A stretch of DNA of 64,000 bases, from positions 12,710,001-12,774,000 of the forward strand of contig OX597837.1 in the NCBI GenBank assembly GCA_951406725.2, written 5' to 3'. Each line of letters begins with the position of its first letter. The first letter of the stretch is position 1. The notes beneath the pieces were generated by a model. The model saw only the letters and a list, made by a program, of their open reading frames with translations, did no database searches and was not told the DNA's origin. The stretch is from Octopus vulgaris (lineage: Eukaryota). Positions 1 through 64,000 of this stretch are shown one piece after another. Made by a program: the position numbers and the translations under genes.

Positions 1-893
1 TGCATCATCGGCCACGGCATGCCCAGCCCTCCATTTAGCGGGTGTTGACAGCAAATGGATTGCCTAACCATTGGGACGCTTCCCTTCCAGAAGAAGCGGA
101 AGTGTATGCGTTCCAGTTTGGTGATGGTAGGGTCGGGACAAGGCACGACGGTCAGACGGTACTCGATGACGGATGCGACGTACGCGTTCGCCACCTCCGC
201 CCGACCTTTTAGCAATAGCTTCCTCTCGGTCCATTACTGGGTGAGATTGGCCACCCTAGTCATTATGTCGCCCCAGTTCTTCTCCATTTGGAACCAGACT
301 CCGAGCAATTTAGCCGGTCCGTCGGTCCAGCGTCCCACTATGGAGATGTGGTCCAGCGTCCCACTATGAGCTCCCGTTGCCGCTTCGTATTCTTTTAGAG
401 TCTCGCCGATCAGGTCGATGTGCTTGTGGCTCGGCATTATGACGGTGATGTCGTCCGCGTATGCAGACACGCTCGTCCTGCATCCCAATTCTCGCGGGAT
501 GGCCCTCTGAGTCGCTTTCTTCCGCAGTAGTGGTTCGAGAGTCAATACGTATAGAAGCGACGAGAGGAACCGAAAGTGCAGTGTCGAAAGGTCTCGATGT
601 CCATTTACGCGAATTACCGAAGGGATGCCTCTGTACAAAGCAGCTAACCAGCCACGGAAAACGGGACCGAAACCAGCCGCTATGAGGACAGCCTCTAAGT
701 ATCGATGGTCTACTCTATCGAAAGCTTTCGATTGATCCAAATTGATCAGGGCCCCACCCATGCCAGGTTTCTTAACTACCCTGTCTATGATGTAGCGCAT
801 CAGATGGAGGTTGGCAAGGATGCTCCGGCCCGCCACTGCGTACGTTTGCGCCTTGTCGACTAGTTTCTCGATGACAAGCGCCAACCTCTTTGC
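1..893 (-). mobile_element. 5'-truncated L1/Tx1-clade LINE ORF2 (reverse transcriptase) fragment, degraded, runs off window start
   Basis: Minus-strand translation gives [36 protein letters not shown] and, further on, LKGRAEVANAYVAS and CCQHPLNGGLGMP, which are Tx1/L1 RT motifs. Contains stops and deletions. The 5' end abuts a (TATC)n array. Confidence 0.85.
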
Positions 894-953
<60 letters not shown>

Positions 954-1050
954 CATACAGACATACAGACAGACAGATAGACAGACATACAGACAGACAG
1001 ACAGAAAGATAGATAGACAGAAAGACAGACGGACAGACAGACAGACAGAC

Positions 1051-1124
<74 letters not shown>

Positions 1125-1154
1125 GCAGAAAGAGAGGTAGACAGATAAATAGAT

Positions 1155-1185
<31 letters not shown>

Positions 1186-1196
1186 AACAGACACAC

Positions 1197-1262
<66 letters not shown>

Positions 1263-1292
1263 GCAGAAAGAGAGGTAGACAGATAAATAGAT

Positions 1293-1332
<40 letters not shown>

Positions 1333-1338
1333 GCACAC

Positions 1339-1397
<59 letters not shown>

Positions 1398-1402
1398 CAG
1401 AA

Positions 1403-1449
<47 letters not shown>

Positions 1450-1462
1450 TAGATAGATAGAC

Positions 1463-1542
<80 letters not shown>
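894..1542. repeat. (TAGA)n/(CAGA)n compound microsatellite
   Basis: Read directly; source of the YLSI-repeat ORFs. Confidence 0.95.
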
Positions 1543-1543
<1 letters not shown>

Positions 1544-1849
1544 TTCATGCGTGTGAGTATTTGTACTAAGCAATCTACAAAAGTACTTTACTTATACTGA
1601 CATACATAAGTCGGGTTCTGCGCATGAATCGTAATGCGACACACGAGGCATTTATCACAGAACTACGCAAAGTATAATTCATTCCTTCCACACACGTTCT
1701 CGCACATCTACTGGGTGAAGATTTGCCTGCGTTCATATCTACGTAGCAGATATCGGGCTGCTACACTTGCCAAGACTACATAGAGAGTTCATTCAGCACC
1801 GTTGGCATTTTAAATCGTCTGTTATTTTGTTATTACGTAAACCGAGGGG

Positions 1850-2010
1850 ATTACACGCGTTGAAGGCATTCGTTTGAAGATATCTGGTGCTGAATGGTAG
1901 AGATCGTTCCGGTTCCGTTACAGCCCTGGGATACAATCAATGATAACGCTTAATGTGTATGAGACAGGGGGAGAGATGAACTCGAAGAAAGGGACAAAGA
2001 ACTGGTAAGT
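1850..2010 (+). promoter_or_regulatory. Putative promoter/non-coding exon 1 of sialin-like gene 1 (donor GT at 2005)
   Basis: GGGACAAAGAACTG|GTAAGT, homologous to the blocks ending at 9682, 37423, 48445, 56471 and 62044. Confidence 0.55.
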
Positions 2011-2061
2011 ATTGAGAAATTTGTCCCCCCACCAAATACACTGACACTCACAGCTTTACAC

Positions 2062-2173
<112 letters not shown>

Positions 2174-2290
2174 CAATTGCAGCGTGGAAGGTGTTTGTAA
2201 GCCATTTAAGAAACACCTTCCACGCTGCAATTGTTTTCGTTTCAGCACACGATCTCAGATCAAATCACTTGCTATGCGAGTACATCTCCG

Positions 2291-2354
<64 letters not shown>

Positions 2355-2444
2355 GTATGTATATGTATATATGAATGAAAGAATGTATCCACGTTTATAG
2401 ACAGGTAAATAGATAGTAAAAGATAGATAGATGATGGATGGATG

Positions 2445-2588
<144 letters not shown>

Positions 2589-3011
2589 TGCATGATACAT
2601 ATACACGTATATTCAAGTGGATACATATGTATTTGCGCTTTTACGAGTAGGTGCGTATGAATGAAAGTTTGTAAGTACACACGTGTATGTATGTGTATGT
2701 ATATATATATGTGTGTCTGTCTGTCTGTCTGTATGTATGTATGTATGTATGTATGCATGTATGTATGTATGGAAATTCGTTCGAGGCTGACAATTCATTG
2801 CCTTCCTACTTACTGATTGTAGTCTGTTCGATCTCTCATCGATCCATTGGTCACAATGTACGTTCGTCCGTTCATCCTTGTCTCACCTGATGACTCCGCC
2901 GCACTCTCAACGGGAAACTCTGAGTAACGACAGACTAAGTCGTCAACAACAAACAAAATAAATAACTCCGTTTCATGGATCATGTACATATTCAAACGTT
3001 GATATGTATAA

Positions 3012-3054
<43 letters not shown>

Positions 3055-3302
3055 CGTGCGTATGAGCGTTCGTGCTTCATGAAAATTTGTAGATTTCGTC
3101 TAGATTAAGGAAATGCAAAAGTATTTTGCATCAACTTTATATAATAATATAGGTATAAATTAACGTTAATATTATCAACGTATTCAATTTTAGAAAACAT
3201 AATATCGATCTCAGTGATTAATTATTGATCTCTTACTTTTCAGTGAATGCACCGCCGTCGATTAATTTTTGCCTCGACCAAGAACATAAAGAACATTTTT
3301 CA

Positions 3303-3540
3303 ACTTCACCAATTCTGGCTCACCAATTCTGTTCACCAATTCTGGTTCACCAATTCTGGTTCACCAATTCTGTTCACCAATTCTGATTCACCAATTCTTT
3401 TCGCCGATTCTGTTCACCAATCCTGGTTCACCAATTCTGTTAACCAATTCTGGTTCACCAATTCTGTTAACCAATTCTGTTAACAAATCCTGGTTCACCA
3501 ATTCTGTTAACCAATTCTGTTCACCGATTCTGTTCATCGA
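3303..3540 (+). repeat. 15-16 bp minisatellite (TTCACCAATTCTG[G]), ~15 copies
   Basis: Read directly; the motif is single-copy in the paralogous modules. Confidence 0.9.
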
Positions 3541-4264
3541 TATTTGTCACTGAAATAATATATCTTGAAGGCGGATCCTAGTTTTCGATCACGTTTTACA
3601 TACAAGGAGTGACTCAACCTGGAATTGAAACTTCATCATAAACGACACTACCCTGAGATACTGGACTAATATAAACTGTAATTAATTATATCAAAGGACC
3701 GAGAGGAATTGAACATACGTCTTCAAATAACCAATCAGTTATCACACATATTGCAAAAATTTCTTCTGCATGAATAAATTTCAGACGGGAGCATTTAGAA
3801 GACTGCTATCGTTTTTCCCAACCATAAATGATAACAGGAACTTTGAATCTATGAACTCTGTAACTTATTGTTATAATTCTGCGCCTTCACGATTAAGTCG
3901 ATCTTTAATTGTATTCTTGGTTAGACGTGAACGTGAAAATTTTATATCCAAAAGCATAAAAGAGAAACGAAATATCTTACCAGAACAACAAAATTACCGT
4001 ATATAGATGACTGGATTTATAGTGATTCGTAAAGGACTTCATTATTTAAAGACAACGTATCAATGTATTGTGAACTGTAATGATATTAAAGATACGTAAT
4101 CATAATTTTCGAAAACATTTATTTCCTTCACTAATATATGTTTGAGAACAAAGATCTTTTTTGTAATGAAATTATGACAAACAAATCAACAAAGTGGGCA
4201 ATTGAAATATAATTTGTTAAACAGCGGCAAGTGTTTTGTTTTTTTTAATTGAGAACATACATTA

Positions 4265-4685
4265 TCCTATTTCTTTGCTACCCACAAGGGGCTAAACTCA
4301 GAGAGGACAAACGAAGACAGACAAACGGATTAAGTTGATTATATCGACCCCAGTGCGTAACTGGTACTTATTTAATAGACTCCAAAAGGTTGAAAGGCAA
4401 AGTCGACCTCGACGGGATTTGAACTCAGAACGTAGCGGCAGACGAAATACCTATTTCTTTACTGCCCACAAGGGGCTAAACACAGATAGGACAAACGAAG
4501 ACAGACAAACGGATTAAGTTGATTACATCGACCTCAGTGCGTAACTAGTACTTAATTTATCGACCCTGAAAGGATGAAAGGCAAAGTCGACCTCGGCGGA
4601 ATTTGAACTCAGAACGTAGCGGCAGGCGAAACACCGCTAAGCATTTCGCCCGGTGTGCTAACATTTCTGCCAGCTCGCTGCCCTC
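4265..4685 (-). mobile_element. tRNA-derived SINE (family B), partly dimeric, with 13-bp TSD
   Basis: Reverse complement of GGCxGCGAGCTGGCAGAA...GCCTTTCATCCTTTCGGGGTCGA. TSD AGAACATACATTA at 4252-4264 and 4686-4698. Confidence 0.85.
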
Positions 4686-4746
4686 AGAACATACATTACC
4701 TACGCGGACAAAGACAATTTCAGATTCTAAATATCCCGATATAAAT

Positions 4747-6210
4747 ATGTCTACATCTACCAGCTGGATTAAACAATATTTTTCATGTCGAAGGAGATTA
4801 TGTTATGCCTGTGCTACGGGTTTTCTTTTGATGCAAGCAATGCGAGTTGATCTAAGTATGGCTTTTGTTTGTATGTTGAAGACACCCAATCGTACAACTG
4901 AGGAAGTTAACGTCACCGCAAACAACCAGCATTGTTCCGGTTTAAGCAATCATTCTATAAATAGAGATTTTGAAGGAGAATTAGAATGGAGTGACACATT
5001 ACAAGCAAACATGTTGGCTGGGTACTTCTATGGGTACGTTGCAACTAATGTTTTGGGTGGATTTTTGGCAGACAAATATGGTGGGAAAAGAGTTCTTGGG
5101 ATTTCAATTCTCTTAGCATCAATTTTGACCCTTCTTCACCCCAGTTTATCTCGAATTAATGGTTACTATACACTTGTTCTAAGAATATTAACAGGCGCAG
5201 TATCGGGGCCGCTGCCTCCGTCGATTCACTCCTTATTCGGACGTTGGGTCCCTCCACAAGAAATTAGTTTATTGATTGGGTTTGCATTTGCTGGACAAAT
5301 TTTAGGAAGTATTTTAGGTCTTTCAGTATCGGGTTTCCTTTGTATATATGGATTTGATAACGGATGGGGTTCTATATTTTATATATTTGGTGGAATATCG
5401 TTGGTGTTTTGTTGTGTGTGGTTTTATGTGGTTTATGACAGCCCAGACGTCCATCCAACCATCAGCAAAGAAGAAAGGTCTTATTTAAACAAAACAATAG
5501 CGAGTGAAAATGGGGTCAAAAAAGTGCCTTTGCAGCGGTTGTTGTTTTCGCCTGCGGTTTGGGCCATCAACTTCGGTTTGTTCGCTTATGCCTGGACGGA
5601 TTTATGTTTCCAGATACTGCTACCTCTATACATGAAAGGAGCCTTAAATGTGAATACAACATCCAACGGTTTAATGTCATCTGCACCTTCGGTTGGACAA
5701 ATTATTGCTTTGCCCTTAGGTGGAAAGCTTGCAGATATTTTACTTTCAAAGAAATATCTGTCAACACGTTCTGTTCGTGTTTTATTTCAAACCTTTGCGC
5801 TGATTGCTTCAGCGTGTCTGTTGATTGCCATCGGATTCCTCAGATGTGACCAAACCATTCTAATAACTCTCCTTTTATTTCTCAGTGGTATAACTCTATC
5901 ATTTGTCAGTGGTGGTGTTCTTGTCAACAATAGTGACATTGCTCCACGTTTTGCTGGTATTGTATATGGAATCGCGAACACTTTTGCCTCGACGTCGGGC
6001 AGCATTAATTCTTTAACTACAAAAGCTTTAACCCCAAATGGTACCCAAGAAGAATGGCAGATCGTGTTTGCTTTAAGTGCTGTTATATGTGTTGCTGGTG
6101 CTATATTATTTGCCATATTGGTAAAAGCTGAGGTCCAAGACTGGGCAACATGTGAGGGATCTAGAGCATCCGTTCATCCCAGCGACACAAATAGAAATAA
6201 AATAGTCTAA
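4747..6210 (+). CDS. SLC17A5-like: SLC17/sialin-like MFS anion transporter, paralog 1 (487 aa, intronless CDS)
   Basis: Motifs MRVDLSMA, GGFLADKYGGKRV, LRILTG, GWGSIFYIFG, DVHPTISKEERSY, LLPLYMK, DIAPRFAG, EWQIVF. ATG 4747 aligns with the paralog starts; the upstream ORF extension is SINE-derived. Confidence 0.92.
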   Translation: MSTSTSWIKQYFSCRRRLCYACATGFLLMQAMRVDLSMAFVCMLKTPNRTTEEVNVTANNQHCSGLSNHSINRDFEGELEWSDTLQANMLAGYFYGYVATNVLGGFLADKYGGKRVLGISILLASILTLLHPSLSRINGYYTLVLRILTGAVSGPLPPSIHSLFGRWVPPQEISLLIGFAFAGQILGSILGLSVSGFLCIYGFDNGWGSIFYIFGGISLVFCCVWFYVVYDSPDVHPTISKEERSYLNKTIASENGVKKVPLQRLLFSPAVWAINFGLFAYAWTDLCFQILLPLYMKGALNVNTTSNGLMSSAPSVGQIIALPLGGKLADILLSKKYLSTRSVRVLFQTFALIASACLLIAIGFLRCDQTILITLLLFLSGITLSFVSGGVLVNNSDIAPRFAGIVYGIANTFASTSGSINSLTTKALTPNGTQEEWQIVFALSAVICVAGAILFAILVKAEVQDWATCEGSRASVHPSDTNRNKIV

Positions 6211-6319
6211 CTTGTTTACATTTTTTCTTTGCTAGATTCTTTGTGACACTATTGTTTTCATGTTGTAGATCATTGCTATGTGTTCATATTTTCTTTAATA
6301 TATACATATATATATAAGT

Positions 6320-6624
6320 GGAGGCGCAATGGCCCAGTGGTTAGGGCAGCGGACTCGCGGTCGTAGGATCGCGGTTTCGATTCCCAGACCGGGCGTTGTG
6401 TGTGTTTATTGAGCGAAAACACCTAAAAAGCTCCACGACGCTCCGGCAGGGGGTGGTGATCTCTGCTGTACTCATTCTCTCATTCTTTCTTTCACTCTTT
6501 CGTCTGTTGGCCTGCACGCTTAGCCAGCGGGGTGGCGTGATTCGAAGGCTAAAACAATGCGAACGCATTGTGACCAGCGATGTGTAACAACATCTGATGG
6601 TCTGGTCGGTCACGTGATCACGTG
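6320..6624 (+). mobile_element. tRNA-derived SINE (family C)
   Basis: Head GGAGGCGCAATGGCCCAGTGGTTAGGGCAGCGGACTCG...GGTTTCGATTCCC has A/B boxes; a second copy is at 31749. Confidence 0.85.
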
Positions 6625-7373
6625 ATATATATATATATACACTGATATGTATATATGGTTCAAATGTACAGAGACAGAGACAGGCGAGGAAATTACAAGC
6701 TGCTTTGACGCTTGGGAAAAATTGAAAAGTCTTCGTCGTTTCGGGTTTACGCCCTTCTACAGAAAGGGATGAGAGAGTAAAACATGGAAAGAGAAAAAAT
6801 GCGGAGACAGAAAAAAAGAATGTGTTGGGATTTATGGTTCCAAATGTTGAAACGAAGGAAGAAACCAATGGAAAAAGGGGATAACAGTAACCCGGCTACA
6901 CTATACAAACATGTATAAAAGTTGAAAATTACATGCGAGTAGATGTCTGCGTAATAAGTATTCTTACATGGAATACAAATTAAGAAAAAGTCATGTAATA
7001 GTCACCTGCAGTTTTTGTATTTATTTTGTTTATGTCTCATAATTGCAAATCACACCTGTTTATATATGTATACATCGAAGGGACATTGTAGCAATAATAA
7101 AAGAAAATGTTGTTGTTACTATTGTTATTGTTTGTTTTTTTGTTGTTGTTGTTGTTGTTATCATTGTTATTTTTTTCCGTCATTATTCGGAGTTGAACAA
7201 AAGTGTCTCGGGTGACGTTTCCAGCTCTTTATGTTTCGAGTAAAAATCCCGTCAACTAAACAAACACATTCCGTTTAAATTTCGAACTGTATGTCTAACT
7301 GAAAAACAATTAGTAGTAGTAGTAGTAGTAGCAGCAGCAAAAATTGATAAAAGTAATAATAATAATAATAATA

Positions 7374-7442
<69 letters not shown>

Positions 7443-7596
7443 TTTAAATACATAGTTTACCTGTGGATTTGCGTGTGTAATCTGGGAATGCATACAATGA
7501 GCTTCTCTGGCCTAGGTGTACGGAAAACACTTAGGGGAGAAATGGAAGAAAATTTGAAGAAGGATTAATAATAATAATAATAATTATAATTATTAT

Positions 7597-7629
<33 letters not shown>

Positions 7630-7819
7630 TATAATTATAATAATAATAATAATGATGATGATAATAATAATAATAATAATGATAACAATAACAATAATAA
7701 TTATAATTATAATAATAATAATAATTATAATAATAATAATAATAATGATAATAATAATAATGATAACAATAACATTAATAATAATAATAATAATTATAAT
7801 AATAATAATAATAATTAAC

Positions 7820-8400
7820 TGCTCAAGACCAAAGCTTATTAACCCGGAACTACCAAGCCAATGTGATAAAAAATGGAGCTGACCCAAAATGCCGATTCTG
7901 TAACGATGAGATTGAAACAATAGACCACCTAATCTCAGGGTGTAGAGTCTTAGCACCTGCAGAATATAAAGCAAGGCATGACAGAGTCGGCCAGTATTTA
8001 CACTGGACAATATGTCGGCATTATGAAATCAAAACCGCTGACAAATGGTATAAACACCATCCTGAAGCTGTGACTGAGGGAGAAAATGTGTCGATTCTAT
8101 GGGACTTCCCCGTACATGCCGACAAAACTATAAAAGCTAATAAACCGGATATTATTATAAAAGATCAGACAAAAAAAGGTGTGTTTATTGATTGACATGA
8201 GTATTCCTTGCGATCACAATATAGCGGTGAAAGAATTTGACAAGATCAGAAAAATATAAAGACTTGCTAATAGAAACTGAAAAAATGTGACATCTCAAGG
8301 CGACTACAGTACCAGTGATTGTAGGATCTCTAGGAATGATAAAAAAAGGTACTGAAACCTATTTGAAAATGATACCAGGCTTACCATCCCTACAGGAAGT
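7820..8400 (+). mobile_element. Dong/R4-clade non-LTR retrotransposon C-terminal fragment (CCHC + restriction-like endonuclease)
   Basis: CRFC...ETIDHLISGC...RHD...ILWDF...NKPDIII...KYKDL...VPVIVGSLG; frameshifted; preceded by (TAA)n at 7565-7815. Confidence 0.85.
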
Positions 8401-8839
8401 GCTATCATATACATTGTTTGGTCTTGTTATAAAAGATGGCCTACAGCAAATGTTCTTTCTATTATCTTGAAGCAGACAAACACTCCAAACGATTAAGATG
8501 ACTTCTATTTCGAGACTCGTACATTTCCGTTCATAGTCGCTTTTTTTTGCTTCATAACACTGACATAAAAGATCCGGTACTTTAAACATTTGATATATCT
8601 ATAATTGTATTAAAACTATCAAATAATGAGTGAAGTAAACAAATGCATTCAATAGACAAAATGTTTAATTATGCATTCGAAGTCGTTCATTGCAAAACCC
8701 TTTTTTTTTATTATTATTATTATTATAAAGATTTATTCGTCTTATTTTGTCAGTAAACATTTTCCCCATATTCCGCTTCCTTCGTTATTCTGACGTGTCC
8801 CACTTAAAATAAAAGTTATAATAAACACTCATTCAAAAA

Positions 8840-9100
8840 TCGACCCCGAAAGGATGAAAGGCAAAGTCGACCTCGGCGGAATTTGAACTCAGAACGTAGC
8901 GGCAGACGAAATACATATTTTTTTACTACCCACAAGGGACTAAACATAGAGGGGACAAACTAGGACAGACAAACAGATTAAGTCCATTACATCGACCCCA
9001 GTGCATAACTGGTACTTAATTTATCGACCTCGAAAGAATGAAAGGTAAAATCGACCTCGGCGGAATTTGAACTCAGAACGTAACGGCAGACGAAATACGA
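8840..9100 (-). mobile_element. SINE family B (tandem partial copies)
   Basis: Similar to 4265-4685 and 15696-15932. Confidence 0.8.
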
Positions 9101-9539
9101 AAATTGTAAATAAATACCTTTTAAGACTGTTTGCATTTCCTGTCCCTTTCAAATTTAAAATTTCGTGCATTCGGTTTGAAGTCAGCTTTCCCACGTTCTT
9201 ATTTCTCGTATTTTGCATTCTGGATGAATATAGAATTGAACAAACGCCCACACAAACGTTCCGGTCAAACAATTAGAGCGATTAGTTTAAATTAAAATTA
9301 ATATAACGATGTTTTCATGAGAAATTAATTTCCTTGATGGTCTCTTATAATCTTGAAACTATGCATAAGCTCCCGCACGAACAATATAAACATTTCCCTC
9401 TGTTTATGTCAACAGACATTAAAGATTCAACGCTAGTATCTACATGAAGATTGCATAAATCTTTCATTAAAGACCGTTAGCGACAAGATTTTGTGCAAGT
9501 TGTTTACCTCATTATACATTGGAAGTTTACATACCCTAA

Positions 9540-9688
9540 CACCCGAAATACATTCACATGTCGAAAACTGGTACTAAATAATAGAATTTTTTAAGATTCC
9601 ATCCTAACCCGGGTTAACAACGAACACAGGTTTGCTGTAGAGCACGCAGGGGATAACCAAGAAGAAGTTAACAAAGAATCGGTAAGTA
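9540..9688 (+). promoter_or_regulatory. Putative promoter/non-coding exon 1 of gene 2 (donor GT at 9682)
   Basis: ACAAAGAATCG|GTAAGT with upstream TCACATG and AGATTCC; homologous to the other exon-1 blocks. Confidence 0.5.
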
Positions 9689-9738
9689 TAGAGAAACATA
9701 CATACACCTATTGATAGATTCATTAGATTCATACATGT

Positions 9739-9863
<125 letters not shown>

Positions 9864-10053
9864 TAAATATTTTCTCTCTTTATTTTCTCTCCTTGTTTCT
9901 TTCTGTGTTCCTTTCTGCAGAAGAGCGTATGCTCGAAACGTAAAATACTTTTTCACTTCCCGAGCGTTATACTAATACATCTATTTGTTGTTTACACCAC
10001 CTGTCTTCGTCTTTTGATGTTGTTGTTTTTTTTGTGAATTCTCCCCTATATTT

Positions 10054-10108
<55 letters not shown>

Positions 10109-10109
10109 G

Positions 10110-11488
<1,379 letters not shown>

Positions 11489-11489
11489 A

Positions 11490-11860
11490 TTGCACTGTAT
11501 GTAGATTTAGCCCACAAACAAACTGTAAAGCCAGAAATGTAGTCTATAGTATAAGATGTATAGAGGGACGATGCAGTAACGAGACAGTAACATACGTAGG
11601 GGAAACAGCAAGAAGCATTGGAGAGTGGGTGAATGAACATTGGAGACAACTCAAGGAAGGTAAAAGCTCATCGATTCTGTACCAACACGCCGAACAGGAA
11701 CACGGGGGATCAAACAATAACATAGAGATTAAGATATTGTCCACACATAGAACAGATGCAACAATTAGACAAATTACAGAAGCTACACATATAATAGAAA
11801 ATAAACCTAGCCTGAATAGAAAACTAGAATGGAGCAATAGCACACACCACAACATATGAC
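11490..11860 (+). mobile_element. Penelope-like element GIY-YIG endonuclease fragment
   Basis: YSIRC...YVGETARSIGEWVNEH...LYQHAEQEH...RQITEATHI...PSLNRKLEW. Confidence 0.8.
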
Positions 11861-11973
11861 GATAGAGGATCCTGAAAACATAATAAATACACAGATAAAT
11901 AAACAGATAGAAATGAATAACTATATATATGTATATATATCTATGTATGTATATGTGTATATATATATATATA

Positions 11974-12035
<62 letters not shown>

Positions 12036-12505
12036 CGATTAGATTTATTATTATTATTACTAATATTGTTGTTATACATACATACAAGCATATGTAATGA
12101 TAATAATGGGTGGATGTAAACACATGAACAAAATTAGAACAAAAGCAACAACAACAAAAACAAAATACAAATTACAAGAATGTATATAAACAGAAGATAC
12201 AAATATTACAGGCATCCCCCCATACACACTAAATAAACATAGACGCACATAGAGATATAAGCATGCGCAAATGAAGACATGCAATAGAAATACAAAATGG
12301 CTGACGGTTAGTAAGGAGAGACACAAATAAGTGAGAAGAAAACAAAGGACCACTGATGCGGTCACAGGAGTGTGACGAAAGAACTTTGGCCGAAATAAGA
12401 TTAAGATTAATGTAAAAAATAAATATCACTGAAGCAAAATAACACCAAATATATAGTGCGTGTGTTTTTATTGGCTAAACTGGCAATATGACCATTCCGA
12501 AATAT

Positions 12506-12558
<53 letters not shown>

Positions 12559-13779
12559 TATATATATATGATATATATATACATGTATGTATGTATATGT
12601 ATATATATATATATATATTACACACTCACACATACATACACACACACACTCACTCACACACCTGTATGTACGCGCACACACATGCACATACACACACTTC
12701 CACACACCCACACGTACATACATACACACTCATACACATACACACACACACACACACGGACATACATCTATGCACACACATATATACACACATACTTACA
12801 TACCTTCATCGGACACACTGACACCCAGACATACACACAGACACACTCACACATCCACACACATACATACTTACACACACACTCGCAGGCGCGCGCACAC
12901 ACGCGCTTGCGCCGGTTCGCGCATGCATGCACCTCGCTCTTGGACCCGACGCGATCTCCCGCTCGTTTCTGGGGCCGTCGCCTGTCGTTGGGTTCTCCCA
13001 CGCCCGTCTCCGCGGGACCACTCTTCCATCTTCCCCTCAGCTGGAGTCCTTTTTCCTTATAACCCCCCTTTTTTGTTACACACGCGCGCACACATACATA
13101 CACCCACTCACACACACACATTTGCTTAAATATATACATTACTCTTACACACACTTCAAATCTACTCGCCATACATACAACTACGACACTGGACACACAC
13201 ACACTACTACTCAACACACACGCTGGCACGTTACATACGCCCCCACCCCTTCCCCCACCCCTTCCCCCCTCCCTTCCCCCCTCCCTTCCCCCCTCCCTTC
13301 CTCCTTCCTTCATTTTCTTACTACTGACCACTGTCTGCTATGCCTACTACTGTTCGCCCTACCTCACACGCCTACACACAGACGCACACACTAACATATA
13401 CATATATTTTTTGTTTTTTTATCTCGCCTCACACACACATACACACACGCACACGCACACACTCACACATACACACACATCTGTTGCGTTACCAACCCTG
13501 TCTCCACTCTTTTGGCTTTAAAAACCTACTTTGCTCTTGTTATCGTAAACTTCCGCCTTTCACCATGTGTACTTCGTAAACACCAGTCGTTTTTTTTTTC
13601 TCCCTCTTGTTGCCCACTTTGGGATCTTTCTTTCCTCTCTCTTCCTTCTTTATGTTTCCGACGAAGAGCTCCGCTCGAAACGTCATACCTTCCTGCTTCC
13701 ATCTTTCCTGAGCGCCTATTAATAATAATACTGTAATTGTTCCACGTGTTGTTGTTTTTTCTGTTTTCCCGTTTGGATT

Positions 13780-13828
<49 letters not shown>

Positions 13829-13873
13829 ATATATATATATATACATGTATGTATGTATATGTATATATATATA

Positions 13874-13959
<86 letters not shown>

Positions 13960-14270
13960 ATAGTCCTACATGTTTTTTCTACAACTTTGATCTTAAGGCC
14001 AGTTGTGCGCAGGATTTTCTTAAATGCCTTACATAATTCGTTCTTAGGTGTGGCGTTAACATTACACTGAAATTTCTTGTTATCATACCAAGTACTGGTT
14101 TTATTTCTTTTGTTGGTGTCCCTCTCTAACCAATTCCAGAACTTGCTGCGGTATAGGGGGCATATACCGTTTTCGTCATCTCTTAGAATGCGTTCGAATC
14201 TTGTTTTCGCTGCATTGTACACTCTGATTCTATCGTAATGTGTGCATCCGCAACGTTGCATTCGGGATAT
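13960..14270 (-). mobile_element. Penelope-like element RT-linker fragment
   Basis: PLYRSKFWN...TWY...NATPKNEL...[12 protein letters not shown] resembles the region between RT and GIY-YIG in PLE ORFs. Confidence 0.6.
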
Positions 14271-14271
14271 A

Positions 14272-14930
14272 TAGGCTGCTGAGGAGACGAAGGACTCCTC
14301 AGGGAAGGGCCGCAAGAGGAAGAAGGTGAGCAACAATAGTTGCTCATCGAAGGATCCTGGGGATGAGGGAGGAGAGGTGAATCTCCTGGTCACGGAGGAG
14401 ACACACCCTCCCTCAGGTGAGAGGGAAAAAAGAGGAAGATGCAGTGAAACGGGACATTGCCGGCAGTCGGTGACAGCACCGGAATGTTCCGGAACTTTGC
14501 CGGTAGGAGTTGTGCCACCGGCAGGGGAAGAGACACCGTTGGGGGGAATTGTGTCACCAACGGTAGAATTGCTACCTCGGACCCGGAGGAAGAGGAACTA
14601 TTGGTCTTCTTCAACAGAGGCGGAGAGGTAGAAGAGGTGGTGGAAAAGCACCATAAGGGGGTATTTTAACCTTCACACAGGATCCCGAATGGCTCCGCAG
14701 ATAGCTGTGGAGGTCATACCGGTGTCTGTGGGGTGTAGGCTACAGGGACTCAATGAGGAATATCGCTTGTGGCCGGGCGACGCCGGCTCGGATCCCGCCT
14801 TGGTCTTGAATGAGGCGTGGGGATGGTGGAGTATACGGGCACAAGGGATGTTGGGGAGGAATAATGACAAGTGGTTGAAAAGCCTCGGTGTTATAATGTT
14901 TATTATATTTATTGAATGTTATTGTGTTTA
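14272..14930 (+). mobile_element. Distal part of the Tx1/L1 ORF1-like element family also at 36.3, 46.6 and 60.2 kb
   Basis: GCTGAGGAGACGAAGGACTCCTCAGGGAAGGGCCGCAAG matches GCTGAGGAGGCAGAGGACTCCACAAAGAAGGGCTGCAAA at ~47507. Confidence 0.55.
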
Positions 14931-15182
14931 AGAGGCTTAAACATTCTTAAATGGACAATTAGTTCAAAAATTGTGAAACTGAAGTGAGAGGTTCAATACC
15001 TCGTTTTGCCTTTTTCTGTGAAAACAAAGAAGAGAATAATGTTTTTGAGAAGCGAAGGATCGGCGGGCGTTTTTTGTCTTATATCATCCTTATCATCATT
15101 CTTATCATATTCCTCATCAATGTCTTTGTCCAGCCCGCAAGCTACTTTGTATCGTGCTTTTACGGCAAAATTTTTGAAATAA

Positions 15183-15351
15183 AGTAGCTTGCTTACCAAC
15201 CACATGGTTCCGGGTTCAGTCCCACTGCCTGGCACCTTGAGCAAATGTCTTCTACTATAGCCTCGGGCCGACCAAAGCCTTGTGAGTGGATTTGGTAGAC
15301 TGAAACTGAAAGAAGCCTGTCGTATATATGTATATATGTGTATATGTATGT

Positions 15352-15419
<68 letters not shown>

Positions 15420-15625
15420 ATGTCAGTGTTTGTTCCCCCAACATCGCTTCACAACCGATGCTGGTGTGTTTACGTCCCCGTAATCTAGCGGTTTTGCAAA
15501 AAGAGACCGATAGAATCAGTACTAGACTTACAAAGAATAAGTCCTGGGGTCGATTTGCTCGACTAAAGGCGGTGCTCCAGCATGGCCGCAGTCAAATGAC
15601 TAAAACAAGTAAAAGAGTAAAATGA
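15183..15625 (+). mobile_element. tRNA-derived SINE (family A, CORE-like CTTGGGCAAG segment, internal (TG)n)
   Basis: Multi-copy consensus ...GGTTCCGGGTTCAGTCCC...CTCCAGCATGGCCGCAGTCAAATGACTGAAACAAGTAAAAGAG. Confidence 0.85.
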
Positions 15626-15695
15626 GAATATACAAAAGTGAAAATTAATCTTTAGTAATATCCAGTACCATGTTATCGAATATTACATTGAGGTT

Positions 15696-15932
15696 AAGGC
15701 GGCGAGCTGGCAGAAACGTTAGCGCGCCGGGCGAAATGCTTTGAAGTATTTCGTCTGCCGCTACGTTCTGAGTTCAGATTCCGCCGAGTTCGACTTTGCC
15801 TTTCATCCTTTCGGGGTCGATTAAATAAGTACCAGTTATTTACTGGGGTCGATGTAGTCGACTTAATCCGTTTGTCTGTCCTTGTTTGTCCTCTCTGTGT
15901 TTAGCCCCTTGTGGGTAGTAAAGAAATAGGTA
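15696..15932 (+). mobile_element. SINE family B
   Basis: AAGGCGGCGAGCTGGCAGAAACGTTAGC...GGGTAGTAAAGAAATAGG. Confidence 0.85.
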
Positions 15933-16479
15933 TTTTAAATAAATAAAAAATAGAACAAAAAACATTCGTTTATCCTGCAACTTTTCATTACTTCGGATGA
16001 ACCAAACGAAGCATATTGAAAATAGGGATTCACGTTCATCTATTAATATGGAAATTATGGGTTGACGAGACAGCTAGAAATAAATGCTAAATGTATTTTC
16101 TTTATCACCTCAGTTTATATAAAATATAAATCACGTTGTAAACTTTCCTATAACGTCCAGATTTTGGTTTTAATCGTCTTAACGCCAATACTATGAAACT
16201 TGCTTTTTAAGATTAAAGTAATTTTTATTTGCCCACTATATACAAATTCTAACGATTTTGATCAATAAAATTTATCCCAGTTGGCAATACTGAGTTAAGT
16301 CAGTCGCCGTAAGACGGTCAAACAGAGCAATTGCTGAAGCTCTTTGCTGGTAAGCAAATAACAGTGTGTGGTAATTAGTGTATTTTTATAGCATTTGTTT
16401 TGTATTACGGTGTGTATTTATTTTTATTTTTCTCATCGTAATTATTGTTTTCTACATTTCTTTTCACATATTTTATGGT

Positions 16480-16585
16480 AATTATTGTATGATAATTAAA
16501 ATGCAATCAAATAAACGTGCTTGTGTAAATCAACCAAACAACTTCTACTGTATCTGTGGACAATATACACTTAAGCCACAATCGT
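16480..16585 (+). mobile_element. Possible DNA-transposase N-terminal fragment (Cys-rich, Sola-like; family uncertain)
   Basis: MQSNKRACVNQPNNFYCICGQYTLK resembles the CxNxPxxFCYICG start of some DNA transposases; recognised from memory only. Confidence 0.35.
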
Positions 16586-16904
16586 TCCAGCACACTATCT
16601 CAGATCAGGTCACTTGCTATGCAAGTACATCTCCGTAATTTATATATTTCAAACATATATTTGCACGACAGTGTGTCATGAAAACTATATATAAAATTTG
16701 ACAGAAAACAACAGACGAAGACAAGCGTAAGAACAACAAACAGGTGTATTAGTTTAACTTAACGCTCGGGGAAAATGTAAAAGTATTTTGCGTTTCGAGC
16801 CTACGCTCTTCGTCAGAAAGGAAGGAATAAGGAGGGAAAAATGGAGAGAGAATGACAAAACAAAAAAAATCAAAAACGGTGGGAGAAAAACTTTGAATAT
16901 AATA

Positions 16905-16931
16905 TATATGTATGTATGTATGTATGTATGC

Positions 16932-16964
<33 letters not shown>

Positions 16965-17412
16965 TGTATGTATGTATGTATGTATGTATTATGTATGTAT
17001 GTATGTATGTGTGTATGTATGTATGTATGCATACTTGTAAGTATGTATGTATGTATGCATACTTGTAAGTATGTATGTATGTATGTATGTATGTATGTAT
17101 GTATGTATGTATGTATGTATGTATGTATGCATGTATGTATGCATGTATGTATGTATGTATGTATGTATGCATGCATGTATGTATGTATGTATGCATACTT
17201 GTAAGTATGTATGTATGTATGCATGTATGTATGTATGTATGTATGTATTTATGTATGCATGTATTATGTATTTATGTATTTATGTAAGTATGTATGTATG
17301 CAGGCATGTATGCATGTATGCATGCATGTATGCATGTATGCATGCATGTATGTATGCATGCATGTATGTATGTATGTATGTATGTATGTATGCATGTATG
17401 CATGTATGTATT
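16905..17412. repeat. (TATG)n microsatellite
   Basis: Read directly. Confidence 0.95.
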
Positions 17413-17805
17413 TTAGCATGGTCAGCCGAAAAACATTATTATATAATTCACGGTAGGCAGCCAGTGTTGCCAGGTATGCCAATAAAATGTAAGAGTTAAG
17501 GAAGGGAGTAGATGATCCGGGCTACATATATTTCCTAGCAAGCGGAACTTCGGAAGGGGTTAATACCCAAGCGAGGTGTATACTGCAGGCTACTCTTCAG
17601 GCGAAGGGTATCTTAGTTAAATGAAGATTACCATGTCGCAAAGTGATGCATGTGAACACACGGACGCATTTATTAGTCGCTGTGAAGATCGAACCCTCCG
17701 TGTGTTCACATGCGTCGCCTTGCGACGAGGTAAACTTCATTTAATCAAGATACCCTTGGCCTGAAGCTAAGTGCGCGCGTACACACACACACCAACACAA
17801 ACCAG

Positions 17806-17838
<33 letters not shown>

Positions 17839-17909
17839 GCGTGTAACGTTACAACAAAACTACTAAATCATACGTTTAACAGTTATATGTGTCATTAATT
17901 CGTATATAG

Positions 17910-17948
<39 letters not shown>

Positions 17949-18710
17949 CTATCTCACACACACACTACAGAAACATAACACTGTTATTATAACAGTAAGT
18001 AAAATATTTGATACGCAATTCGTATATAGCTACTCAAACACACGCTGTATTAACGACCTGTTCTGCGTTTATGGAACGAAAGAATTTTAAGGAAGAGAAC
18101 CGACTACATTTAGAAAACTGTTGTAAATATATTAGTGGCGATTACCACTCAAGTCCTAATTAATTTGCTCAATTAGTGAATTATACATTTTCAACGGATT
18201 GAAATGAAGACAGTTACTACTAAATGATACAGGCAGCCATGACATCGGTTACCATCGGCCACATATCATGTAGGGGTAAACATGGGAAAATAATAAAGAT
18301 TCAGTAAATTAGGGTCTTTACCGTGTCAATATTTGTTTCCCTCCGAACTCTTCTCATTCATGCGTAAAACGAGTCAGAAGTGTGCAAAATCTATTAGATT
18401 CGTGATGTGTTATTGGGGATATCGGATTTTGTTTCCTGGGGTATTTTGGGGACAACTCTGCTATGATGTTGATAAGCAAGACATTTCGTCTATGGCGGTA
18501 AGTTGGCATTAATTCAGGTCTTTCGTTTAGTATTAAGACTGGGCGACAATCATATCACAACGTTCCTCTTTACGAAGTTCAATGTAGACGCACTCTTAGA
18601 GACCTTGTGACATAATCGATGTCTCCGCAAAAATACAAACCACGCCAGTTAAGTGACGAACCGATCCACCATTCACATACATGACCAGCCACGTGATCAA
18701 TGCTTTAGCA

Positions 18711-18913
18711 CAGTGGTTCTCAGCCTGGGGCCCGCGGATCCCTGGTGGTCTGCAAATGTAGTACTGGGGATTCGTAAACTAAATTCAATATTTCATCTAT
18801 CTATCTATCTACATATAAGGATAAGGATAAAAAGGGTCTGTGGGAAAACTCATTTAAATAAAAGGGTTGCGAATCACTCTCGCGAACCACTGGGAAAAGG
18901 TCGGGAACCACTG
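18711..18913. mobile_element. hAT-type MITE with 8-bp TSD
   Basis: TIRs CAGTGGTTCTC... / ...GGGAACCACTG; TSD CTTTAGCA at 18703-18710 and 18914-18921. Confidence 0.85.
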
Positions 18914-20332
18914 CTTTAGCAGAATGACTTCTGCGAGTACCTTGGCCAAGGACTTCTCCTCTGAGTTCTACACACTCCGCACAGCAGATAAATTTAGTCC
19001 TTTTCTATGCCGTCAACTATTTGTCACAGTATCGTGTTTCTTACTGAATGTCTGAATGTATTTATAAGTAAAGTCGTTTCTGTATATTTATATTTTATAT
19101 AAAATCTAGATATGACAGAAAAAAAATCTAGTCTTAGATTTGAAGTCAGCTAACCGAAAATAGCTTGGTCTTCTGTAATAAAATCTCTGTTGTCGAGTGC
19201 TATCAAAAATTATTTGGTATATAGCATCGTTAGATGTATGATATTATCAGGTATTTGATATTATCAGGTGTACATAATATCCTCAATAATATCATTAATT
19301 TCAGAACGCATAAAATTGATTTCAATGATTTACTATTGATTTCTTGTATTTCAGAGAATGCACCACAGTCGATAAATTCTTGCCTGAACCAAGAATATAA
19401 AGAGTCGTAAAGAAATACTCAAAGAACTCTACCAATTCTGTCCACTGTCATTTGTCACTGAACTACCATTGCCTCAAGATGGATCTTCAGTTTCAACCAG
19501 ATTTTATATACAAGAATTGAATTCCATGGGAACGACTCAACCTGAAATGGAAACTGCATTGTCATCGCCTCTATACAGGTCACATTGAACTAATCTAAAA
19601 CATCATTAAACAGGTGAAAGAATGCAAATTCTTCTGCAAACGGGGCATTCTATATCGCATCTACACTGGGATTTTACAGAGAATGTTATTAAACAAATCA
19701 AAGAACCAAGTGGAATTGAACACACACCTTTCAATAACTAATCGGTTACTACATATCTTTCAACGGTTTCTCACGTGTGACGTCTCTTATAGAACACGGT
19801 AAAAGAATCTTAGAACCTGCGGTCTCTGTGTCTTACTGTCACAATTCTACACTTTAACTGTTATTTTGCTTTATTGTATTCTGACTGTATTGTACTACAT
19901 TCTATTTCTAAGTAAAGGAGAAGCGAAATAAGTTACTAAATTAACCATAATTGCCATAACTGATCCTTACCTTTCTAATGATCGATAAATGACTTGCATG
20001 TTTATCAATAATAATTATACCAAAATCTTGTGAATTATTACTGTACTACGACACATCTTAACCATAATTTTGAATGAACATATTTCATCCCTTGAAGAAA
20101 ATACTATTTTAAGACAAAATAAATATTTTTTTAATATAATGAAATCAATCATGGCAAACAGATCCAGATGAACAAATCGAAAGAGTAATTTGTTAAACTG
20201 CAGTAACTGTCCGTTAGTTTTTGTTGGAATATTTACAATTTACATCATTCGCTGTTTATTATACGTTCAGACTCTCTGGAGTTTCAGGCTTACGATATTT
20301 GCATTGAGAGATTCAGTCGGAAGGACGTAATA

Positions 20333-21796
20333 ATGTCGAAGTACACCAGTTGTATGGAGCGTTATTATTCATGTCGATGGAGACTATGTTATGCTTCTAC
20401 TGTCGTTTTTCTTCTCTCGCAAACACTAAGAGTTGATCTAAGTATGGGATTTGTTTGTATGTTGAAGAGACCCAATCGTACAACTGAGGAACTTAACATT
20501 ACTTCAACTAACCAACATTGTTCTGGTTCGAATAGTTATTCAGTTATTCGAAATTATGAAGGAGAATTCGAATGGAGCGACACCTTACAAGCAACCATGT
20601 TAGCTGGGTACTTCTATGGCTCTATAGCAACTACTTATTTGGGCGGTTTATTGGCGGACAAATATGGCGGTAAATGAGTTCTTGGTGGTTCACTTCTCAC
20701 TTCATCCATTCTGACCCTTCTTTGCCCAAGTTTATCACGAATTAGTGTGTACTATATGATTGTTCTAAGAATATTAATAGGTATGGCATCAGGAGTGGTG
20801 GCCCCAGCGATACACTCCGCATTTGCACGTTGGCTCCCTCCAGAAGAAATTAGTTTATCCATTGGGTTTACATTCGCCGGACAAATTGTAGGTACTGTTG
20901 TAGGTCTTTCAACATCAGGTTATCTTTGTGTTTATGGCTTCGATAATGGATGGGGTTCTATATTTTATGTATTTGGTGGAATATCGTTGCTGTTTAGTTG
21001 TGTGTGGTTTTATGTTGTTTATGATAATCCAGACGTCCATCCCACTATCAGCAAAGAAGAACGTGCTTACTTGAAGAGAACTGTAATAAGTAAGAGACTA
21101 GTTAAAAAAATACCTTGGAAACGATTGCTTTTTTCCCCTGCTGTTTGGGCCATCATCTTCGGTTTGTTCGCTTATGCCTGGACTTTCATAACTTTCGAGA
21201 CATTGCTCCCTCTATATATGAAAGAAGCCTTAAAGGTTGATTCAGCCTCCAACGGTTTCATGTCGTCTGCTCCTTCGGTTGGACAAATTATTTCTATGCC
21301 ATTATGTGGAAAGCTTGCAGATTTTATACGTTCAAAGAAATACCTGTCAACTCGTTCTGTTCGGGTTTTATTTCAAACCATTTCTCTGATTGCTTCAGCG
21401 TGTCTGATGATTGTCATCGGATTCCTCAGATGTGACCAAAGCGTTCTGATAACTATCCTCTTATTTCTCAGTGGTATAACTTTATCATTTGCCAGTGGCG
21501 GTGTTGGTGTCAATAACAGAGACATTGCTCCAAGTTATGTTGGTATTATATATGGAATTGCAAACACTTTTGCAATAAGTTCGGGCGGCATGTGTTCCTT
21601 AACTACAAAAGCTTTAACCCCAAACGGTACGCAAGAAGAATGGCAGATTGTATTAGTCTTGTGTGCCGGTATATGTGTGTCTGGGGCAATATTGTATATA
21701 ATATTGGCAAGAGGAGAAATCCAAGAATGGGCAAGGTCTGAAGGATCTAGCTCAATGGATCATCCAAAGGAGATAAATAACAGTACAACAATATAA
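20333..21796 (+). pseudogene. SLC17A5-like: SLC17/sialin-like paralog 2 with a single in-frame nonsense codon (TGA 20675-20677)
   Basis: ORFs 20333-20677 and 20747-21796 are in the same frame. GGT AAA TGA GTT corresponds to GGG AAA AGA/AGG GTT (G-K-R-V) in the paralogs. Same 1464-nt length as paralogs 1 and 3. Confidence 0.8.
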
Positions 21797-21887
21797 GCTG
21801 TCCACTTTTGTTATGTCTAGATTAGTTTGACGTCGTTATTTTCATTTGAAAATTCGCTGACGATTCTTAATATTTTCCTTAATATAT

Positions 21888-22050
21888 CGGTGCGTGTGTT
21901 GCTGTGTGCTAAGAAGATATATCCCCAGACACATGCTTTTCTTCTCAGTTCCACTGCGTGGCAATTTGGTATCTGTCTTCTACTATAGTCTCGGGCTAAC
22001 CAAAGCCTTGTGAGTGGATTTGATAGATGGAAACTGAAAGAAGCCCGTCA
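21888..22050 (+). mobile_element. Degraded SINE family A 5' part
   Basis: GCTGTGTG...CTACTATAG...GCCTTGTGAGTGGATTTG...GAAAGAAGCCCGTC. Confidence 0.7.
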
Positions 22051-22058
22051 TGTATATA

Positions 22059-22143
<85 letters not shown>

Positions 22144-22260
22144 GAAAGATGAATAATCTTGTAGTAGATATAGTTTAACCGATACCTTAGTAGCAAAATA
22201 TATATATATATGAAATAAAACGATTTCTGTTCAATCTGCGTTCAGCTCCATTTCTTCAAT

Positions 22261-22292
<32 letters not shown>

Positions 22293-22293
<1 letters not shown>

Positions 22294-22543
22294 TTATACA
22301 TACAAATTAAGGACTGAACACGAAAAGTGGACAGTCAACATGCTAGATATAGAAGTCAAATCGCCATTCTCCACAAAGAGTATGTTCTCAAATAAAACTC
22401 AGCACAAAACCAAAGCATTAAACAAGACAAATGTGCTGAGTTTTATTTGAGAACATACTCTTTGTGGAGAATGGCGATTTGACGTCTATATCTAGCATGG
22501 TGACTGTCCACTTTTCGTGTTCAGTCCTTAATTTGTATGTAAA
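22293..22543. repeat. Fold-back palindrome (~114 bp arms, ~25 nt loop)
   Basis: TACATACAAATTAAGGACTGAACACG...CTCAGCACA / TGTGCTGAG...CGTGTTCAGTCCTTAATTTGTATGTA. Confidence 0.9.
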
Positions 22544-22915
22544 AATATTTTAATCTTCGGATTCTTTTTAATATGCTAGACCACTGGTTTTAATTGACTA
22601 ATATCAATTTCTACCCTTAATTAATTTTATATATATATATGTTTATATATACACAGCGGGCTTCATATTAAATAATAATATGACAACAAAAGAATGAATG
22701 AGACCTCGATATTATGTAGAATAGAGGAATTTATCTATAACTATAATATGTGACAATTAGTTGGTTGTCATGATAAAACTCTGAGTTTCGGATGATACAG
22801 GAGTTGAAGTCCTCTCCGGCATCTCATTTTAATAACTGATGAGATGCCGGAGCGGACTTCATCTCCGGTATGGCATCTCTCAGTTTTATTATGACAACCA
22901 ACTAATTGTCACATA

Positions 22916-23030
<115 letters not shown>

Positions 23031-23064
23031 AATACAATATATACATATTATATTTATATATATG

Positions 23065-23108
<44 letters not shown>

Positions 23109-23289
23109 CATATGTATTATGTATATATTGTGTTTATATATATATATATATTTAGTTGTGTCTGAAGAGAGTCATTTTCTTTTTAGTGCCTTATAATATA
23201 ACACACTCACCGGTAAAATTTCCACTTTTTTCTTATTTTTATTTTCCTAACATTTTCGTTCAATAGTTTTGATTCTTATATAAAGAGTC

Positions 23290-23640
23290 TTGCAAACCAA
23301 ATCCCAAAACGAAATATATATATATTTAATTCTTTAAGAACATAGAACTTGCCACACCAATAGAGGAGAAACATAATTCAGTAAACTTTCTTGATGTTGC
23401 TTTAGATCTACGCACAGAAATATACAAACCTTATCGCAAGCCAAATGCGAAGCTTACAATACATACATAAAAATACGAATCACTCTGGTTGCATAACCCT
23501 GTCAATAGTACGGAAGATATTTGCCCGCATCTCCAACCTCTCGCCGAACAAAGAAGTATTCAAACTAAACAAGGGCTTTTAAAATGTAGCACTAGAGTAG
23601 GTGGTATATAAGGAAAAATGAAAATTTTGCAACAGAAACA
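23290..23640 (+). mobile_element. Penelope-like RT C-terminal fragment
   Basis: VNFLDVALDLRTEIYKPYRKPN is the typical PLE RT motif; degraded. Confidence 0.7.
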
Positions 23641-23908
23641 TCGAGAGAATAAATAAATGTAGTTAAGACTATCCTAGCAATAATTACAGCATAGTAGATA
23701 AGCAAAAACAGCTACTAATAACCAAGTAGAAATAGATGGGAGAGTAAGAAATTTGGACACTTGGACGATAACCGAGGAGTACCTTGCAACTAAATGCTTA
23801 TGCATAGAAGAAATTTACCAAATGTTCACTTCAAAATTTAATCTCATAACATAAACACAAGGCAGGAACGAGTACAGAGATGTCTTCACACAATTTAAAT
23901 AAACAAAT

Positions 23909-24080
23909 AGGCGCAAGAGTGGCTGTGTGGTAAGTAGCTTGCTTACCAACCACATGGTTCCAGGTTCAGTCCCAGCGCGTGGCATCTTGGGCAAGTGTCT
24001 TCTGCTATAGCCCCGGGCCGACCAATGCCTTGTGAGTGGATTTGGTAGACGGAAACTGAAAGAAGCTCGTCGTATATATG

Positions 24081-24119
<39 letters not shown>

Positions 24120-24325
24120 TTGTGTGTCTGTGTTTGTCCCCCTAGCATTGCTTGACAACCGATGCTGGTGTGTTTACGTCCCCATCACTTAGCGGTTCGG
24201 CAAAAGAGACCGATAGAATAAGTACTGGGCTTACAAAGAATAAGTCCTGGGGTCGATTTGCTCGACTAAAAGGTGGTGCTCCAGCATGGCCGCAGTCAAA
24301 TGACTGAAACAAGTAAAGAGAGAGA
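23909..24325 (+). mobile_element. SINE family A, full length
   Basis: From GGCGCAAGAGTGGCTGTGTGGTAAG to GAAACAAGTAAAGAG. Confidence 0.88.
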
Positions 24326-24704
24326 GAGAGAGAGTAAGAGTAACACTATACATAGTAATAATAGTTATAATTGTAATTGAGAAAGAAAAACCCCATAAAA
24401 ATAAATCCAACCTAATAATATACCTGTACATTAATAATGTGCTCTATACAATCGGAACAATAAACTATTAGAATTAATAAGAAATCTACGTAAACATTGA
24501 ATGCAACCATGACCTATTTTAAGACTATGTTTCGCGCCACCTACATCGATAGTACATGTGAACCCTAGATCAATATTCCTGCGAATATTAATTGTAACAC
24601 CCCTACCTCCAACTGAACACCAACAAACGGATATTTTATTAATTTGGTCTAATGAGTCATTTAGTTTACTCCGAAACGATCCAGAGTAAAGGACCCTAAG
24701 TAAA

Positions 24705-24791
24705 GGACCCTGAGGAAACTTCACCGAGCATGTTGCAAGGTTTGCATATCCAACAGCATGCATTCAGTGCAGTTGAAACGCGTGTAGGTCC
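24705..24791 (+). ncRNA. Type I hammerhead ribozyme motif (minimal stem III, long stem II)
   Basis: Stem I GGACC/GGTCC; core CTGAGGA; stem II AACT...AGTT; GAAAC-GCGT-GTA cleavage triplet. Confidence 0.65.
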
Positions 24792-25144
24792 GGAGAATAT
24801 GCTGTAAATAATCTGCTGTAAATAACTTCTAAAAAAAGTTTATGGATGTGAAAAATTTCCATTCTCCTTATTATTATTAATGTTATTAATTATTCTACGG
24901 AATATATGCAGACCTGAACTTGATGCAAGGAATTACCCAGTGATGTCACTTCAAACGAACTTTTGCAGGCATGGTGGGGGGAAATTTTAGTAGTAATTAG
25001 CTGGCAGACTTTGGCTGACGAGTAACAGGCACCTATTTGGCCCAAATTTTGAAACCGGTAATTATAAATAGTTTCACACATTTCGTTTGTTTAAACAGTG
25101 TTTCGTCACTTCAAACGAACTTATGCAGTTAATATTGTATACTC

Positions 25145-25563
25145 TTTCTCTCTTTTACTCTTTTACTTGTTTCAGTCATTTGACTGCGGCCATGCTGGAG
25201 CACCGCCTTTAATCGAGCAACTCGACCCCGGGACTTATTCTTTTGTAAGCCCAGTACTTATTCTAGCGGTCTCTTTTGCCGAACCGCTAAGTAACGGGGA
25301 CATAAACACACCAGCATCGGTTGTCAAGCAATGCTAGGGGGACAAACACAGACACACAAACATATACACACACACTTATATATATATATATACATACATA
25401 CGACAGGCTTCTTTCAGTTTCCGTCTACCAAATCCACTCACAAGGCATTGGTCGGCCCGAGGCTATAGTAGAAGACACTTGCCCAAGGTGCCACGCAGTG
25501 GGACTGAACCCGGAACCATGTGGTTGGCAGACAAGCTACTTACCACACAGCCACTCCTGCGCC
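25145..25563 (-). mobile_element. SINE family A, full length
   Basis: Reverse complement of the family A consensus. Confidence 0.88.
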
Positions 25564-26269
25564 TATGTATGTGCATATTTCATTAATTTGCATGTACGGC
25601 TCATAATTCGTTTGCCTCTACTGATGGTATTTTAATAATACCATCCCTCTTATATTTATTCATAAATAACTTCACACATTTCGTTTGCTTAAACAGTGTT
25701 TTGTCACTTCAAACGAACTTTTGCACGCACGGTAGGAGAATATTTTAGTATTAGTTAGCTGAAAGACTTTTGCTAAAGAGAAACAGGCACCTATTTGGCC
25801 CTAATTTCGAAACCAGTACCAAATTGACCAGCATTACCTGTGCTGACCTATCAAAGGTAAGACGTTATTAATGTCTGTATTAGATTTATGACTATTCTAT
25901 CTCTATTATATATATATATATATGTGTGGAAACCCTTACGCTAGAAAGAGATCCGCTATGGTCTCAACAACTAAGAATTGTTCTCCAGAAAATTTAGCAC
26001 ACCAGAAACTTAAGCGATGTTATAAAATTAATATCCAATTTTTCCCCCTCATCTTGATTTTATATATATATATATATATATATAGAAGACTATTGTAGTT
26101 CGCTTGAAGCATTGTGCATTGTTTGTAAAGAATAAAAAGTTTTGAAGGATACAACAATGTACTATAATACAAAAAATGGACAGGTATATAGTCCATTTTT
26201 GTATTATAGTACATTGTTGTACCATTCAAAAATGTTTATTCTTTATATATATATATATATATATACATA

Positions 26270-26310
<41 letters not shown>

Positions 26311-26354
26311 CATACACACACACATATATATATATATACATACATACACACATA

Positions 26355-26436
<82 letters not shown>

Positions 26437-26849
26437 ATGAAAAGTTGTTGAATATAAACAGATAAATACACACGTACATACATATATACAAACATATACA
26501 TGCATATATGTTGTTTATGTCTAGCATTGTGACTCGCGCAAACTAATTAGATTTTAGAAATGACCCGATACAAGGATTTTGGATTATTTTTGTTTTTGTT
26601 TTTTTTATACTTAATCTTTGAGATCGAGTTCATTTTTAGATAAGTCGAGTTCATTTTTAGTATTCTCATTCGTGAGATAAGTCGAGTTTATTTCAGATAT
26701 TCTCCTTTTGAAAGTTATCTGCGGCTAATCATTGAGAGGACGTTGATGTTGCCTTGGTGGAGGTTTGCGCTCTCTGAGGGCTCTTATTCTTTTAATATTT
26801 TATTTGTTTCAGTCATTAGATCGTGACCATGTTGGGACACCATCTTGAA

Positions 26850-26890
<41 letters not shown>

Positions 26891-26936
26891 CATACACACA
26901 CACATATATATATATATATACATACATACACACATA

Positions 26937-27010
<74 letters not shown>

Positions 27011-27015
27011 GATAT

Positions 27016-28556
<1,541 letters not shown>

Positions 28557-29112
28557 CCCAACACATATGTAGACGCACTTGCCATTTGGATATTTCTTTC
28601 CAGTTGATACATACTCATATAATGAAACTTCGTAATATATTTTTTTTGTTTAATTCCTTTTTTATTCTTTATTCTATATTCGTTTTTCTTTTCTTTTTTT
28701 TTGGAGGGGGGGTAACGAATTACGTTTGAATATCTTTAATCAACTCTAACATTTTCTATGCTGCTGACACCGTCGGATGGAGTGGGCATGCTTTTGGTGT
28801 TAAAACTATGAAGATATCTGACTACCTAACTGAAGATGAGATATTTCATATATACATAGATTGATTTTACGTTTTCTCCTTGTTTTCTTGTTTTTTTTGC
28901 AATTCGTTGTTGCTGTTCTAATGAATTCATTTATAAATTTATTGATCTTATCATTCTTATACAATATTTTGTAAAGGAAATATTTTGAGATAGATGATAG
29001 AAGACGAGGAGGTCGATGTCATCAAGTGATAAAGTCAAGTGTAGCTAGCGGGTTGCCACTCGTGTTTGGATGTTTACATTATATTTTGTTCTTATAGTTG
29101 TAACCGTTTAAG

Positions 29113-29410
29113 TGGAAGCGCGTGGTTTAGTGGTTAGGGTGTTGTAATTTCGATTCCTGGACCGGGCAACGCGTTGTGTTCTTGGGCAAGACACTTCACT
29201 TCGCGTTGTCCAGTTCACTCAGCTGGCAAAACGAGTAATCCTGCGACGGACGACGTCCCCTCCGGGTAGGGAATATAAAAGCCATGAAATGCGGAAAACC
29301 GGTCCTTATGAGCCGGTATGAGTCCAGAAAGAAACTCTTCTAACTTTTTAAGGCGGCGGGCTGGCAGAATCGTTAGCACGCTGGACGAGATGCTTAGCTG
29401 TATTTCTATT
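29113..29410 (+). mobile_element. tRNA-derived CORE-like SINE (family D) followed by a family B head
   Basis: GCGCGTGGTTTAGTGGTTAGGG...TTCGATTCCTGG...CTTGGGCAAGACACTT, then AAGGCGGCGGGCTGGCAGAATCGTTAGCACG. Confidence 0.65.
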
Positions 29411-30024
29411 GTTTTGTAGGAGCTGGACAACATTCTCAGCTATCCTAAACATCTGGAGCCATTCTAGGATCCATGAGTGTAGCACACTATCATGCCTTTT
29501 GGTAATCATTCCATGCCGTTGCTATGTTTTTCTTCCTACGTTTGAGCAATATTTATCTTCTGTTACGTATATTGAATGTATTACATATTTGTGTAAGTGT
29601 GTTATGGAATAAAAATTTTTCCTTTACTCTTTTCCTTATTTAAATTATCACTGTTGTTAGGATACCATTGTGTGAAGCACACTATCATGCCTTTTGGTAA
29701 TCATTCCATGCCGTTGCTATGTTTTTCTTCCTACGTTTGAGCAATATTTATCTTAGCTGAATAGTATGCGTATATTGAATGTATTACATATTTGTGTAAG
29801 TGTGTTATGGAATCATTGAAATGAGTCATTGATAATGCCATGTGAGAAGGCCCTTATATGACACTTGATCGCCGCCAAAGAGTTGTACATTTGATTGCAT
29901 AATACACAGTTGAGCTGGTTGACAGAAGGAACCAGTGTCACAGAATGAAGTCTTTTGACACGTTTTTGTGGTGCACCTGAGCACTGAATACAATAATTTC
30001 ATTATTATAAAAGTAATAATAATA

Positions 30025-30093
<69 letters not shown>

Positions 30094-30096
30094 CTA

Positions 30097-30157
<61 letters not shown>

Positions 30158-30158
<1 letters not shown>

Positions 30159-30492
30159 GGCCAACAGACCAGATATAGTTGTCAGAGACCATGAAGAAAA
30201 AAATGCTTTCTAATTGATGTATCAGTACCGGCAGATGACAACGTGTCTCTAAAAGAAATGGAGAAACTCTCAAAATACAAAGACCTGGAAATAGAGGTAA
30301 CTAGAATGTGGAATCTGAAAACAGAAACAATTCCTATCATAGTAGGTGCATTAGGCATGATAAAAAAATATTCAGACAAATACATAACAAAAACACCAGG
30401 ACTTACAAACACATATAACATACAGAAAATTGCACTACTGGGCACTGCACACATCCTAATACACTTTCCAATAATAACCATCAGAGCATCAC
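30158..30492 (+). mobile_element. Dong/R4-clade RLE fragment flanked on both sides by (TAA)n
   Basis: ANRPDIVV...IDVSVP...EKLSKYKDLEIEV...IPIIVGALG...IQKIALLGTAHIL. Confidence 0.85.
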
Positions 30493-30534
30493 AATAATAA
30501 TAATAAGGCAACAATGCTAATAATAATAAAGCAC

Positions 30535-30621
<87 letters not shown>

Positions 30622-30699
30622 TAATAATCCAACTGAACGGCACACCTTTCCATAGGTTGCGCATAATCTGTTGTCAACAAATAGCTGTATCATACTTCA

Positions 30700-31020
30700 C
30701 AAGGGGTCGATTCTTGTAGCTTCTTTGATAGCTGACCAGGCCTGCACGACTTAAGCATTGCACCCTAAAAGTCACAAGCGTGAAAACCCATACTTCTTCG
30801 TTTCCCACAAGTTCGTTCTTTCAAAGCTTTCTCCTGATCTTCTCCAGCTAAATTCTCTCTCTTCGGGAAACCACTGGACACTATTTTCCTCCATCTCTTT
30901 CCCTCTTGCGCTACTCGCCCCCAATCAACATCTGAAATTCCTGTTTGTGTCAAAGCAGTCTTAAGGCAGTCTACGAACCTCGTTTTGCGTTTAGGTACTG
31001 GCCTCTTACTATCTTCCAGC
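30700..31020 (-). mobile_element. RTE-clade LINE C-terminal fragment
   Basis: Minus strand RFVDCLKTALTQTGISDVDW...RWRKIV...CLSRAGLVSYQRSY resembles the RTE ORF C-terminus. Confidence 0.6.
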
Positions 31021-31185
31021 TCATCTTACACACATGCATACAAACATATATACATACAGACATATATACATGCATGCATGCGTACATACATACATACACA
31101 CATACCAAAAATGGAGCCTTGTGTCTTTGTTAGAAACTGGCTTCCTCCTCGGTGGAAGATTTATAATGATTAGCAAATAGAAGAT

Positions 31186-31216
<31 letters not shown>

Positions 31217-31275
31217 TACATACATACATACATACATACATACATACATACATACATACATACATGCATACATAA

Positions 31276-31306
<31 letters not shown>

Positions 31307-31748
31307 CATACATACATACATACATACATACATACATACATACATACGCAGAAACATTAGCACACCTTCAGTTGTATAATACTGACAAATATGTAACATT
31401 ATCAGGTCGATATATAATCATCAGGTGTATGAATTATCAATAATATTGTCAGTGTTATCAAGAAGAAGAAATATAATATTGATCTCAATGATTTATTATT
31501 GATTTCTTACATTTCAGTTCAAGCACCCCGATCGATTGGTTCTTGTCAGAATTAAGAAGATAAAGAGGCATATGGAAATATTCGAAGAACTTTGTTTCTC
31601 GACTTCAATTCTCTCCACCGACATTTCTCACTGAAATATTATTCTTTAAAGCTGAAATTACATGGTACGACTCAGCATGAGAATCGAACTGCAATCTAAA
31701 CTCCAAGAATACATATCCAGCACTAATATAAAATTCAATTAAACATAT

Positions 31749-31965
31749 GGAGGCGCAATGGCCTAGTGGTTAGGGCAGCGGACTTGCGGTCGGAGGATCG
31801 CGGTTTCGATTCCCAGACCGGGCGTTGTGTGTGTTTATTGAGCGAAAACACCTAAAAGCTCCACGAGGCTCCGGCAGGAGGTGGTGATCCCTGCTGTACT
31901 CTTTCACCACTCTAAAAGGCGGTGCTCCAGCATGGCCGCAGTCAAATGACTGAAACAAGTACAGA
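31749..31965 (+). mobile_element. SINE with family C head and family A 3' tail
   Basis: The head matches 6320; the tail CTAAAAGGCGGTGCTCCAGCATGGCCGCAGTCAAATGACTGAAACAAGTA matches family A. Confidence 0.75.
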
Positions 31966-32295
31966 AAAAAAAAAATATATCAATAAACACAAACCACGCT
32001 GCAAACCCATCATTCTAAGACTATTCTACCATTCTATATCGCAGCTACACCAAGATTTTAGAAAGAATATTATTAAAGAAAGCGGCCAGCTGGAATCGAA
32101 CACCCATCTTTGAATAACCAGTCGGTTGCCTCAATCCTTTCAACAGATTCTTATGCATGTGCGAGGTCTTTATACATTCAGTTTACACAGAAATAATTAG
32201 ATGTGGTGGCATTAATTCCTGTCTCAACAGAATCTCTGAATTGATATTCTCTCTAACTTACTGTCACAATTCTTCACAGTTACTTTATTTTTTGA

Positions 32296-32684
32296 CTAGC
32301 AGTATCGCCCGGCGTTGCTCAGGTTTGTCTCGACCCTTTAGAATTGGAATTTTTGAAAAGTAAAAATTTTGCATTATGTAGCTTGTTATTCTCTTTAAGT
32401 GAACATTTTTCTGGTTGAAATACACCGAAAAATGGCGACACGGCAGTCAAAAAATCGTAAAAAATAGGGATTTTCATAGAAAAAAGCACCTTTTTGATAT
32501 AAATAATTTTTGGTGTTAACATGGTCCGATTTGAATTTTTTCTTCTACGGAAGGAAGAGCAAGCCTTCTTCTATCATACTCTCAATTTTGGTCAACTTGT
32601 GCCCCAGGGTCTCGGAGGAGATAGTGTTAGTTGAAGGCTACCAAAGCTGCCATACACAGACAACTTCAGCTTTATATAGAGAGA
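32296..32684 (-). mobile_element. Non-autonomous Helitron
   Basis: Minus strand starts TC (TCTCTCTATATAAAG) and ends with hairpin CCTGAGCAACGCCGGG + CTAG. It sits between A and T with no TSD and interrupts the conserved 5' module of gene 3. Confidence 0.8.
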
Positions 32685-32997
32685 TTACACTCTTATCTTC
32701 ACTGATGCGTTTTTCTTTTACTCGTAAGCAAAGGTCAGACTAAATAGGTTACCAAACGATCGTAACCGACGTTTATCCATACAGTGACTGCATTGATAAA
32801 ACTGTATCAGTCACAGTGACTGGTAATTAACGTTCGTGTTTTATTGATAGTAAAGTGTACCAACATACTGTGAGATGCAACTGCACTAAAAGCTGTAAAA
32901 ACAGATTTTATGAGATGAAATCGTCTTAAACAAACCAACAAAATTGACAAAGCAATGAATTAAGTTCTTAAACTGCAATTATTATCTTCTAGTCTTT

Positions 32998-33193
32998 ACT
33001 CTTTTACTCTTTTACTTGTTTCAGTCATTTGACTGCGGCCATGCTGGAGCACTACCTTTTAGTCGAGCAAATCGACCCCAAGACTTATTCTTTGTAAGCC
33101 TAGTACTTATTCTATCGGTCTCTTTTGCCGAACCGCTAGGTTGTCAAGCGATTTTGCGGCGGACAAACACAAACACACAAACACACACACACA

Positions 33194-33265
<72 letters not shown>

Positions 33266-33428
33266 CGATGGGCTTCTTTCAGTTTCCGTCTACCAAATCC
33301 ACTCACAAGTCCTTGGTCGGCCCGAAGCTATATAGAAGACACTTGCCCAAGGTGCCACGCAGTGGGACTGAACCCGGAACCATGTGGCTTGTAAGCAAGC
33401 TACTTACCACACAGCCACTCTTACGCCT
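32998..33428 (-). mobile_element. SINE family A with 8-bp TSD (TAGTCTTT)
   Basis: Reverse complement of the family A consensus; TAGTCTTT at ~32990 and ~33430. Confidence 0.85.
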
Positions 33429-33536
33429 ATAGTCTTTGTTTACACTTTTACAATTCACATCACTCACAGTTTTATATATTTTCAAACAATAAACTTCCAG
33501 CAAAATATTGTGAGAATTAGTAGAAAGGCCATAATA

Positions 33537-35000
33537 ATGTCGAAATTTACTCGTTGTATAAAGCGTTATTCTTCATGTCGATGGAGATTATGTTACGCCT
33601 GTACTGTTGCTTTTCTTCTGCTGCAAACATTGAGAGTTGATCTAAGCATGGCAATTGTTTGTATGTTGAAAACACCCAATCGTACAACTGAGGAAGTTAA
33701 GTTTACTACAGGGAACCAGCAGTGTTCCGGTTTAGATAACCATTCTCTAAACCAAAATTATGAAGGGGAGTTAGAATGGAGCAGTACCCTACAATCAAAC
33801 ATATTGGCTGGGTACTTCTACGGATATATAGCAACTAATATTTTGGGTGGAATTTTGGCAGACAAATATGGTGGGAAAAGAGTTGTAGGAGGTTCGCTTT
33901 TATCAGCATCCATCCTGGCCATTCTTCATCCAAGTTTGTCTCGAATTAGTGGTTACTTTACTCTTATTCTAAGAATATTAACAGGCACAGTATCAGGACC
34001 GTTCTGCCCTGCGATTTACTCTTTATTTGGGCGTTGGATCCCTCCAGATGAGATAAGTTTATTTGTTGCGATTACATATGCTGGTCAAATTCTTGGGAGT
34101 GTTGTAGGCCTTTCAATATCTGGTTTTCTTTGTGATTATGGCTTCGATAATGGATGGGGTTCTATATTCTATGTATTTGGAGGATCATCGTTAGTATTTA
34201 GCACTGTATGGTTTTATGTGGCTTATGATAATCCAGATGCCCATCCCACTATCAGTGAAGAAGAACGTTCTCACTTAAAGAGAACTGTAATAAGTGAAAA
34301 GGCAATTCAAAAAGTACCATGGAAACGGCTGTTGCTTTCACCTGCTGTCTGGGCAATCAACTTCGGTTTCTTCGCTTATGCCTGGACGGATTTATCTTTC
34401 CAGATGTTGCTGCCCCTATATATGAAGAAAACTTTAAAAGTTAAAACTACATCCAACGGCTTAATGTCGTCTGCCCCTGCCATTGGACAAATCATTGCCC
34501 TTCCGTTGTGTGGAAAATTTGCAGATTTTATACGTTCAAAGAAATACATGTCAACTCATTCAGTTCGAATTGTATTCCAAACCTTTTCTATGGTTACTTC
34601 GGCTTGTCTGCTGATAAGCGTAGGCTTTCTGACATGTGACCTAACCGTTCTAATAACTATCCTCTTGTTTCTCAGTGGTATAACTCTATCGTTTTCCAGT
34701 GGTGGTGTCATCGTCAACAATATTGACATCGCTCCAAGTTACGCTGGTGTTATAAATGGAATTTCTAACACCTTTTGCTCAATGGCTGGTAGTATTAGTA
34801 CCTTATCTACAAAAGCCTTGACCCCAAACGGTACACAAGAAGAATGGCAGATCGTATTTGTTTTATGTGCTTCTGTATGTCTAGGTGGTGCAATACTATT
34901 TGCAGTCTTGGTAAGAACAGAAATCCAAGACTGGGAAAGGTCTGAAGGATCCAGAGCAACTGTTACTTCCAGAGAAATAAATAAAATTGCAAAAGTTTAA
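33537..35000 (+). CDS. SLC17A5-like: SLC17/sialin-like transporter, paralog 3 (487 aa)
   Basis: Intact ORF colinear with the other paralogs; ATG 33537 (MSKFTRCIKR). Confidence 0.92.
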   Translation: MSKFTRCIKRYSSCRWRLCYACTVAFLLLQTLRVDLSMAIVCMLKTPNRTTEEVKFTTGNQQCSGLDNHSLNQNYEGELEWSSTLQSNILAGYFYGYIATNILGGILADKYGGKRVVGGSLLSASILAILHPSLSRISGYFTLILRILTGTVSGPFCPAIYSLFGRWIPPDEISLFVAITYAGQILGSVVGLSISGFLCDYGFDNGWGSIFYVFGGSSLVFSTVWFYVAYDNPDAHPTISEEERSHLKRTVISEKAIQKVPWKRLLLSPAVWAINFGFFAYAWTDLSFQMLLPLYMKKTLKVKTTSNGLMSSAPAIGQIIALPLCGKFADFIRSKKYMSTHSVRIVFQTFSMVTSACLLISVGFLTCDLTVLITILLFLSGITLSFSSGGVIVNNIDIAPSYAGVINGISNTFCSMAGSISTLSTKALTPNGTQEEWQIVFVLCASVCLGGAILFAVLVRTEIQDWERSEGSRATVTSREINKIAKV

Positions 35001-35199
35001 CTAGTGTGCTATGTTGTATATATGTATATATATTAGCCACTACACATTTTTTCTCTCCTTGTTTCTCTCCTTGTTTTTTCTGTGTCCCTTTCTGTAGAAG
35101 AGCGTAGGGTCAAAACGTAAAAGACTTTCTATTCCTGAGCGTTATAATAATATATCTGTTGACTGGAGAGGGTTGTTGCTGAAAGACTATATCTGTAGC

Positions 35200-35500
35200 A
35201 GCAGAATTTGGCTCCTCACCATTCTTCTGGTAAGAGTCATGATTGAGTATTGGAATATATATCAACGACTTCACCAACACCATTTTCTGGCATCTTAATT
35301 CCGCTAAACGTGTGGAGAGAATGCTAAGAAAGACACCGACCATACTACCTACAGCACCAAGGCCGAGCTGGTGACCAAGATCAATGAGATGTTTGAAGAT
35401 CTTCCTAAAGACACAGTGAGGAACGCATACACCATGTTCCGGAACTCTGTTGAGACTGTTACGAAAGCTGAGAACGGATAACTTTAAATAAAATGTTATT
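35200..35500 (+). mobile_element. Tc1/mariner-superfamily (maT/DD37D-like) transposase C-terminal fossil
   Basis: YSTKAELVTKINEMFEDLPKDTVRNAYTMFRNSVETVTKAENG; also at 47550-47850, 55680-55800 and 61145-61445. Confidence 0.65.
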
Positions 35501-35598
35501 TCTCAGCCATTATCTAGTTGATATTTTTTGTTTAAATTACTGTTATTTTGGGATTGTATATTGTATTTTCTTGTCCCTTAATGCGCATGTGCTAGTCA

Positions 35599-35627
35599 GT
35601 ATACATAATGCCTTATCTAATTAGGTA
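35599..35627 (+). promoter_or_regulatory. Conserved upstream motif GTATACATAATGCCTTATCTAATTAGGTA (GATA + TAATTA)
   Basis: Also at ~47958, ~54793, ~55943 and ~61557; about 0.5 kb upstream of the exon-1 donor when not interrupted. Confidence 0.45.
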
Positions 35628-36334
35628 CTTTTATGATTTAGGCTGAATGAAAGTAATGTAACAGACGACTGACTCCCCAGTATAATTATTCGTATAATTT
35701 ATTCCTTTACACGTGTTCACACTCTCAGAGACTTGCAGTGTTGAATATTTTTAGATTGCAAGTAACTTCAGGATCATATATTACTTGACACTGTAGATTT
35801 ATTACAGGCGCAGGAGTGGCTGTGTGGTAAGTAGTTTGCTTACTTCCCACGAGTATTTGTTGTCTGTGTGCGCATGTGTCATTGCGCTGTGCACTGAAGA
35901 AATAGCCGGCAGTGTTTAGCCTGCCAAAAGAAGCTGCTGCTAGGTAACACTTTTGTCTCTTGGACCCAGTGAGGGTCGTTGTCTGTGCTTATATGTTTTA
36001 CAAACGGAATCCTCACTGGATTCAGGATGCTGGTCTGCTGGCTGTTCAGCAATATGGTTTATATTAATTGAAAAATGTTTTTCTGATTGTGAGAAGTACA
36101 GACTGGTGGGCGTATCCTCCAGCCAAAAGTTGTCCACTTTTTAACAGTGTATGTTTTTACAACAACATTTACCATTATTGGAAAGCTGTATTTCAAGTGT
36201 TCACATGAAGTGAACATTTTTTCTCGTTGTGAGAAGTATAGTTTGGTGACGTATCCTGCCACCAAAAGTCGTTCGCTGTTTGTAAATAGTGTGTATTTTA
36301 CAACTACGTTGAAAAGCTGTATTTCAAGTGGAGC

Positions 36335-36832
36335 AGTCCAGGTTCGAATTGGAGTACCATAAGGGCTTGGAGTACCTGAATGCCCAGAAGATTTTTTTGC
36401 TGTGTTATTTTAACTCTTCTATTCTTCTTCTATTGTGACTTTTTATTGAACTGTTTGCTTTTTTTTCTTCTTCCCTTTTGTTTCCTTTTGAATTATCTCT
36501 TTCTTTTTTTGTGAAATATTGTTTTGGACTTTTTTTATTTTTAATTTCAAACATGGTAAACAAAATACGGATAAGATTTTAGAGTGGGAGATTGCCCCAC
36601 CTAATTAGTGGTTCAGACAGCAAGAGGAGAGGACGGTGATGTAGAGAACGTATTCGAAGATTCTCGATACCATTACCGTCTTCCCCAAGCAAATGATTGA
36701 GCAGGAGTTGGCAGAACATCTGCCAACCATTAGGAATGTCCCTAGGGGAGTCAAACATGCAACGGTGTGGTTGCTGTTTGACACCCCAGAGGAGGCTCGC
36801 AATTTTGCGAGCAAGCCCGTTGAGGGTAAAGA
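36335..36832 (+). mobile_element. Tx1/L1 ORF1-like element 5' fragment
   Basis: Homologous to 46612-47110 (GGTGTGGTTGCTGTTTGACACCCC...GCAATTTTGCGAG). Confidence 0.65.
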
Positions 36833-37135
36833 AAAGCCTTGTCAGTGGATTTGGTAGACGGAAACTGAAAGAAGCCCGTCGTATATATGTATATGTATAT
36901 GTATGTGTGTGTGTGTGTGTGTGTTTTGTGTGTGTGTGTTTGTATGTGTGTTTTTCATCCTCCAAACATCGCTTGACAACCGATGCTGGTGTGTTTACGT
37001 TCCCATAACTTAGCGATAACTTAGAGACCGATAGAATAAGTGCTAGGCTTACAAAGAATAAGTCCTGGGGTCGATTTGCTCGACTAAAGGCAGTGCTCCA
37101 GCATGGCCGCAGTCTGAAACAAGTAAAAGAGTAAA
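36833..37135 (+). mobile_element. SINE family A 3' part
   Basis: Matches the consensus from AAAGCCTTG to AAGTAAAAGAG; a matching head stub lies at ~35806-35845. Confidence 0.8.
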
Positions 37136-37234
37136 AAGGGAGTATACACATTATTAATGAAGACAGCGTTTCATAATTTCGACGAAGTCTACCGCAGACT
37201 TGGCATTTCAAGGATTGCTGAACGTCAACAATTA

Positions 37235-37428
37235 AATCGAGTGCAATTATGTGAGTAGAGGATTCACATGAGATGAAGGCGGTCATGGGAGAGTGAAAGG
37301 AGCTAAATATAAAGGAGAGGAATTTGTTCGGATTCCGTTGCAGGCTGACGTAAGAGCGACCACCTGTCTTATTGCATATGAGGAGGAGTAAGGGTAGACA
37401 TGAGGAAGATGACAAAGAAACGGTGAGT
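37235..37428 (+). promoter_or_regulatory. Putative promoter/non-coding exon 1 of gene 4 (TCACATGA 37264, TATAAAG 37308, donor GT 37423)
   Basis: GACAAAGAAACG|GTGAGT; near-identical blocks at 48.3 kb and 61.9 kb, diverged block at 56.3 kb. Confidence 0.6.
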
Positions 37429-37512
37429 AAAGAAAAGACGAACAAAGCCACAAGCACACTGAAACACAAGCAGATATATATATATATACACACACACATA
37501 CATACACATACA

Positions 37513-37568
<56 letters not shown>

Positions 37569-37689
37569 ACTGTATATACATCCATATATGTATACACAAA
37601 CAAACACTCACAGACATATTAACACACATACGTGCTTACATAGATACATATATACATGCAAACATGCATACATACATACATACATACAC

Positions 37690-37780
<91 letters not shown>

Positions 37781-37785
37781 CATAC

Positions 37786-37845
<60 letters not shown>

Positions 37846-38070
37846 TATTAAAAAAACACCTTTTATTAATTTAATAATGAAAAATCAAATTATACCATTT
37901 AGAAAAATTACATATAATAGTAAGATTAAATATAAGATAAGACATATAACGATGATTAAGTAATGTGCAAAATAGTTATTACATTATTATACTATAAATT
38001 ATATTATATTGTTATTATTATTATTATTATTATTATCATCATTATTATTATTATTATTATTATTATCATC

Positions 38071-38150
<80 letters not shown>

Positions 38151-38169
38151 GTATATATATATATATAAT

Positions 38170-38224
<55 letters not shown>

Positions 38225-38813
38225 TATAATTATATAATTATATTTATATATATATATATATGAAATGTATGTATGTATGTATGTATGCACGTTTATATGT
38301 ATACTGAATTTTTGTTTCCCCCGCGATAGGTGAAAATCCGCGAAATAGAAACAGTACTGTTTTTGTTATTATTTCTATACTTTGCATTTATTTATTTTTT
38401 TAATTATAAACACATAAAAAACACCACACACCCGTCTCCCGAGTTTTGTTTCTCATACAGTTTGTGCGATTCTTTATTTACTCATCGACGATACACGACG
38501 TATTTTCTTTTGATATATTTTAATTAAGGTGTTATACTGTTCAGTACTGTTTGCTAATTTCATTTATTAATTTATTAATTTTGGGGCGTGAAAATGCAGA
38601 ACGCAGAATGACTTTTGCGAGTACCTTGGCCAAGGACTTCTCCTCTGAGTTCTGCACACTCCGCACAGCAGATAAATTTAGTCCTTTTCTATGCCGTCAA
38701 CTATTTGTCACAGTATAGTGTTTCTTACCGAATGTCTGAGTGTATTTATAAGTAAAGTCGTTTCTGTATATTTAAACAAAAATACGATAAGACAGTTGTG
38801 GAATTTTAGATAA

Positions 38814-39100
38814 AAGTCGGTGAGCTGGCAGAATCGTTAGCACGCCGGGCGAAATGCGTAGCCGTATTTCGTCTGCCGTTACGTTCTGAGTTCAAATTCC
38901 GCCGAGGTCGACTTTCCTTTTTATCCTTTCGGAGTCGATAAATTAAGTACCAGTTACGCACTGGGGTCGATATAAGCGACTTAATCCGTTTGTCTGTCTG
39001 TCCTTGTTTGTCCTCTCTGTGTTTAGCCCCTTGTGGGTAGTAAAGAAATATGTATTTCGTCTGCTGCTACGTTCTGAGTTCGAATTCCACCGAGGTCAAC
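38814..39100 (+). mobile_element. SINE family B
   Basis: GAGCTGGCAGAATCGTTAGCACGCCGGGCG...GGGTAGTAAAGAAAT. Confidence 0.85.
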
Positions 39101-39806
39101 TGCCTGTATCAATTAGTAGTAACTATTTTCATTTCAATCCGTTGAAAATGTATAATTCACTAATTGAGCAAATTAATTAGGACTTCAATGGTAATCGCCA
39201 CTAATATATTTACACCAGCTTTCTAAATGTATTCGGTTCCCTTCATTAAAATTCTTTCGTTCCATAAACGCAGAACAGGTCGTTAATACAGCGTGTGTTT
39301 GAGTAGCTATATACGAATTGTGTATCAAATATTTTAAATACTGTTATGATGACAACGTTATGTTCTTGTAGTGTGTGAGAGATAGAGAGAAAGACAGAGA
39401 GAATCTATATACGAATTAATTACACATATAACTGTTAAACGTATGATTTAGTAGTTTTGTTGTAACGTTACACGCTCTGTGTGTGTGTGTGTATATGTGT
39501 TATTGTGTGTGTGTACGCGCGCGCTTAGCTTTACATTGTCGCATGAAACCCCAAAACCCGTTGGCACGTGACCTCTGTGACAAGTGGCCTCTCTAGAAAT
39601 TGAAGGAGGAAAAGACTTCGTTACTTTATGTCCATAACGGGGGACTGTCTCCCTTTGGTTGTTATTTGTAATCGACACTGTTATCACGTGGGTCCCAGGA
39701 CACCAGCAGGAATTTCCTGAAGTGCAAACAAGGTCTGAAAGTATCCATTCTGTTGCATTGTGTGTAATTATGCTTTTAAAGTTTGGGATGGAACTAACAC
39801 TTATTC

Positions 39807-40380
39807 TTGTCCCTCGCAGATAGACATTTTCCAATGCATCACAAATATAGAAAACTCTTTAATAGTCATCACCTAAAAATTAGTTTTACTTCGACCCCAA
39901 AATTTAAAAGTATCATAACACTCAATGCAACACAACAACACGAAGCCGGCTGTTCCTGTAGGGATAAAGACTTGTACCCACTAAATGGAGCCTGTATGAC
40001 CGAAGCCATTATTTATGAAGCCACCGAAAATTCTACGAACGGTTATAATGTAATTTCATCCAAAAGATATGTAGGTCTCACAGAAGGAAATTTTAAAGCT
40101 AGATTCAACAATCACACTTTATGCTTCAGATACTGGAATAGACGAAAACCTACCAGTTTATCCAGTTATGTATGGTTCTTAAAAGAACAAGGTGTCAACT
40201 ACAGGATTTACTGGAAAATCTTAGCTGAGTGTAAACCTTATACCAATGGTAGTGGCAAGTTCAGCCTTTGGAATATGGAAAGATGGCTCATCTGAAGAAG
40301 TTCCTTGGACACGCTACTTGTTTAAATTCAAGAACTGAACTTGTTTGTTCATGTCCATATGTCACAAAATACCTATTACG
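39807..40380 (+). mobile_element. Penelope-like element C-terminus with GIY-YIG endonuclease
   Basis: KLFN...KISF...CSCRDK..PLNGAC...IIYEA...YVGLTEGNFKARFNNH...TSLSSYVW.LK...WKIL...PY. A short inverted related copy lies at ~39745-39806. Confidence 0.85.
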
Positions 40381-40751
40381 GTTTGGGGCTAGAATCCACT
40401 TATTTACTATGTTCCTACACAAGCCTTTCCATATGTTGTAACTTCCATTAATTTTTGATTTTTAAGTCTTTATTTTTATATATTTTTCATTTTTTTTCCT
40501 TTTTCCTCTAATTGTGTGAATGTGTATGTATGTATATATTTTATGTGTATATGTGTGTGCGTATATATATATATATATATATAATATATATATATATATA
40601 TTCAAATATTTTAATAATAAAATCAATTATATTTTTACCTGGTAGCCAGTGCGGAAATGAAAACTTTTTAGAGAAATTTTTAAAATTGTTTTATAATTAT
40701 ATATATAATTATGATAATGGGTCAGCTTTATGCCTCACCTCGTACCGTTAG

Positions 40752-40808
<57 letters not shown>

Positions 40809-41104
40809 TATGCGTTTGTGTGTGTGTACTTTTGAAAATCTTTTTTATTAAATGTGAAACCGGTCAATTCAATAAACATCTTTAAAAGACCCTGCATTTT
40901 CAAATCTTCTTCCCTATATATGCATATGTATATATATATAATATGGCAAAGTAATTTATTTTACTAAGCCCTTTTATATAATGTAATATTTTGAATTCGC
41001 CTTAAATGGTCCCTTTACATACTGAATACTTGGTGAAATTGATTAATAATTAATTAATTTTATCCTCAATTGTTGAAAATATATATATATATATATATAT
41101 ATAT

Positions 41105-41425
41105 AAAGGAAATGAAGAAAATGCTGACAAAATAATTTAAGTAAGGGAGAGTGTATTTAATTAGGTGAAGTTCTTTTTACCGGTTGCGCATTTGTTATGC
41201 TTATCAAAAGATATTTTGAGTGAGATAGAGTTCCTTTCTGATGGATTTTTTCTCTTATCTGACAGTCAGATAAGAGAAAAAAATCCATCAGAAAGGAACT
41301 CTATCTCACTCAAAATATCTTTTGATAAGCATAACAAATGCGCAACCGGTAAAAAGAACTTTCACCTAATTAAATACACTCTCCCTTACTTAAATTATTT
41401 TGTCAGCATTTTCTTCATTTCCTTT
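41105..41425. repeat. Near-perfect ~160-bp-arm palindrome with 1-nt centre (41264)
   Basis: ...CTCTTATCTGAC-A-GTCAGATAAGAG...; arms complementary out to AAAGGAAATGAAG / CTTCATTTCCTTT. Confidence 0.92.
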
Positions 41426-41463
41426 TTTTATATATCACAACTCGTGTTCCACACCTCCTTTTT

Positions 41464-41550
<87 letters not shown>

Positions 41551-41554
<4 letters not shown>

Positions 41555-42740
41555 GAAATATTAAAATTAGTAAGTCTCTCTAAAAGAGAACAGCGGCAGC
41601 GTTCCCGGAAAATAATAGTTATCGCCATACTAATATGGCATTCTTATAAAAATAAGAATAAAGCTATCCGCTTATTAGCTCCATGAGGCCATCGCCTTAA
41701 GTTAGCTATTTGATACACAAACTGTATCCATATAACCTTCGAACAAGGGAGTCAGTCGCTCCACACTACTTGACCGGCAGCTACAGACGCGTTTCGGGGT
41801 ATTGCCCCTTTTCAATGCAGCGTAGCCAGCCAGTAGGTGTCGCTTCCGACAATCTCTGTTCGATGGTTTTATTTACCTAGTTTCGGTGGAATACATCCAC
41901 TTGTTTTCAATAATAGAAATATTAAAATTACTAAGTCTCTCTAAAAGAGAACAGCGGCAGCGTTCCCGGAAAATAATAGTTATCGCCATACTAATATGGC
42001 ATTCTTATAAAAATAAGAATAAAGCTGTCCGCTTATTAGCTCCATGAGGCCATCGCCTTAAGTTAGCTATTTGATACACAAACTGTATCCATATAACCTT
42101 CGAACAAGGGAGGTCAGTCGCTCCACACTACTTGACCGGCAGCTACAGACGCGTTTCGGGGTATTGCCCCTTTTCAATGCAGCGTAGCCAGCCAGTAGGT
42201 GTCGCTTCCGACAATCTCTGTTCGATGGTTTTATTTACCTAGTTTCGAAGGTTATATGGATACAGTTTGTGTATCAAATAGCTAACTTAAGGCGATGGCC
42301 TCATGGAGCTAATAAGCGGACAGCTTTATTCTTATTTTTATAAGAATGCCATATTAGTATGGCGATAACTATTATTTTCCGGGAACGCTGCCGTGTTCTC
42401 TTTTAGAGAGACTTAGTAATTTTAATATTTCTATTATTGAAAACAAGTGGATGTATTCCACCGAAACTAGGTAAATAAAACCATCGAACAGAGATTGTCG
42501 GAAGCGACACCTACTGGCTGGCTACGCTGCATTGAAAAGGGGCAATACCCCGAAACGCGTCTGTAGCTGCCGGTCAAGTAGTGTGGAGCGACTGACCTCC
42601 CTTGTTCGAAGGTTATATGGATACAGTTTGTGTATCAAATAGCTAACTTAAGGCGATGGCCTCATGGAGCTAATAAGCGGACAGCTTTATTCTTATTTTT
42701 ATAAGAATGCCATATTAGTATGGCGATAACTATTATTTTT
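41551..42740. repeat. 361-bp unit in tandem (41551-41911, 41912-42247), then inverted (42244-42740); each complete unit carries a hammerhead motif
   Basis: Direct comparison of units; inversion junction at a TTCG microhomology. HHR motifs at 41780-41821(-), 42142-42183(-) and 42526-42567(+). Confidence 0.88.
42526..42567 (+). ncRNA. Minimal type I hammerhead ribozyme, U3-A8 variant core
   Basis: Stem I GCTGCA/TGTAGC; core TTGAAAA; stem II GGGG-CAATA-CCCC; GAAAC-GC-GTC. Identical copies on the minus strand at 41780-41821 and 42142-42183. Confidence 0.65.
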
Positions 42741-42743
42741 ATA

Positions 42744-43597
42744 TAAGACAGATATTCCGGAGGCATCGATACAGACGCCTCGTGTATATTTGTCTCTCCC
42801 AGGTTTTTTACTGATGAAGTGTAACCTATGGTAGATTAGCTTAATTTAATTTAATTAAGCTAATTTAATCATTAATGACACAGAAACGATGCATCGTCTA
42901 AAAGATGAATTAGGGTAAATGTTTTTAAATTTTCACCTAATTTCTGAATTACTACTACTTGGCGGTGTGAGTTATGGCTGCTCTTTCTGGTGGACGAATG
43001 GCCTGTTAAGGTCACTCCTAAATTGTTATATTTATATATTTAGTCGTTGACTATTTTCTCTTTTCCACTAGGCCGCTGGTAGCGATAAATTTCTATTGAA
43101 TTTTTTTGCTACCCTAAATTGACTAATTGATAATTTTCTGAATAATTCTGAGATTGAATCGGCAGTTTATATTTACTGCTGATAAGTTTGGCGCGAATAC
43201 GTCAGTCTTGAAAATTTTAAGACAGATATTCCGGAGGCATCGATACAGACGCCTCGTGTATATTTGTCTCTCCCAGGTTTTTTACTGATGAAGTGTAACC
43301 TATGGTAGATTAGCTTAATTTAATTTAATTAAGCTAATTTAATCATTAATGACACAGAAACGATGCATCGTCTAAAAGATGAATTAGGGTAAATGTTTTT
43401 AAATTTTCACCTAATTTCTGAATTACTACTACTTGGCGGTGTGAGTTATGGCTGCTCTTTCTGGTGGACGAATGGCCTGTTAAGGTCACTCCTAAATTGT
43501 TATATTTATATATTTAGTCGTTGACTATTTTCTCTTTTCCACTAGGCCGCTGGTAGCGATAAATTTCTATTGAATTTTTTTTGCTACCCTAAATTGA

Positions 43598-43602
<5 letters not shown>
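42744..43602 (+). repeat. 474-bp head-to-tail unit (x1.8), each copy with a hammerhead motif; diverged inverted partial copy at 43815-43995
   Basis: Units start TAAGACAGATATTCCGGAGG at 42744 and 43218. Confidence 0.9.
42804..42904 (+). ncRNA. Type I hammerhead ribozyme motif (second copy 43278-43378)
   Basis: TTTTTA-CTGATGA-(A)GTGT...ACAC(A)-GAAA-CGATGCATCG-TC|TAAAAG. Palindromic stem III; long AT-rich stem II hairpin; mismatch at the base of stem II. Confidence 0.6.
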
Positions 43603-43661
<59 letters not shown>

Positions 43662-43687
43662 TATATGTATACACACATATATATATG

Positions 43688-43807
<120 letters not shown>

Positions 43808-44064
43808 TAAATATAAGGGTAGCAAAAAAATTCTAGAAAAAATTCTCCGCTACCAGCGATCTAGTGAGAAAGAGAAGATAGTCAAAGACTATATAATATA
43901 CAGTCAACAATATAAGGAATGGCCCTGATAGGCCATTCGACTCACTAGAAAGAGCAGCCACACTCAAACCGCTAAATAGTTGTAATTCTGAAATTGAAAG
44001 AGAAATAAAAACTTTTTAGTATTTTCTATATATTCAACCACGTGCTTTCACACACCAAATTTCT

Positions 44065-44130
<66 letters not shown>

Positions 44131-44929
44131 GTTTCTAATAATCAGCCATGATTTCTATGTTATCAATTTTAGAAAACAGGATATTGGTTTCAATGATTTA
44201 CTTTTGATTTCTTACATTTCAGTGAATGCACCACAATCGATTAATTCTTCCCAGAACTAAGAACATAAGGAAACGTGAAGATACATTCAAAAAACTTTAT
44301 TTCGCAGCTTCCTTCACGATTCTCTCCACCGACATTTGTCAGTAAACAAATACTTTCTGAAATTGGATCCTCGGTTTTTGCCACCTTTTAAATACACCAA
44401 ATGGAATGATTCAACGCGGAATAGAAACTATATTCTAAATACCACCACACTGGTACATTGAACTAATACAAAATAGAATGAAACAAACAATACAAATTGT
44501 ATTGCAGACACAGCTTTCAAGGAATTCCCTGCCATTCTGTATTGCAGTTTCAGTGAAATTTTATGAAAAAAATATTATTATACACATCAAGGAAGCGAGT
44601 GGAAGTGAACACGCATCTATCAATAACCAATCGGTAACCTCAGTTCTTTCAGCGGTTTCTAATGGGCGAGTGAAGTCTCGAAATTACTGTAGATAGAAAG
44701 ACCTGGAAGTTGTGCTGTTAATTTCTGTACTTTACGGAATATAAAAATAATTCCAAAATCTGTTTTCTCTCTAACTTACTCTCACAACCCTGCACATTCA
44801 CATTTAGTTCTTTATTCCTATTTCGAAGCAAAGCGAAAACGAAATAACTTACTAAAGGATTATAACTGACGATTAGACACAAAACATCAACCAAAATCTT
44901 ATGAAGAATCAATAGAAAGAAACGCAATA

Positions 44930-46366
44930 ATGTCGAAATTTACCAAGGAAATTAAGCGTTATTATTCGTGTCGATGGAGATTATGTTATGCCTGTAGTAT
45001 GGCTTTTCTTCTGATACAAACATTAAGAGTTGATCTTGGTATGGCTTTTGTATGCATGTTGAAAACACCGAATCGTACAGCTGAAGGATTAAATTCTACT
45101 GCAAGCAACCAGCTTTGTTCTGGTTTGAAGGATCATTCCATCAACCAAACTTTTGAAGGAGAGTTTGAATGGAGCAACACACTACAATCACATATGTTGG
45201 CTGGGTACTTCTATGGGTATATGGGGGCAGGTTTTGGTGGTGTATTGGCGGACAAATATGGTGGGAAAAGGGTTCTGGGAGCTTCACTTCTCTCAGCATC
45301 AATTTTGACCATTCTTCACCCAAGTTTGTCTCGGATTAGTGGTTACTTTACGCTTGTTCTAAGGATATTAACAGGAGCAGCATCGGGGCTGTTGCCTCCA
45401 GCAATTCAGTCCTTATTTGGACGTTGGGGACCTCCACAAGAGATAAGTTTATTGATAGGGTTTGCATATGCAGGTCAAATTCTGGGTAACGTTGTAGGTT
45501 TATCAATATCAGGTTACCTCTGTGCTTATGGATTTGATAATGGATGGGGTTCCATATTTTATGTATTTGGTGGATCAACACTATTGTTTTGTTGTGTGTG
45601 GTTTTATATTGTTCACGATAATCCAGAAGTCCATCCCACAATCAGCGATGAAGAACGTTCTTACTTAAACAAAGCTATAAAATGCCAAAACGCAGTTAGA
45701 AGAGTGCCGTGGAAACGGTTGATGTTATCACCAGCCGTCTGGGCAATCAATTTTGGCTTGTTTGCTTATGCCTGGACGAATGTATCTTTCCAGACATTGC
45801 TACCTCTTTATATGAAAGAAACCTTACACGTTAATACAACAGTCAACGGTTTAATGTCGTCTGCTCCTTCCATTGGACAAATCATTGCTCTTCCGTTGTG
45901 TGGAAGATTTGCAGATTTTTTACGCTCGAACAGATATCTCTCGACTCGAGCTATACGAATTTTATTCCAGACTTTTTCTATGGTGGCTTCAGCAAGTTTG
46001 TTGATCGTCATAGGATTTCTCAGATGTGACAAATCCATACTAATAACGCTGCTCTTCTTTCTCAGTGGTATGTCACTATCATTTTCCAGTGGTGGAGTTC
46101 TCGTCAACAATAATGACTTTGCTCCAAGTTACGCCGGTGTTGTATTTGGAATCTGTAGCTTCTTTGGCGCAATAGCAGGCAGCCTTTGTTCCGTGGCTGC
46201 AAAAGCTCTCACCCCAAACGGTACACAAGAAGAATGGCAGATCGTGTTTGCGTTGTGTGCTGCTATATGTGTGTCTGGTGCAATATTATTTGCAATATTA
46301 GTAAAAACTGAGACGCAAGTTTGGGCGAGATGGGAAGAACCTAAAACAGAAATAGAAATGAAATAG
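44930..46366 (+). CDS. SLC17A5-like: SLC17/sialin-like transporter, paralog 4 (478 aa)
   Basis: Intact ORF; one-codon deletion in TM2; alternative C-terminus EEPKTEIEMK. Confidence 0.93.
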   Translation: MSKFTKEIKRYYSCRWRLCYACSMAFLLIQTLRVDLGMAFVCMLKTPNRTAEGLNSTASNQLCSGLKDHSINQTFEGEFEWSNTLQSHMLAGYFYGYMGAGFGGVLADKYGGKRVLGASLLSASILTILHPSLSRISGYFTLVLRILTGAASGLLPPAIQSLFGRWGPPQEISLLIGFAYAGQILGNVVGLSISGYLCAYGFDNGWGSIFYVFGGSTLLFCCVWFYIVHDNPEVHPTISDEERSYLNKAIKCQNAVRRVPWKRLMLSPAVWAINFGLFAYAWTNVSFQTLLPLYMKETLHVNTTVNGLMSSAPSIGQIIALPLCGRFADFLRSNRYLSTRAIRILFQTFSMVASASLLIVIGFLRCDKSILITLLFFLSGMSLSFSSGGVLVNNNDFAPSYAGVVFGICSFFGAIAGSLCSVAAKALTPNGTQEEWQIVFALCAAICVSGAILFAILVKTETQVWARWEEPKTEIEMK

Positions 46367-46578
46367 CCGAACTAGATTCCTGAGACTTTTTTTGCCGGTT
46401 GGCAATTTCTTTCTAATATATGAAGATATGCATAGCAATTTATATGTATGTATGTATGGATGGATGGATATATATATATATAAGGTAAGTATGTATGTAT
46501 CTATGTATGTTCGTATGTATGTCTGAATAGAGCAATATATACACATATATATATATAAATTATATGTTGTTTTTGTTG

Positions 46579-46611
<33 letters not shown>

Positions 46612-46613
<2 letters not shown>

Positions 46614-47550
46614 CCGGTTACTATTTGGATTACGAATAGGCCTGGATTACCTAGAGGCCGGAGGATTTGCGTCTGCTGTGATTTTTTAACTTTTGAACTG
46701 TTTTCTTTCTTTCTTCCATCATTTTGTGACTTTCTTTTTTTCTTGAACTGTTTTCTGTCGTTTTTTTATCCTTCTTTCTTTTTGTACTTTTTGCCCTGAA
46801 CTCTTTGGACCTTCTGTTGAACTTTTTTTTACAAGAAACATTGACGAAGAAACAGGACACTGCTTTGGAGTGGGAGATTTCCCACCCGAGGAGTGGATGA
46901 AGGATTTGGAAGAGAGGACTGTGGTTTTGAGAACATACTCCAAGTCGCTCGACTCCATCGTCTTCTTCCAAAAAATCGACAAAAAGTACAGCGAGAGTTG
47001 GCGAAGTATACGCCAACTATAGAATTTATTTCCAGGAGTGGCAAATATGCGACGGTGTGGTTGCTATTTGACACCCCTGAAGAGGATCGCAATTTTGCGA
47101 GTCAGCCCTTAGAGGGCGAGGAAATATTGTTTCTTCCCACGTATTGTGGGAAGAAGTTGACAAGGGCTTGGGTCTGTGGTTTGCCACCCGGAATAGAACC
47201 CGAGTGGATTGAACACACTATCCGCCGGGGCCTGGATGGCAGCGGAGCCAAGCTCCTCAATGTAAAAATTTTGCCTGCGGTTTATTGGGTGGGGTCAAAA
47301 GCGGTTTTGACCCTGTGGACCCAATCAACCAAGAATCTGGTATTCCCGGATTTTTTAATGACTGGTTCTAGATATCCGGTGATTCTTGAGGGTCGCCCTC
47401 CCACTCCAGGTGTCATCAGTGCCTGGAGCCTGGCCATATAAAGAAAAACTGTCCCCAGGAACAAAGTAAGGTCCTGATGGACCTCTGTAGAAAGGGGTAC
47501 GAAGGCGGCTGAGGAGGCAGAGGACTCCACAAAGAAGGGCTGCAAATAGG
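46612..47550 (+). mobile_element. Tx1/L1-type ORF1 (RRM-like + CCHC zinc knuckle) element fragment following (GT)n
   Basis: ORF 46893-47441 ends ...VILEGRPPT; the shifted frame continues RCHQCLEPGHIKKNCP (CX2CX4HX4C). Confidence 0.7.
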
Positions 47551-48259
47551 ATTTGGCTCCTTGCCATACTTCCCATAAGTGTCATGATTGAGTATTGGAG
47601 GATATCTACGACTTCCTCTGCTCTAATTTCTGCCATCCTGATTCCTCCGATTCTAATTCCGCTAAACGTGTGGAGGGAATGCTAAGAAAGACACCGACCA
47701 TACTACCTACAGCACCAAGGCCGAGCTGGTGACCAAGATCAATGAGATGTTTGAAGATCTTCCTAAAGACACAGTGAGGAACGCATACACCATGTTCCAG
47801 AACTCTGTTGAGGCTGTTACGAAAGCTGAGAACGGATAACTTTAAATAAAATGTTATTTCTCAGCCATTATCTAGTTGATATTTTTTTGTTTAAATTACT
47901 GTTATTTTTGGATTGGATATTGTATTTTCTTGTCCCTTAATGCGCATGTGCTAGTCAGTATACATAATGCCTTATCTAATTAGGTACTTTTATGATTTAG
48001 GCTGAATGAAAGTAATGTAACAGACGATTGACTCCCCAGTATAATTATACGTATAATTTATTTCTTTACACGTGTTCACACTCTCAGAGACTTGCAGTGT
48101 TGAATATTTTTAGATTAGAAGTAACTTTAGGATAACATATTACTTGACATTGTAGATTTATTACAAATACACTTATAAGTGAAGACAACGTTTCATAATT
48201 TCGACCAAGTCTACCGCAGACGTGACATTTCAAGGATTGTGGAACGTCAACAATTAAAT

Positions 48260-48450
48260 CGAGTGCAATTATGTGAGTAGAGGATTCACATGAGATGAAG
48301 GCGGTCACGGGAGAGTGAAAGGAGCTAAATATAAAGGAGAGGAATTTGTTCGGATTCCGTTGCAGGCTGACGTAAGAGCGACCAACTGTTTTATTGTATA
48401 TGAGGAGAAGCAAGGATAGACATGAGGAAGATGACAAAGAAACGGTAAGT
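48260..48450 (+). promoter_or_regulatory. Putative promoter/non-coding exon 1 of gene 5 (donor GT 48445)
   Basis: TCACATGA, TATAAAG, GACAAAGAAACG|GTAAGT. Confidence 0.6.
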
Positions 48451-48549
48451 AAAGAAAAGACGAACAAACCCACACGCACACACTCTCACGCACACTGAAA
48501 CAATAATAGTAATTTATCATTATTATTATGATTATTAGTAGTAGTAGTT

Positions 48550-48606
<57 letters not shown>

Positions 48607-48658
48607 TTATTATTTTTATTATTATTATAGTTATTGCTATTATTATTATTATTATTAA

Positions 48659-48713
<55 letters not shown>

Positions 48714-48895
48714 AAAAGTAACAACAAATTCCGTGCGGCATCTCAAAATTCCGTACAGCACGGAATTTTGTCAGTGAACAGGTCGCGGTCTCAAAGCGAC
48801 GAAAATATTTTGGCCAATTAAATTTGAATGTTGAAGTGAATCTAACGGTTTCGTGTGCTTTTAAATGGCTTATAAACACATTCCACGATGCAATT

Positions 48896-48963
<68 letters not shown>

Positions 48964-49212
48964 TTATATATATATATAGTAGAATAATAAATAGAAAATT
49001 CTTGATGCAGTATTATATATATTTCTTTTCTTTTTCTTTTGAGGGGATAATTTTTATTTTAAACTTAATAATAGTTTCCACTGATAACAATTTTCCTCTC
49101 AAAAAAGCCATCTCTATTCATTCAAATATATGTGTGTCTATGTATGTATGTATAAATATTTTACTCTTTACTCTCTCTCTCTCTCACTCTCTCTCTCTCT
49201 CAGTCTCTCTCT

Positions 49213-49296
<84 letters not shown>

Positions 49297-49302
<6 letters not shown>

Positions 49303-49440
49303 CTTGTTTCAGTTATTTGACTGCGGAATGCCGGAGCACCGCCTTTAGTCGAGCAAATCAACACCAGGACTTATTCTTTGTAAGCCTAGTACTTATTCTA
49401 TCGGTCTCTTTTGCCGAACCGCTAAGTGACGGGGACGTAA
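49297..49440 (-). mobile_element. SINE family A 3' fragment
   Basis: Reverse complement of the family A tail. Confidence 0.75.
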
Positions 49441-51418
49441 ATTATAGAGCAGGAGAGTATTTAGAGATATGTCAGTCATGGCCGGTTCACAGGGTTACGC
49501 AGGGTTTTGCGTCCTTAAAGCCTTTAACCCCAGGACTGATTCGTATATGTGTGTATGTATGTGTATGTGTGTATGTGTGTGTATGTGTGTATGTGTGTGT
49601 ATGTATGTATGTATGTATGTATGTATGTATGTATATAAAATTTTGAATTTAGTTCACGGTCCCCTAATACTACCTTTGCGGGCCGCCAGGGTTCCGCAAA
49701 CCCTAGGTTGGGAACCACTGTGCTAAAGCATTAATCACGTGTCTGGTCATGTGAATGGTGGATCATGGTTTGTATATTTGCAGAAACATCGATTATGCCC
49801 CTAGGTCTCTAAACGTGCCTCTGCATTGAACTTTGTAAAGAGGAACTTTGTTATATGATTGTCACCCAGTCTTAATACTAAACGAAAGACCTGAACTAAT
49901 GTCAACTTACCGCCATAGACGTAATGTCTTGCTTATCAACATCATAGTAGAGTTGCCCCAAAATACCTCAGGAAACAAAATCCGATATCCCCAATAACAC
50001 ATCACCAATCTAATAGATTTTGCACACTTCTGACTCGTTTTACGCATGAATGAGAAGAGTTCGGAGGGAAACAAATATTGACACGTTAAAGACCCTAATT
50101 TACTGAATCTTTATTATTTTCCCATATTTACCCCTACATGATATGTGGCCGATGGTAACCGATGTTATGACTGCCTGTATCATTTAGTAGTAACTGTCTT
50201 CATTTCAATCCGTTGAAAATGTATGATTCACTAATTGAGCAAATTAATTAGGACTTCAGTGGTAATCGCCACTAATATATTTACACCCGTATTCTAAATG
50301 TATTCGGTTCTCTTCCTTAAAATTCTTTCGTTCCATAAACGCAGAACAGGTCGTTAATACAGCGTGTGTTTGAGTAGCTATATACGAATTGTGTATCAAA
50401 TATTTTAATTACTGTTATGATAACAGTGTTATGTTTCTGTAGTGTGTTTGTGAGATAGAGATAGAGAAAGAGAGAGAGAATCTATATACGAATTAATTAC
50501 ACATATAACTGTTAAACGTATGATTTAGTAGTTTTGTTGTAGCGCTCTTAGCTTTACATTGTCTTATCAGACCCCAAAACCTGTTGGCACATGGCCTCTG
50601 TGACAAGCGGCCTCTCTAGAAAATGTGGGAGGAAAAGACTTCGTTACTCTGTCGATAACAAGGCTGTTATTCGTAATCAGCATTGGTGTCGTGTGGGTCC
50701 CATGATGCCAACAGGAATTTTCTGAATGCAAAGTCCGAAAACATCTATTCCAGAGTTAAAGATGTCCCCTGGTTCGAGGGAGCCCTTTAATATCCTCGCC
50801 GGTTCGGCTATGCACAGTTTACAACGCTTGATACCGTTTATGTAGGGGCCAGGATTTTCTAGGATTCAACTACTGCGTTCACCTCTTAGAGAGATTTTAG
50901 AACTAGCATTGTTGCTTGCTGCAAAATCGGCGACTGTGTGTTCGCTTGAAATATATACATTGCGAGCAGAAGCGGGCTACTGCCATCTCTAGCAGACGAG
51001 GTGTCCGGTACTGAAGAGTGGCAGAAATATCCCGAAACCAGGACAGGTCTTCTAGTCCCGTCGCTAGAAGTTGCCATGGGTGCGGGGGCAAAATGAGGTG
51101 TTTTTATTGCATGTTTGACTTTGGGACGGAATAAATGTTTTACAAATGTTCACTACCTTACAAAACCTACATCAGCCAAGCAAATGGCCTTCCCTTAATA
51201 CATTGAAAGCATTATAACATAATCTGATCACTATTTCAGAACATTATCGCAGTTCTCTTTGAACATAGAAAAGACAAATTATTCATTAAATAATATACAT
51301 TAAATAAATATATATATATATATATATAATAATAATAAATATTAGGGAATAAATCCAAATTTACAGGGAAAAAAATCAGATTTAGGATTAAATCCAATTT
51401 TATAGTAAAATATTATAA

Positions 51419-51593
51419 AATATTATTAGAGACAAAACCACTATTTTGCAAAACAAACAAGGAAAGACTTAATCAATACATAAAATTTTAATAAATAGTC
51501 TATTATTATTATATTATTATTTATTAAAATTTTATGTATTGATTAAGTCTTTCCTTGTTTGTTTTGCAAAATAGTGGTTTTGTCTCTAATAAT

Positions 51594-51598
<5 letters not shown>
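51419..51598. repeat. Fold-back palindrome (~80 bp arms)
   Basis: AATATTATTAGAGACAAAACCACTATTTTGC... / ...GCAAAATAGTGGTTTTGTCTCTAATAATATT. Confidence 0.9.
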
Positions 51599-51671
<73 letters not shown>

Positions 51672-51759
51672 GGTACCGGGTTGAGTCGGGGTTAACCACA
51701 ATAAATAAGGTACTCAATACATAGCAGAGTAAATTAATTTATTATATAGAAGGAGCTCC

Positions 51760-51848
<89 letters not shown>

Positions 51849-52770
51849 GTTTCTAATAATCAGCCATGATTTCTATGTTATCAATTTTAGAAAACATGAT
51901 ATTGGTTTCAATGATTTACTTTTGATTTCTTACATTTCAGTGAATGCACCACAATCGATTAATTCTTCCCAGAACTAAGAACATAAGGAAACGTGAAGAT
52001 ACATTCAAAAAACTTTATTTCGCAGCTTCCTTCACGATTCTCTCCACCGACATTTGTCAGTAAACAAATACTTCCTGGAATTGGATCCTCGGTTTTTACC
52101 ACCTTTTAAATACACCAAATGGAATGATTCAACGCGGGATAGAAACTATATTCTAAATACCACGACACTGGTACATTGAACTGATACAAAATATAATTAA
52201 ACAAACAATACAAACCATATTGCAGACACAGGTTTCAAGGAATTTACTACCATTCTGTATCGTAGCTACACTGAAATTTTATGAAAAAAATATTATTATA
52301 CACATCAAAGAAGCGAGTGGAAGTGAAAACACATCAATAAATAACCTATCGCTGATCACATTTCTTCAACTTTTTCTTAATATATGTATGAGATCTCATA
52401 TTTACAGCTGACAAAGAATCGAAAGTGGTGCAGTTAATTTCTGTCTCAAACTTTACAAAGTATAACAAAATTCCTGAATCTATGTTCTTCGCAAATTGTG
52501 ACCACTCTGCACATCCACAGTTATTTATTCCTAATTCCAAAGAAAACAAGAAAGAAATAACTAACAAAAAAAAAACTTCCCCAAAGATTATCAATTTTAG
52601 GATTTCACACCTTTACCAAATAAAAGGAATATATTGTTAAACGGAGAGCACTGTCGGCCTCTAATTTTCCTTTAAACATTTTGCACTTACGATGCACATG
52701 GATTAATATACTTTCAGATACGAAACACCAAGCAAAACTTTATGAAAAAATAGTAAAAAGAAACGCAATA

Positions 52771-54231
52771 ATGTCGAAATTTACCAAAGAAATTAAGCGT
52801 TATTATTCGTGTCGATGGAGATTATGCTATGCGTGTGGTGTGGCTTTTCTTCTGCTTCAGACTTTGAGAGTCGATCTGAGTATGGCTTTTGTATGCATGT
52901 TGAAAACACCCAATCGTACAACTGAGGAAGTTAAAAATTCTACAAACGACCAGCTTTGTTCTGGTTTGGAAAATCATTCAACGAACCAAACTTTCGAAGG
53001 AGAGTTCGAATGGAGCAACTCACTACAATCTAATATGTTGGCTGGGTACTTCTATGGGTATACGGTGACTGTTTTGGGTGGTATATTGGCGGACAGATAT
53101 GGTGGGAAAAGAGTTCTGGGAGCTTCCCTTCTCTCAGCATCCATTCTGACCATTCTTCATCCAAGTTTATCTCGAATTAGTGGTTACATTACGCTTGTTC
53201 TAAGGATATTAACAGGAGCAGTATCAGGGTTGTTGCCCCCAGCAATTCAGTCCTTATTTGGACGTTGGGGACCTCCACAAGAGATAGGTTCTTTGATAGG
53301 GCTTTCATTTGCAGGTCAACTCCTTGGAAGTATTGTGGGTCTTTCAATATCAGGTTACCTTTGCGTATATGGATTCGATAATGGATGGGGTTCTATATTT
53401 TACGTATTCGGTGGAATATCGTTGGTGTTTAGTTGTATGTGGTTTTATGTTGTTTATGATAATCCAGACGTCCATCCCACTATTTGTGAAGAAGAACGTT
53501 CGTACTTAAAAAAAGCAATAAAGAGTGAAAATGCTGTTAAAAATGTACCGTGGAAACGGATGTTCTTATCACCGGCTGTCTGGGCAATAAACTTTGGCTT
53601 GTTTGCCTATGGCTGGACGAATATATCTTTCATGGTATTACTACCTTTATATATGAAAGAAGCCTTACACGTTGATACAACATCCAACGGTTTAATGTCG
53701 TCTGCTCCTTCCATTGGACAAATCATTGCTTTTCCGTTATGTGGAAGATTTGCAGATTTTTTACGTTCAAAGAAATATCTCTCAACGCGTTCTGTTCGAA
53801 TTGTATTCCAATCCTTTTCCATGGTGGCTTCAGCAAGCTTGTTGATAGCCATAGGATTTCTCAGATGTGACAAAACCGTTCTAATAACTCTCCTTTTGTT
53901 TCTCAGTGGTATAACTCTATCATTTTCCAGTGGTGGTGTTATCGTCAACAATAATGACATCGCTCCAAGTTATGCTGGTATTGTATTTGGAATTGCAAAC
54001 ACCTTTGTGTCAACGGCAGGCAGCCTTAGTTCGTTGGTTGCAAAAGCTCTCACCCCAAACGGTACACAAGAAGAATGGCAGATCGTGTTTGCCTTATGTG
54101 CTGCTATATGTGTATCTGGTGCGATATTATTTGCAATATTGGTAAAAACAGAAATCCAAGACTGGGCAAACTGGGGGAGATCTAGCTCCTCCGTTCATCC
54201 TAGCGACACGACTATAAGTAGAATAGCTTAA
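52771..54231 (+). CDS. SLC17A5-like: SLC17/sialin-like transporter, paralog 5 (486 aa)
   Basis: Intact ORF; ATG 52771 (MSKFTKEIKR). Confidence 0.93.
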   Translation: MSKFTKEIKRYYSCRWRLCYACGVAFLLLQTLRVDLSMAFVCMLKTPNRTTEEVKNSTNDQLCSGLENHSTNQTFEGEFEWSNSLQSNMLAGYFYGYTVTVLGGILADRYGGKRVLGASLLSASILTILHPSLSRISGYITLVLRILTGAVSGLLPPAIQSLFGRWGPPQEIGSLIGLSFAGQLLGSIVGLSISGYLCVYGFDNGWGSIFYVFGGISLVFSCMWFYVVYDNPDVHPTICEEERSYLKKAIKSENAVKNVPWKRMFLSPAVWAINFGLFAYGWTNISFMVLLPLYMKEALHVDTTSNGLMSSAPSIGQIIAFPLCGRFADFLRSKKYLSTRSVRIVFQSFSMVASASLLIAIGFLRCDKTVLITLLLFLSGITLSFSSGGVIVNNNDIAPSYAGIVFGIANTFVSTAGSLSSLVAKALTPNGTQEEWQIVFALCAAICVSGAILFAILVKTEIQDWANWGRSSSSVHPSDTTISRIA

Positions 54232-54326
54232 CTACGTCACTGAATATTTTTCTTTATTGCAAATGGCGTCAATTTTATCATGAAGGAGTTCATAGGTATA
54301 TGTTGTAAGTACCTAAGTATCTACAT

Positions 54327-54386
<60 letters not shown>

Positions 54387-54984
54387 TCTGTCTGTCTATC
54401 CGTCTGTCTGTCTATCCGTCTGACTGTCTGTCTGTCTGTATGTATGTATGTATGTATAACAGCGGTTGTGAAGTGGTGATTGGGGTAAAACACAAACACA
54501 CATATAACTATATTTATATATAATCTACTGATGAAGCTTCGGTCGGCCCGAGGCTATAGCAGAGAACACCCGGCCGAGCCACGCAGTGGGACTGAACCCG
54601 GAATCATGTGGTTAGGGACCAAACTTCTTACCAAAAGTTGCCTTATGAACAGTCTGGACCAGGATGCTCAACCGTTTGGAAACAATCCTGTCTGTAGTTT
54701 CTATTAAATTTTGAACATGAAATGCATTTTGATAAACATTATGTGTGCACATTTTTAAATATGCATGTGTGTATATGATTGTGTGCAAGTCAGTATACAT
54801 AATGCCTTATCTAATTAGGTATACTTATCAATTGGGGCAAATGAAAGTTGTGCAACCGATGGGAGGTGTCCTAGTATCATCTTACATAAAAATCATTCAT
54901 TTACACGAAGTTGCTGACACAGATAGTCACAGTGTGAATACTTTTACATTTTAAGTCAACGTGACTTACTTGATAAGCATGCAT

Positions 54985-55154
54985 AGGCGCCGGAGTGGCT
55001 GTGTGGTAAGTAGCTTGCTTACCAACCACATGGTTCTGGGTTCCGTCCCACTGCATGGTACCTTGGGCAAGTGTCTTCTACTATAGCCTCGGGCCGACCG
55101 AAGCCTTGTGAGTGAATTTGGTAGACGGAAACTGGAAGAAGCCCGTCGTATATG

Positions 55155-55196
<42 letters not shown>

Positions 55197-55680
55197 TATG
55201 TATGTACGTACGTACGTATGTATGTATGTATGTATGTATGTATGTATGTATGTATGTATGTATGTATGTATGTGTATATATTTGTGTGCCTGTGTTTGTC
55301 ATCCCAACATCGCTTGACAACCGATGCTGGTGTGTTTACATAGGCGCCGGAGTGGCTGTGTGGCAAGTAGCTTGCTTACCAACCACATGGTTCTGGGTTC
55401 AGTCCCACTGCGTGGTACCTTAGGCAAGTGTCTTCTACTATATTTCGGGCCGACCGAAGCCTTGTGAGTGAATTTGTTAGACGGAAACTGGAAGAAACCC
55501 GTCGTATATGTATATATATGTGTGTTTTTGTATGTATGTATGTACGTACGTATGTATGTATGTATATTTGTATGTATGTGTGTATGTTTGTGTGCCTGTC
55601 TTTGCCATCCCAACATCGCTTGACAACCGATGCTGGTGTGTTTACGTCCCCGTAACTTAGCGGTTCTGCAAAAGAGACCA
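54985..55680 (+). mobile_element. Two tandem SINE family A copies
   Basis: Heads GGCGCCGGAGTGGCTGTGTGG at ~54986 and ~55343. Confidence 0.85.
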
Positions 55681-56289
55681 ACAGCAAGGCCCAGCTGGAG
55701 GCCAAGATCAAGGAGGTGTTGGAAGATCTTCCCAGGGACACTCTGAGGTACGCATGCACCAGGTTTCGTAGTCATGGAAGTTGATGGTGGCTACTTTAAA
55801 CTGTTATCTTCCAGCCACAACCTAGGTGGTAATTTTTTTTTTCACATTTAAAGTACTCCTATCGTGGGATAGGATTTTCTTTTCCCTTTTATGCAAAGCC
55901 TAAGCTTTAGCCCGGACGTCCTATATGCATATAGGCTAATCGGTATACATGATGCCTTATCTAATTAGGTACGTCCATGATTTGGGGTCGATGAACGTTA
56001 TGAAAGAGACGAAAGTTCTCCCAATATTAAGATAAATCTAAATTATTCCTTAACACGCATTCACATACTTATACAATCGTAGTTTGAATACTTGTTAGTT
56101 TTCAAGTCAATGCAAGTGACTTTGATATTAAAAGACCATTCTTTACTGTCTTATTCAATCATATTTCACTAGAAGCAGTGGATCTATTTCATGCGCTAAA
56201 TATAATTAAAGCCAGGGTTGCCATGGGTGGAATGAGGTCTAACCCAGGCCTGGTGTTTTAGAGATGACCGAGCAACAACAGTTAGCGTT

Positions 56290-56476
56290 TGTGCAATTAC
56301 GTCACGAGCAGAATTCACGTGACATCAAGGCATTCATGGGAAAGTGAAATGAATTACATGAAGGAGGGAATTAGCTCCGATTCTGTTGTGGCCTGAGTTA
56401 AGAGCGATCGCCCGTTTTATTGTATACGAGGAAGAACAAGGATGGACACGAGGAAAATGACAAAGAAACGGTAAGT
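56290..56476 (+). promoter_or_regulatory. Putative promoter/non-coding exon 1 of gene 6 (TCACGTGAC 56315, donor GT 56471)
   Basis: Diverged homolog that retains GACAAAGAAACG|GTAAGT. Confidence 0.6.
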
Positions 56477-56648
56477 AAAGAAAAGAGGAACAAACCCACA
56501 CGCACGCACACACAGACACAGACACACGCACACACACACACGCACACGCACGTATAAAGGTACACATACAGATATATGTATGTGTGTGTGTATGTGTGTG
56601 TGTGCATGCATACATAAAATATACATTTATGTATACATACATACACTG

Positions 56649-56688
<40 letters not shown>

Positions 56689-56689
56689 T

Positions 56690-56753
<64 letters not shown>

Positions 56754-57465
56754 TGTATATATATATATATATATTGTTGTATTTCGGGACGGTCATTTTT
56801 TTCTTTCGACAAATAAATACACGCACTGTATATTTTTCTTCGCTCGTATATTACTGTTCTTATTTTATCATTCTAACTCATGTGCATTGTCCGGAAATCT
56901 TTCATCACACATCTGTGACCTCTTCAGCCACACTTTCTGTTGTAGGCTCGAAATGTAAAAGACCTTCTCACCTTCCCGAGCCTCAGACTAATACACCTGC
57001 TTGTTGTTTATACACCTGTCTTCGTCTTTTGTTTTTCTATAAACTTTAGCTTAATACAAAGAAATTTTTAAATATATAAAAATTGATTAAAATTTTTGAA
57101 TTTGCAATAAAAAGCAAAATTATACAAAAACTGCAGAAAACACATCTGTTACAAAGAAATATATTTTTAAACAATTTTTATTATAAAGTAACGTCATTTT
57201 CTAAATAAAAAGTTTAATTATTAATTGTTTTTAATGAGTATTTTTTTAAATATTAATATGCATATATTTTAATTCGTAAGTATAAGAATCAAAATTAATA
57301 TGAAATCAAAGAAAATCAAAACTTTTATACCAATTTAATATTTTTGACAGAGTTGTCACCAAAGTGTTCAAAGTCCGAGAGTTTCGTGCGTTGGCAATTA
57401 TCGAACTTTGATAAGTAGCAGCGCCCGAAACTCGCGGACCTTGAGTTACTTTGTTGCTTCTGCTT

Positions 57466-57510
<45 letters not shown>

Positions 57511-58522
57511 ACACACTCACACGCACACAAACACACACACATGTAAGCAATGCATTGCAAGCCACACTAAAATTTGCAAAAACATTTTTCTGCGTGCAGG
57601 GTACGCGTCGCCTCTCGGATGCCTTTTATTTTTTCATTTAATATTGATTTCTTACGTTTCAGTAAATGCACCATATTCGAGTGATTCCTGCTTCAATTGA
57701 GAATTTTAAGAGACAAAGAAATACTCCAAGAACTTTATTTCTCAACTTCACCAATTTTCCCCAGCGACATTTGTTACTGAACTAAAATTTCCTGAAGTTG
57801 GATCCTCGGTTTTTACCACCTTTTAAATACACCAAATGGAATGATTCAACATGGAATAGATACTATATTCTAAATACCACCACACTGGTACATTGAACTG
57901 ATACAAAATATAATTAAACAAACAATACAAACCATATTGCAGACACAGCTTTCAAGGAATTTACTACCATTCTGTATCACAGCTACATTCTGTATTGAAA
58001 AAAAATATTATATGCATCACAGAAGCGAGTGGAAGTGAACACGCTTCTCTCAAAACCAGTCGGTAACCTCATTTCTTTCAGCAGTTTCTTATGGAACGAG
58101 TGAGCTGTCATAATTACTGTAGACAGAAAGAACTCGAAATTGTGCTGTTAATTCCTGTACCAAACTTTACGGAATATTAAAAAAATTCCAGAACCTGTAT
58201 TCTCTCTAACTTATTGACACAACTCTGCGCATCCACAGTTATTTTGTATTCCTATTTCGAAACAAAGCAGGAACTAAATAAATGACCAAATGGTCATAAC
58301 TGACGATTATCGATACTTGCTTTGATTGTGATTGATTAATGACTTTCGGATTTATCGATAACAACTTACGCATCCATAGAATTCAGTTGTTAAAAGGGAT
58401 CTAATGTCACCCTCTTACGTTTCTTTGGATATTTTAAACTTACAATGCACACGGATTAATATATTTCAGACATTAAACACCAAGCAAAACTTTATGAAGA
58501 AATAGTAAAAAGAAACGTAATA

Positions 58523-59959
58523 ATGTCGAAATTTACCAAGGAAATTAAGCGTTATTATTCGTGTCGATGGAGATTATGCTATGCTTGTGGTGTGGCTTTT
58601 CTTCTGCTTCAGACTTTAAGAGTTGATCTTGGTATGGCTTTTGTATGCATGTTGAAAACACCCAATCGTACAAATGAGGACGTTAACAATTCTACAAACG
58701 ACCAACTTTGTTCTGGTTTGGTAAATCATTCCACGAACCAAACTTTCGAAGGAGAGTTCGAATGGAGCAACTCACTACAATCTAACATGTTGGCTGGGTA
58801 CTTCTATGGGTTTCTAGTGACTGTATTTGGTGGCGTATTGGCGGACAAATATGGTGGGAAAAGGGTTCTGGGAGCTTCCCTTCTCTCAGCATCAATTTTG
58901 ACCATTCTTCATCCAAGTTTATCTCGAATTAGTGGTTACTTTACGCTTGTTCTAAGGATATTAACAGGAGCAGCATCGGGGCTGTTGACTCCAGCAATTC
59001 AGTCCTTATTTGGACGTTGGGGACCTCCACAAGAGATAAGTTTATTCATAGGGGTTGCATATGCAGGTCAAATTCTAGGTAATATTGTGGGTCTTTCAAT
59101 ATCAGGTTACCTTTGCGTATATGGATTTGATAATGGATGGGGATCTATATTTTATGTATTCGGTGGAATGTCGTTGCTGTTTTGTTGTGTGTGGTTTTAT
59201 ATTGTTCACGATAATCCAGAAGTCCATCCCACAATCAGCGATGAAGAACGTTCTTACTTAAACAAAGCTATAAAATGTCAGAACGCAGTTAGAAGGGTGC
59301 CGTGGAAACGGTTGATGTTATCACCAGCTGTCTGGGCAGTCAACTTTGCTATGTTTGCTTATGCCTGGACGAATGTATCGTTCCAGACATTGCTACCTCT
59401 TTATATGAAAGAAACCTTACAAGTTAATACAACAGTCAACGGTTTAATGTCGTCTGCTCCTTCCATTGGACAAATCATTGCTCTTCCGTTGTGTGGAAGA
59501 TTTGCAGATTTTTTACGCTCGAACAGATATCTCTCGACTCGAGCTATACGAATTTTATTCCAGACTTTTTCTATGGTGGCTTCAGCAAGTTTGTTGATCG
59601 TCATAGGATTTCTCAGATGTGACAAATCCATACTAATAACGCTGCTCTTCTTTCTCAGTGGTATAACTCTATCATTTTCCAGTGGTGGAGTTCTCGTCAA
59701 CAATAATGACTTTGCTCCAAGTTATGCCGGTGTTGTATTTGGAATCTGTAGCTTCTTTGGCGCAATAGCAGGCAGCCTTTGTTCCGTGGCTGCAAAAGCT
59801 CTCACCCCAAACGGTACACAAGAAGAATGGCAGATCGTGTTTGCGTTGTGTGCTGCTATATGTGTGTCTGGTGCAATATTATTTGCAATATTAGTAAAAA
59901 CTGAGACGCAAGTTTGGGCGAGATGGGAAGAACCTAAAACAGAAATAGAAATGAAATAA
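58523..59959 (+). CDS. SLC17A5-like: SLC17/sialin-like transporter, paralog 6 (478 aa)
   Basis: Intact ORF; 3' half near-identical to paralog 4, N-terminal part closer to paralog 5. Confidence 0.93.
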   Translation: MSKFTKEIKRYYSCRWRLCYACGVAFLLLQTLRVDLGMAFVCMLKTPNRTNEDVNNSTNDQLCSGLVNHSTNQTFEGEFEWSNSLQSNMLAGYFYGFLVTVFGGVLADKYGGKRVLGASLLSASILTILHPSLSRISGYFTLVLRILTGAASGLLTPAIQSLFGRWGPPQEISLFIGVAYAGQILGNIVGLSISGYLCVYGFDNGWGSIFYVFGGMSLLFCCVWFYIVHDNPEVHPTISDEERSYLNKAIKCQNAVRRVPWKRLMLSPAVWAVNFAMFAYAWTNVSFQTLLPLYMKETLQVNTTVNGLMSSAPSIGQIIALPLCGRFADFLRSNRYLSTRAIRILFQTFSMVASASLLIVIGFLRCDKSILITLLFFLSGITLSFSSGGVLVNNNDFAPSYAGVVFGICSFFGAIAGSLCSVAAKALTPNGTQEEWQIVFALCAAICVSGAILFAILVKTETQVWARWEEPKTEIEMK

Positions 59960-60137
59960 CCGAACTAGATTCCTGAGACTTTTTTTGCCGGTTGGCAATT
60001 TCTTTCTAATATATGAAGATATGCATAGCAATTTATATGTATGTATGTATGGATGGATGGATATATATATATATAAGGTAAGTATGTATGTATCTATGTA
60101 TGTTCGTATGTATGTCTGAATAGAGCAATATATACAC

Positions 60138-60208
<71 letters not shown>

Positions 60209-60210
<2 letters not shown>

Positions 60211-61146
60211 CCGGTTACTATTTGGATTACGAATAGGCCTGGATTACCTAGAGGCCGGAGGATTTGCGTCTGCTGTGATTTTTTAACTTTTGAACTGTTT
60301 TCTTTCTTTCTTCCATCATTTTGTGACTTTCTTTTTTTCTTGAACTGTTTTCTGTCGTTTTTTTATCCTTCTTTCTTTTTGTACTTTTTGCCCTGAACTC
60401 TTTGGACCTTCTGTTGAACTTTTTCTTACAAGAAACATTGACGAAGAAACAGGACACTGCTTTGGAGTGGGAGATTTCCCACCCAACGAGTGGATGAAGG
60501 ATTTGGAAGAGAGGACGGTGGTGTTGAGAACATACTCCAAGTCGCTCGACTCCATCGTCTTCTTCCAAAAAATCGACAAAAAGTACAGCGAGAGTTGGCG
60601 AAGTATACGCCAACTATAGAATTTATTTCCAGGAGTGGCAAATATGCGACGGTGTGGTTGCTATTTGACACCCCTGAAGAGGATCGCAATTTTGCGAGTC
60701 AGCCCTTAGAGGGCGAGGAAATATTGTTTCTTCCCACGTATTGTGGGAAGAAGTTGACAAGGGCTTGGGTCTGTGGTTTGCCACCCGGAATAGAACCCGA
60801 GTGGATTGAACACACTATCCGCCGGGGCCTGGATGGCAGCGGAGCCAAGCTCCTCAATGTAAAAATTTTGCCTGCGGTTTATTGGGTGGGGTCAAAAGCG
60901 GTTTTGACCCTGTGGACCCAATCAACCAAGAATCTGGTATTCCCGGATTTTTTAATGGCTGGTTCTAGATATCCGGTGATTCTTGAGGGTCGCCCTCCCA
61001 CTCCAGGTGTCATCAGTGCCTGGAGCCTGGCCATATAAAGAAAAACTGTCCCCAGGAACAAAGTAAGGTCCTGATGGACCTCTGTAGAAAGGGGTACGAA
61101 GGCGGCTGAGGAGGCAGAGGACTCCACAAAGAAGGGCTGCAAATAG
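60209..61146 (+). mobile_element. Tx1/L1-type ORF1 element fragment (duplicate of 46612-47550)
   Basis: Near-identical sequence at ~13.6 kb offset. Confidence 0.7.
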
Positions 61147-61859
61147 GATTTGGCTCCTTGCCATACTTCCCATAAGAGTCATGATTGAGTATTGGAGGAT
61201 ATCTACGACTTCCTCTGCTCTAATTTCTGCCATCCTGATTCCTCCGATTCTAATTCCGCTAAACGTGTGGAGGGAATGCTAAGAAAGACACCGACCATAC
61301 TACCTACAGCACCAAGGCCGAGCTGGTGACCAAGATCAATGAGATGTTTGAAGATCTTCTAAAGACACAGTGAGGAACGCATACACCATGTTCCAGAACT
61401 CTGTTGAGGCTGTTACGAAAGCTGAGAACGGATAACTTTAAATAAAATGTTATTTCTCAGCCATTATCTAGTTGATATTTTTTTGTAATTTAAATTACTG
61501 TTATTTTTGGATTGTATATTGTATTTTCTTGTCCCTTAATGCGCATGTGCTAGTCAGTATACATAATGCCTTATCTAATTAGGTACTTTTATGATTTAGG
61601 CTGAATGAAAGTAATGTAACAGACGATTGACTCCCCAGTATAATTATACGTATAATTTATTCCTTTACACGTGTTCACACTCTCAGAGACTTGCAGTGTT
61701 GAATATTTTTAGATTAGAAGTAACTTTAGGATCATATATTACTTGACATTGTAGATTTATTACAAATACACTTATAAGTGAAGACAACGTTTCATAATTT
61801 CTACGAAGTCTACCGCAGACGTGGCATTTCAAGGATTGTGGAACGTCAACAATTAAATC

Positions 61860-62049
61860 GAGTGCAATTATGTGAGTAGCGGATTCACATGAGATGAAGG
61901 CGGTCATGGGAGAGTGAAAGGAGCTAAATATAAAAGAGAGGAATTTGTTCGGATTCCGTTGCAGGCTGACGTAAGAGCGACCACCATTTTTATTGTATAT
62001 GAGGAGAAGCAAGGATAGACGTGAGGAAGATGACAAAGAAACGGTAAGT
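61860..62049 (+). promoter_or_regulatory. Putative promoter/exon 1 of a seventh gene beyond the window (donor GT 62044)
   Basis: Near-identical to 48260-48450. Confidence 0.55.
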
Positions 62050-62133
62050 AAAGAAAAGACGAACAAACCCACACGCACACACTCTCACGCACACTGAAAC
62101 AATAATAGTAATTAGTATTATTATTATTATTAT

Positions 62134-62213
<80 letters not shown>

Positions 62214-62381
62214 TTATTATTATTATTGTTATTATTATTATTATTATGTTTTTTCCTTCTTTCTTCAAATTTTCTTCCGTTTCTCGCCGAGTGTTTTCCA
62301 TACATTGTGTGTGTATGTATGTATGTATGTATGTAAAATTTTGAATTTAGTTCACGGACCCCTAATACTACCTTTGCGGTA

Positions 62382-62440
<59 letters not shown>

Positions 62441-63266
62441 TATCTATATATAAAACTGAAATGCGTTTTTACCGCTTGGTTCGCTTTCAATGCCACTACA
62501 TCCCGTCCGATTCGCTCCAAAATTTACAGGGACATGTAGAATGAGGTGACGATGCGCGTGGGCTACCTTAGAAATCCCTATCTTAAAAGGTGTGGTTGCT
62601 AGGGGCCATCTTCCTACCTCACCCTATTTCCTCCAGTACTCTGTCACTCCTCTTCATTTGACAATGCAACTACCGTTATTTAATGTAAAGTCTTCCTCAA
62701 ATCACTCTGTAGCTATTTACTCTCTTCCAAGAACATTTTCACTCACTCTATCTCTTACCTTCCTATACATTTTACTCATGTATCTCTCAGCGTTCATGGA
62801 CAGTAACAAATATTACTCGCCATCCCCATCGCCATCGCATTCTATTGTCTACCTGTCAACACACACACACACACACACATATATATTCATATATCTAATA
62901 TTATATTTTTATTTTTATGTTTTGGTTTTTGGTTTTTTACTGTTTCATTTCCCTATTAGTGGTTTTATCTCTAATTTAATTTCTACAGCGTGCACACACA
63001 CACACACACACACACACCTATATGTAGCCCCAGTACACCCGAATGAAATCGGGTTCTCTTCATCAAAATGTGAAAAGGGGTCTACAATTATCATCGCCAC
63101 AACTTATGTATGTCTTCCTCACTCACTCACTCTTTTTCCTAATGATAATTATCATCGCCACCACCAACACCACCAACACACAATCTGGACAATCTTTCTC
63201 TTATAACAAATCATGTTTACATTACAACGACGTCTGTCACCTCCGCCGTCTCTATTTATTCTGCAA

Positions 63267-63462
63267 ATGACCAGAACTCGGGAAACTTAGTTTAGTGTTC
63301 TATGGTCTATGACCAGAACTCGGGAAACTTGGTTGAGTGTTCTATGGTCTATGACCAGAACTCGGGAAACTTGCTTGACTGTTCTATGGTCTATGACCAG
63401 AAATCGGGAAACTTGGTTGAGTGTTCTATGGTCTATGACCAGAACTTGGGAAACTTGGTTGT
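63267..63462 (+). repeat. 42-bp minisatellite (ATGACCAGAACTCGGGAAACTTGGTTGAGTGTTCTATGGTCT), ~4.7 copies
   Basis: Read directly; no spacers, so not CRISPR. Confidence 0.92.
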
Positions 63463-64000
63463 GTCCTCATCTTATAAAATGTGGCCCCAGTAGACCCAAA
63501 TTAAATCGGGTTATATTAACCAAAAGGTGAAAAGGGGTATAAATGGGGCTGGAAGGATTAAAATTTAAAGGAGCGGGTGTTTAGCAATTCTCTGTTACAT
63601 CAAGCTAAAAAGTTTGCTCCAGCCTTTTAATCGTCTATGTGTTGCCATCCATGATGAAGAAGTTTTGAATGCTTGCCATCGTGAGTCTACTGTCGTGAGA
63701 AAGAATCAAGTCAAAACTTGTTTTTTAGGGATTTTCTTTTACATCAAGTTCAAACTTTTACGCCAGCCGTTGAACTGTCAATACGTTGCTGTCCGTCGTT
63801 AAGAAATGCCAGCCATGGTGACTCTACTATCCTCAAATTCTATCCCTTCAAACTTTGGTTTCCAATATTTTATTATTTTTATTCAGCTCGCAAGTTCGTC
63901 TGTCCCTTTTAAACGTTAGTGTTTTGCTGTCTGTCTTGAAGCAGACCTTTCCTTTGTAACTGCCTGATATTTATGATTGATCTTTCTAAATATTTTATTT

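What the first reader, a model, noticed from the sequence alone, without database searches (positions are those of the whole stretch)
41551..42740. 361-bp tandem/inverted unit carrying a U3-A8 variant hammerhead ribozyme: candidate retrozyme/circRNA template
Seen: a non-coding 361-bp unit repeats head-to-tail and then inverts. Each complete copy has GCTGCA-TTGAAAA-GGGGcaataCCCC-GAAACGCGTC-TGTAGC, giving stem I, core, stem II, a palindromic mini stem III and a GUC site. Known: TTGAAAA is the compensatory U3-A8 version of the C3-G8 hammerhead core. Minimal type I HHRs occur in Penelope-like element termini and in metazoan tandem non-LTR retrozymes, which cleave as dimers and yield small circRNAs. 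Inference: a minus-strand transcript across 42183-41780 would release an ~361-nt monomer that can circularise. I do not know of such a family being described in cephalopods.
Basis: partly seen in the sequence, partly recalled or inferred. Interest (0 to 1): 0.82.

Follow-up and report, generated by a model that had tools for sequence, protein, structure and literature searches.

The report
Retrozyme parasitised by start-site-targeting LINE
This is one of about 1,500 genomic copies of a small jumping repeat with a predicted self-cutting hammerhead RNA and a likely snRNA-type promoter; a larger retrotransposon inserts at one exact spot in it, the likely transcription start, while its sister families insert at the first base of U1 and U2 snRNA genes.

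Summary
Observation confirmed: three identical type I hammerheads (U3-A8 core) lie in a 361/362-bp tandem-then-inverted unit. The unit is a young family (1,508 motif matches genome-wide, control 0) with Penelope-type anatomy: fixed 3' ends in (TA)n, a ~59-nt tail, scattered 5' truncation, back-to-back inversion. It is best read as a non-LTR retrozyme, a known kind. Corrections: the hammerhead is canonical, not minimal, and this locus has no own promoter ahead of two hammerheads. New here: (1) a matrix trained only on this genome's U1/U2 promoters ranks one site in the unit first of 670, at -57 from a predicted start 26 nt before the ribozyme; (2) an L1/Tx1-type LINE inserts exactly at that start (20 of its 21 youngest copies, 17-bp duplication); (3) sister LINE subfamilies insert at the same position in other retrozyme families and at base 1 of U1 and U2 genes, and some carry the host RNA's first 14-17 nt to new sites. 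Likely a three-layer parasitism: Penelope-like element, retrozyme, start-site-targeting LINE. Cleavage, circles, promoter activity, expression and the Penelope partner are untested. Not found in ten literature searches; Repbase not searchable.

The parts
41467..41551 (.). (TA)n microsatellite into which the left arm's 3' end is joined
   Evidence: 22 of 30 outward 3' ends abut (TA)n in 18 unbiased insertions
41549..41608 (-). 59-nt tail (unit positions 1-59), Penelope-type extension; ends just before the promoter-like element
   Evidence: 13 of 30 3' ends end at unit 54-60
41609..41969 (-). complete unit, left arm
41970..42247 (-). unit truncated at position 84 (promoter-like element lost, hammerhead kept)
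41780..41821 (-). type I hammerhead, U3-A8 core, predicted cut after 41786
42142..42183 (-). type I hammerhead, predicted cut after 42148; 362 nt to the next cut
41892..41904 (-). core of the snRNA-promoter-like (PSE-like) element
41831..41847 (-). predicted +1 to +17; LINE target site (empty here)
42193..42209 (-). second LINE target site (empty here, no promoter-like element upstream)
42244..42247 (.). inversion junction of two 5'-truncated arms, 4-nt overlap
42244..42378 (+). partial unit (227-361), right arm
42379..42739 (+). complete unit, right arm, ending at the fixed 3' end
42443..42475 (+). PSE-like element at -57; best of 670 positions for a matrix trained on U1/U2 promoters
42500..42516 (+). 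predicted +1 to +17; the 17 bp duplicated by the LINE at other loci (empty here)
42511..42581 (+). hammerhead (42526-42567, predicted cut after 42561) with stem I extended by an internal loop and a distal helix
42709..42724 (+). short hairpin just before the 3' end, similar in the related C-type units; candidate RT recognition signal
   Evidence: function inferred
42744..43602 (+). adjoining, unrelated 474-bp tandem family with a hammerhead-like motif (42805-42903, 43279-43377), joined at the right 3' end; not part of the 361-bp element

Best explanation
The unit is a young, multicopy non-coding retroelement with a predicted type I hammerhead that is likely transcribed from its own snRNA-type promoter, likely cut into 362-nt monomers and circularised, and likely copied into (TA)n by a Penelope-like element; a LINE inserts at one exact site in it, the likely transcription start. 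Steps: (1) shown: tandem units, fixed 3' ends at (TA)n, tail, inversions. (2) inferred: SNAPc/Pol II starts at unit position 122, 57 nt after the PSE-like element, and reads on through the array. (3) predicted: the first hammerhead removes a 62-nt leader, the next releases a 362-nt monomer, which a host ligase closes. (4) inferred: a Neptune-type RT/GIY-YIG protein primes near unit position 358 at a nicked (TA)n and rolls round the circle, which rebuilds a promoter upstream of a start site and so solves the external-promoter problem. (5) shown: an APE-RT LINE sits at +1 with a 17-bp duplication, and sisters sit at the equivalent site of other retrozymes and at base 1 of U1 and U2. (6) inferred: the LINE thereby borrows the host promoter, and its read-through RNA is trimmed by the downstream hammerhead.
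For: Copy number and youth. Penelope anatomy: 25 of 30 outward 3' ends at two fixed positions, 22 at (TA)n, 12 of 18 insertions inverted, 0 of 6 free 5' ends at (TA)n, matching the description in PMC8557442 (passages) and an autonomous PLE of this genome (L182). The abundant 781-aa RT+GIY-YIG family ends in (TA)n and carries a U3-A8 minimal hammerhead in its pLTR. Hammerhead covariation in 28 distinct motifs picked by position after a LINE end: 3/8 = C-G 15, U-A 7, U-G 6; stem I 137 of 168 paired against shuffle mean 101, max 122; stem II 101 of 112 against 87.6, max 96. Promoter: 57 of 60 U1/U2 hits share a motif at -56 to -61, the other 3 are LINE junctions; the matrix ranks -57 first of 670 in unit A, second in B, first in five C units. 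Circle: copies pass the cut site 109 times and stop there 4 times, pass +1 108 times and stop 2 times. LINE targeting: 20 of the 21 closest 3' ends and 16 of 16 closest full 5' ends at the same 17 bp; LINE and host-unit distances are incongruent; 5'-truncated and tandem LINE copies at the same site. Start-site evidence: LINE copies in U2 genes carry a retrozyme-C 14-nt head, and one copy at a non-U1 site carries U1 nt 1-17.
Against: No RNA, cleavage or promoter data. Unit A's PSE-like core differs at 2 of the 4 first positions that all 57 snRNA genes share, and 5 other positions of the 64-kb window score as high (7 of 127,928 in all). No autonomous PLE with DNA similarity to the unit was found among the 30 GIY-YIG loci and 33 longer PLE stretches examined, out of 6,136 candidates. 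Only 1 of 9 predicted Xenopus retrozyme dimers cleaved in vitro (bioRxiv 10.64898/2026.07.22.740005). Partial tandems also arise in autonomous PLEs and by unequal crossing-over, so passing the cut site does not prove a circle. Some LINE sisters target repeats with no PSE-like element (class D) or with a TATA-like box (class E), and off-target copies share the first 3-4 nt of their family's target without a promoter, which points to some sequence recognition. Related sequences inflate the covariation shuffle test.
Confidence: 0.7

Rival explanations
1. The unit is only the pseudo-LTR debris of an autonomous Penelope-like element: 5'-truncated copies with no independent RNA cycle.
For: Identical insertion anatomy to PLEs (PMC8557442); U3-A8 core shared with this genome's PLE pLTRs; retrozymes resemble pLTRs in Xenopus (bioRxiv 2026.07.22.740005).
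Against: Pure head-to-tail arrays of up to 5-6 whole units with no ORF between them (L099, L114); the only long coding insert found in a unit is the LINE; no similarity to the PLE 3' regions sampled.
Confidence: 0.1
2. The element moves through linear uncleaved multimers or expands at DNA level, and the ribozyme is weak or idle.
For: 8 of 9 Xenopus dimers did not cleave (bioRxiv); 2-bp stem III; PLE minimal hammerheads cleave poorly (PMC4209133).
Against: Core and stems covary across diverged families; no pile-up of 5' ends at the predicted start; mussel and coral retrozymes of this design cleave and form circles (PMC7229834).
Confidence: 0.13
3. Unit and LINE are one composite element, or the LINE mobilises the unit, so the shared site reflects hitch-hiking and not targeting.
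For: L105 shows a LINE fragment inside a Penelope-type inverted structure, so composite RNA may sometimes be copied.
Against: 17-bp duplications matching the local allele in 12 full-length and 1 truncated copy (and L031); near-identical LINEs in different unit subfamilies and different LINEs in identical units; only ~21 LINE copies against ~1,500 motifs; unit ends do not resemble LINE ends.
Confidence: 0.05
4. For the LINE only: each subfamily's endonuclease simply reads a short DNA sequence, and the match to start sites is a by-product of selection for expressed positions.
For: U2 and C-type targets both begin ATCG; off-target copies keep their family's first 3-4 nt; Tx1L endonuclease is sequence-specific (PMC1950540).
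Against: The A-targeting clade sits among U1-type sisters (about 95% identical) yet its target shares no starting sequence with U1; the presumed specificity loop reads the same in A-, U1- and B-targeting copies (loop assignment inferred).
Confidence: 0.4

Closest known systems
Metazoan non-LTR retrozymes (Cervera and de la Pena 2020, PMC7229834; Li et al. bioRxiv 10.64898/2026.07.22.740005)
   Same: 150-450-bp low-GC tandem units, canonical type I hammerhead, no ORF, proposed circular intermediate and PLE mobilisation; a mussel family of 350-390 bp is described.
   Different: U3-A8 core; strict (TA)n ends, tail and inversions are visible here; PSE-like promoter and a dedicated LINE parasite are not reported in the parts read; no cephalopod in those papers (0 hits for octopus or cephalopod in PMC7229834; 35 genomes without molluscs in the preprint).
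Penelope-like elements, Neptune type, and their non-autonomous derivatives (PMC8557442, PMC4209133)
   Same: 5' truncation, partial tandems, inverted copy, one-sided tail, microsatellite bias; U3-A8 hammerhead variant known from Schistosoma Cercyon.
   Different: No ORF; tail ~59 nt against 30-40; canonical, not minimal, hammerhead; no DNA similarity to the PLEs sampled.
Newt satellite 2 (Coats et al. 1994, seen only as cited in PMC2220036)
   Same: Hammerhead-bearing tandem repeat driven by an snRNA-type Pol II promoter.
   Different: Here dispersed in short arrays in an invertebrate; promoter only inferred.
Target-specific Tx1-clade LINEs: Tx1L, Keno, Tx1-Mar; also Utopia and SINEU (PMC4494074, PMC4640811)
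   Same: APE-RT LINE with CCHC ORF1, insertion into another transposon or snRNA genes, tandem insertions separated by a duplication, U1/U2-derived 5' additions.
   Different: Keno and Utopia leave U2 from nt 39 downstream; here the downstream gene starts at nt 1 of U2 or U1. Targets include ribozyme-bearing retrozymes, always at the predicted start site, and change between close sisters.
R2, R1Bm and SART1 (PMC4494074, PMC7265360 passages)
   Same: Dependence on host transcription; downstream target sequence in the RNA can help precise priming.
   Different: Here the 3' trimming ribozyme would belong to the host repeat, not to the LINE.

Membership tests
Type I hammerhead ribozyme | Core boxes with 3-8 pair, GAAA, NUH site, helices I-III | tested here: met
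Type I hammerhead ribozyme | Rfam Hammerhead_1 at gathering score | tested here: not met
   no hit in the window region; a related C3-G8 unit scores 32.2 bits, E 2e-4, below 34
Type I hammerhead ribozyme | Self-cleavage | not testable with these tools
   needs in vitro assay
Minimal PLE-type hammerhead | Helix III/loop 3 absent, short helix I | tested here: not met
   6-bp helix I with distal extension, palindromic loop 3 (definitions in PMC4209133)
Non-LTR retrozyme | Short non-coding tandem units, each with a type I hammerhead, multicopy | tested here: met
Non-LTR retrozyme | Abundant linear and circular monomer RNA | not testable with these tools
   no read-level RNA data obtained; only the indirect stop/pass count
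Non-autonomous Penelope-like element | Partial tandems, inverted 5'-truncated copy, one-sided tail, microsatellite target | tested here: met
Non-autonomous Penelope-like element | Terminal similarity to an autonomous partner | tested here: inconclusive
   none among 30 + 33 PLE stretches of 6,136 candidates; shared U3-A8 core only
Autonomous Penelope-like element | RT + GIY-YIG ORF between the repeats | tested here: not met
   no such ORF at the window locus or between units in the loci examined
snRNA-type Pol II transcription unit | PSE about 60 bp upstream of +1 | tested here: met
   unit A deviates at 2 core positions
snRNA-type Pol II transcription unit | SNAPc binding and capped start at +1 | not testable with these tools
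   indirect only: carried 5' heads
Tx1-clade LINE | ORF1 with CCHC knuckle; ORF2 APE + RT + C-terminal zinc-binding; target duplication; target specificity | tested here: met
   closest solved structure is L1 ORF2p
Tx1-clade LINE | RT phylogeny with named Tx1 elements | not tested
   no named references in reach; homologues are unnamed, best named one from Argonauta hians, 63%; the label Tx1 is inferred
Keno (U2-targeting Tx1) | Insertion leaving U2 from nt 39 downstream | tested here: not met
   U2 model matched from position 1 after the junction against PMC4640811

The most novel reading that the evidence does not exclude
A LINE lineage that homes on transcription start sites, not on one sequence: it lands 14-17 nt past +1 of multicopy small-RNA units (U1, U2, several hammerhead retrozymes, a TATA-driven repeat), takes over their upstream promoter, and its read-through RNA, trimmed by the host's own hammerhead about 62 nt past the LINE end, carries the target sequence that pairs with the nicked site in the next copy. 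Target choice would then be inherited through RNA and switch without changing the endonuclease, and snRNA-type promoters would be the general engine of invertebrate retrozymes.
Probability: 0.3. Interest if true: 0.88.

Novelty: new variant of a known kind. Interest (0 to 1): 0.74.

Why it matters
How animal retrozymes are transcribed and who mobilises them are open questions in the papers read. This family shows Penelope-type insertion scars directly, offers a specific promoter and start site to test, and gives in-genome evidence for a circular template. The LINE lineage marks start sites of U1, U2 and at least three retrozyme groups, and its near-identical sisters with different targets form a natural experiment on how site-specific retrotransposons choose and switch targets, which bears on programmable gene insertion.

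Tried and rejected
Rfam found no hammerhead in the region; its miRNA hits are the perfect hairpin at 41.1-41.4 kb and (TA)n. I first took the 5.4 kb between two units at G000:C7 for a PLE body; it is an APE-RT LINE. Search for an autonomous partner: no meaningful DNA similarity in 30 GIY-YIG loci and 33 longer stretches (only 19-31-nt low-complexity matches); two other spots checked (L179, L180) held no ORF. Sequencing runs: no RNA holder listed on record as RNA (14 holders only guessed to be RNA, contigs only); no reads or contigs were laid, so expression is open. No 3'-box-like motif was found in the unit with a rough pattern; weak. Enrichment of 5' ends at the cut site or start site: none (4 and 2 of 88, p = 0.14 and 0.58). 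Tree of 73 of 94 LINE ends (21 dropped as shorter than 520 nt, 6 more had no ORF2 end): automatic target labels were wrong for at least L037, L214, L235, L249, L255, L259, so the change counts are not used, only the topology. In one search L216 was printed on the wrong strand and is unclassified. In one search five of 28 motifs were mis-parsed at stem III and left in, which lowers the stem I count. The idea that all LINE targets have a PSE was rejected: class D has none, class E has a TATA-like box. Earlier findings of the scan: nothing returned.

Full report
Observation. The window holds a 361/362-bp unit as a minus arm (41549-42247) and a plus arm (42244-42739), 98-100% identical, joined back to back and bounded by (TA)n on the left and by another repeat family on the right. 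Three identical hammerhead motifs lie at 41780-41821 (-), 42142-42183 (-) and 42526-42567 (+); the piece between the two minus-strand cut sites is 362 nt. Stem I continues past an internal loop into a distal helix, and the 76-nt region folds better than all 200 shuffles (z = -3.58), whereas the 42-nt core alone does not. Rfam has no hammerhead hit here. By the definitions in PMC4209133 (passages read) this is the canonical metazoan type I form; the same paper reports the U3-A8 variant in Schistosoma Cercyon PLEs.

Family and anatomy. The genome (G000, 2.8 Gb) gives 1,029 candidates for the unit, the 40 scored ones mostly 98-100% identical, and 1,508 matches to a degenerate motif against 0 for the control. 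In 18 insertions taken from the first 30 motif hits on contig C1, 25 of 30 outward 3' ends fall at two fixed positions (unit 352-361 or a tail ending at 54-60), 22 abut (TA)n, 12 insertions are inverted, and none of 6 free 5' ends abuts (TA)n; 22 best-hit insertions give 34 of 36, 33 and 14. This is the Penelope-like anatomy described in PMC8557442 (passages read). The genome has young RT + GIY-YIG elements (6,136 candidates, 150 scored; Pfam) that end in (TA)n, and the commonest family carries a U3-A8 minimal hammerhead in its pLTR. None of the 30 GIY-YIG loci and 33 longer PLE stretches examined shares DNA similarity with the unit, so the partner is not identified. Over 88 arms, copies pass the predicted cut site 109 times and stop there 4 times, and pass the predicted start 108 times and stop 2 times, near the mean rate: a linear monomer template is unlikely, a circle fits, and later tandem expansion is not excluded. 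The unit is therefore best filed as a non-LTR retrozyme (PMC7229834, passages and Discussion read; bioRxiv 10.64898/2026.07.22.740005, parts 1-3 of 5 read, supplements not seen).

The LINE. Two unit clusters 5.4 kb apart on C7 enclose not a PLE but a LINE: ORF1 with a CCHC knuckle, ORF2 with APE endonuclease, RT and zinc-binding end, closest in the PDB to L1 ORF2p; 'Tx1-type' is my inference, not a tree result. Of 30 loci fetched with its 3' end, 20 of the 21 closest copies join the same 17 bp of the unit (positions 122-138), three of them running on into another LINE copy; none of the 9 more distant copies does. Of 30 fetched with its 5' end, the 16 closest are all preceded by those 17 bp. 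Nine of the 21 best protein hits have an unbroken 1,140-codon frame. Insertions are independent: L104's truncated LINE is 0.1-0.2% from five others but sits in a unit 2.5-2.9% away, and L100 and L101 have identical units but LINEs 1.3% apart. About 21 LINE copies against about 1,500 motifs means the window's three sites are, as usual, empty.

Sister subfamilies. A subfamily 83% identical inserts the same 9 nt before stem I of a different hammerhead unit, B (14 of 30 loci). Among 40 further LINE ends chosen across the protein ranking, 18-19 lead into a third group of hammerhead units (C), 3 into U2 from nt 1, and the rest into other repeats. One close sister of the A-targeting clade sits at nt 1 of U1. 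In all, 48 of 100 LINE-end loci show both hammerhead core boxes shortly after the junction; among 28 distinct motifs positions 3 and 8 are C-G (15), U-A (7) or U-G (6) with position 8 left free, stem I is paired in 137 of 168 cells (partner shuffles: mean 101, max 122 of 2,000) and stem II in 101 of 112 (87.6, max 96). Relatedness inflates such shuffles, and five motifs were mis-parsed and left in.

The promoter. Because U1 and U2 were hit at +1, I compared upstream regions. 57 of 60 U1/U2 hits carry one motif at -56 to -61; the other three are LINE junctions. PMC4494074 (passages) places the vertebrate PSE about 60 bp upstream, so I call it PSE-like. A matrix from 9 non-redundant U1/U2 promoters alone ranks position -57 before the LINE junction first of 670 positions in unit A (11.1 bits, next -1.3, shuffle p = 0.0005), second in B and first in five C units; 7 of 127,928 window positions reach that score, two of them the unit's own. 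Unit A deviates at two core positions, so its promoter may be weak. Independent support for +1: two LINE copies in U2 genes carry, after the U2 duplication, a 14-nt head one base different from the start of a C unit, and one copy at a non-U1 site carries U1 nt 1-17, as expected if LINE RNA begins at the host's start site. Newt satellite 2 is reported to use an snRNA promoter (seen as a citation in PMC2220036; the original not read).

Mechanism. Most likely: snRNA-type transcription from unit position 122, hammerhead cuts at position 183 of successive units, ligation to a 362-nt circle in which stems I and II are predicted to stay formed, and target-primed copying by a Neptune-type PLE protein at (TA)n, rolling past one unit so that a promoter is restored. 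The LINE parasitises this cycle by landing at +1. How it finds +1 is open. Sequence reading by the endonuclease is supported by off-target copies that keep their family's first 3-4 nt without a promoter and by Tx1L (PMC1950540, passages). Against sequence alone: the A clade lies among U1-type sisters (topology only) though the two targets start differently, and the presumed specificity loop reads the same in A-, U1- and B-targeting copies (that paper also says loop flexibility may matter more than sequence). No copy examined shows a poly(A) tail at the 3' junction, which fits priming on read-through RNA, as noted for R1Bm and SART1 (PMC7265360, passages). Classes D and E show that a PSE is not required.

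Novelty. The retrozyme, the U3-A8 core, PLE dependence and an snRNA promoter in newts are each known. I found no report of a LINE targeting retrozymes or base 1 of U1/U2, nor of cephalopod retrozymes, in ten searches; PMC4640811 (passages) lists only Keno, Utopia and Dada for snRNA genes, Keno and Utopia at nt 38/39 of U2, and a 2026 octopus repeat annotation has no occurrence of ribozyme or snRNA in its main text (PMC13282606, passages; supplements not opened). Repbase and subscription papers could not be searched. I did not test the host's taxonomy; the best named LINE homologue is from Argonauta hians. Verdict: new variant of a known kind, interest 0.74; everything about RNA is inferred from DNA.

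Noticed in passing
window 42744-43602 (+): Second tandem family, 474-bp unit, 1,761 candidates, same (TA)n/tail/inversion anatomy; hammerhead-like motif with C3-G8 core, a very long branched stem II and a 4-5-bp stem III; no PSE-like site scored in it.
   Followed up: partly
window 24702-24794 (+): Isolated hammerhead-like motif with C3-G8 core and long stem II.
   Followed up: no
window 41095-41424: Near-perfect 330-bp palindrome between (TA)n runs, single in the window; probably two back-to-back truncated copies of another element.
   Followed up: no
G000:C2:73044600-73068700 (L040, L043, L046, L047, L050, L110): Array of five LINE copies packed into two neighbouring units, separated by the 17-bp duplication.
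   Followed up: partly
L347-L349, L269-L273: LINE subfamily inserted about 30 nt downstream of a TATA-like box in an unidentified multicopy unit (class E); no Rfam hit.
   Followed up: partly
L344, L345, L350, L263-L268: Very young LINE subfamily (identical ORF2 ends) targeting an unidentified repeat without PSE-like element (class D).
   Followed up: partly
L208-L226 (B units); L238-L260, L275 (C units): Further retrozyme families with the same layout; many B motifs have C at core position 4, a variant of unknown activity.
   Followed up: partly
L172-L178: Abundant young 781-aa Neptune-like PLE with an upstream second ORF and a U3-A8 minimal hammerhead in its pLTR.
   Followed up: partly
L278-L337: U1 and U2 promoter motif and a conserved downstream 3'-box-like motif for this genome; U1 cluster on C18 and U2 clusters on C23, C7 and C3.
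   Followed up: partly
L012, L140: Long duplications of flanking DNA around some insertions, inverted in L012 and direct in L140.
   Followed up: no
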